Shown here in pieces: positions 1 to 64,000 of a stretch of 64,000 nucleotides of DNA. Positions within the stretch are counted from its first letter, which is position 1. Each line of letters starts with the position of its first letter. The notes under the pieces are model-generated. The model saw only the letters and a program-made list of their open reading frames with translations, searched no databases and was not told where the DNA came from. Origin of the DNA: Bdellovibrio sp. ZAP7 (GTDB taxonomy: Bacteria > Bdellovibrionota_B > Oligoflexia > Oligoflexales > RGVZ01); assembly GCA_945900755.1 (NCBI GenBank), contig CAMDKS010000013.1, positions 662 through 64,661 of the forward strand, given 5' to 3'. The translations under genes and the position numbers were made by a program.

Positions 1-3000
1 GAACAACAACACCAGCGATATCTATAACTCAAGCCGATTCGACTCATGATGGTTATGTAAGCTCGACAGATTGGAATACGTTTAACAATAAAATATCTTC
101 AACCCGAACGATTACGGCTGGAACTGGACTATCAGGTGGTGGTGATCTTTCTGCGGATAGGACCCTTAGTTTAGGCGTAGCCACTAACACAACCCTCGGC
201 GGAATGAAAGCTACAACCGGAAAAATCACGTTAGATGGTGCTGGAGCAATCACAAATATCGCGGCTGATACAGCGGCTAGTGTCACGGGCACTGTAGCGA
301 TCGCCAACGGTGGTACAGGTCAAATTACTGCTGGTGCGGCACTTACGGCATTATTGCCGACTCAAACAAGTAATAGCGGCAAAGTTCTGACGACTGACGG
401 CACTTCAGCGTCATGGACAACCGCTACAGGAGTTCAAAGTCTTAACGGATTAACTGGCGCTACACAAACGTTTGGAATTAATACTGCTTCAGGAACCGCG
501 CCAGCGTGGGGCTCTGCAACTACTGTTCATACACTCACTATTCCGATGGCGTCAGCTACTAGCGTAACAGCTGGTCTACTTAGCAAAACGGATTACGATA
601 GCTTTGTTGCTAAACTGGATAAAGCCGGCGGCACCATGTCAGGCAGTATCAACATTGGTGGTAATGATTTGACGAATACCGCTAATATTGTACTCGGCAC
701 CGGCAATGCCACCGCAACTCCAGTAGGAGGAACGCTTTCAGCACCTAATGCAACTGGTACAGATATTTCTGGTTCTAATTTGACGTTTGACGCGTCTAAA
801 GGTACTGGAAGTTCTGGATCTGGCGGATTTATCTTTCGTACAACAGCTTCCGGTGGAGCAAGTGGAACTACTGCAAATACACTTGCAGCGTCTATGAAAT
901 TGACTAATGCAGGATATCTTGGGATTGGGACCACGAGTCCCTCGGCAGTATTGCATCTTAAAGCTGGAACTGCGACAGCAAGCACTGCCCCTCTAAAATT
1001 GACATCAGGCACAGTTTTAACAACTCCTGAAGCTGGAGCCATTGAGTATGACGGTACTAGCCTCTATTACACGGACAGCACCGCCACTCGCCAAATGATC
1101 TCAACTTCCTCAGGGGCGACCACCTATACCGGTGCTATCACAATGAGTGCAGCAGGCACAGGTCTTGCCGTCACCAATAATGCGACCATTGGCGGAACCC
1201 TTGCAGTCACAGGAGTCGCCACTCTATCGGGCGGCGCAGCGGTCGGAGCTAACCAAAATTTTGCGATGGCTTCAGGTACCGGAACATTCAACCAAACCTA
1301 TACCGGGACAACCACATCGGCATCGACAATCATTGCCGACTCGGTAACAACAGCCCCCGCTCAACAAATCAGTGCTGATGGTCTAACGAGCGGCAGCATC
1401 ATGTCCCTCAGCTCTACGTCAACAGCCGCCGCTGCCGGCAACACTGGACTCGATATTGGTATTTCTGGTGCTAACGCAACGTCATCCATCACTCGTTACG
1501 GAATGAAGTCCTCAGTCACAGCAACCGGTACCACTTCCACCAACGTCGGGGGCTACTTTACGGCGTCTGGTGCAACTAATAACTATGGACTCATTGTTGA
1601 TAGCGGAAATGTTGGAATTGGGACTACTGCTCCAATCACTAAACTTGAAATTATTGATAATACTAACGGCTCGCTAATAACACGTATTTACAATAGTAAT
1701 AGCGGTTCAGGTGCATACGCAGGATTGCAAACCAGAAGTGATACTGCCGTTGCCAATCTGATGACATTTTCTTCTACCTATGGTGGAAACCTTGCAAATA
1801 CTACGATGCTTTATTCTGGTGGTGCGTGGCCTATTGCCCTCGGGACCAATAGTGCTGAAAGATTTAGAATTGACTCAAATGGCAATATAGGTATCGGTAC
1901 GACATCCCCACTTTACCAGCTACACATGGCAAAAACGACAGGTGATAACGTCCTTTACGTAAGTGCAGGAACGCCAACTACTACTGCAGGAGATTCATAT
2001 TTGATGCTTGCTTCCTCCAGAGCAGATACCGGTGTCGGACATGTCGTTAAAATCCAGTCAGTAGCACCGTCAGTTGGTAAGGCTGATATGGCATTTCTAA
2101 CTCAGCCTTCAAGTGGCGTTTTCACTGAGAGAATGAGGATTGATAATGCGGGCAACGTGGGTATTGGTTACACCAACCCGCTCGACAAGTTGGTGGTCGC
2201 GGCCGACGCTGACGGCAACGCAGTGTTTACCGGCAGGTCTCCCGGCGGAGTTGGGAACAACAATCGATTCAAGCTTTTGGCCTATTCGCATGGCGGCGGA
2301 TCTGGATACGGAGGCGGTTTGAAGATTCAGACCACAACTCCCGCCAATGCTTTCGCGGATCGGCTTACGATCGACTCCTCCGGCAACATCGGGATTGGCA
2401 CCACGTCTCCCACCGCAGTACTCCATCTTAAAGCTGGCACTTCGACTGCAAACACTGCACCACTAAAATTGACATCGGGACCGGTATTAACAACAGCTGA
2501 AGCAGGTGCCCTTGAGTACGACGGTACGAGTCTGTTTTATACCAACGATTCTGCGCAAAGGCTCACAATTGCAACAACAGCGGGTGCCTTAAGCTCCTTA
2601 GCGGTGACAAGTAACGCCACCGTCGGCGGCACACTCGGTGTCACTGGTGCCACGACTTTTAGCGGTGGCGCAACGGTTGCGGCGAATCAGAACTTTGCCA
2701 TGTCATCAGGTACCGGAACATTTACGCAAACATATACTGGCATAACAACGGGCGCACAAACAATTACTGCTAATTCAGTGACTACCGCTTCGGTTGAGTC
2801 AGTAAGCGCAAATGGATTAACAAGTGGAAATATTTTAAATCTTACTTCGACGTCAACAGCCGCCGCCGCAGGTAACACGGGTCTTAACATTGGCATCTCT
2901 GGTGCAAACGGCACTTCTTCTATTACTCGTTACGGGATGCAGTCCGCGGTAACGGCGACAGGTACTTCGTCGACTAACGTCGCAGGATACTTTTCGGCTT

Positions 3001-4256
3001 CTGGCGCAACTAATAATTATGGATTGATCGTAGCTAACGGAAATGTGGGAATCGGCACGACATCTCCAGCGGCTAAGCTTCATGTCGATGGTGATGGGGA
3101 GTTGCTTCGAATTGGTGACAGCGCTCTCACAGATAAATACATCACGTTCCGAGATACCTTGCAGGGAGTCATGTTTGGACTTGATGCTGATCTGGGCGGA
3201 CTACTAGGTGCTGCGTTGATTCAGGCAGGTACCAACAAAGGTTTCGGAGTTACGGTCGGCACTTCGACGTTTGGCACAGGCACGCCATCGTTTTATATTG
3301 ATAAACTCGGGGCCGTCGGTATCGGCACGACATCACCAGATTACTTGCTAGATGTCACTGCCAGCACGACCGGCGGAACTGTCATTCAGGTCAAAAATCC
3401 TACCGCCGGTACGGGAAACTACGCAGACTTAAGGGTGGGGACCGATGCTGGGACCCTTGATATTGTGACTACATCCAGCACATGGACCACGAATGGCTGG
3501 AACGTCCAGGCCGGAACTTCGATTGGTGCAAACGGTCTTGGCGGGCTAAGCATTGGAGCGAGCAATTCCGTGGGTATCCTGCGCTTCTATACGGGTGGTA
3601 GTGCGGACACCAACGAGCGTATGCGGGTCGACGCTAGCGGCAACGTAGGTATCGGCACGACGAGTCCATCCGCAATGGTGCACGTGTTGAGTAGCGATAG
3701 CGCTACGGCGGCGTTAGAAGGTGGTTCAGGAAATTCACGATTAAATTTTCGCAACACGGCCACCGGATCTGTCGGCACCGATGGCTCTTTTCTTGGTATT
3801 ACGTCCACTGGCAACACGCAGCTTTGGAACTATGAAAATGCTTTTATCCAAATAGCGACTAACGACACTGAACGCGTCCGCATTGACCCTGCGGGCAACG
3901 TCGGTATCGGGACGACAACTCCAGGACAAAAGCTCGACGTTGCTGGGTCAATCACGGCCGCGATGAACTCTGTGACCTTTAGCGCGACGCCGACATTCAA
4001 TGCGGCCCTTGGCAATACCCAAAAAATCACCTTAACAGGTAACGTCACTAGTTCGACCTTGTCTAACGCAACGGCGGGGCAAATGCTGTATTTCATCATC
4101 TGCCAAGACGCGACGGGGTCACGCACATTCGCTTGGCCGGCCAATGTCAAAAATGGAATGACTATTGGGACAACACTTAGCAAATGCAATGCTCAAAATT
4201 TTATCTTTGACGGAACCAATGCGTATGCCCTAGGGCCAGGATCAACTAACATGTAA
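1..4256 (+). CDS. Large tail-fibre-like trimeric adhesin (Bdellovibrio MAT-like), 5'-truncated by the window edge
   Basis: The frame is open from position 3 (TTTPAISITQADSTHDGYVSSTDWNTFNNK...), upstream of the ORF-track Met at 204. Thr/Gly/Ser/Ala-rich, with nine G(N/Y/A)(V/I/L)GIG(T/Y)T junction motifs, often preceded by ERMRID-like motifs. Confidence 0.8.
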   Translation, partial: TTTPAISITQADSTHDGYVSSTDWNTFNNKISSTRTITAGTGLSGGGDLSADRTLSLGVATNTTLGGMKATTGKITLDGAGAITNIAADTAASVTGTVAIANGGTGQITAGAALTALLPTQTSNSGKVLTTDGTSASWTTATGVQSLNGLTGATQTFGINTASGTAPAWGSATTVHTLTIPMASATSVTAGLLSKTDYDSFVAKLDKAGGTMSGSINIGGNDLTNTANIVLGTGNATATPVGGTLSAPNATGTDISGSNLTFDASKGTGSSGSGGFIFRTTASGGASGTTANTLAASMKLTNAGYLGIGTTSPSAVLHLKAGTATASTAPLKLTSGTVLTTPEAGAIEYDGTSLYYTDSTATRQMISTSSGATTYTGAITMSAAGTGLAVTNNATIGGTLAVTGVATLSGGAAVGANQNFAMASGTGTFNQTYTGTTTSASTIIADSVTTAPAQQISADGLTSGSIMSLSSTSTAAAAGNTGLDIGISGANATSSITRYGMKSSVTATGTTSTNVGGYFTASGATNNYGLIVDSGNVGIGTTAPITKLEIIDNTNGSLITRIYNSNSGSGAYAGLQTRSDTAVANLMTFSSTYGGNLANTTMLYSGGAWPIALGTNSAERFRIDSNGNIGIGTTSPLYQLHMAKTTGDNVLYVSAGTPTTTAGDSYLMLASSRADTGVGHVVKIQSVAPSVGKADMAFLTQPSSGVFTERMRIDNAGNVGIGYTNPLDKLVVAADADGNAVFTGRSPGGVGNNNRFKLLAYSHGGGSGYGGGLKIQTTTPANAFADRLTIDSSGNIGIGTTSPTAVLHLKAGTSTANTAPLKLTSGPVLTTAEAGALEYDGTSLFYTNDSAQRLTIATTAGALSSLAVTSNATVGGTLGVTGATTFSGGATVAANQNFAMSSGTGTFTQTYTGITTGAQTITANSVTTASVESVSANGLTSGNILNLTSTSTAAAAGNTGLNIGISGANGTSSITRYGMQSAVTATGTSSTNVAGYFSASGATNNYGLIVANGNVGIGTTSPAAKLHVDGDGELLRIGDSALTDKYITFRDTLQGVMFGLDADLGGLLGAALIQAGTNKGFGVTVGTSTFGTGTPSFYIDKLGAVGIGTTSPDYLLDVTASTTGGTVIQVKNPTAGTGNYADLRVGTDAGTLDIVTTSSTWTTNGWNVQAGTSIGANGLGGLSIGASNSVGILRFYTGGSADTNERMRVDASGNVGIGTTSPSAMVHVLSSDSATAALEGGSGNSRLNFRNTATGSVGTDGSFLGITSTGNTQLWNYENAFIQIATNDTERVRIDPAGNVGIGTTTPGQKLDVAGSITAAMNSVTFSATPTFNAALGNTQKITLTGNVTSSTLSNATAGQMLYFIICQDATGSRTFAWPANVKNGMTIGTTLSKCNAQNFIFDGTNAYALGPGSTNM
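912..3062 (+). repeat. Diverged internal duplication of ~230 aa in the fibre gene (912-1628 vs 2382-3062)
   Basis: Both copies read AVLHLKAGT..TAPLKLTSG..EAGA.EYDGTSL...ANQNFAM.SGTGTF...STAAAAGNTGL.IGISGAN.TSSITRYGM...ASGATNNYGLIV, with many synonymous differences. Confidence 0.9.
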
Positions 4257-4285
4257 TGGTCGTCTGGCTCCGGCGAAAATAATAT

Positions 4286-6142
4286 CTAATGACCAACTTT
4301 TTCATTCTTGGATTTTTTATCTTTTAAATTTTCACTTTTCGAATTGCTTTGGCTATGTGTGTTTTTAGCTTCAGTGACTCCTGAAGAACCACTCGCTTTA
4401 CTGTCGCCGGACTGTGCGACTGGCGGATCTGTTTGAGGAATACTGCTTTCAGCGGCCCAGCTAAAGTTTGCGTCTGCGGTGTAGACATTCGTCACCTTTA
4501 TGATTTTACCATTTGTGTCGTAGACTGTATTTGCGATAGGGCCGATCTCGTTGGCTTCTGATTTTTGCACTCCGCCAGTGACAGCCTCAGAGGACACTTC
4601 CTCAACTCGCCCTGCATAGTCAGTCGTGCGGCGAAATTCTTTGACAGGTTGATTGAGGTTATTAATTGTCTTCTTGATGATTTCCGATCCACCAGATTTG
4701 TCTTTTTGCTCTGATTGAGTCGTGGATGTTTGCAGATTCGAGGTGATGGTGGTTTGGCTGAAGCCTTGGTCAATATTTCGCGTGCCGATATTGCCAACAG
4801 AATCATAGACGACAGAAATATCCTTGGTTTGTTTATTGGTGGTTTCCTCGACCTGATGAATGGGCCTTCCGAGATCGTCAAATTTATCGATGGCAATAGT
4901 ATGCGTGGACTCCGGGCCAACGTCTTTTTGGTTTGTCGCGCGGCCTTTGTTATCGTAAACATACGTTGTCGTTGTCGGACCAGCGTTAAACGTTAAAATT
5001 TGCCCGAATTGATTAAATTCCGTTTTGTTAATTTGTTTAGTTGTTCCCGCTATGTGATTCAGTACGGCCACTGCATGGCCATAACTATCAAATTCAAAAG
5101 ATGTTTTTCGGCCATTAGCATCTTCAACGGAAAGGATTCTTCCGTAATCATCTCGAACAAATGTTTGATTTTCGATTGGCGAAGCTCGGTGCACTAGCCG
5201 ATTGTTCTGAAATTGAGCCGTGTATTGCATGCGGCCAGTTTTGCTATCTTTCACTAATACTTGACCATTGCCGCCAGTTAAATTGCTTTCAAGGGCGATC
5301 CCGAAACCGTTGTTTAAGGCGGTTTTGAGAAGGCCGTTTTGATAGGTGAATTCTAATTTTTTGTCACCAAAAATAATTGCTGTTACCAAATTCGGATTCT
5401 CTGACGTTCCACGAATTAAGTATAAAGTTGGTTTTTGACCTTCGCTTACTTGAATCGATTTTTCAGAGGATTCTATCACAAACATTCTTTGGCTGTTCGC
5501 CATTTCGATTTTGGTGGGCATTCCTTTGTCGTCGTAACTGACGTTTATAGTGTTAAGGGGGTCTTGCCGTGATTCTAATAGGCCATTGCTATTGTATTTG
5601 AAGGTGGTAGATAAGTGTGTTTTGGGGTCAATAGACTTCGTCATGCGCATGTTTTTGTCATAGGTTCTATAAACATCAGTACCATGCCCATCGAGGAATC
5701 CCGTAAAAGTCTCATCAGAGTTTTTAACCACTTCGCGCAAGCCATTTATGGCATTTACGGCCACAAAACGGGCGTCAGATTCCTTGACTAAGAATTGTTC
5801 AGGGCCCGTGCCATCTGAAACAATCATATTGTTGTCATTGGTGTAACGTAATCTTTGAGGTTGGCGCGCCTCTACTAAATTTTCATTTGGTTTTTTTGAG
5901 CTGTTGTAAACTAAAATATCTAAATCACAAGTAATGCTGCTTGTGCGCAGCGTGATAATACAGGGCGCAAAATCAATACTACCGCCGTCCTCGCCCGATA
6001 TTCCTGCGGTTTGAATATTTTGAAGCATGCTAGCAGCGATGGTTGGAGATATTTTTCCTATCGTTGTTTTCTGACCTGCGCCCCGAGTAAACCATTGGCA
6101 ACTGGAAGTGAAGGCTACAAGTCCAAAAATTAATAATTTCAT
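4286..6142 (-). CDS. YD/Rhs-repeat putative lipoprotein
   Basis: Short signal ending in Cys (MKLLIFGLVAFTSSC). Repeats YDKNMR, YNSNGLL, YDDKG, RDDYGRI, FDSYG, YDNKGR, FDDLGR, YDSVGN. Low-complexity Ser/Lys tail. Confidence 0.7.
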   Translation of the reverse strand: MKLLIFGLVAFTSSCQWFTRGAGQKTTIGKISPTIAASMLQNIQTAGISGEDGGSIDFAPCIITLRTSSITCDLDILVYNSSKKPNENLVEARQPQRLRYTNDNNMIVSDGTGPEQFLVKESDARFVAVNAINGLREVVKNSDETFTGFLDGHGTDVYRTYDKNMRMTKSIDPKTHLSTTFKYNSNGLLESRQDPLNTINVSYDDKGMPTKIEMANSQRMFVIESSEKSIQVSEGQKPTLYLIRGTSENPNLVTAIIFGDKKLEFTYQNGLLKTALNNGFGIALESNLTGGNGQVLVKDSKTGRMQYTAQFQNNRLVHRASPIENQTFVRDDYGRILSVEDANGRKTSFEFDSYGHAVAVLNHIAGTTKQINKTEFNQFGQILTFNAGPTTTTYVYDNKGRATNQKDVGPESTHTIAIDKFDDLGRPIHQVEETTNKQTKDISVVYDSVGNIGTRNIDQGFSQTTITSNLQTSTTQSEQKDKSGGSEIIKKTINNLNQPVKEFRRTTDYAGRVEEVSSEAVTGGVQKSEANEIGPIANTVYDTNGKIIKVTNVYTADANFSWAAESSIPQTDPPVAQSGDSKASGSSGVTEAKNTHSQSNSKSENLKDKKSKNEKVGH

Positions 6143-6470
6143 TTAAACGTCCTCAGTTAGATGATGAATATATTTCGAGTACTAATTAAATTTTTGCGCC
6201 GTACGTAATATGAATATAATATAATATTATTGCGGCAATATCTATAGCGTCCCGGAAAAAGGCAAATAGAGTTTTTAGCACCCATCTGCGTCAGCCCTCT
6301 GTGTCAAAAAGGATGAGACAGATATGTGAACAATCAGAAAGTCTGGTGGAGCAAGGCCAACGCTATGATTTGAAACGACTTCTGTCGTTCATTGTATTTG
6401 ATATTAGGTCGCTCCTATCTTGCGACTTTCGCCCCCTTCCTGGCAATAGGATATCGGCCATTGCTAGATT

Positions 6471-7005
6471 TCAATTTATATCCGACAACGACGCAAGGAA
6501 AAGCATGTAACCGTTTTCAATAAAAGTCTTTGAATAGCCTGCCAGCGGGAAACCAATATCAGTAGCCAGAATTTCGCCATTTATGACGCTGGTAATATCT
6601 TTCAACATCGCTTGGTGACGCGACGCTAGAAGAGTGTTGTATTTCGACAACGAGTTCTCATACACTGATCGCGCATACAATGTAAAACGGCGTGCATGGA
6701 TACTGAGCTCTAAAAGTGTCAAATACTGGACCTGTCAATTTTTTGTTTTCGACTATGCGCAAAACTCTGGCCAGAGAATAGAGAAACTGCGACGTGTAAA
6801 GTACAACCTCATCGCCTTTATTTACATAGGTCCGATCAACCCAAAGGAGTTTTCCATCCGCACGTTTCGTCAAAAATCCGTAAGCTTTGTTAAATTCAGC
6901 GACTATGTTCTCGAGTATATAAGTTTGATTGCAACGATCTGCGAACTCTACAAGAGACGCGGTACTCAGTTGCGCATTATAGTTTTGACAAAGTACCCCA
7001 TACAA
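6471..7005 (-). pseudogene. Possible fragmented gene remnant (two overlapping ORFs in different frames)
   Basis: 6658..7005 and 6471..6722 both have protein-like composition and overlap by 65 bp. Neither has an ATG or RBS. No family recognised. Confidence 0.3.
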
Positions 7006-7049
7006 ACGTAAATGGGCACGTGCTCAGCCAGTCCCGACTTCCTGTACAC

Positions 7050-7385
7050 CTAGGATTCGCCCCCAGGTGAGGACTTCAGCCATGCGACCATCAATTGTTT
7101 AATGATCCTTTGATAAGGTGTTTTTTCTCGTTCGGCCTTAAATTTGAAGGCAGCAAGCAGAGGTTCAGGAATTTTGATACTGATTAACTTGCTTTTGTGT
7201 TGAGCCCGGGGATCGGTCAGTTGGCGAAAATTCTCCAAAAATTCCACGATCGCGGAAACATCCTCAACATCGTGTTGGACTATTTGTGAATTGCTGGCTA
7301 ATTGCAAGGGGCGGCTGTTCCCAGCATTTTTTTTCTCACGTGACGCAGACCGATCACTAACGAGGATTTTAGGTATCTTCTTCAT
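7050..7385 (-). CDS. CopG/BrnA-like ribbon-helix-helix antitoxin-type protein
   Basis: C-terminal SKLISIKIPEPLLAAFKFKAEREKTPYQRIIKQLMVAWL fits the RHH strand-helix-helix pattern with the PYQ motif. ATGA overlap with the upstream gene. Confidence 0.7.
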   Translation of the reverse strand: MKKIPKILVSDRSASREKKNAGNSRPLQLASNSQIVQHDVEDVSAIVEFLENFRQLTDPRAQHKSKLISIKIPEPLLAAFKFKAEREKTPYQRIIKQLMVAWLKSSPGGES

Positions 7386-7849
7386 TTTTGAAGGGCCTTC
7401 AATACTTTAACGTCCTCTAAATCCTGTGGTCGTCCCGCATCCATCTTCATTTTAATCAAGTCCTCGATGCTCAATACATTGATTTTCCCTAGGCCAAATT
7501 TCTTGGTGACGCTTTTCATGCGGCTCAGGTCGTGCGTAATGATCACATCCAACACCTCCAATGGATTTGTCGGATTGTAAAAACTCCAAGCAATGAGATT
7601 TCTTTTAGCGATATATTCTTCTTTAAAATGAAAAATCTCTTTTGCGGTAACAGGAAGGCGCGGGCTGAAGCCTAGATCCTTCATGCATTGCTCCACCGAT
7701 TTAAAAAAGTCCTCCGAATGCCTGACAACGATATCAATGTCCACCGTACCCCTTGGGGCGCCATGGAGCGCAACCGCATACCCCCCAACGAGAGCGTATG
7801 GAATTTTTCGTGCCGTGAAGCCTGTGACAATTCGTTCTAGGAAATTCAT
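7382..7849 (-). CDS. Nucleotidyltransferase (DUF6036/AbiEii-like pol-beta fold)
   Basis: YALVGGYAVALHGAPRGTVDIDIVV (GG...DxD) and C-terminal LIKMK..GRPQDLED. Start set at ATG 7849 after a GGAGG RBS. Confidence 0.75.
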   Translation of the reverse strand: MNFLERIVTGFTARKIPYALVGGYAVALHGAPRGTVDIDIVVRHSEDFFKSVEQCMKDLGFSPRLPVTAKEIFHFKEEYIAKRNLIAWSFYNPTNPLEVLDVIITHDLSRMKSVTKKFGLGKINVLSIEDLIKMKMDAGRPQDLEDVKVLKALQK

Positions 7850-7871
7850 AGATTCATGGCCTCCCAGCGTT

Positions 7872-7910
7872 AGTATATACCAGTATATACCATGTGCCAT
7901 CAAAGTACAA
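7872..7910 (-). promoter_or_regulatory. Sigma70 promoter of the NTase-RHH pair with a tandem palindromic operator
   Basis: Minus strand TTGTAC(7910-7905)-N17-TATACT(7887-7882). AGTATATACC occurs twice in tandem (7872-7891); each copy contains the palindrome GTATATAC and they overlap the -10/TSS. Confidence 0.65.
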
Positions 7911-8100
7911 TAGTATTTTGAATGGGCATTTTCACAAATGCCCAAGCTCCCCATAGAGTGTTTTCCCATGCAACCTCCGAAGATTGGGAGATCGCTGTGC
8001 GTCCAACTCGAAAGACGATTCTTTGCTTTTCCGGCTCCTCAAAAATATTTTAGGTGCTCTCAAAATTCCCAGCGCATCGTCTCAAATGAACTCAATGTCA

Positions 8101-8967
8101 TCAAAAATCAAATTCAGGCACATCACCGGTTTCAATGACGTTGAATTTTGAATCAACGGTCCGCCAAACATAAATTGAACCTTCTGGACATTCGCCTACC
8201 CACATCCTGATTTCGTGGTCATAATAGCAACCATCACCAGTATAAACCGCTGGCGCCGTGATATAAATTTTAAAGCCAAATATCGTTGAATCTTGCACCA
8301 AGAGATGCACCTCCTCCGGCTTTGCACCCGTCATCAACCCTACTTCACCTTCAAGGATGGTGTCGCCCCAAAGAATCTCCTCTTCATCCACAACATTTTG
8401 GATCGAGGTTTTGAATGCCTCAATGTCAGGAATCAAATTTCCTGCGTCGTTGATACTAACCGAACGAACACTCGGGTTGGTCTCGACGTCAAGAAACAAT
8501 TTCTTGGAATTGTCACCAAGACAGTCAAACTCTTTAAGACTCGACTCACTCCCAAAAATATTTTGCACCCCCGCGAGAATTTCGAGGTCTGCGACTAATA
8601 GCTCTACAAATTTATTGAGTAGTGGCTCGCTACCCAAAAGAGCCAAAACATTGCGTCCTGACGTTTCAAAGTTGCTGCGCAATTCAGGCTGAACGAAAAC
8701 AAGTCCTTTCGTCAAGCCAAACATTGTCCTTGCCTCCTCAACTAGCGCTGTTGCAGAACTCACCGCTACTTTTACGGACTCAGTGCGCCTTCGTGTCGAA
8801 CGTGAAAACTTATCCAGTGCAGGCGCAAACTTCGCCATGACCGGCAAAGCGCTGGTGCAGCTGACCGGATTCTCGGAAGCCAATGAATGGGTCTGGGCAG
8901 CTTGGGCCAACCCACAAGTAAAGTTTAAAACCACACAAATGACGATGGCTACCGAACGACTGCTCAT
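8101..8967 (-). CDS. Hypothetical secreted protein
   Basis: 288 aa ORF, GGAGG RBS, signal peptide ending LAQA, acidic C-terminal half. Confidence 0.6.
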   Translation of the reverse strand: MSSRSVAIVICVVLNFTCGLAQAAQTHSLASENPVSCTSALPVMAKFAPALDKFSRSTRRRTESVKVAVSSATALVEEARTMFGLTKGLVFVQPELRSNFETSGRNVLALLGSEPLLNKFVELLVADLEILAGVQNIFGSESSLKEFDCLGDNSKKLFLDVETNPSVRSVSINDAGNLIPDIEAFKTSIQNVVDEEEILWGDTILEGEVGLMTGAKPEEVHLLVQDSTIFGFKIYITAPAVYTGDGCYYDHEIRMWVGECPEGSIYVWRTVDSKFNVIETGDVPEFDF

Positions 8968-9146
8968 GATTCATACCCTCCGTTGATTGTTTACGACAAT
9001 ACCCTCGAACCCTCAAATCCGAGGTGTAATGTATTTGCGTATCCGTGTCCACAACAAAACGATTAATTTTAAGGCAAAATTGCTTCTGCTCCGGCCGGAA
9101 ACTAAACACGGACAATATAGATTAACAAACCAATCAAAAGTGAGGT

Positions 9147-9191
9147 GTACTACCGCCTTATTAAGCTAATGGCTTAATAAGGCGGTAGTAC
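9147..9191. repeat. Perfect 20-bp inverted repeat with 5-nt spacer
   Basis: GTACTACCGCCTTATTAAGC-taatg-GCTTAATAAGGCGGTAGTAC; intergenic, no U-tract on either side. Confidence 0.9.
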
Positions 9192-9265
9192 GGACGTCAA
9201 TCAGCGCACGCTAAAATATCGAGATTGCTCATTGAGATAGAAAGTCAGAATTCCTATATTCGCCG

Positions 9266-9312
9266 AGATCCTTCGCTGCGCTAAGGATACGCGCCTGGCG
9301 CTTTCGCGCCAG
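9266..9312. repeat. REP-like hairpin pair downstream of the carbonic anhydrase gene
   Basis: ATCCTT-cgctgcgct-AAGGAT (9268-9288) followed by CTGGCGC-tttc-GCGCCAG (9295-9312). Confidence 0.5.
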
Positions 9313-9319
9313 AGACTAA

Positions 9320-10378
9320 CTATAATGTTGCGGTCACAATTTGATCAGCCAATAAAGCGGCTGTCGTTTCTTGATCATTGGGATTTTTTATCGCCATCGC
9401 AATTCTTAGGGCTAGAGCTCGCAGTTCTGTGATGTCTTTGGGCGGAGCTCCAAACGATGATGAGGCCAGGCCTGCATTTCCAGGGAAACATGGCACCGCC
9501 CTAACATGCATATCTCTAGGATCCAGCACGCCGTAAACGACTCCTACTGCAGCCACAGTCTTGACGCCCTCTTCGGCCACTCGGTCCATCAATTCTCTTG
9601 CCCCCCACGCACAGTGAACGTAGGAAACAAGTTTGCAAAGCATGCCTAAATTATCTAGAACTTTGGATGAATTTTTTCCGTTTACTTCATCAAAAGCTTC
9701 TGCTGAGACGATCAGTGCCGGAAAAACAATATGGCCAAGGAGTGCCGCTACTGCACCCGTGGCCACTGGCCGATTTTTTTCGCAAGTTTGAAAAGATCGA
9801 ACAGCCTCGGTCACAGCGCCGCACCCTTCGTGGCCAAGTGATACGACCAGTCGCATTCTTTTTTCGCGGCTAGGTTCAACAGGTCTTTTTACCTCGCCCG
9901 CTGAATCATGGTGGTCATCGAACACCAGGTGGCGAAGCGCATACTGAATGCTGCCGATGCACTCCTCTGCGACGACGTTGCCGGCAAGCCTGACATTAAA
10001 AATATCGTTAACAAACTCCATACCAAAAATTATTTCTGCGGGTGCCCTAGCATCGACGCAGCCAAGGATCACGGTAAGTGGAAGTTGGACCGGGTATCCA
10101 TGGTCATCAACGGGTTCAAGGCAGATATCAGAATCACTTAACTCAATAATCTGCGAGCCATATTTGAGAGGCTCTCCTCGAGCCGCCTGGCCGCAATCTT
10201 TGATGTAGCGAACAACCTTTAAGTTTCCTTCAATGAGCGTTCTCGCCACGCAAAGCCATTCGGGATCTCCGTTGTTGACATGCGCAGGGTCTCGGGAAGG
10301 GCGATAAAGTGCTGGCGCACGGCCAGGTTGATAGCGGTACGTGTAGTCAACATAGGTTGGTCGATGGCAAACAGTCAT
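9320..10378 (-). CDS. Beta-class carbonic anhydrase
   Basis: Zn ligand motifs GCVDAR (CxDxR) and GHEGCGAV (HxxC), plus FNVRLAGNVV and GSIQYA. Confidence 0.8.
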   Translation of the reverse strand: MTVCHRPTYVDYTYRYQPGRAPALYRPSRDPAHVNNGDPEWLCVARTLIEGNLKVVRYIKDCGQAARGEPLKYGSQIIELSDSDICLEPVDDHGYPVQLPLTVILGCVDARAPAEIIFGMEFVNDIFNVRLAGNVVAEECIGSIQYALRHLVFDDHHDSAGEVKRPVEPSREKRMRLVVSLGHEGCGAVTEAVRSFQTCEKNRPVATGAVAALLGHIVFPALIVSAEAFDEVNGKNSSKVLDNLGMLCKLVSYVHCAWGARELMDRVAEEGVKTVAAVGVVYGVLDPRDMHVRAVPCFPGNAGLASSSFGAPPKDITELRALALRIAMAIKNPNDQETTAALLADQIVTATL

Positions 10379-10580
10379 AGCTAGGCCTCAAAAGCAGGAC
10401 TCTCATAAGTAAGAAACCCTATCCTACCATGGAACACAAATTTTTGAGTTATAAAGTAGACGTTTTAGTGCCTTAGCGTCTGTCGATTTTCTAGGTGGAT
10501 AACTTGTGTGGTTTTTTAGCCATAGGCACATGGGTAACCCTTTATTAAAATTGTATTTTTTGAGTATTGATAATTTATCC

Positions 10581-10608
10581 TCAAGTTTCAATCGTCAAAT
10601 GCCGATAG
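10581..10608 (+). promoter_or_regulatory. Sigma28 (FliA)-type promoter of the trypsin gene
   Basis: TCAAG-N15-GCCGATAG, 30 bp upstream of ATG 10639. Confidence 0.55.
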
Positions 10609-10638
10609 GGGGGGAGATTTTTGGAGGAACTTAATTAT

Positions 10639-11922
10639 ATGAAACAGCATAGCCAATATCGTTCTAGGATTTGGGTAATCCAAACAGCAATAGTCATATC
10701 ATTTGTCGGGTTCGTGGGGTGCCGTGGAGCGAAACCGGATGCTGTTAGTCGTACTAAAATAGATGATGGCGCTTTTATTGATAAGGAGTCAGCCAATAAA
10801 GTTGACGGCGTCTTCTATACGATGACGACGTCGATCGGAGCAAACTCTGGCGGAGCTTGCACGGGTACAGCGGTAAGTACAAATACAGCTATGACGGCGG
10901 CCCACTGTGTCTACGACTCCGGCCAACGCCTTGATGCAAATCATGGACTTTCCGGAAAACAATTTTGCATAAATAATTCAATTTACCAAAAGATTTGCTC
11001 AACTAATATTTTTGTAAATCCTGGATTCCCTGCCAACTCGCAAGACGCGGGTGGTGGACACGACACAGCATTTGTCGTCTTTCCTGAAGGAACATTTAAG
11101 ACTTATTTTGAAATGGCATCATCGGCTCCAGCGATTGGTGATCAAGTCTTACTGATTGGCTACAGTGAGGATCAGCTGACCGAACAGGGGCGGGGGTCAA
11201 AGCGATTTGGTTATACTAAAATAAAGACGTTTGATAATGACGCACAAGGCGACATCATTACCTCGAGTACAGGAAGTTTTAACGGAGTTGCAGTCTCTCC
11301 TGGTGATTCGGGTGGGCCGTTGTTTAATGGCTGTAAAATTACTGGTGTTGCATCAAGAATGGCTGAGAGTGGAAGTGGTAAGTCTAGCATTCACACAAAT
11401 TTAACGCATGCTGTGACCCAAGAGTTTTTAAAAACGACAGCAGCCAAAGTCGGAGGCTATATTTGCGGTGTGTCTGGGATGGACGCAGTGCATTGCCCAA
11501 GCCATGCGAAATTTGAATTAGATCAATCTAAGTGGGAAGATCAAAAAGAAGTTCCTTGCGCAGTGGCAGGTGGAAGTGGATCTAATCCAAATCCAAATCC
11601 AAATCCAAATCCAAATCCAAATCCAAATCCAAATCCAGACCTAAATCCAATTCCGAATCCAATTCCTAGCATTGGTGAGTTATTTGCAGCGATCACCGGT
11701 GATGTCGCATTTGAAGTCGAGATCGCGCCAAAAGGCGATTGGACAAATCTAAAAGTTTGTCTTGGCGGTACAGTAGACATTGCAAAATCTTGTAGTCAAG
11801 TACCAACGGCAACTAAAAACGGTGAACGCTATAAGGTTAACGTGGGTCCCATCGCCAATTCATTCTTTATGCATATTAAATCAGATAAGAGTGAAAAGAC
11901 GTTGAAGTTCACCAAGAAATAG
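10639..11922 (+). CDS. Trypsin-like (S1) serine protease, putative lipoprotein with (NP)n linker and C-terminal domain
   Basis: CTG..TAAHC, HDTA and GDSGGPL triad motifs; lipobox-like FVGC; GGAGG RBS before ATG 10639. Confidence 0.85.
   Translation: MKQHSQYRSRIWVIQTAIVISFVGFVGCRGAKPDAVSRTKIDDGAFIDKESANKVDGVFYTMTTSIGANSGGACTGTAVSTNTAMTAAHCVYDSGQRLDANHGLSGKQFCINNSIYQKICSTNIFVNPGFPANSQDAGGGHDTAFVVFPEGTFKTYFEMASSAPAIGDQVLLIGYSEDQLTEQGRGSKRFGYTKIKTFDNDAQGDIITSSTGSFNGVAVSPGDSGGPLFNGCKITGVASRMAESGSGKSSIHTNLTHAVTQEFLKTTAAKVGGYICGVSGMDAVHCPSHAKFELDQSKWEDQKEVPCAVAGGSGSNPNPNPNPNPNPNPNPNPDLNPIPNPIPSIGELFAAITGDVAFEVEIAPKGDWTNLKVCLGGTVDIAKSCSQVPTATKNGERYKVNVGPIANSFFMHIKSDKSEKTLKFTKK
11584..11637 (+). repeat. 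(AATCCA)9 coding tandem repeat encoding (Asn-Pro)9
   Basis: Nine identical hexamers followed by degenerate DLNPIPNPIP units. Confidence 0.95.
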
Positions 11923-11964
11923 GATTATGTGTTGAACCAAAACTTACTTGATTCCAGCATGTTA

Positions 11965-12036
11965 AATCTAGGTAAGCACAGCTCGTCCAGGACTTCCCAT
12001 TACATGATATCCACAGTCGACGTGTAAAATTTCGCC
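11965..12036. repeat. 72-bp direct repeat, distal copy (duplicate of the fabI 3' end; att-like)
   Basis: AATCTAGGTAAGCACAGCTC...GTAAAATTTCGCC is identical to 12742-12813. Confidence 0.97.
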
Positions 12037-12108
12037 CAGGTGCGAACCCAGACATTCGGGAAATTGGTCGGCCAATGATGGCCGCATCTATTTCCCCCTC
12101 CCTTCCTG

Positions 12109-12137
12109 TTGTCAATGAGAGTTGAATGGAGTATACT
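12109..12137 (+). promoter_or_regulatory. Sigma70 promoter upstream of hicAB
   Basis: TTGTCA-N17-TATACT, followed by the inverted repeat CATCTA-N7-TAGATG at 12154-12172. Confidence 0.55.
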
Positions 12138-12261
12138 GGAGTGCGAGCTTTAACATCTATAGGTATTAGATGGTTGCATACAACACCGAGAAAATATTAA
12201 CGCTGAGGGGGGCTTATGTCAGAACCAAAATGGTTCCTACTGCTAATGAGAGTCCATAAAA

Positions 12262-12459
12262 TTGAAGATTAAAGATATTTTGACTTTAGTCGAAGCGGAT
12301 GGTTGGTATCTAGTCCACACCAAAGGCAGCCATCGTCAATTTAAACATACTTCGAAGGCCGGACGAGTCACTATTGCAGGTAAGCCCAGTGATGATCTGC
12401 CGCCAGGAACATTGAATAGTATTTTGAAGCAAGCGGCCTTAAAACAAGCAAAGAGGTGA
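12262..12459 (+). CDS. hicA: HicA mRNA interferase toxin
   Basis: 65 aa; DGWYLVHTKGSHRQFKH...GRVTIAG....DLPPGTLNSILKQA with the catalytic GSH motif. Confidence 0.92.
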   Translation: MKIKDILTLVEADGWYLVHTKGSHRQFKHTSKAGRVTIAGKPSDDLPPGTLNSILKQAALKQAKR

Positions 12460-12463
12460 AGCT

Positions 12464-12691
12464 GTGTTTAGATTCTTAATCGTTATTGAAAAAGCAAAAA
12501 ATAATTATGCGGCGTATAGCCCCGATTTACCGGGTTGTGTCGCCACAGGCAAAACTCGCGAAGAAGTTGAAAAGAACATGTATGAAGCAATTCAGCTACA
12601 TATCGTTGGCATGAAGGAAGACGGACTGGCGATTCCAAGATCTGAATCATTCGCAGAGTTTTTTGCGATTCCCGAAGTAGTAAATGGGTAG
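12464..12691 (+). CDS. hicB: HicB antitoxin (short form without a DNA-binding domain)
   Basis: YAAYSPDLPGCVATGKTREE..NMYEAIQLHI..MKEDG..IP; 4 bp after hicA. Confidence 0.92.
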   Translation: MFRFLIVIEKAKNNYAAYSPDLPGCVATGKTREEVEKNMYEAIQLHIVGMKEDGLAIPRSESFAEFFAIPEVVNG

Positions 12692-12741
12692 TTTTAGGCT
12701 TCTGAAATACTTACTTTAAGACTGAGTCAGACACATCGATG

Positions 12742-12813
12742 AATCTAGGTAAGCACAGCTCGTCCAGGACTTCCCATTACATGATATCCACAGTCGACGT
12801 GTAAAATTTCGCC
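12742..12813. repeat. 72-bp direct repeat, copy within the fabI 3' end
   Basis: Covers the last 22 codons, the TAG stop and 3 further nt of fabI; identical to 11965-12036. Confidence 0.97.
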
Positions 12814-13548
12814 TGTGGTGGCAGAGGCCATATCGCTAAGAAGAAATCCCGCCGAGCGACCAACTTCCTCATTAGTAATGTTTCGAGCCATTGGCGCCAT
12901 AGCTGAATAAAGATGCAGCATATCGCCTGCACCCACGGCGGAAGATGCGAGAGTTTTGACCGGTCCTGCACTAACAGCATTGACACGAATGCCTTTTGGG
13001 CCGAGATCCCAAGCCAAATACTTGGTTGCAGATTCCAAGGCCGCTTTACAGACTCCCATTAAATTATAGCCGCCTACCACACGTTCACCGCCGTAGTAGG
13101 TCATAGTGGTCATCGCTCCGCCTTTGTCCATCAACGGAACGGCAGCTCGTGCACAGGCGATAAAGCTGTAAACACTAATATCCATGGCAGTGAGAAAACC
13201 CGCTCGGCTGGCATCGATCGTGGCGCAGCGAATATCATCTAAGGGCGCAAACGCAATCGAGTGCACCAGAAAATCGATGGATCCAAACTGTTCGCGAACC
13301 TCGCCGAAAAATCGGGCGATATCCGCATCATTGGCCACGTCACATGGACGCACAAAAGTAATTCCAAGTGGCTCGGCGACACGCATGACGCGGCGAAGCA
13401 TTTTTGCGGGGCCGCCCTCTTTATCGGGCAGGTGACTGAAACCGATTTCAGCACCCTCCTTTTTCAAAAACTCTGCAACACCGGCAGCCAGCGAATGCTC
13501 GTTGGCAACGCCCATTATGATGCCTTTTTTTCCAGTAAAAAGTCCCAT
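12745..13548 (-). CDS. fabI: Enoyl-ACP reductase
   Basis: GKKGIIMGVAN.HSLA, DFLVHSIAFA, YNLMGVCKAALE, GIRVNAVSAGPVKTLA, TGEILHVDCG. Confidence 0.95.
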   Translation of the reverse strand: MGLFTGKKGIIMGVANEHSLAAGVAEFLKKEGAEIGFSHLPDKEGGPAKMLRRVMRVAEPLGITFVRPCDVANDADIARFFGEVREQFGSIDFLVHSIAFAPLDDIRCATIDASRAGFLTAMDISVYSFIACARAAVPLMDKGGAMTTMTYYGGERVVGGYNLMGVCKAALESATKYLAWDLGPKGIRVNAVSAGPVKTLASSAVGAGDMLHLYSAMAPMARNITNEEVGRSAGFLLSDMASATTGEILHVDCGYHVMGSPGRAVLT

Positions 13549-13649
13549 GCGTATGATTCTCCCGTGCCTAATTTAGCTGGCAGCGCTCCAATTTTTCTTA
13601 TCTGCCTGCAAACTAGCGGAGGATGAGCGATAGGACAACCAAAAAAGTA

Positions 13650-16649
13650 TTAAAATAACGCATCGAAGCCAAAAGACCAATATCCCTGCCACGACCGAGT
13701 CAAAACTTGACCAGCCCCGAGTCCGACATTGAAGCGAACTCCTTTATTATCCATGAAAAGATCTAGAGTGTAGCCCTGTGCAGCAATCAAATCTTGTTGG
13801 AGTGGCATTTCATTGCCTCGCCACGCTGTACCATAATTTAGGAAACCACTGATATTAAGTTGATCAATATAGACAAGACTCTTGAACTTGTCGATGTCCT
13901 GTATCAGGGGATGAGTGGCTAGGAGTCGTGCACGAGCTTGATTTTCACCAAAGACTGGGGTGAATAGTCCTTGATCAGGCGTTACAGCAAAGCTTGCTTG
14001 ATTAAAGCCCCCACCAGATCCAGGAATTAATGTTTTAAGGGGTGAATACATTTCTTGAAGGTCTCGACGTTTAGGCCCACGAGTTCTGCTTCCATCTAAT
14101 CCTAATTCTAGGCGACCACTACCGATCTTTGAGCCGGTCGTGACATTTGCTCGCAGAATGTCGTAGTGAAAATCATGATTAATACCTGGAGCTGCGACGG
14201 CGCCTGCCACAGAGGTTGATGCGAAAAGTATTCCACCATTATTAACACTGGCACTCACGCCAACAAAGGTTTCGTTCAGATGCCCCACACGGCGTGCGGG
14301 GCCAATATATTTTTTCAACACAGCCGATTTTAGGCCCCAATTCCATTCCACGGCCAGACGATTCCAAAACTGAACATAGCTACCGTCAAGGTGTGATCCT
14401 TTTTCCTCTAAGTATTTAGAAAGAATAAATCCCGATGGCTGCTCGCGGTACCGTCCGTTGTATGTTTGTGCGCGGTAACCTGAGAGTGACCAAGTTGGCT
14501 TGAAGCGGTTGGAGGTCAAGGTGATTTCTTGATAGGGAAATCGACTGACTGTGCCTAAAAGAAATGTAGCTCGTACGGTTTCATTTTGCATTTCGTCCAT
14601 GAGAGGAACAGTGATTAGACCAATTTGCGGTCCCAGCGGATCATCGCTTGCGATCCACGGGAATGCGAAAATTGGCCGGCCTCGCCAGGCCGCGGGCCTT
14701 GCTTTCGGCGTTGTCACGTCAGCGCTCACGTCAGCGCTTACGTCCGTGGGCACGGGCGCTGCTCCTATAGCCTGGGTGTCCAGAACAGGACTAGCATCGC
14801 GTTTGCCTATCTCCGTTTTATTTTCTGGGCCCGGAGCCATACTCCAAATGCTTGACGACAGAACCGCTTCCGCAAACGTCAGTGGTTTAGGAGATAGCAT
14901 CGCCGCCAACAATGGGGACGTCCGTTCAGAAAGCTGGTGGCACGGCATCACAGGAAATTTAGCAGCATCTAAGCCCCGCGCCACATATCCATCTACGGTA
15001 AAAAGCACGACATAGGGCAAACCTTCGGCGGAGCTAACAATTCTGGCAGGATAATCAGAAATTTCAATCATACCAACGCATGCGTTGTTTCCATCAAGCT
15101 TTAAAATATGACGCCTTGAGCGGTCAGCGGTCAGCATCCACGTCCCGGAATTGGTTGTGGCCATACTGATCGGCCGCCCCCCTACCGGTGATTTAAGAGT
15201 TTTAATCGTATAGGCCGACAAATCGACCTCTAAGATTTCGTTCACGTCACCTTTCAGTGTTTCGGTGTCACGAGCGATCCAAAGAGACGTTGTCGTTTTT
15301 GACGAATCATCATGACGCTCCCCAATCATTCGCAGGTGAGCCGGCATGGTGCCTGTGAGCAGGCAGGTTACATTCGCTTTCTTAAAATTCTGGCGAGGTG
15401 CGCGACAAAGTTTCGAGGATTGAATATAGGTCTCAAGCCACCAGACATCCGTGGTTGTGAGCCAAGGGCCGTCGATCCACTGGCTTTCCCGGGGTAGCCA
15501 CATGACGGGCTGCTTCGTCTCACCCGAAGCTTGTAATCCAATTCGGTAGCTACGCAGATTGGCTTTAGGAAAATAGGAGTTGGTCCAGGCTGTAGCGTTC
15601 GTCGATGTTGCCACTTGCACACTTGCCGAGTCTGCGGGAGGTTTTGTTTTCGAGAGTTTCGAATTCTCAAATTGCCACGACCACGCACTGCTCGTGACCT
15701 CTTTTTCCTCCACTTTACCGGATAGCAGTGGCGCGGTACTAACACCCTTCCAGTAGGTGGTTGCGTCCATTTTGTATTGGGTGTAGAGCTCCTTGCCTGA
15801 TTTTCCAGTCATGGATTTTAAAGCACTATCCATTGGCAAAAAACTGTTGAACGGCATGACCGCCCACGGCCAATACCAAGGCATTGAATCTGAGCGAAAT
15901 GTTTTCAACATCTCTGGAAGTTTCGACGCATCGTGAGTGCGCAAAATCCAGCTCACAAACGAGCCACTCGTTGCATAGCCCCGAAAATTAAATGGGCCGC
16001 TGTTATAAAGACTATGGAGGCGGTCCCAGGTCGGCCAATTATTCGTCAAGGCTTGGTACCTCTCCACACCGGCTTGCTCATCAGAACCAATAGAAACACT
16101 GACAGCCTCCGCCAGCCCCTCAAGAAACCAAGCCTCCATCCACGGCAAATGCAATATTGAACCGGCGGGTCCAAACAAATTATCCAGTTGCCGATACATC
16201 GTGGAGTGCGTGTATTCATGCCATGCGAGGTCGCGACCGCCCTGCCCTAACGTTTGCAATTCAATGGAGTCGGTCACAAAATTTGCAAAAGATGCGTTGT
16301 CACTCATCGCCGACATATTCACGACCAAAGGAGATGATCGCGATACGCCAAACCACCTCTCGACATTTGGCCTCGCCGCTTCTAAGGATCTCATGGCAAG
16401 CTTCGCATCATCTGGGGCCCGGCGATCGTGATACAAAGTGAAATTTTTTGACGACAATTCATCAAATTTAACATCCCCTTGATTGTAGCCGTAGCCAATC
16501 GGGAGCGCTGACGCTCTAGGAATACTGAGCACGTCAATGAGCAGCGAGAAACCAACGGCACCCCACATATAGATCGTAACGATACGAGCAGCCCCGCTTC
16601 GACCCCTAAAGGTTTCCAATGTCATTAAATACTTAAGGGGATTTCGCAT
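13650..16649 (-). CDS. Outer-membrane protein with an N-terminal gluzincin peptidase-like domain, a probable beta-propeller and a C-terminal beta-barrel
   Basis: HEYTH plus WFLEGLAE Zn motifs; signal-like N-terminus; amphipathic strands ending in YWSFGFDALF (terminal Phe). Confidence 0.6.
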   Translation of the reverse strand: MRNPLKYLMTLETFRGRSGAARIVTIYMWGAVGFSLLIDVLSIPRASALPIGYGYNQGDVKFDELSSKNFTLYHDRRAPDDAKLAMRSLEAARPNVERWFGVSRSSPLVVNMSAMSDNASFANFVTDSIELQTLGQGGRDLAWHEYTHSTMYRQLDNLFGPAGSILHLPWMEAWFLEGLAEAVSVSIGSDEQAGVERYQALTNNWPTWDRLHSLYNSGPFNFRGYATSGSFVSWILRTHDASKLPEMLKTFRSDSMPWYWPWAVMPFNSFLPMDSALKSMTGKSGKELYTQYKMDATTYWKGVSTAPLLSGKVEEKEVTSSAWSWQFENSKLSKTKPPADSASVQVATSTNATAWTNSYFPKANLRSYRIGLQASGETKQPVMWLPRESQWIDGPWLTTTDVWWLETYIQSSKLCRAPRQNFKKANVTCLLTGTMPAHLRMIGERHDDSSKTTTSLWIARDTETLKGDVNEILEVDLSAYTIKTLKSPVGGRPISMATTNSGTWMLTADRSRRHILKLDGNNACVGMIEISDYPARIVSSAEGLPYVVLFTVDGYVARGLDAAKFPVMPCHQLSERTSPLLAAMLSPKPLTFAEAVLSSSIWSMAPGPENKTEIGKRDASPVLDTQAIGAAPVPTDVSADVSADVTTPKARPAAWRGRPIFAFPWIASDDPLGPQIGLITVPLMDEMQNETVRATFLLGTVSRFPYQEITLTSNRFKPTWSLSGYRAQTYNGRYREQPSGFILSKYLEEKGSHLDGSYVQFWNRLAVEWNWGLKSAVLKKYIGPARRVGHLNETFVGVSASVNNGGILFASTSVAGAVAAPGINHDFHYDILRANVTTGSKIGSGRLELGLDGSRTRGPKRRDLQEMYSPLKTLIPGSGGGFNQASFAVTPDQGLFTPVFGENQARARLLATHPLIQDIDKFKSLVYIDQLNISGFLNYGTAWRGNEMPLQQDLIAAQGYTLDLFMDNKGVRFNVGLGAGQVLTRSWQGYWSFGFDALF

Positions 16650-16657
16650 AGTCCGGC

Positions 16658-18223
16658 TTAATTTCGTTTCAACAATTTTGAAACAACCTCTAAAAGCTCT
16701 GCGGAGACAAACGGCTTTGAAAGGTAGGCATCAGGATTAAAATTTTGCTTAATGGTGTCCTCACTCATCTCCTCGAGAGCGCCAGAAATGAGAATTAGTC
16801 CAGTCTTACCGTTAGCAACTCTAATATCATGGAGCAGTTCTAGGCCATTTTTTTCCGGCATTCTCATATCGGAAATAACCACATCAGGATCCCACGTCTG
16901 AAATAGACGCAGACCCTCTGCGCCGTCAGCTGCCGTACGAATTTCGAAGGGCAAACCACGGAAAACATCGACAATCATGTCGCGAATATCCTCGTCATCA
17001 TCGACCACCAGAATCTTCGAATGCCCTTTGATGGTTTCTCTGAGGGACTCGACTCGAAGAATCGACGCATTAGGAAGGGTCACCCCAAAGGTGGCTCCAA
17101 TCCCACGCATATCGCCTCCTCCGAGCACAAAAATTTCTCCATTGTGCAACCTGACCAATTGCGAGACGATCGATAGGCCAAGCCCGACACCAGAGGCAGC
17201 ACCTTGCTGGTTGTCGAGTTGAGTATATTTGTCAAAAACACTTTTCAATTGTCCCTTAGGAATACCTGGACCCTCGTCCATGATTTCAATGCGAAGGGCT
17301 TTGTTATGACGTTTAAAATCGTCTATCAATTTCGTCGTGATCGTGACTTTTGTTCCTGACGGAGAAACCTTGAATGCGTTGGTCACGAGATTATCGATGA
17401 TTTGGCCAAATTTCAAGCGATCCACTTGAATTCCGACCGAGCCGCACCAGTTTGTGATGAGACCTACGCCATATTTTTGCGTGCCTATCATGGCCAAATT
17501 AAGTGTTAACTCGTTGAGTACAGAGTGAATTTCAACAATTTCAAGATTGATATTCATTCCGTCATTTATTTTGGAAAAATGCAGAAGATCTTCGGACATG
17601 GCGACACAGCGAGCGATATTTCTTTTGATGGTGGCAATAAAATTCAAATGTGATTCAGGCAGATTTTTGTTCTGCAATTGCAGCATGTCGCAACAAGCCC
17701 CGATCGCCCCCAAAGGAGATCTTATGTCGTGGAGTAAGATTCCCACAAAGTCATCGCGATTTTTAATTTTTTCTTTTGCTTGAACCAATTCTTCAAATTT
17801 CGATCGATAGGCCTGAGTCATGGCTGACAGTGAATTGAGGACCCACAGGATGCCGACGGGTTTGTCATTTTCAGTAATTGGAATAAACCGGAAAGCATGT
17901 TGAATAAAAATTTGACAGGCCTCGTGGTGAGAAGCCGTTGACGGCAGACTTATCGGACAGGGAGTCATAATATCGTGAGCTTTTAAACTTACAGATTTTT
18001 TTACCGCAGCAAGCAATTCTACACTTCCCACACTTCCTACGAGCAGGCCAGCCTCATCGACGACGAGCATGACTTCCGCTTTCCTTAACCTCTCGTCTTG
18101 AAGAAGTTCCTCGAGGGACGTGTCCTGCGGAATGACTCCATAAATTGGCGACATCAGGGTCGACACTTTTTGAGAATCATGCGTGGCCTGCTGGGGCGTT
18201 GAATTGGGAATCGTTGAAGTCAT
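16658..18223 (-). CDS. Hybrid sensor histidine kinase with an N-terminal CBS pair and a C-terminal receiver
   Basis: CBS-like VVDEAGLLVGSV / DIMTP / PITENDKPVGIL; H-box LHDIRSPL; NAFK, DEGPGI, GVGLGL; receiver VVDDD..SDMRMP..KPF. Start codon uncertain. Confidence 0.88.
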   Translation of the reverse strand: MTSTIPNSTPQQATHDSQKVSTLMSPIYGVIPQDTSLEELLQDERLRKAEVMLVVDEAGLLVGSVGSVELLAAVKKSVSLKAHDIMTPCPISLPSTASHHEACQIFIQHAFRFIPITENDKPVGILWVLNSLSAMTQAYRSKFEELVQAKEKIKNRDDFVGILLHDIRSPLGAIGACCDMLQLQNKNLPESHLNFIATIKRNIARCVAMSEDLLHFSKINDGMNINLEIVEIHSVLNELTLNLAMIGTQKYGVGLITNWCGSVGIQVDRLKFGQIIDNLVTNAFKVSPSGTKVTITTKLIDDFKRHNKALRIEIMDEGPGIPKGQLKSVFDKYTQLDNQQGAASGVGLGLSIVSQLVRLHNGEIFVLGGGDMRGIGATFGVTLPNASILRVESLRETIKGHSKILVVDDDEDIRDMIVDVFRGLPFEIRTAADGAEGLRLFQTWDPDVVISDMRMPEKNGLELLHDIRVANGKTGLILISGALEEMSEDTIKQNFNPDAYLSKPFVSAELLEVVSKLLKRN

Positions 18224-18462
18224 TTCGAAGTTTCCTAGGGGACCATGGATTAACAGCACTACCACACTCGATACTCTGAATTGAGCCTGCACAAGTACAG
18301 TATTCTTCTTTAATAATATCATGTTACCAAGAAATACGTCCAACTTGGTCGGCACTTATTTTTAGGTAAAATGGCAAAGTCCTCTGAAATCTATGGATAT
18401 TTGCTGGTTTTTAGGCGAAAAGTCATCGACGTTGCAGCTCACTTAAATGGGATCAGTCCTCA

Positions 18463-19509
18463 GTGCAAAACCTTGGTATTAAATTTCCATACATGATCGC
18501 GCCTATGGTGGGGATTAGTCACGTGGCCTTCAGGGAATTAGTGCGCTCGTATACTCCTTCGCCTATTGAGGCTCTTCGATTTACCGAGATGCTGTCGACG
18601 CGAAAACTTCCTAGCGAAAAATTGGATCTGACCCCACAGCTACGCGTATCAGAGGGGGAAAGATTTTTCATTCCGCAGCTCCTAGGAAATGAAGAAAAAT
18701 TTATCGGGCCAAGCGTCAAAAAGCTCTTACCCTTATCTCCGTGGGGTTTTGACATTAACATGGGGTGCCCACAGACCCATATTCTTCGTCACAATTGGGG
18801 CGTGCGACTCATGGGGGATTCAGCTTATGCGGCTGAGGTGGTCAGAATGGTCAAGCGCCATACGAACATCCCTGTAAGTGTTAAGCTCCGCGGCGGCGCC
18901 GATAAGGATATTGATAAAAATTATTTGCTCGATTTTACGGCCGCGCTTGAAGATGCGGGAGTCGATTGGCTGACGATTCACGCCCGGCCACGCGCCGCAA
19001 AACATGAAGGCCCCGCCAACTGGGACATAGTCGGTGAGGTGGCACAGGCGAGAAAGATTCCGGTGATCGCAAATGGCGACATTCAAACGTCGGCCGATGC
19101 CATTAAAATTGTAAGAGACTACAACTGCGCTGGTGCGATGATTGCCAAGGCCGCGACGGCGCGTCCTTGGATTTTTTGGCAAATCGCAGAGGACCTTGGA
19201 CTCAATGGTGCCCCCCCAGGTCGCGAAGGTGAGCGCGCCCCACGAACCCCCGAAGAAGAAGGCCGCGAGTTTCACCGTTCTTTTCTTACCTTAATCGACC
19301 TCGTCGAACAATATTTCGGAACGGGTGACGGCGTCGAAGAATACGGCATGCAAAAATTGCGTTTTTACGCCGCCCTCGCAGCCAAGTGGTTTTTGTTTGG
19401 CCACAGCTTTTGGCGCGTAACCACCAAGGCCAAAACGTTTCAACAAATGAGAGAAGGCGTCGCCCACTATTCCGAGACTTATACACAGGAAATGTACGCC
19501 CGCATTTAA
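18463..19509 (+). CDS. tRNA-dihydrouridine synthase family protein
   Basis: APMVG, FTEM, DINMGCP, PVSVKLR, IHAR, PVIANGDI. Confidence 0.9.
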   Translation: MQNLGIKFPYMIAPMVGISHVAFRELVRSYTPSPIEALRFTEMLSTRKLPSEKLDLTPQLRVSEGERFFIPQLLGNEEKFIGPSVKKLLPLSPWGFDINMGCPQTHILRHNWGVRLMGDSAYAAEVVRMVKRHTNIPVSVKLRGGADKDIDKNYLLDFTAALEDAGVDWLTIHARPRAAKHEGPANWDIVGEVAQARKIPVIANGDIQTSADAIKIVRDYNCAGAMIAKAATARPWIFWQIAEDLGLNGAPPGREGERAPRTPEEEGREFHRSFLTLIDLVEQYFGTGDGVEEYGMQKLRFYAALAAKWFLFGHSFWRVTTKAKTFQQMREGVAHYSETYTQEMYARI

Positions 19510-19553
19510 TGGCTCCAGCGGCCTCTGGCCGTTCTCAGGGCTACCTGGGTCGG

Positions 19554-21137
19554 TTACCGCACCTCAAAGCCGAACATCATTCCCGTACCAAGATGCTCAC
19601 TGATGTGACAGTGCCCCATCCACCGGCCTGGATTCTGGTTGTCAAGAACCACGTCCACTGTCTCGCCTGCACGAACTAACACCGTGTCTTCCCAGCCCAC
19701 GGTCTCCTCAGGCAAACCATTGCGAGCCAACACAATAAATCTCTGGCCGTGGAAGTGCATGGGGTGCTGCATCGGGTGATGCTTGCCGTCGTTAATAATT
19801 CTGATTTTGACCGGTTTATTTTTTGTGAACAGCCAATTAATCGCCATGTTTTCTTTACCGGTCGCAGGATCTATAACACGCCACGTCACATCTTTATCCG
19901 ACATGGCTGCGTTCATCTCGGACATTGAATCCTCCCACTCTATGCCCTCAGCGCCTGCGCCCTGACCCATCATGTGTTCGGCATGTTGGCCACGAAGTGT
20001 CGCATCTATTTTCATAGTGAAATCAGGCTTCGCCGCCGCCAACGACAACAACGGTTGAAACATATCACTGAGCTCCTTGCGTTCCTGCAGGCGTTCAAAG
20101 TTGGCCCCTAGCTTTGCTCGCTCAAGGGTCGTGAATTTTGGATTTTTTGCCACGAAAATCTTACCTAATACTTGTTTCTTCTTTGGACCAATATTTTCAA
20201 GGGTGACTGTTTTTGGATTCAAAAAAAACACATCCACTACCGCTCGTTCACTCGGGGCCAAAATCAATTCATCGATCATACGATCTTTTGCGTACGGTCC
20301 GGAATCACCGCCAATAAGTTTCATTTTAGCACCCGAGAACGTAAGCTTAAACGGGCGTGCATTTGCGGTATTTGTCATCCAATAACGGACTACAGAACCA
20401 AGTTTTGCTGTCGAGCTCCAATTGGATTTATTATTTACCAGATTAAAATTTCCATATCGGCCCATCAATGCATACGATAGTTTTCCACTTTTGAACTCTG
20501 GCAGCTGGCCTTCTCCCACCAACAAATCATCGACTACGATCACTTCATCGCGATCAACAGCAGGCATTTTCGAAAGGTCAGTATCCATGACCCAGTAGTT
20601 ACCCTGAAGCCCCATTTCCTGCCCATACTCATCACTCATGTGTGGGTGATACCAAAAAAGTCCCGCGTCAGGAAATTTTAGATCATAGGTATGAGATTCG
20701 TTATTCAAGATCGGATCTTGACCAATGCCGACGACGCCGTCATTTTTATCGTCCACACGCAACCCATGGGAATGCAAGCTTGTGGGCTCCCCCGTTTGAT
20801 TTGTAAGTTTCAATTTTATTTTGGTTCCCTGTTTCGCAACGATCATGGGGCCGGGAATCATGCCATTATACGCAAGCCTTGTGAGCCATTTCCCGTCAAC
20901 TTTATCACGTACAAAACCCGCAATTAATTCAATCGAATCACCGTCCGAAACTTTAATGATTTTAGTGGCCGTCACCGGCTTAAGATGAACGGACTCGGGA
21001 ATGGTTCTGGCCTCAGCCCCTTGGCCCACTAAGCTGGCGCCTAGGATGGTAGCAAGACTCAAAACCATGAAAACCAGCCGTCCCAAGGCTCCCACGGACT
21101 TCCGGTCGATACAAATATACATAAATAAATTCAACAC
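19554..21137 (-). CDS. Multicopper oxidase (CueO/laccase-like)
   Basis: Cu motifs HSHG, WYHPH, HPMHFHG, HCHISEH..GM. The true start may be downstream (e.g. 21068). Confidence 0.92.
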   Translation of the reverse strand: MLNLFMYICIDRKSVGALGRLVFMVLSLATILGASLVGQGAEARTIPESVHLKPVTATKIIKVSDGDSIELIAGFVRDKVDGKWLTRLAYNGMIPGPMIVAKQGTKIKLKLTNQTGEPTSLHSHGLRVDDKNDGVVGIGQDPILNNESHTYDLKFPDAGLFWYHPHMSDEYGQEMGLQGNYWVMDTDLSKMPAVDRDEVIVVDDLLVGEGQLPEFKSGKLSYALMGRYGNFNLVNNKSNWSSTAKLGSVVRYWMTNTANARPFKLTFSGAKMKLIGGDSGPYAKDRMIDELILAPSERAVVDVFFLNPKTVTLENIGPKKKQVLGKIFVAKNPKFTTLERAKLGANFERLQERKELSDMFQPLLSLAAAKPDFTMKIDATLRGQHAEHMMGQGAGAEGIEWEDSMSEMNAAMSDKDVTWRVIDPATGKENMAINWLFTKNKPVKIRIINDGKHHPMQHPMHFHGQRFIVLARNGLPEETVGWEDTVLVRAGETVDVVLDNQNPGRWMGHCHISEHLGTGMMFGFEVR

Positions 21138-21294
21138 ATTACCCCTAGGACTAAAAAATATTCAATGCCCCAAAACCTTCATGCTCGTATTTTATCATGA
21201 CTTGGTGTATAGTTTCTATAGAATCCCGATGTTTTTAAACTCGGTTTTATTAATAAGTTCATCTCCCCAAGACCACGACATGATGAGGTATTCC

Positions 21295-21729
21295 TTGCCA
21301 AATATTGGACCTACAATTGGAGAACCTGCTGCCAACGGACTCTTTGGTTGGCATGTCACATCAAACACGATGAACGTCCGTGTCGTGCCTGAGTATTTGC
21401 CCAAGCGATCAAGTCCTGAGCAAGATTTTCACGCTTTTTCTTATCATGTCACGATTACTAATTTAGGCCATGAGTCCGTGCAGTTGCTACGACGCCAATG
21501 GACGATTACAGATGGGAATGGAGTGATCGACATCGTTGAGGGCGAAGGAGTGGTTGGTATCCAGCCCAGGATTAAGCCTGGCGAATCATACGAATATCAT
21601 AGCGGCTGCCCGCTTCGAACGACTACGGGCTACATGAGTGGTTGGTATTTTTTTGAAACTGAAAAAGGCGCAGCCTTCCGATGCAGAATTCCTGCCATTT
21701 TTTTGCGACACGATAAAGTTCGTCATTGA
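21295..21729 (+). CDS. apaG: ApaG protein
   Basis: FSYHVTITN..VQLLRRQWTITDG..VEGEGVVGIQP.I.PGESYEYHSGCPL.T..G.M.G. TTG start chosen after GAGG. Confidence 0.9.
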   Translation: MPNIGPTIGEPAANGLFGWHVTSNTMNVRVVPEYLPKRSSPEQDFHAFSYHVTITNLGHESVQLLRRQWTITDGNGVIDIVEGEGVVGIQPRIKPGESYEYHSGCPLRTTTGYMSGWYFFETEKGAAFRCRIPAIFLRHDKVRH

Positions 21730-21748
21730 AATTTATTCCGCTTTAAAA

Positions 21749-22204
21749 CTAGGTTCGACCCTTGGTATTTTCCAAAAGTTCGCGGCGGTAGAATGGTTTT
21801 CCATTTACGGCTAGTGAAACGTAAAATCCGTCGAGATCATACCCAAGCTGCGAAATCATCGCACGAAGTTGCGGCCACAAAACAGCTTCAGGGATCCCCA
21901 AGATATTTGGGGCATGAGGAGCGATATATCCGACCACAGCGGTTGCTGGCTGAAATTGGCCGGGGATCATGACAAAGGAAATTTCACCAACAGGATCAGC
22001 CAATACGCGGCCATCGCTCAATACTCCACGAATGGTCCAAACTTCAGCTTGCTCAGAAATCACCATGCGATCACCAAGGCCGACCACTAGAATTTCCCCA
22101 GCCACAGCTTCGGGCGTTTGTGTGTCGTTTTTGTCAGAAGGCGTTGAGCTATTCAAGACTTTTAGGCGGCTTGTTCGGCTTTTTGTCGTGTGGTCAGTAA
22201 ACAT
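21749..22204 (-). CDS. Hypothetical protein
   Basis: 151 aa ORF filling the gap between apaG and the M23 gene; no motif recognised. Confidence 0.5.
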   Translation of the reverse strand: MFTDHTTKSRTSRLKVLNSSTPSDKNDTQTPEAVAGEILVVGLGDRMVISEQAEVWTIRGVLSDGRVLADPVGEISFVMIPGQFQPATAVVGYIAPHAPNILGIPEAVLWPQLRAMISQLGYDLDGFYVSLAVNGKPFYRRELLENTKGRT

Positions 22205-22370
22205 TAATCACCATGTAAGTTTCAGAGTCATTGATTCTTTTATTTTGCTTAAGGAGCAACAAATCGCAAATGCCCCCACCCTGTCAAGGAAAAGTCGCAA
22301 TCTACCAGAAATGTTATACCTAACAAATTTTAAGGAGTGAGATTTGGTTAATTTTTAACCTGATCGAAAT

Positions 22371-23231
22371 CTATTTGGATGCCGCTACATTACGACCATT
22401 TCCCGAACGCTTGGACAAATTTTTGTGGTGGCGTGGCTTAACTTTGCTTGAAGCCAATGCGCCCTTATTTCGCGAGTGACCAACTTTAACCACCGATTTG
22501 TGATGAAGATAGAGCTCAGGATCAAGAGGTTTATTGTCGAAGTTTCGCAATTCAAAATGCAGGTGAGCTCCCCTTGCATTCCCCGAACGTCCGACTTTTG
22601 CAATTAAATCACCTTGGCGCACCTTACTGCCCACCCTTGCAATCAATTTACTGGCATGGGCATAAAGAGTCATAAATGCACCATGGTCTATGATAACCGT
22701 CAGGCCATATCCTCGTTGCCGCCCACTAGCAATCACCTCACCATCACCTGCAGCGATGATGGGGGTTCCGACATTTGCAGCAAGGTCGATTCCCTTATGA
22801 TTTTTACGCCCCCTCTTACCGAAGTGGCTCGAAATTCGGGATTCCACAGGATAAATTAAGGAAACTGGCTCTTTGGACTGAGGCCCAACAAGCAAACCTT
22901 TGTTAGGACGCTTTAGAAAATCTAAGTCTTCATCATCGAGATCCTCTTCTGGAGAAGATTCGGGTTCATGTGTCTCAGCAAGGAGCGGTTGCGAGTCTGG
23001 ATTCCCAGCAATTTTTAGGACTTGACCTTCCTGAAGGCCTTGCGCCAATGTTGGTTGATTCAACTGTACGATGGACTCCCAGGTTACGCCATGTGCGTCG
23101 GCAATCGTCCTTAGGGTCTCATTTTTTTTCACGATAACGGTAACGGTATTTGAACCACTACGAAGGGATGCACAACTCACGCTCATAAAGAATAAGAAAA
23201 CGGTGATCAAACCAATTTGGATACGACTCAT
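22371..23231 (-). CDS. LysM + M23 peptidase lipoprotein (NlpD-like)
   Basis: Lipobox VSC; LysM VKKNETLRTIA..HGV; HKGID and HLHFE motifs; lies downstream of surE. Confidence 0.9.
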   Translation of the reverse strand: MSRIQIGLITVFLFFMSVSCASLRSGSNTVTVIVKKNETLRTIADAHGVTWESIVQLNQPTLAQGLQEGQVLKIAGNPDSQPLLAETHEPESSPEEDLDDEDLDFLKRPNKGLLVGPQSKEPVSLIYPVESRISSHFGKRGRKNHKGIDLAANVGTPIIAAGDGEVIASGRQRGYGLTVIIDHGAFMTLYAHASKLIARVGSKVRQGDLIAKVGRSGNARGAHLHFELRNFDNKPLDPELYLHHKSVVKVGHSRNKGALASSKVKPRHHKNLSKRSGNGRNVAASK

Positions 23232-23280
23232 TTTGCTCTCCTTTCTGCTTAGCTTGGTGTGAGAAATCCTTTTCCCACTG

Positions 23281-24063
23281 CTAAAAATGCTGATCAAAGG
23301 CCCCCGCCATTTTCGCTTTAAGCAGAGAGTTACTCTGCTCATCCAAGAAACTAGGTCGCAGCACCGATGCGGTCACAAATCCTTGATCAATCAAAACACA
23401 GTCCGAATCTGGAATATCATCGAACATCTCACCGCCGGCACCAATCCAATAATAAGCCCGACCCCGAGGATCGGTGCCCTCTTGCATTCCTTCTTCATAC
23501 ACACGCCGCCCAAGGCTGGTTACGGCGATACCCTTTAACTTCCCGAACGGAAGGTTTGGAACGTTGATGTTGAGCAACGAGTTTATCGGCACGGTATCCA
23601 TAATATCTTGCCGCTCAACCAGCATCCGAACAACCTTTGCAGCCGCTTCATAGTGAATAGACTCCCTGGCTGAACCATACGAAGACACCGCTATCGAACG
23701 AATCCCATGGAGAGTTCCCTCCATCGCCGCCCCAACTGTTCCTGAGTAAATAGTATCTACACCTAGATTAGCACCTCTATTAATGCCACTCAATACCCAA
23801 TTTGGCTTACGCCTCAACAACTTACGGATTGCCAACATAACGCAATCGGCGGGAGTGCCCTCAACGGCATAGGTATTCGACGAAATTTGTTCCATTCTCA
23901 AAGGAGAATAAATAGTGATCGCATGGCTTGAGGCTGAGCGTTCAACGTGAGGCGCGACAATAACGACGTCACCCATATCCTTAAAAGCAGCAGCCAGAGC
24001 AAGCATCCCAGGGGCGTGAACTCCGTCGTCATTGGTTATGAGAAACAATGGCTTTTGTGACAA
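23281..24063 (-). CDS. surE: 5'/3'-nucleotidase SurE
   Basis: ITNDDG, GTPADCV, SGINRGANLG..YSGTVGAAMEG, DPRGRAYYW. Confidence 0.96.
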   Translation of the reverse strand: MSQKPLFLITNDDGVHAPGMLALAAAFKDMGDVVIVAPHVERSASSHAITIYSPLRMEQISSNTYAVEGTPADCVMLAIRKLLRRKPNWVLSGINRGANLGVDTIYSGTVGAAMEGTLHGIRSIAVSSYGSARESIHYEAAAKVVRMLVERQDIMDTVPINSLLNINVPNLPFGKLKGIAVTSLGRRVYEEGMQEGTDPRGRAYYWIGAGGEMFDDIPDSDCVLIDQGFVTASVLRPSFLDEQSNSLLKAKMAGAFDQHF

Positions 24064-24215
24064 TTGCAGCCCCTTATCATAAAAATAGATGCGGCAAATC
24101 TACTTAAGGTTACGACAATGCGCAAGGTAACCACCAATATTAGAAGGCGATTAAAGTCTTAATGTACAAAAAAAGTGCGAATATATAATGGCTTGCCTAC
24201 ATTACAAACAACGAT

Positions 24216-25985
24216 TCAGGGGGCCTGCCTAGAAGCAACGCACACCATGTAGCCGTCAATGTCACGACACGTTCGGTCGGGACGAGGCGACAACAGCTCC
24301 GCGGGTGCGCCCCTTCGAACAACGTATAGACTATCGGCTGCAAGCGGGCCGGCCAAAAATTCGTAATACTGTGACGTGCAGTAAAGCTTCGACACGAGTT
24401 CGTCATAACGCGCGAGCACGCCACTATTCTCTGTCATGTTATGGAGTGCGGCAAATTTGGCCAATTCTGGCCACTCATAGTGATGGTGAGCCCACATTGG
24501 TTCGCAGTAGCCGCCCTCTTGGTAGGGAGGAATAAGCTTAATATGTGAATATTTCGTCGCCTCATTCTCCCAAAATGGACTCGTCAATTTTTGACGTTCA
24601 AACTTTGGAAAACGCTTTGAACGCCCAGCCATCCAGGGACCCAGATCGATCGCTTGCAAAAGTAAGGCTCCTGCAAAAATATACCTCGCTCTTTTTTTGT
24701 CATAGAAATTTGCGGTCGCAGCCATCGCTGTAAGAATTAAAAGGTAGTAACCCGGCCATACGAAGCGGCCAGCGACCCGCACCGACGTGGTGATTGCTTT
24801 TAACGGGAGCCAAAAAGCCTCTAAATCAACAATCCAAAACGTGCCAATAAACAGTCGTTCGCCAAACGCATAAAACCACATCATGCCACATGCAACCAAA
24901 ATTCCTCGGTAGCTTGGCTCTCGCATAAAGTCACGGAGTTTGCCACGCACGCTCGGCATCATCACAGAAATCAAGAATAACCAACCGCCCACCCCAGGCC
25001 ACGCATAACCCTCATAGAGCCCTGCCTTTCGCCTAAAGGAAGGTAAAAAAGAACTGGTCGAAAAATTATTGAAAATAGCGAGTAAATCACTGCTAAACCA
25101 ATGAAATCCATCCATTTTTGAGGCGCCACTTAACAATCCAAACAGACCCAAAACCACAAATAGCGAAAGCATCAAACCTGCGGTTGCCAACAGCAAACTG
25201 AACATTGATTTTCTTAACTCAGCTGGTCGTCTTTTTCGCTCGCCAAGAAAGCGCGACAACGGCATTGCCCAACATAGACCCGCCACCATTAAGGCAATAT
25301 ACGGCTGAATGAGTGTGGCCATCGCCAAAACTAGGACCGAACGCCACTTAGGCACTTTGCCCTCAGCGCCGTGCTTCGTCGATTCGAAGTACTCACCATT
25401 CAAGTCAATGCACCACAAAATGAGCCAATGCGACATTAAGGCAATGTGATTCCACCGATAGACTAATACGGGGCTAAGAGCCATCATGACCACGCCAATA
25501 ATTAGGCAGAATCGATCCTTGATCCACCGCCGCAAGATCCTATAGGCAAACACACTTTGCAGTACGAAACATAGTAGCACCCACCACCCAAAATACTGGA
25601 AGTCTTCTGGCAACCAAGCACTGATGGCGCGAAATGAAAAAGCGGCGAGCGGAATAGAGTCCGTATAGGCTGTATAGGTATCGAGGGGAGCCATGAAATT
25701 TGGAATCGACCCAAGAGGAAACGACATCGGCGCATGGCGCAAAAAATACCAGCCTAAATAATAAAGAGTGATGTCGACCGTGGGCAAATAAGTGGTCGAC
25801 GGCGGATGGAACAACCAATCCAAATTTGTCGGATCTAGGATGTAAAGTGGCATCGTCAACGCAAAAGCTAGGAAGCCTAAAAAAACCGCTCCCACCATCA
25901 TCATCCATGAATGACCTGAGGCCCCGGACCCACTGTTTTTCAACGTCATTAGCCCCACCAAAAACAATAATGATTTATTGCGCAC
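24216..25985 (-). CDS. Polytopic membrane protein, GT-C/DUF6311-like putative glycosyltransferase
   Basis: About 12 hydrophobic segments; YLGW.F, YTDSIPL, FQYFGWW, YEGYAW.G, R..GRF.WP motifs. Confidence 0.65.
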   Translation of the reverse strand: MRNKSLLFLVGLMTLKNSGSGASGHSWMMMVGAVFLGFLAFALTMPLYILDPTNLDWLFHPPSTTYLPTVDITLYYLGWYFLRHAPMSFPLGSIPNFMAPLDTYTAYTDSIPLAAFSFRAISAWLPEDFQYFGWWVLLCFVLQSVFAYRILRRWIKDRFCLIIGVVMMALSPVLVYRWNHIALMSHWLILWCIDLNGEYFESTKHGAEGKVPKWRSVLVLAMATLIQPYIALMVAGLCWAMPLSRFLGERKRRPAELRKSMFSLLLATAGLMLSLFVVLGLFGLLSGASKMDGFHWFSSDLLAIFNNFSTSSFLPSFRRKAGLYEGYAWPGVGGWLFLISVMMPSVRGKLRDFMREPSYRGILVACGMMWFYAFGERLFIGTFWIVDLEAFWLPLKAITTSVRVAGRFVWPGYYLLILTAMAATANFYDKKRARYIFAGALLLQAIDLGPWMAGRSKRFPKFERQKLTSPFWENEATKYSHIKLIPPYQEGGYCEPMWAHHHYEWPELAKFAALHNMTENSGVLARYDELVSKLYCTSQYYEFLAGPLAADSLYVVRRGAPAELLSPRPDRTCRDIDGYMVCVASRQAP

Positions 25986-26164
25986 GTTTATACGACTATA
26001 AAAAAATGAGACTAGTTTATTAACTATACAAAATCAACTCCTCTCTACCTTTGTTGCCCTCTCAAAGATATCGACAAACACGAGTTAAAACACTATCCTC
26101 CCTTGGCCTGCGGGCAATGACTCTTATTTGAAATCGAGCGACTACTTGGCGAGGCCACTATACG

Positions 26165-26944
26165 ATGATGCAAGGTAAAAAAATTGTGGTGGTAATGCCT
26201 GCTTATAATGCAGAGAAGACTCTTCGGAAAACGGTTGCCGAAATAGATCGGACGATCGTCGATGAGGTCATTCTTGTTGATGATTGCAGCAAAGACAAAA
26301 CGGTCATGATTGCCAAGGAACTCGGCCTGCATGTTGTCGTTCATGACAAAAATCGCGGTTACGGCGGCAATCAGAAATCCTGCTATGCGAAGGCTCTCAG
26401 TCTCGGAGCCGATATTGTGGTGATGGTCCATCCTGACTATCAATACACCCCAAAATTAATTCCAGCGATGGCTGCTGTTTTGTTAAGTGATGAATTTGAT
26501 ATTGCTCTTGGATCACGAATTTTGGGTGGTGGGGCTTTGCGTGGCGGAATGCCTGTCTACAAATATATTGCAAATCGATTCCTAACTCTTGCCCAGAATC
26601 TACTTACAGGAATGAAACTCTCTGAATTTCACACCGGCTACAGATCATTTACCCGAAAAGTATTGACGACTTTGCCGATCCACAACAACAGTGATGATTT
26701 TGTTTTTGATAATCAAATGCTTCTTCAGGCCCATTACGCGGGATTTTTCATCGCATAGATTACCTGCCCGACCAAATATTTTGATGACGCATCGTCCATC
26801 AATTTTGCTCGAAGTGTGAAATATGGACTTGGATGCCTCGGCGTGGCCGCACAATACTTTTTAGGCAAACGCGGAATGACCAATCCTAAAATATTTCACG
26901 GCATGACACTTGCCAGCACCACGAAAGCTAAGGAGTCTGTGTGA
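26165..26944 (+). pseudogene. GT2 polyprenol-phosphate glycosyltransferase interrupted by an in-frame TAG at 26756-26758
   Basis: VMPAYNAE, VDDCSKD, NRGYGGNQK, HPDYQY. After the TAG the same frame continues ITCPTKYFDDASSINFARSVKYGLG... to TGA 26944, which overlaps the next GTG start. Confidence 0.85.
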
Positions 26945-27804
26945 CTAGCAAACCAGAGCTGTACGACAGCAACGATTACTACAACGGCGACGGTCAGGCG
27001 AGTCGACTTGCGCCAGGTTTGAATGGATTTTTGTACTTTTTGGATTGGTTTAAGGCGTGGAATTTTGTCCGCGTTTCGGGACTACTCACCAAATCAAAAA
27101 CATCAAGGGAGCGGCCCCTTCGGGTCATTGATATCGGCGCTGGTGACGGTAAATTTTTGTATTTCGTTAAACAATTTGGTTTCTTTCCCCAAGGCACCAC
27201 AGCCTCCTCCATTTCTCAGCAAGCAGCAAAATCAAAGTATGAAATTTCTTTACATTTGAGCAAAGAAATCCCGGACGAACTTCAAAAAGAAAAAATTGAT
27301 GCCATCACCTATTGGCACGTGTTTGAGCACCTTGAAGAACCCGATTCTCACGTTAAAATCTGGTCTAAAATCTTGGCCGACGACGGCGTGGTCATGATTG
27401 AAGTTCCCAATATTGACGGCTTCGGGTCGAAACTATGCTATCCGACTTGGCTTGGCAGTGATGATGTCCATCACATTAATCACATGACGTCTAACGCCCT
27501 TGACGAGCTCCTAGGGAAGCATGGCCTAGCGGTCTATCGCAGGGAAGGCTTCTCCCTAAAATTTACCTACGTATACCTTTGGAGTGCACTGCTGGGCCGA
27601 CTTTTTGGGGAGAAAGACTATTCGTTTGAAACGGTCTTTGGCGTCCTGAAAAATCCGGCAACAAGTCTTAAAAACAATCCTGCGATGACCATTAATTCGA
27701 TACTTTCGATTGGTTACCTAGCACCTTTAATCATTTTAATCGGAGCGATTGGAGTTCTCACCAACCGCGGAGAAATCATTAGACTATATGCTCGTCGAGC
27801 GTAG
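26941..27804 (+). CDS. Class I SAM-dependent methyltransferase
   Basis: VIDIGAGDG, ITYWHVFEHL..P, IEVPN motifs typical of glycan-locus methyltransferases. Confidence 0.85.
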   Translation: MTSKPELYDSNDYYNGDGQASRLAPGLNGFLYFLDWFKAWNFVRVSGLLTKSKTSRERPLRVIDIGAGDGKFLYFVKQFGFFPQGTTASSISQQAAKSKYEISLHLSKEIPDELQKEKIDAITYWHVFEHLEEPDSHVKIWSKILADDGVVMIEVPNIDGFGSKLCYPTWLGSDDVHHINHMTSNALDELLGKHGLAVYRREGFSLKFTYVYLWSALLGRLFGEKDYSFETVFGVLKNPATSLKNNPAMTINSILSIGYLAPLIILIGAIGVLTNRGEIIRLYARRA

Positions 27805-27812
27805 AGATTCGA

Positions 27813-30056
27813 TTAGCCTGCAGGACTAAAGCTGAATGGATAGCTGACTTCCACTGGCTGCCCACCGCGCGGACTTGGGAACGACCAACGCTTAACGACA
27901 CCAGTTATACAGCCACGAGTAACGACATCCGACAAGGTAGCGGCCCCAATAGTAGCGACCGATACACGTCCTGAGAGGGCAACAGTAAAATTAACTTCGA
28001 CTCTTCCTGCCGAGTTTGGAGCGCGCTGAATAAGTTGTTCGTAGCAGTGTCTAATTTCGTTAATGTGAGCATTAATAACGGCACGAATCTCTTGTTGAGT
28101 AAGTCCTGCTTCCACTGTCGGATCTCCGGGCGCAATTGAAACGTCTGCGCGTCCGTGACCGCCTCCGGCTCCTTTTCCGTTGCCATTATGTCCAAGGCCA
28201 CTACCGCCGCCTAAGCCGCCCAATCCTCCTGAGCCGCCTGCACCACCACCCGCACCGCCAGAGCCTCCGTTACCGAAGTTATTGGCTGCACCGGCTGCGC
28301 CCGCCAAACCAAGAGATTGACCGCCGCCAGGACCACCCATGCCGTATGTTTTACTTGCAGATCCAGAGCCACCGCCAGCACCACCAGCACTACTGGTAAA
28401 ATTGGTGTGAATGGCTCCAGCTCCCGTTTTACTTGATACCTTACCTGCGCCGAGCCCGAGCTTAGAAAGATTGACTCCGGAAGCTTTCGTATTGTTTACG
28501 CCCTCGACTCCCTGAACGCTTGTTGCTTGCTTTCCTTTAATAGCTCCACCGGTTTTATTATTACCTCCACCTTTTGTGCCGGAGGCTCCAAGTGGTTTTG
28601 CCGATTTTTCGCCAGCAAACTTAAAGTCAGGTTTTACAGCACCAGTCGATGGCGTTCCCGCAGACGGCTTCGTTAAGGCTGACAAATTCACGGCCGGCTT
28701 CGCAACCGGTGTTGGTTTTACGACAGGGGTAGGCTTAGCAACCGGAGCTGCTGCTGCTTTTGCAACCGTGGGAACAGGTGAAGGCGTTACCATGGCTTTT
28801 TCCACGGGCTTTTCCACGGGCTTTTTTTGCTCGACCTTTTCGGGCTCCACAGGCTTCTTAGGCTCCACTGGCTTCGGCTTTGGTGGCGGTGGTGGCTTCG
28901 GCGTTTTTGGCGGCTCTGGTTTTTCCTCTACTTTAACAGGAGGTTTCTTTGGCTCGGGCTCTTTTTTTACCGGTTCAGGCTTTTTTTGCTCCAAAGGAAC
29001 TTCCGCATAGGCGAAAATTTCGTCTTCTTCCTTCTTTTCGACAGGTGGCGTCATCCAAACAACTGGAAGAATTAAGGCGAACAAAAGCAAACAAGCTAGA
29101 GCAATAGAAACAATAACAGGATCCCTAGGACCAGCCCTATTCAAATCGATTTCAGGCGGACGTACAAACAATAAAAAATAGCGCACGCTACCGAATTTTA
29201 TATGTGCGATATCACGTCTCTCGAGTGAGACCCTGCCCTCGCCATCAATTTTTTCAATTTTTCCACCACGTCTAATCCGCGTGTCCATTCCTTTTAGAAG
29301 CTTTAACTTATAGCCACCCGTTGAGCTAAACTTTGCGAGCGTATGCTTTAAAAAATGCTGTTCTCCAGCTGCGATAAAATTCGCAATTGGCGTAACACCG
29401 ATGGTGACGTGATCAAAGTCTTTAAATTGTGGGTGAAAAAGATCTACATCCAGTACAGAATCACCCCAGTATGCGACCACCTCTAGGATGTCGCCCGTTG
29501 GTCGAGCATCGCGTGGAGAGAATAAAATATGTTTGGGAATTCGGCGCTCTGAATTTTGATCAAGGGTTTCCTTGCGCACAGTAGTTTTGTGTGCACCTTG
29601 CGCTAAACTCTCTGTCGAACCTGCTGGAACTGATGCCTTTGAAACCTTACCCTGGTCAGCAAGTTGCGCTGTCGAAAGGTGAGGAACAGGACGGAGATCT
29701 GGTGGAGTTTGAATACTTGAGCCCACAATACCAGGATGCGGAGGCAATGGAATATTTACGATTTGGTGAACAAACTCTAGAATAACACTACCAATTGCTA
29801 TTTTATCACCAGATCTTAGTGGACATTCAACGTCAATGATGACCCCATTAACCTTGACTCCTGTCTCACTGCCAACATCTGTCACGATCCATTGATCATT
29901 ACCAATGTCTTCAATCAATGCATGAATCGGATCAACACCTGCTGCCCGTATTACAATATGGTTCGACGGCAAAGTACCAATCATCATCCGTGACTGATCC
30001 ATGGGAACAGTTCTTGGAAGTTGACCTGAAATCTGGAATCGTAACTCAAATGCCAT
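27813..30056 (-). CDS. gltG: GltG/PglI-like gliding protein: FHA - TM - Pro/Lys and Gly-rich linker - TonB-C/AgmX domain
   Basis: FHA-like N-terminus (IG...HA.I...DVGSETGVKVNG), one TM helix, C-terminal EIRHCYEQ..GRVEVNFTV..G.V..C..KRWSFPSPRGG..V.YPF.F. Confidence 0.8.
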   Translation of the reverse strand: MAFELRFQISGQLPRTVPMDQSRMMIGTLPSNHIVIRAAGVDPIHALIEDIGNDQWIVTDVGSETGVKVNGVIIDVECPLRSGDKIAIGSVILEFVHQIVNIPLPPHPGIVGSSIQTPPDLRPVPHLSTAQLADQGKVSKASVPAGSTESLAQGAHKTTVRKETLDQNSERRIPKHILFSPRDARPTGDILEVVAYWGDSVLDVDLFHPQFKDFDHVTIGVTPIANFIAAGEQHFLKHTLAKFSSTGGYKLKLLKGMDTRIRRGGKIEKIDGEGRVSLERRDIAHIKFGSVRYFLLFVRPPEIDLNRAGPRDPVIVSIALACLLLFALILPVVWMTPPVEKKEEDEIFAYAEVPLEQKKPEPVKKEPEPKKPPVKVEEKPEPPKTPKPPPPPKPKPVEPKKPVEPEKVEQKKPVEKPVEKAMVTPSPVPTVAKAAAAPVAKPTPVVKPTPVAKPAVNLSALTKPSAGTPSTGAVKPDFKFAGEKSAKPLGASGTKGGGNNKTGGAIKGKQATSVQGVEGVNNTKASGVNLSKLGLGAGKVSSKTGAGAIHTNFTSSAGGAGGGSGSASKTYGMGGPGGGQSLGLAGAAGAANNFGNGGSGGAGGGAGGSGGLGGLGGGSGLGHNGNGKGAGGGHGRADVSIAPGDPTVEAGLTQQEIRAVINAHINEIRHCYEQLIQRAPNSAGRVEVNFTVALSGRVSVATIGAATLSDVVTRGCITGVVKRWSFPSPRGGQPVEVSYPFSFSPAG

Positions 30057-30100
30057 AAAAAAATTCTACCTCAATAGGACTATTGGATCGTGTAACAAAC

Positions 30101-30143
30101 CACTGAAACCAATCACTGAAACCAATCACTGAAACCAATCACT
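30101..30143. repeat. 13-bp tandem repeat (CACTGAAACCAAT) x3.3 upstream of gltG
   Basis: Three exact units plus CACT in the gltE-gltG intergenic region. Confidence 0.95.
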
Positions 30144-30269
30144 TAACAAAATGTCTTCGCCAAAACTTAATTCATGATTTTGATTCTATTATCCCATAAA
30201 TTTCCAAACTTACCAAACCTCTTCAAAAAACTTATTACATAGGCCACAGGCCGATGCCTTATTTTAGGA

Positions 30270-31352
30270 TCACGGCTTGGCTGGGGGCTCTCCTGCCGAA
30301 CTCTTCCCAGACGGGGCTGCCTTGGCTTTGTCGGCCGCATCACGATTGGCAGCCTCCTTAAGGGACTTCTCTTGCTTGGATCTATCCTCATCCCTGTCGA
30401 TCGCCACTAGAATTTTGCCTGCTTTTTCATCCCAAACCAGAGCTCCGCCAGGAATGACCAATGCCTTATTCAGCATTTCTCGGGCCTTTGCATAATCCTT
30501 TTTGCCCTGCCAAGCATTAATGCCGCAATTGATTAGAGTTTGCTTATGCTTGGGGTGGGCGCCCAAGATTTTTTCACAAGAGGCGTCCGCCTTTTCTGAA
30601 TCACCTAGTAGGCGATTAACTGAGATTAGGCCAGCCTCGGCGTACCAATCCCCTTCGACACTGGCAAGCGACTTTTGCGCTGTCTCTACATCTCCGCCTT
30701 GAAGGGCCAGAAAACCCATATTTAGTAGTGCAGGCTTATAATCACTGTTTATGGCGATGGCCTCTTTAAATAACCCCATCGCCTCGGGAATACGCTCCAT
30801 ACGCACGGCCATAACACCCCTCGCATTTAATATGGCGGCGCGAATGCTCGCATTTTTCGACTTGTATAATTTATCAAACCAAAACTCCGCAAAAGCCAAT
30901 CTGCCAGTTTGAACACCGGTGAGTGCAAGCTCAAGTTGAACGGACTCGGGAAGCTCTTTGTCTACGCCCGCCAACATCACACTGTCTGCAATTCGTTTAG
31001 CTACGGCCAATGTTTCCTCTACGGATCGACCAGCAAGCCTATTTGCGGACAAAATAGCAACAAGCATATTGAGGTCATTCGACTTGCCATTGCTGTCCTG
31101 AGCTACAAAATCAGCTGCTTTTGTACGGTCAATAGCCCTTGAAGTGAGCGGGTTGTTACTGATGCTCGTCACCAAAAATCGGCGATCGCCATCTAATTTA
31201 GCACCGCTTTCTTTTTCGGCTGCAGCGGGAGCCGCACTTGTGCCGCCTCCATCTACGGGATCTTGTGCTGCATTTTTCGACTTATTGCCGGCACAGCTAT
31301 TCATGGCCACAACAACAAAAATGATCCTCATAGGGTTCACTAATTTTTTCAT
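30270..31352 (-). CDS. gltE: TPR lipoprotein, GltE/AglT-like
   Basis: Signal ending in Cys (AMNSC), TPR helices (NARGVM..EAMGLFKEAI...ALLNMG); lies between the gltD-like and gltG-like genes. Confidence 0.65.
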   Translation of the reverse strand: MKKLVNPMRIIFVVVAMNSCAGNKSKNAAQDPVDGGGTSAAPAAAEKESGAKLDGDRRFLVTSISNNPLTSRAIDRTKAADFVAQDSNGKSNDLNMLVAILSANRLAGRSVEETLAVAKRIADSVMLAGVDKELPESVQLELALTGVQTGRLAFAEFWFDKLYKSKNASIRAAILNARGVMAVRMERIPEAMGLFKEAIAINSDYKPALLNMGFLALQGGDVETAQKSLASVEGDWYAEAGLISVNRLLGDSEKADASCEKILGAHPKHKQTLINCGINAWQGKKDYAKAREMLNKALVIPGGALVWDEKAGKILVAIDRDEDRSKQEKSLKEAANRDAADKAKAAPSGKSSAGEPPAKP

Positions 31353-34300
31353 TATTCACCCCCTTTTTTATTTTGGACGGCTTGCACGAGGGACTCCGCC
31401 ACGTCACTGCCAATGAAATCTGGCATTAGTGCGACGTCATCAAAACTTAAATTCTTCCCTGATGTCCGCTCTAATCCGCTCACAGCCTTTGCCGCCCATT
31501 CATTGTAGACATTGAACGCTTTAATAGAGTCGACCGCAAATTTAAATAATTTCTTTGCCTCGTTGCGATTTATCACGACTTTTGGAGCAAGCTGCGCTTT
31601 TACATCCTCAATTTTGGCGCCGGTGATTCCTGGAGGATTCTCAAAATCTTTAGCCAATAGTTCGCGTGCGACACCCATTTGATATAGTGCGGCCACCCCC
31701 CAAAAAGCATCTTTCGTCCCCAAGACTCCTTGGAAGGACTTGTCGACAACAGCGACTGAAGACTCTTTCCGGTCTATCGTTTTCAACAAGTTATCTACCG
31801 TACCTCCTGTGAACTTCATCGCCGCAAATTTTGGCATTACTTGCTTGGCCTCTGCAAAGGCAAGTTCAGCCACATAGCGCCCCGCCTCTGGATCTAGCTT
31901 TCCGCCACCAGCTCTATTTGCTGCTAGTATCTCTTTTCCCGCCTGCTGTGCTGCGGGCCCAGTGCCGTTTGCTGCATTAAAAATTCGGTGAAATGCGATA
32001 ATTCGCTCACTCGGGGAAAGTTTAAACTTCAAGTACTCTTTAATCGTCTGCTGCATTTTCGCGTAATTTTTGGAAAACTCCGCCTCTCGAACAATCCGAT
32101 CTACAAGTGGCTGGGCTCCTGCGGGATCTGATTTAGCCAGAATCATGCATGTAGAGAGGGCTTTATCATCGCCGATTGCAACCTTCAATTCACAGGCACG
32201 ACCGATCGAGGGTAAGGCACTCTTATCATTTGGATATTTTGAAGCAAAAGCTAAGTAATAAGATGCTGCCGTGGCAAAATCCATTCGTTTCTCTGACAGT
32301 TTTGCTAACTGCTTTAGTGACTCAGAAGCCCCCTCAGATTTTGGATAATTCTTTAGAACGGCAGCATAAGCTGCAATTCCTGCAACGACCATTCCGGCAC
32401 CGATGTAGTCGACGCCAGCGTTATACATTAACTTACCTGATTCAGGTGAATTTGGATGTTTCATCGCTAACTCCTCCTGAGCCTTTGCACGCTTGCCGCC
32501 ATCACTAATTTTCTTAATCTCATCAACCTCAGCGCCACGCTTCAGATCACGCAACTTGTCGCCCAATTTACCTTTTTGGTAGGCGGGAATTTTCAATAAA
32601 GCGTTTGAAATTTGAACCAGAGCTTTTGTTTCGCCCGAGTAAAGGGGTATTAAAGCATCCACGGCCGCAGGTCCGATTTTCTCATTGGGGTACTTTTGGG
32701 ACAAATTAAACAGTAGTTTTTTTGACTTCTCTTTATCGGCACTGTGGTAGTAAATATCCGAGGCGTATATATCGCACGATTTAGCTGCCTTTAAGTCTTC
32801 AGGATAATATTTTTGGTATTCACTACAAGCTTGAATATAGCTCCCCGCACGGGGAGACAAAGCACGGGCAGGCTTACTAAAATTAGGGACAATCGTTAAA
32901 AGAACTTTATACTCAGGCTCGAAGTCCAATCCGTAGCTGTCAAGCATGTAAGATGCCGCCTCTTTATGAAGAGGCACGACCTTATTGCCTGGCTGCTTAA
33001 TTTTTATAGCTTTTTCTTTACCTAATGCAACTACCGCCAAGTAAGCTTTGCCAGCTTCACGATATTTTTTTTCCTGAAACAAAACGTCACCCACATTGAA
33101 TTTAACTTCGGGCATTTCTTTGGAATTTGGATAGTGCTTTAAAAACAAGTCATACCCACGCAGGGCCTCATTATAGGTGCGAGTGTCGTCGTTACTCTGC
33201 CCTCTCTTATGAAACGTTTTAGCGTAAAATATAATTGTATCTTTTATTCGCAATTGAGTGCTGTCAACAGAGCTTTGATCTACTTTGTTTGCTGCATACC
33301 ATGGACTAGCCGGACCATAGGCTGCGGGGTATGCGGAAAGCTCCTTCCACATTTCAGGAAGTTTATTAAGATCGTAGTAAAGCCCAATGATTTCTTTTTG
33401 AGTATCCGGTGTATCCAAAGCAGTTGGATAGATTTGTTGATATCTCTTATAGACTCGAATAGCCTCTGGAAATTTTCCCGCATCAACCAATGCCGAGCCC
33501 AATTGATTGAGAAACTTTCCTATGAACTTCTCGCCGCCATGTTGCCGATAGTAATTGATGGCCACCTCGGTGTTTTTGATTTCAACCCAAGCATTGACCA
33601 TGTCTTTTAGAGCACTATCCCTAAGAGTGTCACTTCCTTGAACCTTTTTAGACATCGCTTGAGCGACAGTCTTTTTCCAGTAATCAAGGGCTTCAGGATA
33701 ATTTTGGAGATTATAGGAACACCATCCGAGCTTCCATAAAGACAGCCCGTAACCTCTGCTGCCCTTAAAAGATAAAGCCTTTTTGTAATTGTTACTCGCA
33801 TTTCGAAAGTTTTTCTTATCGAAAAAGAATTCTCCTAACTGAAAATAGGCATCTCCAGACTTGTCGCTATTTGGATATTTTCGAATAAGGTCACTATAGA
33901 CAGCAGCCCCTTCTTTTTCCTTACCCAAATACTGAAGTGCCAAACCTTGATTAAACATTAAAGCATCGGCACCAGACGTGTTTGGAAATTGTTTCAATAC
34001 TTCAGCCGCTTTCGACGCTACCTTTGCCCATGCTGCCCTTGATTTTGTAGAATTTACTTGCGGGGCTTTTCCCTTGCTGCCTGCTTGCTCCCAGTTGGCA
34101 AAGGCTTTGTCATACGCTCGAAATTCCGCATTGGACTCATAGCCCGCAAGCTCCACGTAACGATCCAAAAGTCGTTTAAGAAAGTTGACTCGTTGACTTG
34201 ATTTTTTTGGAAGAGTACGCTCACTGCGCTCATAAAACGCAATCGTTTTTTCTAATTCACCAGAAAGCTTACCCTCGGTCGCGGCGATAAATGCCTCGCC

Positions 34301-34483
34301 ACGCGATTCGGTTGGGCCAGAGACTTTTTCTACATTGCCCGTTTCTCTTTTCTTGGTTTGGAGACTGTCGAGATCCACATCCTTGTGCGCTTTTTCGCGG
34401 TCATCTGCGCTCGCCGCAAACGATAGACTAGCACTTAAGGCAAATAGTACCAGTACTCTTAAAAATCGGCTTATAAATAGCAT
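31352..34483 (-). CDS. gltD: Large TPR protein, GltD/AgmU-like
   Basis: Signal peptide; many TPRs (KYPNS..DAYFQLGE.FF, WKLGWC.YN); C-terminal WGVAALYQMG..PP; ~1040 aa. Confidence 0.75.
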   Translation of the reverse strand: MLFISRFLRVLVLFALSASLSFAASADDREKAHKDVDLDSLQTKKRETGNVEKVSGPTESRGEAFIAATEGKLSGELEKTIAFYERSERTLPKKSSQRVNFLKRLLDRYVELAGYESNAEFRAYDKAFANWEQAGSKGKAPQVNSTKSRAAWAKVASKAAEVLKQFPNTSGADALMFNQGLALQYLGKEKEGAAVYSDLIRKYPNSDKSGDAYFQLGEFFFDKKNFRNASNNYKKALSFKGSRGYGLSLWKLGWCSYNLQNYPEALDYWKKTVAQAMSKKVQGSDTLRDSALKDMVNAWVEIKNTEVAINYYRQHGGEKFIGKFLNQLGSALVDAGKFPEAIRVYKRYQQIYPTALDTPDTQKEIIGLYYDLNKLPEMWKELSAYPAAYGPASPWYAANKVDQSSVDSTQLRIKDTIIFYAKTFHKRGQSNDDTRTYNEALRGYDLFLKHYPNSKEMPEVKFNVGDVLFQEKKYREAGKAYLAVVALGKEKAIKIKQPGNKVVPLHKEAASYMLDSYGLDFEPEYKVLLTIVPNFSKPARALSPRAGSYIQACSEYQKYYPEDLKAAKSCDIYASDIYYHSADKEKSKKLLFNLSQKYPNEKIGPAAVDALIPLYSGETKALVQISNALLKIPAYQKGKLGDKLRDLKRGAEVDEIKKISDGGKRAKAQEELAMKHPNSPESGKLMYNAGVDYIGAGMVVAGIAAYAAVLKNYPKSEGASESLKQLAKLSEKRMDFATAASYYLAFASKYPNDKSALPSIGRACELKVAIGDDKALSTCMILAKSDPAGAQPLVDRIVREAEFSKNYAKMQQTIKEYLKFKLSPSERIIAFHRIFNAANGTGPAAQQAGKEILAANRAGGGKLDPEAGRYVAELAFAEAKQVMPKFAAMKFTGGTVDNLLKTIDRKESSVAVVDKSFQGVLGTKDAFWGVAALYQMGVARELLAKDFENPPGITGAKIEDVKAQLAPKVVINRNEAKKLFKFAVDSIKAFNVYNEWAAKAVSGLERTSGKNLSFDDVALMPDFIGSDVAESLVQAVQNKKGGE

Positions 34484-34548
34484 TTCAATCCCTCGGTGCT
34501 GAATTTGCACTCCACAATGATCCCTCGAGCAAACGCATTGAAACTACT

Positions 34549-36099
34549 TTACTTCTTGCCATTAGACGGGCCTGCTGAAGCATTGCAGCGGTCGTCCAAG
34601 TTATAGACATAGTAGCCGAGCTCATCTTCCCAATACTCACCTTGGAACGGCCAGTATTCGATCTGCTGGTCAACCTTTAGCGGCTGTAAACCCCCGATAA
34701 AAACTTTACGGTCATTCGCTTGAGTAACGTTGAGGCTTCTCCTAATCGTATCCACCTGCCCCTCAAATCTTTCAGCTTGAATTCCTTTAGTCTGTTGAAC
34801 TAGGTCACGCATATAAGCCACAGACGAAGCGGCCTGCTCAAATAACTGCACACCAGAGTCTACTTTAGCGACCGCTTTCTTTTTCGCTAAAAAACCTTTT
34901 AAATCATCAATCAGCCCGGTAGAGACCCATTTTCCACCCATTCCGGACAACCGCGCAATTTCTGCATCTGAGTAACGAACGGCCCGATAAGCCTCTTTAT
35001 AGGCATCAGAACGGCTGAGGGAGTCCAATATAGCCCAAGCACTACGATAACTGGAGAGCGAGCCGTTTCGGTAGTCGTAAACTAGCTTAAATAGCTCTGA
35101 TTTTTTGGATTTGTATTCGGTCAGCACTGCTGAAATGTCTTTGAATACAGGCTTGTTCTTGTCTCGAAAACTTTCCAAACTAGACTGCACTTTGTCAAAT
35201 CTGCAAAGCCTTAGATACGTGATCGCTTCGAGGAGATAGGACTCTGGGAAAAAACGATTTTCGAAAAATGGGGAGTGAAGGGTATGGATATTACCTAATA
35301 CGTTATTATGCTTGGCCATCATAAAAAATGCCCAGGCGGACTCGAATATGGCTTCGAGCCAGTTATCAGATTCTCTTGGGATTTGCGCGTAGTATTTCAA
35401 AGACTCCGCAAAATTCTTTGTTTCGTAATGAACTCGCGCAATATTCAAAGCACTTTGTTCACGGACCCAAGCATCAGCGCCCGCCGCTTCACGAGTCGAC
35501 TCAAAGTAACTAATGGCACGACTATGCGCCCCAGCTCGATTTGCAATGACGCCCAAGTGAAACTGAGCTTTACTATAATATGAGCTAGCGGCAGGCACTC
35601 GCTTGAACATGTCCGAAGATTTTTCATATTTTTCCTTTATGAAATTTTCTTCGCCCAAATAGTAGAAATAGAACCCACGGGCCGCAGCAGGAATAGATTC
35701 CGGCGCAAGATTTTCGCCTTTAACTAGCTGCGAAATGTGCGATTTCCCCAAGGCGACCGTGTTGTTGATCTGCCCCAATTCTTCGAGGCTCCTGCGGAAA
35801 TATGGATTTACCGCCGTCGGCCCCCGCCTGACAATTTGCGAAAAATATTTAGAAGACGAGTAGTAAAAACCCAAGGATTGAAGACTTTTTGCCAAGCCCC
35901 ATTCTGAAAACACCTTTTCCTGTGCAGACCTAGGAGACGAATAGGACTGAAAATACTCTGCGGCGGCACCTGCAAAGTCTCGGCCTGCGGTTAATTTCTG
36001 ACCTGCTTCATAACCAGCAAAGCTATTCGTGGATAGCATAGAAATGCTAATCCCCGCGGCCAAAATCCATGCCGACCTTGAACTGGTCAAGCCCCTCAT
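34549..36099 (-). CDS. gltC: TPR protein, GltC-like
   Basis: IPRESDNWLEAIFESAWAFF, LGNIHTLHSPFF..FPESYLL and terminal EYWPFQGEYWEDELGYY...C are characteristic of this family. Confidence 0.8.
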   Translation of the reverse strand: MRGLTSSRSAWILAAGISISMLSTNSFAGYEAGQKLTAGRDFAGAAAEYFQSYSSPRSAQEKVFSEWGLAKSLQSLGFYYSSSKYFSQIVRRGPTAVNPYFRRSLEELGQINNTVALGKSHISQLVKGENLAPESIPAAARGFYFYYLGEENFIKEKYEKSSDMFKRVPAASSYYSKAQFHLGVIANRAGAHSRAISYFESTREAAGADAWVREQSALNIARVHYETKNFAESLKYYAQIPRESDNWLEAIFESAWAFFMMAKHNNVLGNIHTLHSPFFENRFFPESYLLEAITYLRLCRFDKVQSSLESFRDKNKPVFKDISAVLTEYKSKKSELFKLVYDYRNGSLSSYRSAWAILDSLSRSDAYKEAYRAVRYSDAEIARLSGMGGKWVSTGLIDDLKGFLAKKKAVAKVDSGVQLFEQAASSVAYMRDLVQQTKGIQAERFEGQVDTIRRSLNVTQANDRKVFIGGLQPLKVDQQIEYWPFQGEYWEDELGYYVYNLDDRCNASAGPSNGKK

Positions 36100-36863
36100 A
36101 GAAAGTACCCCGCACCAAGCTGCATGGTTATGTTTGTTTGAGTGCCTGAACTTGTATCTGCCGTTAGAGGATCACAAGCACCGTCACCCTTATTATAGCT
36201 AAAGAAATGACTGCGAATGTCCCAACGCAAACTAACATTCTTGTCCAAGAACACCCTTTGACCCAGCCCAAGAAAACCGGTTGGATAGGACGCTGTTTTA
36301 GCCGCCGGAGGAGCAGTAACCGTCACATCAGAGGGCACGTCAGAAGGTTTTGGGCAATGATCATATAGATACTCCACCCCCGTCATTCCCCCACCAGCTG
36401 CCACAAACAAATCTAAATAAATTAGCGCTCCAGACGATAATTGATACTTGCCGTAGATTGGCGTGTAAAGCAACCCGCCCTCAGCGAAGTACTTAGTACG
36501 AAGAATTTCGGTTTTAATTTTAAAATTTGAATCAAGGTTTTTTTTGTCATCCTTATCTATGGTCAATCCGAAAGCTCCTGCACCCTCAATGGCGATCGAC
36601 TCACTAAAATGAAAGTCAAGAATCCCCGTCGCCAAATAGGTATAAATAAACGATTGGTTCATGACCACAGACATTTGAGCCGAGGTCTCCAAGCGTCCCG
36701 ATTTTGAAAAAAATCTTGGGCGAATGACTCGCACTTCAGAGGATGAAAATTGCTCTGCGGAAACCATAGTAGGGAATGCACCACTGCAGAATATTACAGC
36801 AAAAATCGCCAAGCATGCTTGACTACGCCGCCAAATAGAATTTTTCCCCGTCACAAGGCCCAT
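36096..36863 (-). CDS. Outer-membrane beta-barrel, GltA/GltB-like
   Basis: Signal peptide; VRVIRPRFFSKSGR.E, PIYGK, terminal LGAGYFL; within the glt operon. Confidence 0.75.
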   Translation of the reverse strand: MGLVTGKNSIWRRSQACLAIFAVIFCSGAFPTMVSAEQFSSSEVRVIRPRFFSKSGRLETSAQMSVVMNQSFIYTYLATGILDFHFSESIAIEGAGAFGLTIDKDDKKNLDSNFKIKTEILRTKYFAEGGLLYTPIYGKYQLSSGALIYLDLFVAAGGGMTGVEYLYDHCPKPSDVPSDVTVTAPPAAKTASYPTGFLGLGQRVFLDKNVSLRWDIRSHFFSYNKGDGACDPLTADTSSGTQTNITMQLGAGYFL

Positions 36864-36867
36864 AGCG

Positions 36868-37371
36868 TTACAATTCCTTTTGAACCATCAGCTTAAATTG
36901 CACGAAATCTGCTTGCTGAGCTGAAAGCATAATTCTTTTCATAAGTTTAAATCTATGTCCCTTATCCATCTCCATGGTTAAGGCGCCAGTAGAACCCATC
37001 GCATTTGGATCATTTGACTTAATGTTTTTCGCAAGACGCTTGTTGGCCTCACCCAACTTCTCCAACTCAGTAAAGACCGGTTGAATGGCGCCCTGTGTTC
37101 GGTCTTTTTCCGGAACATCACCGGCCACTATGTCCGCAATTTTTTTGCCATTGATCACGATTTCTGTTTTTGTGACAACCACTGTTGGGACTTCGTCGAG
37201 AGCCACGATAGTCGTAGATTCAGGCAGCTCAATCCCCGCATCTACGTTATGAGTTACAGGATCACTTGAAAAACTCATTAAAAGAAATGTAATAAGAATT
37301 GAAAAGATATCAAGCATCGGGTTCAAGTTTAGAAACAAGGTATCTTTGCTACCCCCACCTGCACTAGCCAT
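36868..37371 (-). CDS. aglS: ExbD/TolR family motor subunit (AglS-like by position)
   Basis: LNLNPMLDIFSILITFLL with the conserved TM Asp. Confidence 0.75.
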   Translation of the reverse strand: MASAGGGSKDTLFLNLNPMLDIFSILITFLLMSFSSDPVTHNVDAGIELPESTTIVALDEVPTVVVTKTEIVINGKKIADIVAGDVPEKDRTQGAIQPVFTELEKLGEANKRLAKNIKSNDPNAMGSTGALTMEMDKGHRFKLMKRIMLSAQQADFVQFKLMVQKEL

Positions 37372-37431
37372 CGAATGCTCCCCATACCTAGTAATTAAAA
37401 CGATTAAGAACTGTCTTACTCAAATCCAAAT

Positions 37432-37986
37432 TCACTTGAGCATGACGCTACCCATCACTATTTTTTGATAGAGAAAAGTCTTGGCATCCAACTCTGCTTT
37501 TGCCAGATTCTTGGCGTCCTTAACAGGTGCAAAAATTGGGTCTCCTTCCACTCGCAAAATCATAGCATCTAGCACCAAAGAAAGAGACTCCCAGGTAACC
37601 TCATCGTCGCTGTATACGGTCGCTTTATCTATCGTACTATTTTGCTTACGTACATCGGCGAGCTTCTGATGAAACGTCTTAAGGCCCTCTTTAGTATTCT
37701 TAAATGGGAATTTCTGTAGCTGTTCAGGCGCCTTCGTAAAGGAAGTTTGAATCTCCACATTTTCCTTTGAGACGTCAACGCTCACTTGAAAGGCCCTAGT
37801 ATCCTTTTGATCCTCGGGCGGCGCATTCGACAAAAACGGAATCTGAACTTCCAAGATACCAACAGATAAAAATACAGCACTAAACAATAGAAATGTATTA
37901 AGCATGGAAAAGATATCGATGAACGGCATGATGTTCAATTCGATATCTTTATACTCTCCTGGTTTTCTTTTCTTTCTCCTGGACAT
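37432..37986 (-). CDS. aglQ: ExbD/TolR family motor subunit (AglQ-like by position)
   Basis: ELNIMPFIDIFSMLNTFLL with the conserved TM Asp. Confidence 0.75.
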   Translation of the reverse strand: MSRRKKRKPGEYKDIELNIMPFIDIFSMLNTFLLFSAVFLSVGILEVQIPFLSNAPPEDQKDTRAFQVSVDVSKENVEIQTSFTKAPEQLQKFPFKNTKEGLKTFHQKLADVRKQNSTIDKATVYSDDEVTWESLSLVLDAMILRVEGDPIFAPVKDAKNLAKAELDAKTFLYQKIVMGSVMLK

Positions 37987-38043
37987 CCTTGTCCTCCAAT
38001 TATTTTTCTAAGTATCGTTCAAATCAGAAAAGCATTGAATTGA

Positions 38044-38709
38044 TTACTCGCTTCGATCTGAACCGCCGCGGTGAATCTTCATCTTACGGTTGTAGAGCAT
38101 ATGAAGGAGGCGAGCTGAATTCGCATTGATGTCATCGACGATCGATGTCTGCTTGACCATGAGGATACCGAAGGTAAGCAGAATGACGAGAGCTGTTCCG
38201 AGACCATACGAGGTCGCGACGAGTGCTTCCGCGATACCCTCCGCAAGCAACGTAGACTTCTGGGCACCAGTAGCATTCGCTGCAGCAGCAAAAGACTTCA
38301 TCAGTCCAAACAGTGTGCCGAGCAAACCACAAAGAGTGGCAACGTTGGCGGTTGTACCAAGAAAGCCAAGCCATTTAGTGACCTTAGGCACAGCTTCGAG
38401 AGTCGCGTATTCCATAGCCAGCTCGATTTCCTCAACAGAATCGTTGGCACGCATGAGACCTTGAACCAAAACTTCAGGGAGCAGCTTTGGCTTAGCGCGA
38501 CGACAAAGGCGAATGGCATTTTCTATAGAATTATTCATGACCATTTTTTGAATATTACTCATGAAAACAGAGCTATTTGCTAAGTCATACTGTACCCAGT
38601 ACCGAATGACACGCTCACAGATTAGGCCCAGTGAAATAATAGCGGTAATTGTAATGGCCAACATGACCTGCCATCCGCCCTTATGCACTAATTCAACAAT
38701 TTTATCCAT
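38044..38709 (-). CDS. aglR: MotA/TolQ/ExbB proton-channel protein (AglR-like)
   Basis: ANVATLCGLLGTLFGL..SF, K..LLAEGIAEAL.AT.YGL; first gene of the cluster. Confidence 0.85.
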   Translation of the reverse strand: MDKIVELVHKGGWQVMLAITITAIISLGLICERVIRYWVQYDLANSSVFMSNIQKMVMNNSIENAIRLCRRAKPKLLPEVLVQGLMRANDSVEEIELAMEYATLEAVPKVTKWLGFLGTTANVATLCGLLGTLFGLMKSFAAAANATGAQKSTLLAEGIAEALVATSYGLGTALVILLTFGILMVKQTSIVDDINANSARLLHMLYNRKMKIHRGGSDRSE

Positions 38710-38890
38710 TTCGCCGACTCCCTCAACCGATTGAATATTGCTAATATATCGCTTTTACTAATATTTTACGAAATAGAGACCATCACTGTCAATGTTCTGA
38801 GAATTATATTCTTGAGGCTGGAATTAAATTGGACTCTGGTTTAGAATATTACTCATAATAGCCGAATAATGTTGATTAATTAGGCAACCG

Positions 38891-38941
38891 AACTGTGCCA
38901 ATCAACTGTGCCAATCAACTGTGCCAATCAACTGTGCCAAT
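38891..38941. repeat. 13-bp tandem repeat (AACTGTGCCAATC) x3.9 in the aglR/nuoB divergent intergenic region
   Basis: Three full units plus 12 of 13 nt; a degenerate extra copy AACTGTagcGCCAAT at 38955-38969. Confidence 0.95.
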
Positions 38942-38989
38942 TAATAGAGTTGTGAACTGTAGCGCCAATTTGCGGGGAATGCACAAGCC

Positions 38990-39475
38990 ATGAAGCACAA
39001 TCAATCAGACAGCGAACTTCCAATTTTTCTCACCAAGCACAAAGAGCTCGTCGCCTGGGCGCGCAAGAATGCACTGTGGCCATACCCTTTTGGAACAGCC
39101 TGCTGTGGAATCGAGTACATGTCGGTTGTTGGACCTAAATATGATATCGCGCGCTTTGGCGCAGAGGTTGTTCGTTTTTCACCTCGGCAGGCAGACCTGA
39201 TGATTGTCGCTGGAACCATTACCGAAAAAATGGCGCCCGTGATCAAGAAGGTTTACGACCAGATGTCAGAGCCCAAATGGGTCATGGCCATGGGCGCCTG
39301 CGCCTCAAGCGGCGGATTCTATCGTGCGTATCACGTGTTGCAGGGAGTTGACCGCATAATTCCGGTTGACGTCTATGTTGCAGGGTGCCCTCCAACACCA
39401 GAAGCTGTGATAGCAGGACTATTAACGCTTCAAGACAAAATATCTGCGGATGCAAAAAAACCGGTGGAAGTCTAA
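38990..39475 (+). CDS. nuoB: NADH-quinone oxidoreductase subunit B (orphan copy)
   Basis: [42 protein letters not shown]. Confidence 0.93.
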
Positions 39476-39482
39476 ACCCATT

Positions 39483-40463
39483 ATGCCCTCGAAGTTGCCA
39501 ACCATACTATTTTTCGAAGAACCTAGCTTAAAACCTCTAGGGCCTAAGAACTCGTTGGAAATTGCCGGCTGTGGCTGGGATTGCGTTTTTGAAGATAAAC
39601 TCCCAGCTGCGATTGCGCTCATTAGATCCCAAATTTTTGAAGTGCTTGTTACCAATTCACCAAGCCTTGCATTATTAAACGCGGCAAAAGAAGCCCACCC
39701 CAATATCATCACTATTTTGGTGACTGATGCGCCGATGCATGAGTACACGAAATCTCTGGACTTGCGAGATGTCGAGATCGTAGATCATATTATAGCAAAC
39801 CTTAGTCTGGAATGGACCCTTTCAGAAATTGCCGTAACATTGCAAAAAATCATCCGCAAAGATTTTTTCGGTATTGAAAAATACATTGCTTCGGGTTCTA
39901 TCATTCACTCCATTGAGGTGAAGGGCTCGTCCAATCGCGAAGCTTGTAACAATGCCGTTTCTTCTTGGATAGAATCCTTTGGTCTAAATAGAACTGTGAG
40001 TCGTTTAGCTTCTGGAATTAGTGAAGAATTAGTTATGAACGCGATATTTGATGCGCCCACTGCAGGTGGAAGCGCCAACTACGCCACCTTGCAGCGATCC
40101 CAAGCACGGGAGCTTGTTTCCCAGGATTGTCCCATTCTTCGCTACGGGGCGGATCAACGCCTAGTTGCTATTTCTATCACCGATCCGTTTGGGGCCTTTA
40201 AGCGTGACACTTGGTTTACCTATGCCCGCAAGATACTAAAACGCAATGACGACACCCTGATCGATTCTAAAAGTGGGGGCGCAGGTCTCGGCATTTTTAA
40301 AATTCTTTTTGGCAGCCACGCGATCATATGTAACGTGCAACCAACAAAAATCACCGAGGTTATTGCGTTAATTTCGATCACTCAACCCATACGCGACTTT
40401 GATCACATGCCAAGGTCCATTCACTATTTCAACACAGATTCGCATTCGTTAACGTCTATTTAA
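39483..40463 (+). CDS. Degenerate receiver + HATPase_c (anti-sigma-kinase-like) protein
   Basis: [24 protein letters not shown] boxes; no H-box seen. Confidence 0.6.
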
Positions 40464-40491
40464 TTTGTTTTTAAATCTTTCTGGAGTAATC

Positions 40492-41718
40492 ATGTCAAAA
40501 ATCAAAGTAAAAAATCCGGTTGTCGAATTAGATGGTGATGAGATGACTCGAATCATCTGGTCTGAAATTCGAAATAAACTAATTCACCCATTTCTCGACC
40601 TAGAGATTAAATACTTTGACCTTGGTATGGAAAACCGCGACAAAACCGATGACAAAGTGACGATTGAAGCGGCGGAAGCGATCAAAAAATATGATGTGGG
40701 AATTAAATGCGCCACCATTACCCCAGACGAAGCTCGTGTTGAAGAGTTTAAACTTAAAAAAATGTGGAAGAGCCCAAACGGGACGATTCGAAATATTCTT
40801 GGGGGCACCGTTTTTCGCGAGCCAATTATTTGCACCAATGTGCCTCGCATTGTCTCGAACTGGAAAAAGCCAATTGTGGTCGGCCGCCATGCCCACGCAG
40901 ATCAATACAAAGCAACCGACGTAAAGATTCCTGGTGCAGGAAAACTAAAAATGGTTTTCGAGCCCAAAGACGGAGGCGCCGTTCAGACTTGGGAGGTTAT
41001 GGACTTTAAGGAACCAGGCATTGCAATGGGCATGTATAATACTGATGAAAGTATTGAAGGCTTCGCTCGCAGCTGTTTTGCCTACGGTTTAAATCGTAAA
41101 TACCCAGTCTATCTCTCCACCAAGAACACGATTCTCAAAGTCTACGACGGCCGTTTCAAAGATATTTTTGAGCAGGTTTTTCAAAAGGAATTTAAAGATC
41201 AATTTGCAAAGGCAGGTTTAACTTACGAGCATCGCCTGATCGACGACATGGTTGCATCCGTCCTTAAGTGGGAAGGCGGAATACTTTGGGCCTGTAAAAA
41301 TTATGACGGCGATGTGCAATCCGATACGGTGGCTCAGGGCTTCGGGTCTTTGGGACTTATGACCTCTGTCCTTATGTGCCCAAATGGCCGCACAATCGAG
41401 ACAGAAGCGGCACATGGAACCGTGACCCGTCACTTCCGCGAGCACCAAAAGGGAAAACCTACGTCAACAAATCCAATTGCCTCTATTTTTGCATGGACTC
41501 AAGGACTGGCTCACCGCGGCAAGCTCGACGGCACACCGGAAGTAACAGAATTCGCACGAAAGCTCGAGCAAGTCTGCGTGGAGACAGTAGAAGCTGGTCA
41601 CATGACTAAAGACTTGGCCGTTTGTATTCACGGTAATTCTCCTCCAGCCGGTTCCTTTATGAATACCAACGAGTTCCTCAATAAGCTTGCAGAAAATATG
41701 CAAAAGAAAATGCGCTGA
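40492..41718 (+). CDS. icd: NADP-dependent isocitrate dehydrogenase (eukaryote-like type II)
   Basis: [56 protein letters not shown]. Confidence 0.97.
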
Positions 41719-41752
41719 ACTTACCCTTTAGTAAAATCCGCCAATGAATAAT

Positions 41753-41792
41753 AAAAAGAGAGCGTCGGCCAGCTGCTGATGCTCTCTTTTTT
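41753..41792. terminator. Bidirectional intrinsic terminator
   Basis: AAAAAGAGAGCGTCGGC-cagct-GCTGATGCTCTCTTTTTT between convergent genes. Confidence 0.85.
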
Positions 41793-41806
41793 GTATCGAC
41801 AATGTT

Positions 41807-42709
41807 CTACTTTACGATGTTGGCGTATTCTTCAACCATTGTTGCCAGTACAGATTTAAGCTTTGTCCTTGTAGCTCCTAGCACGGCTCCTGCAACGTTC
41901 GAACGAGACCTCGTCAGAACGACTCCTTTAATTCTGCCTTCGGATTCCCAAAAAAGCACTAAGGAGCTGAATTGCTTTAATGAAGAGTAATTTAGAGGTG
42001 CGACCATGGCATCCACTTGCCAATAGATATTTCGTCCGGCATCCAGCACTCCAAATTTTCCATAATTTTTTGTCGCAAGTAGGTCAAAGCGACTTCCCCA
42101 ATCATATTTTGCTTCTTGTAAATATTCACATTTCCCTTTCGTAGAATTGCGCACTCCTTTAAAGGTGTTGCAAAACGCACTTCCAATATTTGACGCTTTA
42201 TCGAGGGTGCCCGCAGCGGAAATTCCAGCTGCGTAATACATCGTTTGATTGTATTCTTCAAAATACTCCCGAATGCCTCCTGCCCCCATCCCCGCAAGCG
42301 ATGATGCGTTTAAAGCTGCAAATCCACCGAGGTCACAAAGCCAGCGAACTTGGTGCGCAATGGATTGCTGTTGGAAGCTTTTGCCTTTAAGCGCAGTACA
42401 AATTTTATCAAAATTTACTGGGCCATTCGGCTGGGACGGTTCGACCACCGCCACGACACCGGTCGGTGGCTGGGGCAAGACTCCTAGAGTCGTCTCTGCT
42501 TCCATCGCAGGCTCTGGGAGTGTGGTGTCGGTCGCTAGTCCCGTATCAATCGCATAGCCAATGTTGCTCGCGTTTCCTGTGTCGGCATTTGGGATGTGCG
42601 AATCGCCCTTAGTTTTGGCCTGTGAGGAACGATGCCCCGTAGATTTACAAGATCCCAGGATTCCTATTAAAGCAACAGCCACAAAATAATCTCGGGATAA
42701 CGGCTTCAT
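41807..42709 (-). CDS. Hypothetical lipoprotein
   Basis: MKPLSRDYFVAVALIGILGSC lipobox, AAGGAG RBS, Pro/Thr linker, Cys-containing C-terminal domain. Confidence 0.65.
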   Translation of the reverse strand: MKPLSRDYFVAVALIGILGSCKSTGHRSSQAKTKGDSHIPNADTGNASNIGYAIDTGLATDTTLPEPAMEAETTLGVLPQPPTGVVAVVEPSQPNGPVNFDKICTALKGKSFQQQSIAHQVRWLCDLGGFAALNASSLAGMGAGGIREYFEEYNQTMYYAAGISAAGTLDKASNIGSAFCNTFKGVRNSTKGKCEYLQEAKYDWGSRFDLLATKNYGKFGVLDAGRNIYWQVDAMVAPLNYSSLKQFSSLVLFWESEGRIKGVVLTRSRSNVAGAVLGATRTKLKSVLATMVEEYANIVK

Positions 42710-42759
42710 TGATTTTCTCCTTTGCATTGATGTCACAACAACTCCATAAATCTCCTCCA

Positions 42760-42786
42760 TTATCGGTAATAAACGCACTTCCTTAA
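42760..42786 (-). promoter_or_regulatory. Sigma28-like promoter
   Basis: Minus strand TTAAG-N14-ACCGATAA, 50 bp upstream of ATG 42709. Confidence 0.45.
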
Positions 42787-42925
42787 GACCCTGACTGGAT
42801 CTCAACGTTTTTCAATTGATATTTAGCGAAAAAAGGTCCGAAAAATCAATGAATCTACTTGTCGTCAATCAGACGCCAGAAATGCATGCTGAATAGTGCG
42901 CTATTTTTTTCCGCTCGACGATTGT

Positions 42926-43588
42926 TTACTTGTCTGTTTTGACCAGCCACCGGGTGCGGATCCATCGCCCGGCATCCAACTGGCACCAGTCGCCATTAGT
43001 TTTGACATGGACTTCTGTTCCACCCTTTAGGTAGCCGATGATTTTCGAATGCCGATTTGGTTGTGAACGAATCGTCAAGATTGCGGCTTTGATAAAAAAT
43101 GTTTGTGGGCCAGATCCCTGCTTGCTCATGGACCCACTTTCTACATGATCAACCCCTTCGTCGGCTGAATTTGAAGTGGTCTCTTTACTGGTGGCCACTG
43201 GCGATGAATCTGCCGTTGGCTGAGAAACAACTGCCGTAGGCGGCGCGGAGGAGGCCGGCCTTGTCACTTCGGACAAAGTAACTGACTCAGTGTTCACCAA
43301 AGGAACCGTTGGTATAGGGACTACCGCTGGCTGATTCAGACGTTGGTTTGATCCGACCTCGACTTCTTTGGGGTACGCCTTTTGATCTGGATCGATGGCG
43401 GGTATGTCTAGGCGAGTCTGCTGGTTCGTCAAATGATCGGCCGATACTGGGTCAACGGAGCCGTCCTTTGTGCATGCAAATAAGCCGAGCAAGGACGTAA
43501 ATACCAGCTGATGGAAATATCTATATTGAGGGCTTGATCGCCGCCGTTGCCTCGCAAACTGAATTTCAGTCGGATACACTAATTGCAT
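42926..43588 (-). CDS. Lipoprotein with a C-terminal bacterial SH3 domain
   Basis: LFAC lipobox, Ser/Pro/Thr linker, LTIRSQP..SKIIGYL..G..V...GDWCQL..GRWI. Confidence 0.75.
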   Translation of the reverse strand: MQLVYPTEIQFARQRRRSSPQYRYFHQLVFTSLLGLFACTKDGSVDPVSADHLTNQQTRLDIPAIDPDQKAYPKEVEVGSNQRLNQPAVVPIPTVPLVNTESVTLSEVTRPASSAPPTAVVSQPTADSSPVATSKETTSNSADEGVDHVESGSMSKQGSGPQTFFIKAAILTIRSQPNRHSKIIGYLKGGTEVHVKTNGDWCQLDAGRWIRTRWLVKTDK

Positions 43589-43640
43589 TCTGAGGCACCC
43601 CGAATGTTAGAACCAAAAATAGTAGAAACAAACTCAAAAC

Positions 43641-43958
43641 CTAGAGAGCGAAAGCATCGTCGACCATTTTTTTGAGCTTTTCAAGACCTTTAAAGCCTTC
43701 AAAACGCCCCTTTTGCTGTTTCCCTGCGAACACAAAGAATACCGGAAGCACCTCGGTCTCCGCTATCTCCAAAATTTCAGGATGATCGTCTGCACTAATT
43801 TGTCCAAAAACAAGAGCATGCACATTTGCCGCTTCAAGACGCTCAACCGCAGGCACCGACAACTTGCAGGCACCGCAGCCATTTTTCCATAACTTCAAAA
43901 ACACAGCATCACCTGCAGCTAGGTGCGTTTGTAAGTCTTCAGGGGTCCAATTCTTCAT
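43641..43958 (-). CDS. Thioredoxin-family protein
   Basis: WKNGCGACK (CxxC) and LPVF cis-Pro; 105 aa. Confidence 0.85.
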   Translation of the reverse strand: MKNWTPEDLQTHLAAGDAVFLKLWKNGCGACKLSVPAVERLEAANVHALVFGQISADDHPEILEIAETEVLPVFFVFAGKQQKGRFEGFKGLEKLKKMVDDAFAL

Positions 43959-44117
43959 GACGACATCCTCCAAGTAAGTTATAGGCACTGCCAGTTCGGA
44001 GTTCAGTGATATACAAACTAATTTCGTATTTCAATTGATTACGCACATGCCTTATAGTAGCGTGCTCGCGGTCTTAGTAATTTTGCAAAGTACATGCTGC
44101 TCTTTATTTAATCATCA

Positions 44118-44128
44118 CCCCCCCCCCC
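44118..44128. repeat. Homopolymer C11 directly upstream of the ABC binding-protein RBS
   Basis: ...catca CCCCCCCCCCC taggaaag... ATG 44146. Confidence 0.9.
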
Positions 44129-44145
44129 TAGGAAAGATAATATCA

Positions 44146-45486
44146 ATGAAATCAAACCGCTCGTTTTCAGCGCAGAAAAAATGGATTTCGGCCACGTTAA
44201 GCCTTGCTGCCCTTATGTTCACGGCTCCAGTACACGCAGGGGATTCACTGACGATCATTTCTCCACACCGCAAGTCCATTCAAAATGAATATGTGCCGGC
44301 ATTTACAGCTTGGTACAAAGAAAAATATAAGACAGACGTCCTCGTTGATTGGATTGACCAGGGAGGCAGTAACGATGATGTGAAATTCATTAAAGCTAAA
44401 TTTGCGGCCACTCCCAAAACCTCGGGCATCGATATCTTTTGGGGAGGCGGCACAACCACTCACGCAGAGATCGCAAGCGCAAAATTAAGCGATAAACTCA
44501 ACCTCTCTGCTCCCCTAAAAAAGCAATTGCCAAAAGCGATTGGTGGGTCGAATCTTTCAAATGATGAGGGAACTTACATTTCCACAGCTCTGTCTTCTTT
44601 CGGTATTTTTTACAACATTCCGATGCTTGCATTGGAGAAAACCCCGGCGCCAACCACCTGGGAGTCGCTGGCCACAGCACAATACAAAGACAAAATCATC
44701 CTCACGGATTCTCGCAAATCGGGAACGGCGAGCGTTATGAACCATGTTATTCTGGAGAGTGCTGGCTGGGAAAAAGGCTGGGAATTGTTGACCGCCATGA
44801 GCGGAAATGCCCGTCAATTTACGGCCTCTAGTTCCGACGTGATCAAGGCCGTCGTTGCGGGTGACGCTGCGGCAACCCTTGCCATCGATTTTTATGCCCT
44901 TGCTAAAATTGGAGACCTTGGTGCAGATAAACTAGGCTTCGTCCTTCCTACCGGAAAAACGATTATCGAGGGCGATCCCGTTTCCATTCTTAAGGGAGCC
45001 CCTCATCGCCAAGTGGCAGACCGCTTTGTCGAATATATTCTATCTGTCGAAGGCCAAACCATACTGATGCTTAAAAAGGGCGACGTTGGCGGCCCCAAAA
45101 TCGAAACTCTCGCCCGCTTGGCCGTTAACTCTGACGCTTACAAGGCTACGGAAGGAAAACGAGTTAACCCTCTCAATCCAAATACGGTCAAAGGGTTCCT
45201 TAAGTATGACACCGACAAGCAAGCGGCCGTTCGTCACGTTTTAGACGACCTAATTGGCACCCAGTTAGTGGATAGCCACAAAGAACTACGCGCAGCATGG
45301 AGCAAAGTCATTAAAGACGGCGCGAAACCTGCTGACGTTAAATCCATCTCTAAAGCTCCCGTCACTGCAAGCGAGCTGACAACTCTCGCCGCTAAATGGG
45401 ATAATGCCGTATTTAGAAATGAAAAGATCAACGAGTGGGTTAAATTTGCACAGGCCAAGTACGCTAGTGCCGGTAAAGCCAAGTAA
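44146..45486 (+). CDS. ABC transporter substrate-binding protein (Fe3+/thiamine-type cluster)
   Basis: Signal peptide ending VHA; IISPH, DIFWGGG, SSFGIFYN, P.TW..L, GWEKGW, DPVSILKGAP. Confidence 0.85.
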   Translation: MKSNRSFSAQKKWISATLSLAALMFTAPVHAGDSLTIISPHRKSIQNEYVPAFTAWYKEKYKTDVLVDWIDQGGSNDDVKFIKAKFAATPKTSGIDIFWGGGTTTHAEIASAKLSDKLNLSAPLKKQLPKAIGGSNLSNDEGTYISTALSSFGIFYNIPMLALEKTPAPTTWESLATAQYKDKIILTDSRKSGTASVMNHVILESAGWEKGWELLTAMSGNARQFTASSSDVIKAVVAGDAAATLAIDFYALAKIGDLGADKLGFVLPTGKTIIEGDPVSILKGAPHRQVADRFVEYILSVEGQTILMLKKGDVGGPKIETLARLAVNSDAYKATEGKRVNPLNPNTVKGFLKYDTDKQAAVRHVLDDLIGTQLVDSHKELRAAWSKVIKDGAKPADVKSISKAPVTASELTTLAAKWDNAVFRNEKINEWVKFAQAKYASAGKAK

Positions 45487-45644
45487 TCTTACTGAGCGAG
45501 GGATCTTTCGTGGCAAACCTTTTCATGGCCTAACTTTTAGGAACTCTTTCTTGAGGCTTTGAAGGAAATTGTGTTATGAGATTAGTCCCTTAGAATTCCT
45601 ACATCAGTAAATAATGAAGCTATCAGTGCAAGCGGAGCTAATCG

Positions 45645-46748
45645 ATGGAAGTCGTCTTTAAGAATGTCACAAAACGCTACGGAAAAACCGTTGCGGTAGA
45701 AAACTTCAATCTCACGATTGAATCAGGCGCGCTTCATTTTTTATTGGGGCCGTCTGGCTGCGGTAAAACGACAACCCTGCGGATGCTCGCAGGACTTGAA
45801 ACTGTGACTCAGGGTCAAATTCTATTCGATGGAAAAGACGTGACGAAGAGTCCAGCGGCAGAGCGTGGCATTGGCATGGTATTTCAGAACTACGCACTGT
45901 GGCCACACATGACCGTACTAAAAAACATTGAGTACGGATTAAAATTAAGAGGACTTTCCAAAGAGGCCCTAAACGAGCGCGTCAATGAAGTTCTTCAGAT
46001 CACGCAACTCGTGCGTTTTGCAGACCGCCTTCCGGGCCAATTATCAGGTGGCCAACAACAACGTGTGGCCCTAGCTCGCGCATTGGCCATTCGTCCTAAT
46101 GTTTTACTTTTAGACGAACCCCTTTCCAATCTCGACGCAAAACTACGCCACGAGATGCGTGACAATATTTGCCGTATTCACAAACAAACTGGCATTACGA
46201 CTGTTTATGTAACTCACGATCAAAAAGAAGCCCTTAGCATGGGAACCAACATCTCGGTCATGCATTCAGGATCTCTCATTCAAACCGCCCCACCCAGAGA
46301 CCTTTATAACGAGCCTCGGTCGCCGTTTGTCGCAGGCTTCATCGGTGAAACTAACCTCATTGCTGGATCGTTCGCAGGTAGTGACAATAAAGTTGTCGGT
46401 GGCTTGCATAGCGTCAATACTGATTTAGGACTCATTCAAACCACAAGAAAAATTGGCCATTTTAAAGTTGGCGATAAGGTCATGGTTTCTATTCGTCCTG
46501 AAGCTATCGAACTCGCCCTGACGTCAACTCAAAGTGACGTGAATTGTTATGATGTGACCTTAAATTATTTGACCTATTTAGGCGAAAGTGAACAGTTACA
46601 GCTTAGCCGTGGCGACACCTTAATTAAGGCGACACTATTTAACGCCACCACACATCGGCTTACCGACGGCGATGGTGTACGCATTCATTTCCCTGAGCAT
46701 GCGGCCCTTATTCTTCCGCCCGACGATCAGTTAGGCGCGGGGACTTGA
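45645..46748 (+). CDS. ABC transporter ATP-binding protein (FbpC/PotA-type)
   Basis: [28 protein letters not shown]; C-terminal TOBE-like region. Confidence 0.95.
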
Positions 46749-46752
46749 GGTC

Positions 46753-48504
46753 ATGACGACAAAACCTGCTGAAAGTGTGTATTTACCTAATCACTCGCTT
46801 GAGGGCACATCGTCCACCCAACGCCGTTTAAGCAACATAATGGGCTACGGATCTGTCGTGATAACGATTGCGATGATTGGCGTTTTCCTTTTGTGGCCCA
46901 TGTCAAAAGTCATGGTCAAAGCTTTCTACAACGGCGAATCATTGACCCTAGATTATTTCTACCTGTTGTTTGACAACCACCTCATGGTCGAAGCCATTAC
47001 TAATTCTCTTTGGGTCGCCTTAGCGACCACAATCGTGTGCACAATCGTCGCCCTTCCTCTTTCGGTGATTGGCAGCAAGTTGGAATTTTTCGGAAAAAGT
47101 TTTCTCATGGGCCTGCTGCTCGTGCCGATGGTTATGCCACCGTTTGTGGGCGCCATTGGTTTTCAGCGTTTCTTTGCCCGCTACGGCACCATCAATTTAT
47201 TTTTGATGAATGGAAAAATCATCGATTCACCGATCGATTGGCTGGCTGACGGCAACAAATTCTGGGCTGTGGTCATTCTTGGGGTCATGCACCTTTACCC
47301 AATTATGTATTTGAATCTGGCGGCCGCACTAGCCAATGTTGATCCCTCGCTCGAAGAAATGGCGACCACCCTGGGCGTTAAAAAATGGCGTCAATTTAAG
47401 GATATTGTTTGGCCCCTAGCCCGCCCAGGATATTTTGCGGGTGCTATCATTGTTTTTATTTGGGCGCTTACAGATTTGGGCACTCCGTTACTTATTGGTT
47501 ACAACGACGTCATACCGGTGAGAATCTTCAACATGGTTAGTGACATCAACGAAAATCCAATGGGGTTTGCCCTCGTGTTTCTCGTGATCATGTTAACCGT
47601 AGGTTTTTTTCTACTTTCCAAAAGCACCCTGAATGGCAAAAAATATGACATGATGGCACGAGGCCACGTAACCAGCTCAGTACGCAAAACTGGCCTTTTC
47701 GGGACACTTGTCATCTATGCTGTCTTACTATCGGTGATTGCATTCGCACTGTTTCCTCACATTAGTGTTTTAATCACAAGCCTTTCCCACAAATGGTTTA
47801 TGACTCCACTTCCCTTAGAGTACACCACCGAGCATTACATGAAGGTATTTAGCCAAGATCTACCCGTTCATGGAATCCAAAACAGCCTATTCCTAGCCTC
47901 AATGTCAACTCTGACGGACGTAATCCTTGGATGTCTCGTGGCCTACGTTATCGTACGCAAGCTCATCCCGTTTACCAACGTATTGGATTCAATCGTCATG
48001 ATTCCATTGGCGCTTCCTGGTATTGTCTTAGCTTTTGGTTACGTTATTACGTTTTCAGGCACCTTCTTGGACCCCTTAAATAATCCAGTGCCGCTGCTCG
48101 TAATCGCCTACGCCATTCGTCGCCTACCGTACATGGTTCGTTCGGCGTCAGCGGGCCTGCAGCAAACTAGCGTCAGCCTTGAAGAGGCTTCGGCCACGTT
48201 TGGCGCAAGCCACTTCTACACCCTTCGCAAAATCACCATGCCACTGGTCCTCGCCAATGTCATCGCGGGCGGACTACTCTGTTTTGCTTACGCCATGCTC
48301 GACGTTTCTGACAGCATGATTCTAGCCATGAAGGACCGCTTCTATCCCATCACTAAAGTTATTTATTCCCTCTACCTAGAACAGGGCAGCGGCGAGCTCG
48401 TCGCTTCCGCCCTCGGCATGATCTCAATGGCGATCTTAACCATCTGCATTATGGGTGCATCCCTTATTTTGGGAAAGAAAATGGGCGAGCTGTTCAAATC
48501 CTAA
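46753..48504 (+). CDS. ABC transporter permease (FbpB-type, duplicated domain)
   Basis: About 12 TM segments; two EAA loops LEEMATTLG and LEEASATFGA. Confidence 0.92.
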   Translation: MTTKPAESVYLPNHSLEGTSSTQRRLSNIMGYGSVVITIAMIGVFLLWPMSKVMVKAFYNGESLTLDYFYLLFDNHLMVEAITNSLWVALATTIVCTIVALPLSVIGSKLEFFGKSFLMGLLLVPMVMPPFVGAIGFQRFFARYGTINLFLMNGKIIDSPIDWLADGNKFWAVVILGVMHLYPIMYLNLAAALANVDPSLEEMATTLGVKKWRQFKDIVWPLARPGYFAGAIIVFIWALTDLGTPLLIGYNDVIPVRIFNMVSDINENPMGFALVFLVIMLTVGFFLLSKSTLNGKKYDMMARGHVTSSVRKTGLFGTLVIYAVLLSVIAFALFPHISVLITSLSHKWFMTPLPLEYTTEHYMKVFSQDLPVHGIQNSLFLASMSTLTDVILGCLVAYVIVRKLIPFTNVLDSIVMIPLALPGIVLAFGYVITFSGTFLDPLNNPVPLLVIAYAIRRLPYMVRSASAGLQQTSVSLEEASATFGASHFYTLRKITMPLVLANVIAGGLLCFAYAMLDVSDSMILAMKDRFYPITKVIYSLYLEQGSGELVASALGMISMAILTICIMGASLILGKKMGELFKS

Positions 48505-48523
48505 TAGGCCAGTAGAAAACCGC

Positions 48524-49486
48524 TCACCCTCGAGTCGAGAGATGTCGGTAGCATTTCGCAAGCATTTTAAACCGCGCCTCGTTGCCGCCTTGTCGATCGG
48601 GATGCATCTCTAGGGCGAGTGCGTGGTAGCGTTGCTTTAGCTCCTCCGCGGCTGGGAAATCTTCGAAGCCCATTAGTTTGAGCGATTGAATATCTAACGT
48701 AGACTTCGTGATGGAACGATTTATTGAGGCCGTTGCGCGGCGGTTGCGAAACTCTTGACGCATGTTATCAGCTTGAGTTTGACCCTCGTAGGGAGCGTCT
48801 CCGCTTCGCGAGGCACGCAGCCTGGGTGCTGTCGCCCAGAATCTTTCGGAAGCGTCCACGAGCATGCCTTGGCATTTTTTCAAGATTTCTTTTGCAGTAA
48901 GATACTCCAACTTTACGTTGTTAAGAAATGCGCTTAAAGATCGGCTATCAAAATCTGACGGCAGAGATTCAGGAAGAGTCTCTAAACGTGGCCATTCGCC
49001 AAAATCTCCAAGACGTTCCAATTCAAAATTGAGAGTTAAAAGCACCTTCCAAAGGCAAGACTCAGTAGCCCTTAATGGATACGCCACGAGATTTGTAAGC
49101 CTCCAGCATTCGAGCAATCCAAAGCGGATTTTTTTAGTACTATTCTCATCATACTGGGCAAAAATCGGCTCCGGCATTAGGCTCGGCACAAACGGCCCGG
49201 TGGCCGTCGTAGCGTTAGCCCGAAACCAAGCCCCTCGCCGGTCAACGCTAAGGACACTAACCCTAAATTTAATGGTCGTTTCTAACGATCGAATCTGCGC
49301 CGACAGTTTACTAAGGGCGTCGCTTCCTGCTGACTGTTGTTCTCCCAGTTTTTCACTGATCTTTTCGACAAATTTCTCCTTGCGCTTCAATTCGCAAAGC
49401 ACCTCTGCGAGGCACTCTCGTACGGAGCCATCTTTTACGACAGCGTTGATAAACCAATCATTAGAACGGTTAGTCGTTTGCGACAT
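48524..49486 (-). CDS. Protein with a C-terminal DnaJ (J) domain
   Basis: ELKQRYHALALEMHPDRQGG.EARFK.L..Y with the HPD motif. Confidence 0.8.
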   Translation of the reverse strand: MSQTTNRSNDWFINAVVKDGSVRECLAEVLCELKRKEKFVEKISEKLGEQQSAGSDALSKLSAQIRSLETTIKFRVSVLSVDRRGAWFRANATTATGPFVPSLMPEPIFAQYDENSTKKIRFGLLECWRLTNLVAYPLRATESCLWKVLLTLNFELERLGDFGEWPRLETLPESLPSDFDSRSLSAFLNNVKLEYLTAKEILKKCQGMLVDASERFWATAPRLRASRSGDAPYEGQTQADNMRQEFRNRRATASINRSITKSTLDIQSLKLMGFEDFPAAEELKQRYHALALEMHPDRQGGNEARFKMLAKCYRHLSTRG

Positions 49487-49530
49487 GCGATTGGCCTCCG
49501 AAGTTTTGTATTCTAATTGAATGAAGTCCG

Positions 49531-50010
49531 CTATTTCGAATTCTGTTCAAACTGCTGGGACAATTTATTTAGATCCTCTGCAACCTCGGCGAAAGCGTCC
49601 CCTTTTCTCAATATTGTTCTGTGTTGATAATTCCCTTCCGAAATCATCTGCACATGCCTGCGAAATGCGATTGTCGGCCCCACTAAGTGGTGAGTAAACA
49701 AAATAGTCATGCCGATATTTATGGCCGCGTAGATCGCAACGGCACCGAACACCTGAATTTTAGCAGGGTTAATATATTGGTCCAATAAATCCCGAACTTC
49801 CTCCGGCACTCCCGTCAGCTCCACAATTATTTCTAACAATTTACCTAGATTAAGGTACAAAATGCCACTCAAAATCACGGCGAATATAAGCGACAATACA
49901 ACGCTATATACGCCGAGCCTCACTTGAAAATAAGGCTGCAGGGCGTAATTTTTAACATTTCGAACAAATTTATGTGGACCTTTTTGTCCTTCTGATTTCT
50001 TTTTTTCCAT
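49531..50010 (-). CDS. Two-TM HAMP-domain protein
   Basis: THHLVGP..F...I.EGNY....LRKGD.F.EVA..LN. Confidence 0.75.
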   Translation of the reverse strand: MEKKKSEGQKGPHKFVRNVKNYALQPYFQVRLGVYSVVLSLIFAVILSGILYLNLGKLLEIIVELTGVPEEVRDLLDQYINPAKIQVFGAVAIYAAINIGMTILFTHHLVGPTIAFRRHVQMISEGNYQHRTILRKGDAFAEVAEDLNKLSQQFEQNSK

Positions 50011-50034
50011 ATGACCATCTCCCTTGTTGGACCT

Positions 50035-51126
50035 TCACTTTACATTAAACGAAAACGTCAATTCCCCAATCATATTCTCTTGAACAGGCATTGGAATCTG
50101 TTGTAATTCAGTAATTAAGCAATCAATCATGCCCGCATTTGCTATCGACCCGCGATTTTTCTTCGCCTGCCTGATGGTGCCAGTAATGGATGAAGTGAGA
50201 ATATGAAAAACGAGGTCCCCCTTCAACTGAAAATCCAGCTCAAGAGCCGCAAGATAACAACCCCTAAGATTCCGGTCAAAGGCGGTGATGGATGCCAACA
50301 AACTTTTGGCGTGCTTTTGATGTTTAAATAGTTCTACTCTATAGTGCATATCGATATCACGGGTGACAGAGGCGTTTTCATTCATTTGAATTACATTTCT
50401 TTCGGATGTGTTTCCCGCTCCCTTGATCGCATTTTTTCCACCAATGACCGCTTGAATAGTACCTGTAAATCCACTGATCACTGCGACCACAGCACTGTCA
50501 TTTACTGAAACCTTTTCTTGGTATGTATTAGGAGCCATTAAAAACTTTATCGCGAGTTCATTTTCTCCCCTTGGGGATAGTTCCCAAAGACCGAGATTAG
50601 ACAACATTAAGCGAGAAACTATGACAAACATTGGCGATTTAGGGTCTCTGGACCATCTCCGTTTTTTGCCCTTATGATCTACAAATTCGACCGATTCAAT
50701 ACGATACTTTCCGCTACTAACCTTCCAAACGTCGTGAGGCGGAGCCCCCTCCTCTGTTTGCGCATTTAAAAAAACATACGACTGCTTCTCAATAATTCCA
50801 TAAAGTGTTATCTGTGCATTTCCCACGACACGGCTCGGAAATCCTGTAGGCCGAATATTTACAAACAACCCTCCTTCCTTTTTCCTAAAAAATTCGCCGT
50901 TCCAACTTTTAACCCCTTTAACCGGATTTTCAGGTGGAGCTCCCCCATAGCCAGTGCTTGCTGCAATGATAATCATGCCGATGATCCATGAGGAACCTAG
51001 CCTAGAGCAGCGACTAACTGCGGCCTCCACGAAATAATTTATTTGGCTCCAAGAATAAAACATCGCACTCCAAATCAACGAAAGAGACACAGCTAATTCA
51101 AGAACATCGATGATGCATAGATTCAT
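50035..51126 (-). CDS. Exported protein with an AgmX/PglI-like C-terminal domain
   Basis: NLRGCY..ALE....LKG.L.F.I....G.I........C....L.....P.......F.F; start uncertain. Confidence 0.55.
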   Translation of the reverse strand: MNLCIIDVLELAVSLSLIWSAMFYSWSQINYFVEAAVSRCSRLGSSWIIGMIIIAASTGYGGAPPENPVKGVKSWNGEFFRKKEGGLFVNIRPTGFPSRVVGNAQITLYGIIEKQSYVFLNAQTEEGAPPHDVWKVSSGKYRIESVEFVDHKGKKRRWSRDPKSPMFVIVSRLMLSNLGLWELSPRGENELAIKFLMAPNTYQEKVSVNDSAVVAVISGFTGTIQAVIGGKNAIKGAGNTSERNVIQMNENASVTRDIDMHYRVELFKHQKHAKSLLASITAFDRNLRGCYLAALELDFQLKGDLVFHILTSSITGTIRQAKKNRGSIANAGMIDCLITELQQIPMPVQENMIGELTFSFNVK

Positions 51127-51141
51127 TCGAAGTAAACAAAT

Positions 51142-52149
51142 TTAGAACGTAATTTCCCCAAGCTCTTCCACAACTTCGCTCTGGGCCACTACTTTTTTCA
51201 ATTCGGAAAGGAACACTCTTTTTGAAGCCGTCATATTGCGCCGCGCACCCTCTATGAATGCTATTTGCACCCATACCGGCATCCGTGCGAGTGACATAGC
51301 CATTCCTGCCTGATTTTTAGCAACAAGTGTTTCAAGCAACGACAAGGCTAGGTCACTGAGGCCTGGATTTCTTGAAATAGAATAATAGAAGATGGTCTCA
51401 ATTAGTGCCTGATTTTGATTTGGCGGATACTTCATCATATGCTGCAAGGCGATCGTCGCTGCAAAGAGATTTATCGAAGAAATCGTCATCTGCCGCAATT
51501 CTTCAGGCGGACAAAGGGAAAGATATTCCAGGAGATCGTCACTGGCCTTTTCTGGATTTAACGCCGCCATGGCCAGGGCAAAGGATTCATGATTTGTAGA
51601 CAAGAGGCCTTGGCGAACTACGGAGTAGGCCGACGCCATTTTGTTCGTTTGAACCGCGATCGCCATCGCAGGAATTAATATGGCCTCCTCGTCATCATCA
51701 AATAAAGCACGATTTATCTCTGCATTCATCTCAGTACGCATGATTTTTCCAGGCAACGCTGTGGCCATTTGCCAGCCGAGTTGACGAACAAGAGCCCGCT
51801 CCGACGCTACCATCTTCTTAAACATTCCCCCTTGAGGGGTTACTGGGCCAGAAAGGTAGAGCATCATCGCATTTGTAATCTGCGCATTTGAATAGTCTGT
51901 CATTCCTGCCAATATATTTTTATTCAGGATTTTTTCGGCCTCTGGCCATTGCTTCCGAACTGTTACAAGCTTTCGAACCTTCGTCCCGGTAACGCCGCCA
52001 AAATCAATGCCGGCCGTTAAGGCTTCTTCCAGGGGCATTGACTGGGATATTTCAGGCGCCAATTTCTCTGACTTACTCCCTTGGGCTGTCGGGGTAACAC
52101 AGGCTGATGTGGTCATTAAAAAACCTATTATGACGATACGTGCGATCAT
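51142..52149 (-). CDS. Hypothetical all-alpha lipoprotein
   Basis: TSAC lipobox; Leu/Ala/Met-rich helical composition. Confidence 0.6.
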   Translation of the reverse strand: MIARIVIIGFLMTTSACVTPTAQGSKSEKLAPEISQSMPLEEALTAGIDFGGVTGTKVRKLVTVRKQWPEAEKILNKNILAGMTDYSNAQITNAMMLYLSGPVTPQGGMFKKMVASERALVRQLGWQMATALPGKIMRTEMNAEINRALFDDDEEAILIPAMAIAVQTNKMASAYSVVRQGLLSTNHESFALAMAALNPEKASDDLLEYLSLCPPEELRQMTISSINLFAATIALQHMMKYPPNQNQALIETIFYYSISRNPGLSDLALSLLETLVAKNQAGMAMSLARMPVWVQIAFIEGARRNMTASKRVFLSELKKVVAQSEVVEELGEITF

Positions 52150-52200
52150 ACGGGCTCCTCTACTGTTAGCACTGGCGATTTACGGTCGCACAGGCACTCA

Positions 52201-52620
52201 TTATGCTTTTTTAAATTGAACGGCTACAGCCCCACCCAATTCATCGAGCAGCTTCTGATTTATCTCACTAATTGTACTTGGTTCGTGCCGCAAAATAAAG
52301 AAGACACAAGGTTTTTCGCCCCCCTTCACCTCGACACCCTCCACAAAGGCTCGACGATGCAGCTCAAAACACGCCTGCAGCTTTATTTTTGCGGGATCAA
52401 AGAAGTCTAACCGAATTTCAGAATCAAATTCAGCACCAATAGCACATGCAAACTGCCTCAATGCCCGAAGTGGCTCGCCCACAAGGATTCTGTTGTCTGA
52501 CTGAGGTCCACCCCAGTCTCGCCACAACTTAACCATGACCTGCAAGCGCAAAACCAAAATGGCAAGGGCCAACAAGACCACTAGCGATGCAAAATGAAAT
52601 ACCACCGACAAATTTCCCAC
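52201..52620 (-). CDS. Hypothetical membrane-anchored protein
   Basis: GTG start overlapping the upstream TAG (TAGTG); N-terminal TM helix. Confidence 0.5.
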   Translation of the reverse strand: MGNLSVVFHFASLVVLLALAILVLRLQVMVKLWRDWGGPQSDNRILVGEPLRALRQFACAIGAEFDSEIRLDFFDPAKIKLQACFELHRRAFVEGVEVKGGEKPCVFFILRHEPSTISEINQKLLDELGGAVAVQFKKA

Positions 52621-54455
52621 TAGGCACCACGCCGGCGAAGGCGGCAAAGAAGCAGCGGAAGCAGAAGTGCGCAAACTACGGCCCACCTTGAATTTGAGGG
52701 CTCCAGCCTGTCGATTCTTCCGCTCGCTCCTATGGCGCCACACCCGGCCGTAACCCGGTCAAGCGGCTGTCCCGTCGATACTTTATTGGAATTTAAAATC
52801 ATGGCATTGACATCTAGTAACCCGCTACCCAGCAGAGGCCGCCTCGCTGTCTCGTTCGAGATCTTTGGATAATAAAAGGTCACATTAACTTTGCCACCCT
52901 CGGTATCTGCACCATAAAGTAGGGCAGCATTCGCCGTGTTCAAGATCCGGCTTCGAAGTTCTGCAAAACTCAAGTTCGGAGCCGCCGCAAGCAATAAGCC
53001 GGCAGAACCAGAGACGATTGGCGTAGCCATTGAAGTTCCGCTTTTGGGCCCGCTCGTACCTCCAGACAGCGTGGAAACTATGCCAACTCCGGGTGCAGCA
53101 ATGTCGACCCAAGAACCAAAATTACTAAACGGCGCTTTTCCAATATAATCCTGATCATTAGTGCGCCCCACTGCCGAGACTGCGATGGCACTAGCTAACG
53201 CTGCTGGGTAAGCTCGAATCATTGAATCCTCATTTGAGGCCGCACCGATGACAAGCGTACCTGACCCGACATGCTTCAGCACATCCACCAGAATAGCAAC
53301 ACTGCGAGACCTAGAGTATTTGCCAAGCGATGCATTGGCAATTCGAACCGCACTGGTGCCATTTCTACGAAACTTCGTAAGGTATTTAAATGCGCGAATT
53401 TGACTCTCGTCATTGATTTGACCTGTGCTCCCGTCAACAACCTTTAAGACCATGATTTTACACATCGGGCAAACGCCTCCCACCTGACTAGACGAATCCG
53501 GCTTTGCCGCAATTAACCCAGCAACATGGGTGCCATGATTGCAGACATCATCGGGCTTTTCACCGCAACTAGTCCCTGGCCCTGACGCGTTAATAGGCCA
53601 TACGTCTCCATTTCCAAGAGCCCCCTTCGCAATTATAGTGGTATTGCATCCATGCAAATCGTTGCCACACCCACCGCTTCCAACCGCTGGGTTAGTCCAA
53701 ATACTGTCAATAAGCTGGGGGTGTTCATAATCAACCCCAGAATCTAAGACGGCAATGATGGGGGCACTGCTCACGACATCTGCTTCTATGAAATTTTTAG
53801 GGTCGGCCAATGTCGCAAATGCCTCTGGAAGTTTGATCACTTTATGCCAATCTTGAAGTGCAGCATAGGTTGTGGCAAACTTCGCCAACTCACCTTCATA
53901 CGGATCGGACATTTCATTTGGCTCAGCATACCAAATGCGGCCATCTCGCTCCCACTCTCCGAGCATCTCAGCCGCAGACTCGTCGCTCTCGAAATCCACT
54001 TTCGCCATAACGCCTGCTGGCGGATTCTCGGAAAATCCTTCCGCAAAACCTGAGGCCAACTCCAATAGAGCCTCGGGTGCAGAAAAAGATGGCGCCCATT
54101 CGGTTTTTTTAATCCAGCTCAAATCAACGGCTGATAATACGTCCATGCTTGAGATCCTGGGATCCGCCAAATACGCATCACTCAATGTTGCATAGTGATG
54201 AGCGTATTCGCTTGCAAAGGAAGAAAAAAACAAACTCTCATTACTATTGGTTTCACGAAACATAACAATATAGCTATGCGGAACTCGATTGGCGGTCGCT
54301 CCAGGGACGGAATCTTCTCCCAAACGAACGACCGGCAAGGGCTTTTGGGCTTCTGACATAAATTCAGGCCCCATCCTGCCACAGGCAAGCAGTCCCGATC
54401 CGCCCAATATGAAAGCGAACACTAACAGGCCATTTTTTTTAATATCGTGATTCAT
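52620..54455 (-). CDS. Subtilisin-like S8 serine protease, lipoprotein with a C-terminal sorting-like anchor
   Basis: IAVLDSGVD, HGTHVAG, SGTSMATP triad; LLAC lipobox; C-terminal AGCG + hydrophobic helix + RLRRR. Confidence 0.92.
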   Translation of the reverse strand: MNHDIKKNGLLVFAFILGGSGLLACGRMGPEFMSEAQKPLPVVRLGEDSVPGATANRVPHSYIVMFRETNSNESLFFSSFASEYAHHYATLSDAYLADPRISSMDVLSAVDLSWIKKTEWAPSFSAPEALLELASGFAEGFSENPPAGVMAKVDFESDESAAEMLGEWERDGRIWYAEPNEMSDPYEGELAKFATTYAALQDWHKVIKLPEAFATLADPKNFIEADVVSSAPIIAVLDSGVDYEHPQLIDSIWTNPAVGSGGCGNDLHGCNTTIIAKGALGNGDVWPINASGPGTSCGEKPDDVCNHGTHVAGLIAAKPDSSSQVGGVCPMCKIMVLKVVDGSTGQINDESQIRAFKYLTKFRRNGTSAVRIANASLGKYSRSRSVAILVDVLKHVGSGTLVIGAASNEDSMIRAYPAALASAIAVSAVGRTNDQDYIGKAPFSNFGSWVDIAAPGVGIVSTLSGGTSGPKSGTSMATPIVSGSAGLLLAAAPNLSFAELRSRILNTANAALLYGADTEGGKVNVTFYYPKISNETARRPLLGSGLLDVNAMILNSNKVSTGQPLDRVTAGCGAIGASGRIDRLEPSNSRWAVVCALLLPLLLCRLRRRGA

Positions 54456-54686
54456 TGCTATTATTTCAGCAAAAATTAGAGAAATTAGCAAACTTTCAAG
54501 CAAGTTAAGTTTCTGGGCGCCCAAACCGCCTATTCATTGCACCAAATACTGCCATAAGTTATCATAAGATATGGGAACTCGTGAGAAAATTCTCTCTCAC
54601 AGTCGACTCATGAAAAAGATCCGACACGTTAACGGCAATGCAACACAATCTGGCACTATCCTTTCGAATTTGGTTAGGCGATATTA

Positions 54687-55364
54687 ATGAAAAAATTATT
54701 CGTTGTCTCCGCACCATCAGGAACTGGCAAAACAACTCTAAACGATCGGCTAATGTTGGAGCATTCCGGCATCGAGAAGGCCGTTAGCCACACAACGCGC
54801 AAGCCTCGAGCTGGAGAAGTGGACTCTCAAAGCTACCATTTCGTGACCAACGACATATTTCAATCCATGATTGATAACGGAGAAATGCTTGAATGGGCCA
54901 ATGTTTTTGGAAATTTTTACGGAACTAGCCATAAAGAAATTGAACGCCTATTTGGCAAAGACCATGACGTCCTTCTAGAAATTGACGTTCAAGGATGCCA
55001 ATCCATCATCCGACGTAGACCAAGTACCGTCACCGTTTTTATTTTGCCACCCTCGGTTGAAACCCTTTGGAATAGATTGGAGCAACGGGGGACAGATCCA
55101 CTAAATATTCGCTGGAGAAGGTTTCTTGAGGCCAAGCATGAAATTGAGGCCGGCTATATTTACGAACACTTCATCGTCAACGACGATTTCGAACGGGCCT
55201 ATTCTGAGCTAAAGTCGATTATCCTCGACGGAAAGCACTCAAGCATAAGCCACAAAGAGGGTCTCGATATTTGCCGAAAACTGATGGCGGAATACCAAAC
55301 CTCCCCACTCCTTCAAAATCTAAAAGCAAAATTTGGTGATGACCTAGGATTATTAAATGTCTAG
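54687..55364 (+). CDS. gmk: Guanylate kinase
   Basis: SAPSGTGKT, SHTTRKPRAGE, LEWANVFGNFYGT, EIDVQG, FILPPS. Confidence 0.96.
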   Translation: MKKLFVVSAPSGTGKTTLNDRLMLEHSGIEKAVSHTTRKPRAGEVDSQSYHFVTNDIFQSMIDNGEMLEWANVFGNFYGTSHKEIERLFGKDHDVLLEIDVQGCQSIIRRRPSTVTVFILPPSVETLWNRLEQRGTDPLNIRWRRFLEAKHEIEAGYIYEHFIVNDDFERAYSELKSIILDGKHSSISHKEGLDICRKLMAEYQTSPLLQNLKAKFGDDLGLLNV

Positions 55365-57630
55365 TGCCGAAGCGCAAACTCCTGACGAACTTTATCAAGC
55401 CCTTGCAACCTTGGTCGCTAAAAATATTCCAAATTTTAACGAACCAAATCTAAGGAAGGCGTATGAATTCGCGGCCAAGTGCCATGGCGATCAAAAAAGG
55501 CAGTCAGGGGAACCATACGTCACACACCCGCTTGAAGTCGCCACAATTGTGGCCTCTTTTAAGGTGGATCAAGCGAGCATCATTGCAGCGTTGCTTCACG
55601 ACGTCGTAGAAGACACGGACACCACCCTAGAGACCATTGAAAAAGAATTTGACAAAAGTGTCGCAGAGCTCGTAGACGGACTCACAAAAATCGCACGCAT
55701 AGAATTCCGCTCCACTCAGGAGCGGCTTGCCGAAAACTTCCGCAAGATGGTGCTGGCTATGGCCAAAGATATTCGTGTTATTATCGTAAAGCTTGCAGAT
55801 CGCCTCCACAACATGCGCACCATGAAGTCACTGCCTGAGGCAAAGCGACTACGTATAGCCCAAGAAACAATGGATATTTATGCGCCTCTAGCCAATCGCC
55901 TTGGCATGTACGGCGTAAAAAGCGAGCTAGAGGATCTCTGCCTTAGGCAAATTAAACCAGAAATTTACTCGGACCTAAAGGCAAAGATTTCGTCCAAAAA
56001 AAATCAGCGCCTGCAGTACATTGAAGATGTCAAAGATATTTTGATCGCAGAAATGCAAAAATACAGCTTTACTAAATTTGAGGTTACGGGTCGCCCTAAG
56101 CACTTCTATTCTATTTACAAAAAAATGCAGGATCGTACGGTCGTTTTTGAGGACATCAACGATCTGTTTGCCTTTCGAATCATTGTCGAAAGTGTCAGAG
56201 ACTGTTATGAAGCCTTGGGAGTGGTTCATGCCATGTGGAAGCCAATGCCTGGGCGGTTTAAAGACTATATTGCCATGCCCAAAGGCAACATGTATCAGTC
56301 GCTTCACACGACAGTCATTCGCCCAAGCGGAGAGCCTTGTGAGATTCAGATTCGAACAAGGACCATGCACGAAGTCTGTGAATATGGCGTAGCGGCGCAC
56401 TGGAATTATAAGGAACGAGGATCCACGCCTGCCCGTCAAACTCCTGAGTCACAAAAAATGGCGTGGCTAAACCAAATTGTGGAATGGCAAAATGAACTCA
56501 AAGATCCAGATGAATTCATGGAAGCGGTCAAAGTTGACCTTTTTGAGGAGGAAATATTTGTCTTTACCCCTAAAGGAGACGTGTTTCAACTTCCGATAAA
56601 GGCCACCGCTTTAGATTTTGCATTTGCGGTGCACTCTGCCGTCGGCCAATCGACCATCGGCGCAAAGGTCAATGGCCGAATGGTGCCAATAAAAAAAGAG
56701 CTGAAGAGCGGCGACATCATTGAAATTGTAACGTCCTCAAAACAGACTCCTAACAAAAACTGGCTATCCTTCGTCACTACGTCACGGGCCAAAAACCGAA
56801 TCCGATCCTACCTACGCTCAGAGCAGCGCGAAAAAAGTAAACTGCTAGGAATAGAAATATTGCGTCAAGAACTGAGTGCGAGGCATCTTGATTTCGATAA
56901 GATGGATAAATCGGGCGAGCTCTTGGCCCTTTCTAAACTTGCGAAAGAATCAAATGTCGACGAAATGTGTATTGCTATCGGTTACGGAAAGTGTAATCCA
57001 GAAGTCATTTTAGATCGCGCCTTTCCTCAAAAGTCAGTTCAGACTCTTGCCGAAGCACAATCGACGTCATTGTCTCAACCCGCTTTGACTCCTATACTCA
57101 CAAACAAAAAAACGGGCAAAGGCTCTAGGATCATGGTCTCGGGACTGGACAATCTTCTTGTAGTGATGGCTCGATGCTGCAACCCACTGCCGGGCGAAGA
57201 AATCGTGGGCTTTATAACTCGCGGCCGAGGTGTCACAATTCATCAGTATGAATGTCCACGAGCAAGGGATTTGGATCCTGCACGGCGAGTCGAAGCCACC
57301 TGGGGTCATCCCAAAACTTTGGACGGGGTCACCGAGTTTGCAACTCACCTACGAATTGTAACGGCCGATCGACCTGGGATTTTAGCTCAAATCACAAATA
57401 TTATTAGCCTTACAGGTGCCAACATTCAGAAGGCACAGGTACAAGTGGGCAAGGATTCTCTCGGGGTTCTTGATTTTGAGATCAAAGTTCGCGATTCCGC
57501 GCAATTGCAAATGATCATGCAAAAAATCGAAGCCACTCCCTCGGTCATGAGAATTGAACGAAAGATTCCAGGATATAATGTTAAAAAAAGCAAAGCAAAA
57601 AAAACCGTCAAAAAGAAAGCAGGGACGTAA
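55357..57630 (+). CDS. spoT: Bifunctional (p)ppGpp synthetase/hydrolase (Rel/SpoT)
   Basis: SGEPYVTHP, intact LHDVVED, RFKDYIA (RxKD type), YQSLHT, EIQIRT; TGS, CC and ACT domains. Confidence 0.95.
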   Translation: MSSAEAQTPDELYQALATLVAKNIPNFNEPNLRKAYEFAAKCHGDQKRQSGEPYVTHPLEVATIVASFKVDQASIIAALLHDVVEDTDTTLETIEKEFDKSVAELVDGLTKIARIEFRSTQERLAENFRKMVLAMAKDIRVIIVKLADRLHNMRTMKSLPEAKRLRIAQETMDIYAPLANRLGMYGVKSELEDLCLRQIKPEIYSDLKAKISSKKNQRLQYIEDVKDILIAEMQKYSFTKFEVTGRPKHFYSIYKKMQDRTVVFEDINDLFAFRIIVESVRDCYEALGVVHAMWKPMPGRFKDYIAMPKGNMYQSLHTTVIRPSGEPCEIQIRTRTMHEVCEYGVAAHWNYKERGSTPARQTPESQKMAWLNQIVEWQNELKDPDEFMEAVKVDLFEEEIFVFTPKGDVFQLPIKATALDFAFAVHSAVGQSTIGAKVNGRMVPIKKELKSGDIIEIVTSSKQTPNKNWLSFVTTSRAKNRIRSYLRSEQREKSKLLGIEILRQELSARHLDFDKMDKSGELLALSKLAKESNVDEMCIAIGYGKCNPEVILDRAFPQKSVQTLAEAQSTSLSQPALTPILTNKKTGKGSRIMVSGLDNLLVVMARCCNPLPGEEIVGFITRGRGVTIHQYECPRARDLDPARRVEATWGHPKTLDGVTEFATHLRIVTADRPGILAQITNIISLTGANIQKAQVQVGKDSLGVLDFEIKVRDSAQLQMIMQKIEATPSVMRIERKIPGYNVKKSKAKKTVKKKAGT

Positions 57631-58100
57631 TGCCACTTATTAGTACCGAAAAATTTGCCGTTAAAATCAGAATTCTTCCCATTCTGCGACAAAAATTCTT
57701 GCCTTTTATTCTCGTCATATCTGCCATAGTTATCGCCACCTCACGAGCGAACCCTGCGTTAGCGGCAGGGAAAGCTACAGTGGAGATCACAGCAACTGAA
57801 TTAAAAAACAAAAAGATAGAGCTTTCGTTTACCACCAAGGCGGCCACTGGCCTTGTCATCAATCCTGAGGGGCCGTGGAAGCTAACCGTCAAGGATGCTG
57901 GCACCATAAAACTGGATAAGATGGAATATAAAAGAGAAGAGTGGAACGAAAAGAACGCGACCTTTACGGCGACGGGCGTTCCAAGTGATAAAAAAACGAC
58001 TGACGTCAATTACAAAATGATTGTGTTTGTCTGCACTAAAGAAAAGTCCCAGTGCTTTCGCGAAGTCGTCGAGGGGCCTACCACCGTCACCTGGAAATAA
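57630..58100 (+). CDS. Hypothetical secreted protein
   Basis: Signal peptide ending ALA; IN.EGPWKL and C-x6-C near the C-terminus. Confidence 0.6.
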   Translation: MPLISTEKFAVKIRILPILRQKFLPFILVISAIVIATSRANPALAAGKATVEITATELKNKKIELSFTTKAATGLVINPEGPWKLTVKDAGTIKLDKMEYKREEWNEKNATFTATGVPSDKKTTDVNYKMIVFVCTKEKSQCFREVVEGPTTVTWK

Positions 58101-58144
58101 TCGCATTCCCATTAAAATTTAATTTACCAAATTTGAGATTCAAC

Positions 58145-60103
58145 ATGAAACCGACCAATACTTACGTGCCACCAGACATCGCAACCCTCAAAAAAAACGT
58201 GTTCCGCCCTAAAAAGGCCGTCGTTACGGCGGGAATGGTTTACGCTAATGGTCCAGCCCATTTGGGACACCTTGCAGGATGTCATATCCCCGCGGACATC
58301 TGTGCGAGATACCTACGAATGCTTATCGGCGCAGAAAACGTCTTGTTCCCGTGCGGCACTGATGATCACGGATCCGCCAGTGAGCTTGCAGCGGTCAAGG
58401 CTGGCGAAACCATTCAGGAATATATCGGTAAAATTCACGCCGGACAAAAATCCACGATGGAGCGCTATACCATTAGCTGTGACGTCTACACGGGTACGTC
58501 TAGGGACGAATGTTTTCCTATCCACCAGGAAATCTCACAAGATTTTATTCGCAAGATGCACAAAAACGGCATGCTGGAAAAACGCACGAGCAAGCAGTGG
58601 TATGATCCCAAGCTAAAACGCTTTCTCCAAGATCGGTTTGTGACGGGTAAATGTCCAAACCCTAAATGCGAAAACCAGGGCGCGTACAGTGACGAATGCG
58701 ACCATTGTGGCACTCAGTATGATCCTACCGAACTCCAGTCCCCCAAAAGCGCGCTGAGTGACGCCACCCCTGAATTGCGGGACACGGTTCACTGGTGGCT
58801 TGATCTATGGAAGGTTGCAGACCCGCTCAGACAGTGGGTTCAAACCAGAGAAAAAGTTTGGCGAAGTGGCGCCTACTTGGAAGTCATTAACACGGTGCTA
58901 CCTGGGTTGCGTTTTAGTAATGTTCATGAGACTGCTTATAAGCTCTTAAAAGACACCCTACCGAAACACAAAAGTAAGTATGCAGCCGGTAAAAAAATCA
59001 TGCTCCAATGCGAAAACAAAGCTGATTTGATATCTATTCGAGCCTTGCTTGACAGCAAAGACTTCGGCACTGAACTTGCCGATGACTGGGCGCACCGCTC
59101 CATGACGAGAGATGTATCATGGGGCATTCCCCTGCCCCTTGATCTCGATCCAGAAATGAAAGACAAAACTCTATATGTTTGGCCTGACTCTTTGATCGCA
59201 CCCATTTCTTTTTCGAAGGTGGCACTAAAAAAGCAGGGACGCGATCCAAACCTTTCTGACGAATTTTGGAAGGATCCTGATGCGCGAATTTGTCAGTTCC
59301 TTGGCCAAGACAATGTTTTTTTCTACACCTTGATGCAAGGAGCCATGTGGCTTGGCACTCAGTCCGACCCCTTGACTTTGCCAACGAAGGGTCAGTATCA
59401 GATGACCGATGTTTTCAGCGTCTTCCATTTGATGGTTGACGGAGACAAGATGAGCAAGTCTCGTGGAAATTTTTACACGGGCGATCAGTTATTGGACGAA
59501 AAGGGATATACCGCCGATCAAATTCGTTATTTTCTCGCCTTGCTGAGTCTTCCGGAAAAATCGTCCAATTTTGATTTCAACACATTAATTGAACGCAACA
59601 AGTTTCTGGCCGGCCCCATGAATGCCGCGTTCGAAAAGCCTATTTCGGCGTGCCATTCAAAATTTGGGGGAAAGGTTCCTAACGGCAACCTACACCCTAA
59701 AATTTTGGATGAGTCGACTAAAATGATTCAGCGTTACCTGAAATCCATGGAGCGAGCCGAATACGCGACACTCTTGTATGCGATCGAAAACTATGCCCGC
59801 GCCATAAATAGCTTATTCACTCAGTTTAAACCTCACGACGACCGCTTTCCTGAAGAACAGCGAAATGACGCCTTGTTTACCTGCTTCTACGTTTTAAAAA
59901 ACATAATCATCATGCTCTATCCATTTGTACCAACGACCATGGACAGAGTGCGAGAATCCCTAAACCTGCCTGCCACTGTATTTTCAGTGGATGAACTAGG
60001 GGTCCCGATGGCCGGCGGTCACGCCATTGGGCAAAAGCAGGATTTCTTCCCCGCAGTAGCTGGGACTTCTGTGGGACCGGTCCCGTCCACGTCCGAAACC
60101 TGA
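58145..60103 (+). CDS. metG: Methionine--tRNA ligase
   Basis: YANGPAHLGH (HIGH), GTDDHG, Zn knuckle, TRDVSWGIP, YVWPD, KMSKS. Confidence 0.93.
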   Translation: MKPTNTYVPPDIATLKKNVFRPKKAVVTAGMVYANGPAHLGHLAGCHIPADICARYLRMLIGAENVLFPCGTDDHGSASELAAVKAGETIQEYIGKIHAGQKSTMERYTISCDVYTGTSRDECFPIHQEISQDFIRKMHKNGMLEKRTSKQWYDPKLKRFLQDRFVTGKCPNPKCENQGAYSDECDHCGTQYDPTELQSPKSALSDATPELRDTVHWWLDLWKVADPLRQWVQTREKVWRSGAYLEVINTVLPGLRFSNVHETAYKLLKDTLPKHKSKYAAGKKIMLQCENKADLISIRALLDSKDFGTELADDWAHRSMTRDVSWGIPLPLDLDPEMKDKTLYVWPDSLIAPISFSKVALKKQGRDPNLSDEFWKDPDARICQFLGQDNVFFYTLMQGAMWLGTQSDPLTLPTKGQYQMTDVFSVFHLMVDGDKMSKSRGNFYTGDQLLDEKGYTADQIRYFLALLSLPEKSSNFDFNTLIERNKFLAGPMNAAFEKPISACHSKFGGKVPNGNLHPKILDESTKMIQRYLKSMERAEYATLLYAIENYARAINSLFTQFKPHDDRFPEEQRNDALFTCFYVLKNIIIMLYPFVPTTMDRVRESLNLPATVFSVDELGVPMAGGHAIGQKQDFFPAVAGTSVGPVPSTSET

Positions 60104-60109
60104 GACCAC

Positions 60110-60769
60110 ATGACGACGATTCTCCTTTATAGCGATTTTCGACCGAACATCAGCATCTTAGTTGACGACCAAATGCTACGCGTTTTAGCTGGTACGGCGT
60201 GTCGCATCGTCTACATTCCATCGGACTCAGACACCAAAAGACGATACTTTTCCAAGGTCGTCGATCAGTATGCCAAACTTGGCATTACTGACGTCCACTA
60301 TTTTGACCTTGGCGAAGAGTTTGACGCCGCAAGTATTCCTACACTTCTTGCTTGCGACTTGATTCACCTCTCTGGTGGCGATCCTGTGCGCTTCATGGAG
60401 TTGATGAAACAACGGAGCTTTAGCGAACACCTAAGAGCTTTTCTTAAGCGTGGCGGCGTGCTCATGGGGGTAAGTGCCGGAGCCATGATTCTCTCGCGTT
60501 CCCTTGGGCTGTTGGCCATCGACGAAGGTCCAAAGAGTAAATCCGGGCGGAGGGATTCAAAGTCATCCCCAAAAAATAGCACGTTAAAATTTTTAGATTT
60601 TGAATTCTATCCGCATTTTAAAAGCGACGAGCAGACGTCGAAGCACTTAGCCCACTACGCGCGCGCTCAAAAAACCGTCGTCTACGCCTGCGATGACGAC
60701 GCTGGTCTCATGGTTCAAAATGGTCAGGTCACATCGATTGGTCAAGTCACTCGGTTTGAACCGTGGTGA
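60110..60769 (+). CDS. Peptidase S51 (dipeptidase E/cyanophycinase-like)
   Basis: YIPS, LSGGDP, GVSAGAM nucleophile elbow, YPHF. Confidence 0.85.
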   Translation: MTTILLYSDFRPNISILVDDQMLRVLAGTACRIVYIPSDSDTKRRYFSKVVDQYAKLGITDVHYFDLGEEFDAASIPTLLACDLIHLSGGDPVRFMELMKQRSFSEHLRAFLKRGGVLMGVSAGAMILSRSLGLLAIDEGPKSKSGRRDSKSSPKNSTLKFLDFEFYPHFKSDEQTSKHLAHYARAQKTVVYACDDDAGLMVQNGQVTSIGQVTRFEPW

Positions 60770-60788
60770 ACTCAGTGGTTACGATAGA

Positions 60789-61646
60789 TTAATATTTTCT
60801 ATCGTAAGGTTTTTTAATGACACCGCGTTTGATCAACTCTTCTTCTTCGACCGCTTTAATTTCGTCAATCATGCCGCGAACATCCGCTTTTTTGGTACTG
60901 TGTTGAAAATAGCCCGTTAATTTAGAATCAGGCTTTAGTTTTCCGTTTTCATAAAGCTTCCAAATCTCATGCGCATAATCACTTGACGCAATCTCTGGAG
61001 CAAATCGGCTAAAATAGGCAGCCAGCTGCACTAGATCACGTTCAAACAATCGAAAGGCATTGTTAGCTGTTGATTGGATGGCCTGAGGAAGATCGATAAT
61101 CACAGGACCGTCGTGGGCCATAAGAATATTAAATTCCGATAAATCCCCATGGACGTATCCAGCACACAGCATCAAAACAACTTGCCGCATGATTATTGTG
61201 TGGCACTCTCGGGCTTTTTCTTTGGTCAACGTCACATCGTTAAGCCTCGGAGCTGCTTGCCCTTCGGAGTCAACAATCATTTCAAGCAGGATGACACCCT
61301 CATAGTAGTCGTAAGTTTTCGGCACCCGAACGCCTGCTGCTGCAAGCATTGTGAGGGCTTCAACTTCAGTACTTTGCCAATCCGATTCGCGTTCTTCGCG
61401 TCCATGGCGACTACCACTATTTTTGGCGCGTGCATCACGAGAGTTACGAGATTTTCGACCCTCTGTGTACTGAGACGCATTTTTAAACGACCGATTGTTG
61501 GCTTCTTTATAAACTTTAGCGCAGCGATATTCGCCATTAGACAATACAACATACACTTCGGCTTCTTTGCCGCTCTTAAGTTGACCGACAACGTCTTCGA
61601 TCAAGTTGGCATCTAACAATGGCTGTAAACGGGGTGGCATTCTCAT
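60789..61646 (-). CDS. RIO1-family serine/threonine kinase
   Basis: LKSGKEAEVY, CAKVYK, GVRVPK, VHGDLSEFNIL, IIDLPQA. Confidence 0.93.
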   Translation of the reverse strand: MRMPPRLQPLLDANLIEDVVGQLKSGKEAEVYVVLSNGEYRCAKVYKEANNRSFKNASQYTEGRKSRNSRDARAKNSGSRHGREERESDWQSTEVEALTMLAAAGVRVPKTYDYYEGVILLEMIVDSEGQAAPRLNDVTLTKEKARECHTIIMRQVVLMLCAGYVHGDLSEFNILMAHDGPVIIDLPQAIQSTANNAFRLFERDLVQLAAYFSRFAPEIASSDYAHEIWKLYENGKLKPDSKLTGYFQHSTKKADVRGMIDEIKAVEEEELIKRGVIKKPYDRKY

Positions 61647-61741
61647 AGTTATATAAATATACCAATATAAAGACAAAAGTCGATAAAAAGTCAGACGCGG
61701 ATATTTGACGCATTTAAATGAGCAATATCATCAGGTTGAGT

Positions 61742-61777
61742 ATATTCAAATATATCTATATACAAAAATATTAATAT
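61742..61777. promoter_or_regulatory. Candidate SahR operator pair
   Basis: Two overlapping 20-bp ATAT-N12-ATAT elements (61742-61761, 61758-61777) upstream of sahR. The region is very AT-rich, so the evidence is weak. Confidence 0.35.
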
Positions 61778-61826
61778 TGCTTAGGATATCACCTGAATAG
61801 CTTTCCTTTGTACTAAGGATTTAGAA

Positions 61827-62828
61827 GTGGCAAGTACTCAATCAAAATCTACCCAGGCATCAAGTGCAGATGGCTTTGCCGCATCCTCTGCGTTAGCTGC
61901 GATGTGCAAGGCGTCCTCAGATCCCCTGCGCATTGATATCGTAAGAGTGCTAAGCAAGGAGTCTTTTGGCGTGCAAGAGCTCGCTTCGATTTTAGGTGTA
62001 CCGCAACCAGGAATGAGTCATCATTTAAAAATTCTTGCAAAATGTGGTCTCTTGGTCACGCGTCGCCAAGGTAATTCCATATTTTATCGGCGAGCTCTAC
62101 TTCTCGATAGTGAATCACAAAGTCGACTACAATCCAGTCTTTACACCGCGATTGACGAGATTTCTCTGCCTGACGACTACAGTAAAAGGATCTCGGAAGT
62201 CTACGACGAAAGGTCGCTGCAGTCGCGCAACTATTTCGACCGAAATGTTGAAAAATTCGCAGAAAATCAGGGGATGCTGTGCGATCTGGGGCAGTATTTA
62301 GGCAATCTTCTTGAGTTGCTCGACGTGATGCAACTGCCAAGAAAAAGTCAGGTTTTGGAAGTTGGGCCAGGGCAGGGCCTCTTCCTTGACGAGCTAGCCA
62401 AGCGTTTTGACAAAATCGTCGCCCTCGATAATTCTGGGGAAATGTTGAAGCTCGCAAAAAGTCGCTCAACTCGACGCAGTGATAATATTCAATTTGTTAA
62501 TCGCTCCCTCGACGCCTACAAGATTAGCACGCAAGAATCGTTTGATGCGGTGGTATTAAATATGGTATTGCACCATATGCCCTCTCCACAGCAGGCTCTT
62601 AAGAAATTAGGGGACATACTTCAGGTTGGCGGTTTTTTGCTTATAGCCGATCTTTGCTCTCACAATCAAGAATGGGCTAGAGAATCGTGTGGCGATGTTT
62701 GGCTTGGCTTTGATCCAAAAGATGTTGATGAGTGGGCTGCGAGTGCGGGGTTTAACGTAGAGCAAAGTCTTTATTTAGGTTTGAAGAATGGCTTTCAGAT
62801 TCAGCTGAAGCTGTTTAGAAAATATTAG
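61827..62828 (+). CDS. sahR: ArsR-HTH + SAM-methyltransferase-domain regulator (SahR)
   Basis: DPLRI...[14 protein letters not shown]...RRQG; LEVGPGQG; NMVLHH; directly upstream of ahcY. Confidence 0.85.
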
Positions 62829-62884
62829 GGTCAATGAAGAATTTATTAACGCTTTTTAACAGCATAATTAGAAGGAAAAAACAG

Positions 62885-64000
62885 ATGTCAAAACATGATT
62901 ACAAAGTAGCGGACATGAGCCTCGCCGATTTCGGTCGCAGAGAAATTATCCTTGCAGAGGTTGAGATGCCCGCACTTATGGGCCTACGCCGCAAGCACAG
63001 TGCTGCAAAGCCTTTAAAAGGCGCCAAGGTCATTGGTTGCATTCACATGACAATCCAGACTGCCGTTTTAATTGAAACTCTCGTTGATCTTGGCGCAGAA
63101 GTTCGCTGGTCTTCATGTAACATCTTCTCGACCCAAGATCACGCAGCCGCTGCTATCGCAAAAGCTGGCGTAGCGGTTTATGCTTGGAAAGGCCAAACCA
63201 ACGAAGAAGCTAGCTGGTGTATTGAGCAAACCATTCTTAAGGATGGCCAGCCTTGGGATTGCAACATGATTTTGGACGATGGCGGCGACCTAACTGAAAT
63301 GGTTCACCACAAATATCCAAAAATGCTCGATAAGATTCACGGCATTACGGAAGAAACCACCACTGGCGTTCACCGCCTTGTGGAAATGATGGTTGAAGGA
63401 ACTCTTAAAGTTCCTGCTATTAACGTCAACGACTCTGTTACCAAATCAAAAAATGACAACAAGTACGGATGTCGACACAGCCTCAACGACGCGATCAAAC
63501 GCGGCACTGACATGCTAATGGCCGGCAAAAAAGCACTGGTTATCGGTTACGGCGACGTGGGTAAGGGCTCCGCTCAAAGCCTTCGTCAAGAAGGCATGAT
63601 CGTAAAAATTTCTGAAATCGATCCTATCTGCGCTATGCAAGCGTGTATGGACGGCTACGAAGTTGTTTCACCATACAAAAACGGAATCAATACAGGAAAA
63701 GAAGACGGCGTCGACAAAGCACTGATGGGCACACTAGACCTGATCGTTACCACCACTGGCAACGTCGATGTTTGTGACCGCTTCATGCTATCACACGTCA
63801 AGAATGCGGCTGTAGTTTGTAACATTGGGCACTTTGACAGTGAAATCGACACCAAGTTCCTCCGCGAAAAATTTGAGTGGGAAGAAGTTAAGCCACAAGT
63901 TCACAAAATTCACCGTGATAACAAAGACGCTTCGAACTTCATCATTTTGCTTTCCGAAGGTCGCCTCGTAAACCTTGGCAACGCAACCGGCCACCCATCA
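62885..64000 (+). CDS. ahcY: Adenosylhomocysteinase, 3'-truncated by the window edge (absent from the ORF track)
   Basis: Manual translation: [95 protein letters not shown]. Confidence 0.97.

Follow-up and report, generated by a model that had tools for sequence, protein, structure and literature searches.

Insertion with long target duplication is known for restriction-modification units, where it involves no recombinase (Furuta 2010, PMC2853133). The repeats of this class are described there as longer than 30 bp and unique in the genome, and some of them overlap the 3' end of a gene. A second related structure, Dup-IS-Dup, comes from Pseudomonas fluorescens SBW25, where an IS481-family copy arose at the point where a 59,943-bp tandem duplication is joined (PMC11708052). 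Integrative islands and their integrase-less derivatives form a third group, in which attL/attR-like repeats restore the 3' end of the target gene and a toxin-antitoxin (TA) pair serves as stabilising cargo.

Here we describe an islet of 705 bp behind fabI in a stretch of 64,000 nucleotides from Bdellovibrio sp. ZAP7 (the window). With moderate confidence we regard it as an integrase-free insertion with long target duplication. As in the restriction-modification class, a small addiction-type unit without a recombinase is flanked by unique target-copy repeats of more than 30 bp (here 72 nt), and the insert stays below 20 kb and contains no mobility gene (here 705 bp). The cargo differs, since it is a hicAB toxin-antitoxin pair instead of restriction-modification genes, and while the class is defined in the paper "with no other mobile elements", one edge of the insert is here the tip of an IS terminal repeat (PMC2853133). 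With Dup-IS-Dup the locus shares an rve-type IS exactly between direct copies of host DNA and the lack of a normal short target duplication; we count the REP elements described at the endpoints of Dup-IS-Dup as a further likeness. There, however, a complete new IS and an unstable 60-kb duplication are reported, whereas the present locus has a decayed solo end with cargo and a duplication of 72 nt (PMC11708052). The restored 3' end and the TA pair recall integrative islands, from which the locus differs as follows: it lacks a recombinase in cis, and a PF00589 search made none evident in trans; relatives show no repeated use of fabI as a site; and an IS tip takes the place of an att arm. As a way of gaining genes, insertion with long target duplication is recurrent and works without a recombinase, and the fabI case would extend it to a hicAB addiction module behind an essential gene. 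Our literature search found no paper on hicAB or TA modules inserted with long target duplication.

The fabI 3' end is present in two exact copies

A repeat search of the window revealed a direct repeat of 72 nt with 100% identity (11965-12036 and 12742-12813, 777 nt from start to start). This confirms the claim of an earlier note on this DNA that the end of fabI is exactly duplicated and the gene regenerated. When the whole assembly was searched, the 72-mer was present at these two positions only. The fabI-side copy consists of 3 nt, the stop codon (TAG, minus strand, 12745-12747) and the last 22 codons of the gene. The other copy, which we call the orphan, adjoins a protease gene and has stop codons upstream in the fabI frame (Table 1). 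If the copies recombined, 777 bp would be lost and fabI would stay whole; here the reasoning of the earlier note holds by sequence logic. The identity of the gene was examined with profile searches. It matched Pfam adh_short_C2, "Enoyl-(ACP) reductase" (3.5e-77), and the best 12 NCBIfam matches were all FabI models, the top one reaching 2.6e-85 and 285.8 bits, below the strict cut-off of 452 of that model.

Table 1. Features of the islet and its borders, in window coordinates
Feature	Position	Strand	Basis or remark
Orphan copy of the fabI 3' end	11965..12036	-	22 codons, stop and 3 nt; outside any long ORF
IS right-end terminal inverted repeat containing an internal hairpin	12035..12091	-	right end of full copy G000:C31:1401-3047
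IS subterminal right-end segment	12092..12132	-	aligned to C31:2960-3047 and C48:65-165
Promoter-like site facing hicA, TTGTCA-17-TATACT	12109..12137	+	10/12 consensus match, inside the IS remnant
IS left-end leader segment	12133..12181	-	92-96% identity to C39, C31, C2, C45, C51
80-nt leader 5' of hicA, unique	12182..12261	+	matches nothing else in the genome
hicA, 65 aa, TTG start	12262..12459	+	Pfam HicA_toxin, 6.5e-21
hicB, short form, 75 aa, GTG start	12464..12691	+	Pfam HicB_lk_antitox, 9.2e-12
50-nt spacer, hicB stop to copy 2	12692..12741	.	homology to hicAB of G010 ends at 12696
Copy 2, functional fabI 3' end plus 3 nt	12742..12813	-	repeat and ORF positions
fabI, 267 aa	12745..13548	-	ORF and profile matches

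The islet carries a hicAB pair

The 705 bp between the copies contain hicA and hicB as the only ORFs, and no recombinase ORF. The genes resemble type II HicAB modules in that hicA lies 5' of hicB at a distance of 4 nt and both Pfam families are matched, the HicB_lk_antitox match spanning profile positions 1-69 of 123. They differ from such modules in the short HicB, which has no DNA-binding tail, and in that the likeness to the nearest copies is confined to the coding sequence. Indeed, the hicA leader (12182-12261) is not related to the leaders of the hicAB copies in genome G010. Compared with the G010 copy, 21 of the 30 differences in hicA and 20 of the 25 differences in hicB fall at third codon positions, a pattern that shows purifying selection on both genes. 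In HicAB modules, HicA is a stable RNase toxin that is restrained by HicB. Judging from family membership, the two proteins encoded here would be expected to act as toxin and antitoxin, respectively.

The inner edge of the orphan copy coincides with an IS tip

The earlier note had described the 705 bp as a sigma70 promoter followed by hicA-hicB, without an integrase. While the cargo genes and the lack of an integrase stand, the remainder is not promoter alone. The segment 12035-12181, which had been overlooked, is a decayed remnant of a dispersed IS3-like element, and its sequence is matched on 16 other contigs. It lacks the left repeat and both transposase ORFs. The left-end leader segment is found between the left repeat and orfA in a full IS copy (C31:1401-3047), which has inverted ends and a two-ORF rve transposase, as expected for the IS3 family. 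OrfB of this copy matches the rve domain (1.5e-12), and both ORFs match NF033516, the NCBI IS3 transposase model, below its cut-off (OrfA at positions 19-124, OrfB at 210-368). In view of these inverted ends and the rve transposase, an integron attC reading of the palindromic repeat was abandoned. Concerning the promoter, a 10/12 match is indeed present; it is a consensus match only, within the IS remnant, and the region contains 4 promoter-like sites versus 2.9 +/- 1.7 in shuffles, which is not above the shuffled sequences. Transcription of hicAB from the IS remnant may nevertheless be considered.

The tip of the IS terminal repeat (CAGGTGCG..., from 12037) directly adjoins the orphan copy. 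Two nucleotides (CC) can be assigned to either, and the inner edge of the orphan and the conserved tip are hence 0-2 nt apart. The tip block CAG(A/G)TGCG is kept in about 17 listed copies, and the copy at fabI carries private variants beside the junction. Among 24 matches to the element, 7 tips could be scored; only the one at fabI abuts a long local duplicate, and one other has a 25-nt match nearby. Target duplications were not readable at the examined copies of the element. The decay of the IS remnant, next to a flawless 72-nt repeat, means that transposition of the IS itself did not bring it here at the moment of insertion. A plain transposon or MITE insertion was rejected as well, because there is one terminal repeat only, the other end of the insert (12692-12741) is unique and unrelated, and the duplication measures 72 nt. 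The rve profile has seven matches in the assembly, so that a transposase would be available in trans.

Read support for the locus

As read evidence we used Logan contigs (k=31), and none of the listed contigs bridges a whole repeat copy. These contigs break in both copies; for the linkage across them we rely on the assembly. In run X1 the break points are 11994 and 12771, after 30 nt of either copy. This run holds 0.93 of the words and is probably the source sample, hence not independent. Its depth was 11.5 and 13.7 for the two outer branches and 15.9 for fabI. Both branches thus have single-copy depth, which fits two copies per genome and not two strains. The contigs of runs X2 and X3 do not cover hicAB, nor do those of X3 cover the protease gene, and they provide no evidence of absence. 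An exact 35-mer of the repeat had 0 matches in metagenome_contigs and 0 in genome_contigs, and neither collection yielded the locus independently.

We also considered that the contig passes twice through a single 72-nt node and joins different molecules or strains. The contig belongs to a MAG, the Logan contigs break at both copies with none bridging a whole one, and one side of the path traverses a multi-copy IS, all of which would be in line with such an artefact. Yet a contig that contains the four junction sequences requires all four in the reads, and outer branches that sum to 25.2, compared to 15.9 for fabI, misfit two strains with one shared copy. The private variants of the IS copy beside the junction also speak against an artefact, as do the sister repeats described below, which are imperfect (88-99%) and could not be invented by an assembly graph. 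We therefore consider an assembly artefact very improbable.

The position behind fabI varies between strains

The earlier note had suggested a search of related genomes for further duplications of the fabI end with other cargo or an integrase. Neither hicAB nor any other element was found at the fabI locus in any of 13 relatives, and 12 of these 13 loci have an SDR gene directly downstream of fabI (about 73% alike). A nearer relative is represented in run X3 by a contig that covers 12746-13400 with 10 differences (about 98.5% identity, fabI) and diverges before 12746. Its homology consequently also ends at the fabI stop codon. The sequence downstream of fabI in this relative matches neither flank of the window and represents a third, different flank. 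Compared with G002, synteny also breaks at the fabI flank, so that several events may be superimposed. Genome G010 is 94% alike over the protease gene, but fabI is absent from its assembly; at three other islets it is 66-85% alike or unmatched, and no empty sites could be read. An empty site at fabI was found neither in the X3 contig, nor in G010, nor in the 13 relatives' loci. The spot behind fabI is strain-variable. We also compared the spacers outside the repeat (11923-11964 and 12692-12741), which share one 11-nt block that is reached by 133 of 5000 shuffles and is too weak to count.

Similar islets recur in the same genome

We tested 27 local direct-repeat pairs for their copy number in the genome, and 18 of them have exactly two copies. 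Besides fabI these are 17 locus-specific pairs of 42-205 nt around small cargo that is mostly TA or defence-like and includes DUF433, HTH_3, BrnA, AbiEii, AAA_14/DUF4143, STAND and Schlafen-type genes. The repeat lies across or against the stop codon of a flanking gene, or the end of a tRNA, in 9-10 of the 18 pairs. Dispersed repeats were present in 11 of 36 inner 80-nt edge windows, in 2 of 36 outer ones and in 22 of 2000 random windows (1.1%). Together with the fabI locus, the sister loci thus offer a testable clue, namely that mobile-element ends occur at one edge of the insert far above chance. With a stricter repeat map, a dispersed repeat lies within 10 nt of an inner edge in 5 of the 18 pairs and of an outer edge in one pair. 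Repeat elements on their own do not insert with long duplications in this genome; this idea was rejected, since an exact flanking duplication of at least 14 nt was found at 1 of 212 intervals.

One of the sister pairs has a different origin. At C43 (20056/20481) an 88-nt orphan lies beside a REP-like element, and orthologues that align over residues ~6-535 of 535 show that the last 292 nt of the gene, which lie between the copies, are native. The sequence between these copies is therefore not an insertion, and this genome thus also contains a patch that was copied next to a repeat element. Synteny around this islet was not kept in the 5 relatives examined. Applied to fabI, the same history would mean that the stretch from fabI to the protease gene already contained hicAB and the IS remnant and that the orphan, not the cassette, is what was inserted. 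Template switching might have repaired a break at the IS tip with a copy of 72 nt located 705 bp upstream, or a tandem duplication might have been trimmed by a deletion. The enrichment of dispersed hairpin-forming elements at inner edges agrees with this, and so does the emergence of an IS at the centre of a duplication reported from the laboratory (PMC11708052). We nevertheless judge such an origin unlikely for fabI. The outer end of the template, 3 nt past the fabI stop, would be a matter of chance, and repeats at gene ends in 9-10 of 18 pairs are predicted by insertion under selection and not by a random patch. In addition, the homology of the X3 relative likewise stops at the fabI stop codon. 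Finally, at C19 (57204/58983), C53 and C2 (16245/16705) the repeat element adjoins the intact gene copy, an arrangement that a patch cannot produce.

The proposal of the earlier note that the fabI end serves as an att site was not borne out. The islet has no recombinase, an IS tip is found instead of an att arm, and a search of the assembly for tyrosine recombinases (PF00589) returned a single match, on another contig, in a classical tRNA-flanked island. We asked whether the islet could still be the remnant of a classical island, as the earlier note had also considered, in which case an element with a site-specific recombinase would have entered the fabI 3' end, bringing its own last 72 or more nt. 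Recombinase and most of the island would later have been lost, for instance when the IS mediated an adjacent deletion and the attR-side copy was thereby trimmed to 72 nt. Such an event would account for the position of the IS tip at the edge, and direct repeats that restore a gene 3' end are typical of these elements. Moreover, the same genome contains a classical case (C18:1946-11480), in which an integrase is present and a tRNA end is repeated over 48 nt, as well as a second integrase-less islet at a tRNA end (C19:51827/53261). On the other hand, the lack of a recombinase in the islet, the location of the sole PF00589 match and the count of 0 of 13 relatives with an element at fabI all argue against a remnant. 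A perfect repeat is ill-suited to the time needed for the loss of an island, and about ten comparable recombinase-less islets are found at unrelated unique sites in this one genome. We regard an island origin as quite improbable.

A model for the origin of the islet

Insertion with long target duplication thus remains our preferred reading. It draws on what the sequences show: the islet has the anatomy described, its repeat is unique, an IS tip sits at one joint, no recombinase is present, hicAB is under purifying selection, and the same architecture recurs in this genome and around hicAB elsewhere. Points against it are the failure to find an empty site, the synteny break versus G002, the native sequence between the copies at C43, the hicAB cases with no room for a repeat element, the decay of the IS remnant, the single abutting tip among the 7 scored and the reliance on the assembly for linkage across the copies. 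The joints themselves may have formed as follows. A ready-made block of 705 bp, composed of hicB, hicA, the leader and an already decayed, transposase-less IS3-like end, would have been joined into the strain-variable spot just behind fabI. The first joint would lie 3 nt beyond the fabI stop codon, and the second 72 nt upstream, inside fabI, where it would have been made by the tip of the IS terminal repeat. Both sides would have kept the 72 nt that separate the joints, leaving an intact fabI end and an orphan beside the protease gene. Such a duplication lets an insert land in the coding end of an essential gene with no damage.

In the version that we prefer, the donor would have been a cell in which hicAB and the IS end simply came after fabI, and the recipient would have had a naive fabI-protease junction. 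Donor DNA would have paired through fabI by homologous recombination, while its far end would have been attached upstream of the homology limit, either illegitimately or with the help of a trans-acting transposase that used the solitary repeat. The position of this far joint would then decide how long the duplication is. Illegitimate recombination facilitated by homology is a known mechanism; a literature search for it in connection with duplication returned nothing relevant. Alternatively, the joints could have arisen from a staggered break that was filled in on both sides. Homologues of ComEC and DprA are present in the genome, but the same families also occur in 10-11 of 14 control genomes and hence say little about natural competence. 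Once in place, the islet could be lost via the 72-nt copies; this would bring back the naive site but also release HicA, and the cassette would be expected to resist clean deletion.

Tentatively, and with more doubt than confidence, we suggest that resident mobile-element ends (IS terminal repeats, REP-type hairpins) act as the active end, that the other joint is made via target homology and that the distance between the joints becomes the duplication. If true, this would provide a mechanism for an insertion mode that has been unexplained since 2000, and it would explain how TA and defence cassettes are slotted behind core, even essential, genes without harm. A genome with about ten such islets would then be a natural test bed.

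hicAB inserts in other organisms

Comparable inserts are found around hicAB outside this genome. Among 80 unrelated loci with HicB relatives, 3 show a hicAB-only insert between 151-239-nt copies of the end of the neighbouring gene. The hicAB cases in other phyla have a 46-nt leader and a 14-nt trailer that leave no room for a repeat element, and an IS end is therefore not required for such an insertion. In a Waterburya-type clade three alleles were observed that as a set support an insertion, namely the gene only, the gene with hicAB and no orphan, and the gene with hicAB and the orphan. The second of these, a species with hicAB already beside the gene and no orphan, is a point in favor of the copied patch. 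In a clade other than that of the present genome, the duplicated architecture around hicAB is common to two genomes that are 92% alike, indicating that such islets can persist.

The hicAB Cassette and Its Flanking Repeats

Comparison of the window with itself revealed a 72-nt direct repeat of 100% identity, with a start-to-start distance of 777 nt. Copy 2 comprises 3 nt, the stop codon and the last 22 codons of a minus-strand ORF that encodes FabI (Pfam "Enoyl-(ACP) reductase", 3.5e-77). The 12 best NCBIfam matches of this ORF are all FabI models, the top one at 2.6e-85, under that model's strict cut-off. Copy 1 is an orphan, with stop codons in the fabI frame immediately upstream of it. Between the copies lie hicA and hicB, both with clear Pfam matches; ORF listing and Pfam revealed no further credible ORF there, and the 72-mer is absent from the rest of the 2.9-Mb assembly. 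On the minus strand, the fabI body is followed by the 72 nt of the intact end, a 50-nt spacer, hicB and hicA (antisense), an 80-nt unique leader, three parts of an insertion sequence (IS; left-end leader, 48 nt; right subterminal part, 41 nt; right terminal repeat, 55 nt), the orphan 72 nt, 42 nt and the stop of a convergent trypsin-like protease gene. The spacers next to the two copies have one 11-nt block in common (AA.ACTTACTT), whose score was matched by 133 of 5000 shuffles; it may be left over from a flank once shared, or be due to chance. The flank of a relative in sequencing run X3 opens with a hexamer similar to this block.

The earlier note had described the repeat and the islet correctly in every number, but overlooked that the stretch adjoining the orphan is repeated DNA, with 29 more matches on 16 other contigs of the assembly. 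A full element of about 1.65 kb on contig C31 has inverted ends and encodes OrfA (177 aa) and OrfB (280 aa), the latter with an rve integrase-core domain (1.5e-12). Both match, with scores under the cut-off, the front and back halves of the NCBI IS3-family transposase model. Shortened MITE-like derivatives of this IS3-like element occur on C11, C48 and C2. The remnant in the window has neither the left repeat nor the two transposase ORFs. Its tip, the block CAG(A/G)TGCG that is kept in about 17 copies, meets the orphan at its inner (gene-internal) edge, where 2 nt (CC) fit either side. The promoter noted earlier is present as a site, but it lies inside the remnant and amounts to no more than a consensus match.

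Linkage was checked by Logan contigs (k = 31). The probable source sample is run X1, with 0.93 of the sampled words. Its contigs end 30 nt into each copy, as expected of an exact 72-nt repeat, and none bridges a whole copy. Two strains with one common copy should give outer-branch depths that add up to the fabI depth of 15.9; the observed depths of 11.5 and 13.7 sum to 25.2. Moreover, sister loci in the same genome with imperfect repeats cannot be graph artefacts. We take the islet structure to be real.

Coordinates of features in the window and in other contigs (C, same genome) or loci (L, other genomes)
Feature	Position
72-nt copy 1 (orphan)	11965-12036
72-nt copy 2 (intact fabI end)	12742-12813
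fabI ORF	12745..13548 (-)
hicA	12262-12459
hicB	12464-12691
IS remnant	12035-12181
Promoter-like site	12109-12137
Spacers	11923-11964; 12692-12741
Protease gene with 100 nt upstream	10524-11942
AATCCA hexamer run	11572-11672
Full IS3-like element	C31:1401-3047
Small islets	C43:17906-18792; C6:60949-62288; C2:94439-94976; C11:57722-59854; C10:63788-65256; C53:12229-15421; C19:57204-59188; C8:71718-76036; C33:19599-24121; C12:72699-73467
50-nt tRNA 3'-end copies	C19:51827-51876; C19:53261-53310
48-nt tRNA 3'-half copies	C18:1946-1993; C18:11433-11480; third copy C18:34868-34915
Tyrosine recombinase (PF00589)	C18:10782-11282
ABC1-kinase 88-nt copies	C43:20056-20143; C43:20481-20568
REP-like families, examples	C59:7698-7743; C14:67618-73752; C45:17573-17608
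217-aa ORF	C5:14925-15578
Waterburya-type loci	L090:2602-3397; L105:2602-3387; L132; L135
Uncultured bacterium hicAB locus	L074:2476-3475

The Site Behind fabI Varies Among Relatives

Neighborhoods of fabI in relatives were identified by ORF listing. At 12 of the 13 loci (L011-L023) fabI is followed on its 3' side by an SDR gene and then usually by an ACP-like gene, while none of the 13 has hicAB or a protease gene behind fabI. This SDR/ACP cluster is missing from the window's assembly. Comparison of window positions 12745-21300 (contig positions C13:13406-21965) with locus L050 of the relative G002 (C1:21000-40900) revealed that the fabI 3' flank is a rearrangement or synteny breakpoint: the block left of fabI in G002 lies to its right and inverted here, and about eight genes, including the SDR and ACP-like genes that adjoin fabI in the 12 relatives, are absent from our assembly. 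In run X3, one contig matches 12746-13400 apart from 10 differences and then continues unlike either window flank, so that homology to this near relative likewise ends at the fabI stop. Given these differing neighbors, what directly follows fabI varies from one close strain to another.

The protease gene is patchy as well. The gene and the 100 nt before it are 94% identical to the relative G010, with both flanks differing, whereas other loci compared between the two genomes are 66-85% alike; the gene looks recently exchanged. Its hexamer run encodes an (Asn-Pro)n linker, within which the Logan contigs break. In G010, hicAB is present twice (87% and 80% identical), each time at an unrelated position, and the homology of these copies is confined to 12263-12696.

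Similar Repeat Pairs Elsewhere in the Genome

From a self-comparison of the genome we hand-picked 27 non-tandem local direct-repeat pairs, a list that is not exhaustive. Exactly two genome copies were found for 18 of them, with repeats of 42-205 nt bracketing 0.3-8.8 kb, and 9-10 of these 18 have a repeat that extends across or abuts either a flanking gene's stop codon or a tRNA end. Their cargo, mostly toxin-antitoxin-like or defence-like, includes DUF433 with a PIN-like partner, HTH_3 antitoxin-like genes, BrnA, two AbiEii, two AAA_14/DUF4143 ATPases, a STAND NTPase and two Schlafen/AlbA_2 proteins. No recombinase is present in the approximately ten small islets of the table. Not all 18 pairs are insertions; exceptions include one within a single ORF, one in a glycosyltransferase locus and one on C19 that duplicates a tRNA end. 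In this last pair, the copies of the tRNA 3' end enclose a 1.4-kb islet with DUF805+SHOCT and TM2+SHOCT genes and no integrase. In contrast to the islets, a classical island on C18 combines tRNA-end repeats, with a third copy 23 kb off, and an integrase, the only PF00589 tyrosine recombinase of the assembly. The proposal that the fabI end serves as an att site was not borne out, since the islet has no recombinase and the only tyrosine recombinase resides in that island.

Dispersed repeats (at least five genome matches) were found in 11 of 36 inner 80-nt edge windows versus 2 of 36 outer ones (Fisher p = 0.012) and in 22 of 2000 random windows (inner edges versus random, binomial p ~1e-13). In at least seven pairs an element ends no more than about 5 nt from the edge of the repeat or overlaps it slightly. 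With a more stringent map of repeats (212 intervals, 0.64% of the genome), an element lies within 10 nt of the inner edge in 5 of 18 pairs, versus one pair for the outer edge. The edge elements comprise the IS3-like repeat, two REP-like families starting with TGTAGT, a palindromic MITE-like family and an IS fragment. A joint at the tip of a mobile element is a feature that recurs here with statistical support and can be tested. Insertion of elements alone with long duplications was ruled out here (1 of 212 intervals). The genome holds several REP-like families starting with TGTAGT, with 27-38 copies each, and a 217-aa ORF whose N-terminus presumably resembles REP-associated tyrosine transposases.

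Origin of the Islet

Insertion with long target duplication was first described by Nobusato (2000) and is known for restriction-modification genes. Furuta (2010; PMC2853133) gives repeats of >30 bp (46 to about 420 bp) that are unique in the genome, some overlapping a gene 3' end by 2-15 bp, with no other mobile element involved; the cases come mostly from naturally competent species, and the mechanism is called unknown, with double-strand breakage suggested. The islet is best read as a further case of this known, mechanistically unexplained class and not as an att site. Two of its features are additions to the class: the cargo is a toxin-antitoxin pair placed behind an essential gene, and the tip of a mobile element forms the joint; our literature search found no report of hicAB or another toxin-antitoxin pair inserted with long target duplication. 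An mBio 2024 study describes a related joint: an IS481-family copy arose precisely at the junction of a 60-kb tandem duplication whose endpoints carry REP clusters, without a short target duplication (PMC11708052).

We infer that hicB, hicA, leader and decayed IS end entered a naive fabI/protease junction as one block. Since the perfect 72 nt stand next to a decayed IS, the block would have been old already when it moved. The joint on the outer side, 3 nt beyond the stop, would be where cargo-bearing and naive alleles cease to match, and also the only kind of position permitted by selection on an essential gene. The inner joint lies at the IS tip. In the version we prefer, incoming DNA would pair with the recipient via fabI, and its far end, the solitary terminal repeat, would be joined 72 nt upstream of the homology end, either by a resident transposase acting in trans (the assembly has seven rve matches as candidates) or by illegitimate joining at the 2 nt of common letters. 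The resulting loop would yield fabI-72-cargo-72. This would correspond to the homology-facilitated illegitimate recombination known from Acinetobacter and pneumococcus. Alternatively, a staggered break filled in on both sides would give the same product.

As the main rival, the cassette may have come first and the 72 nt may have been copied later to the IS tip during break repair. Such copying is real, because a sister case on C43 must have arisen in this way. There, an 88-nt orphan of an internal ABC1-kinase segment lies just after the gene beside a REP-like element, whose end has about 9 of 10 letters in common with the repeat start. The last 292 nt of the kinase gene, between the copies, are native (orthologues in six relatives align over residues ~6-535 of 535), which argues for a copied patch rather than an insertion. 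At fabI, however, the outer edge falls at the stop codon, and repeats that straddle gene ends are in excess. Copying also cannot produce an element beside the intact gene copy, as seen in three pairs.

hicAB Inserts in Other Genomes and Constraint on hicAB

In other genomes, too, hicAB is found between copies of a gene segment. Direct repeats on both sides were found at 5 of 80 loci encoding relatives of the window's HicB, three of them clean hicAB-only inserts. Two Waterburya-titled genomes (92% alike at the locus) have hicAB enclosed by copies of the end of a sodium:solute symporter (SSF) gene, covering its last ~157 nt plus 4 nt; the copies measure 151-161 nt and are 94-97% identical. Within this clade, one species has symporter and hicAB without the orphan, and hicAB is missing from four species that carry the symporter gene. 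In an uncultured bacterium the cassette is enclosed by 239-nt copies, 98.7% identical, that span the region upstream of a MutS2-like gene and its first ~72 codons, hence an insert at the gene start. A repeat element would not fit into these inserts, and an IS end is therefore not required by the class.

Third codon positions hold 21 of 30 differences in hicA and 20 of 25 in hicB relative to the nearest G010 copy; judged by this pattern, hicAB is under purifying selection. HicB is a short form of 75 aa that matches profile positions 1-69 of 123 and consequently is without the DNA-binding tail; the Waterburya and uncultured-bacterium cassettes encode short forms as well (72 aa each). The missing tail and the CDS-only homology to other copies suggest that hicAB transcription depends on its surroundings, in this case perhaps on the IS remnant. 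If the two 72-nt copies recombined, precisely 777 bp would be lost and the site would return to its naive state. As expected for the HicAB family, a stable HicA would penalise this loss, an idea that fits the same architecture being kept in the two 92%-alike genomes.
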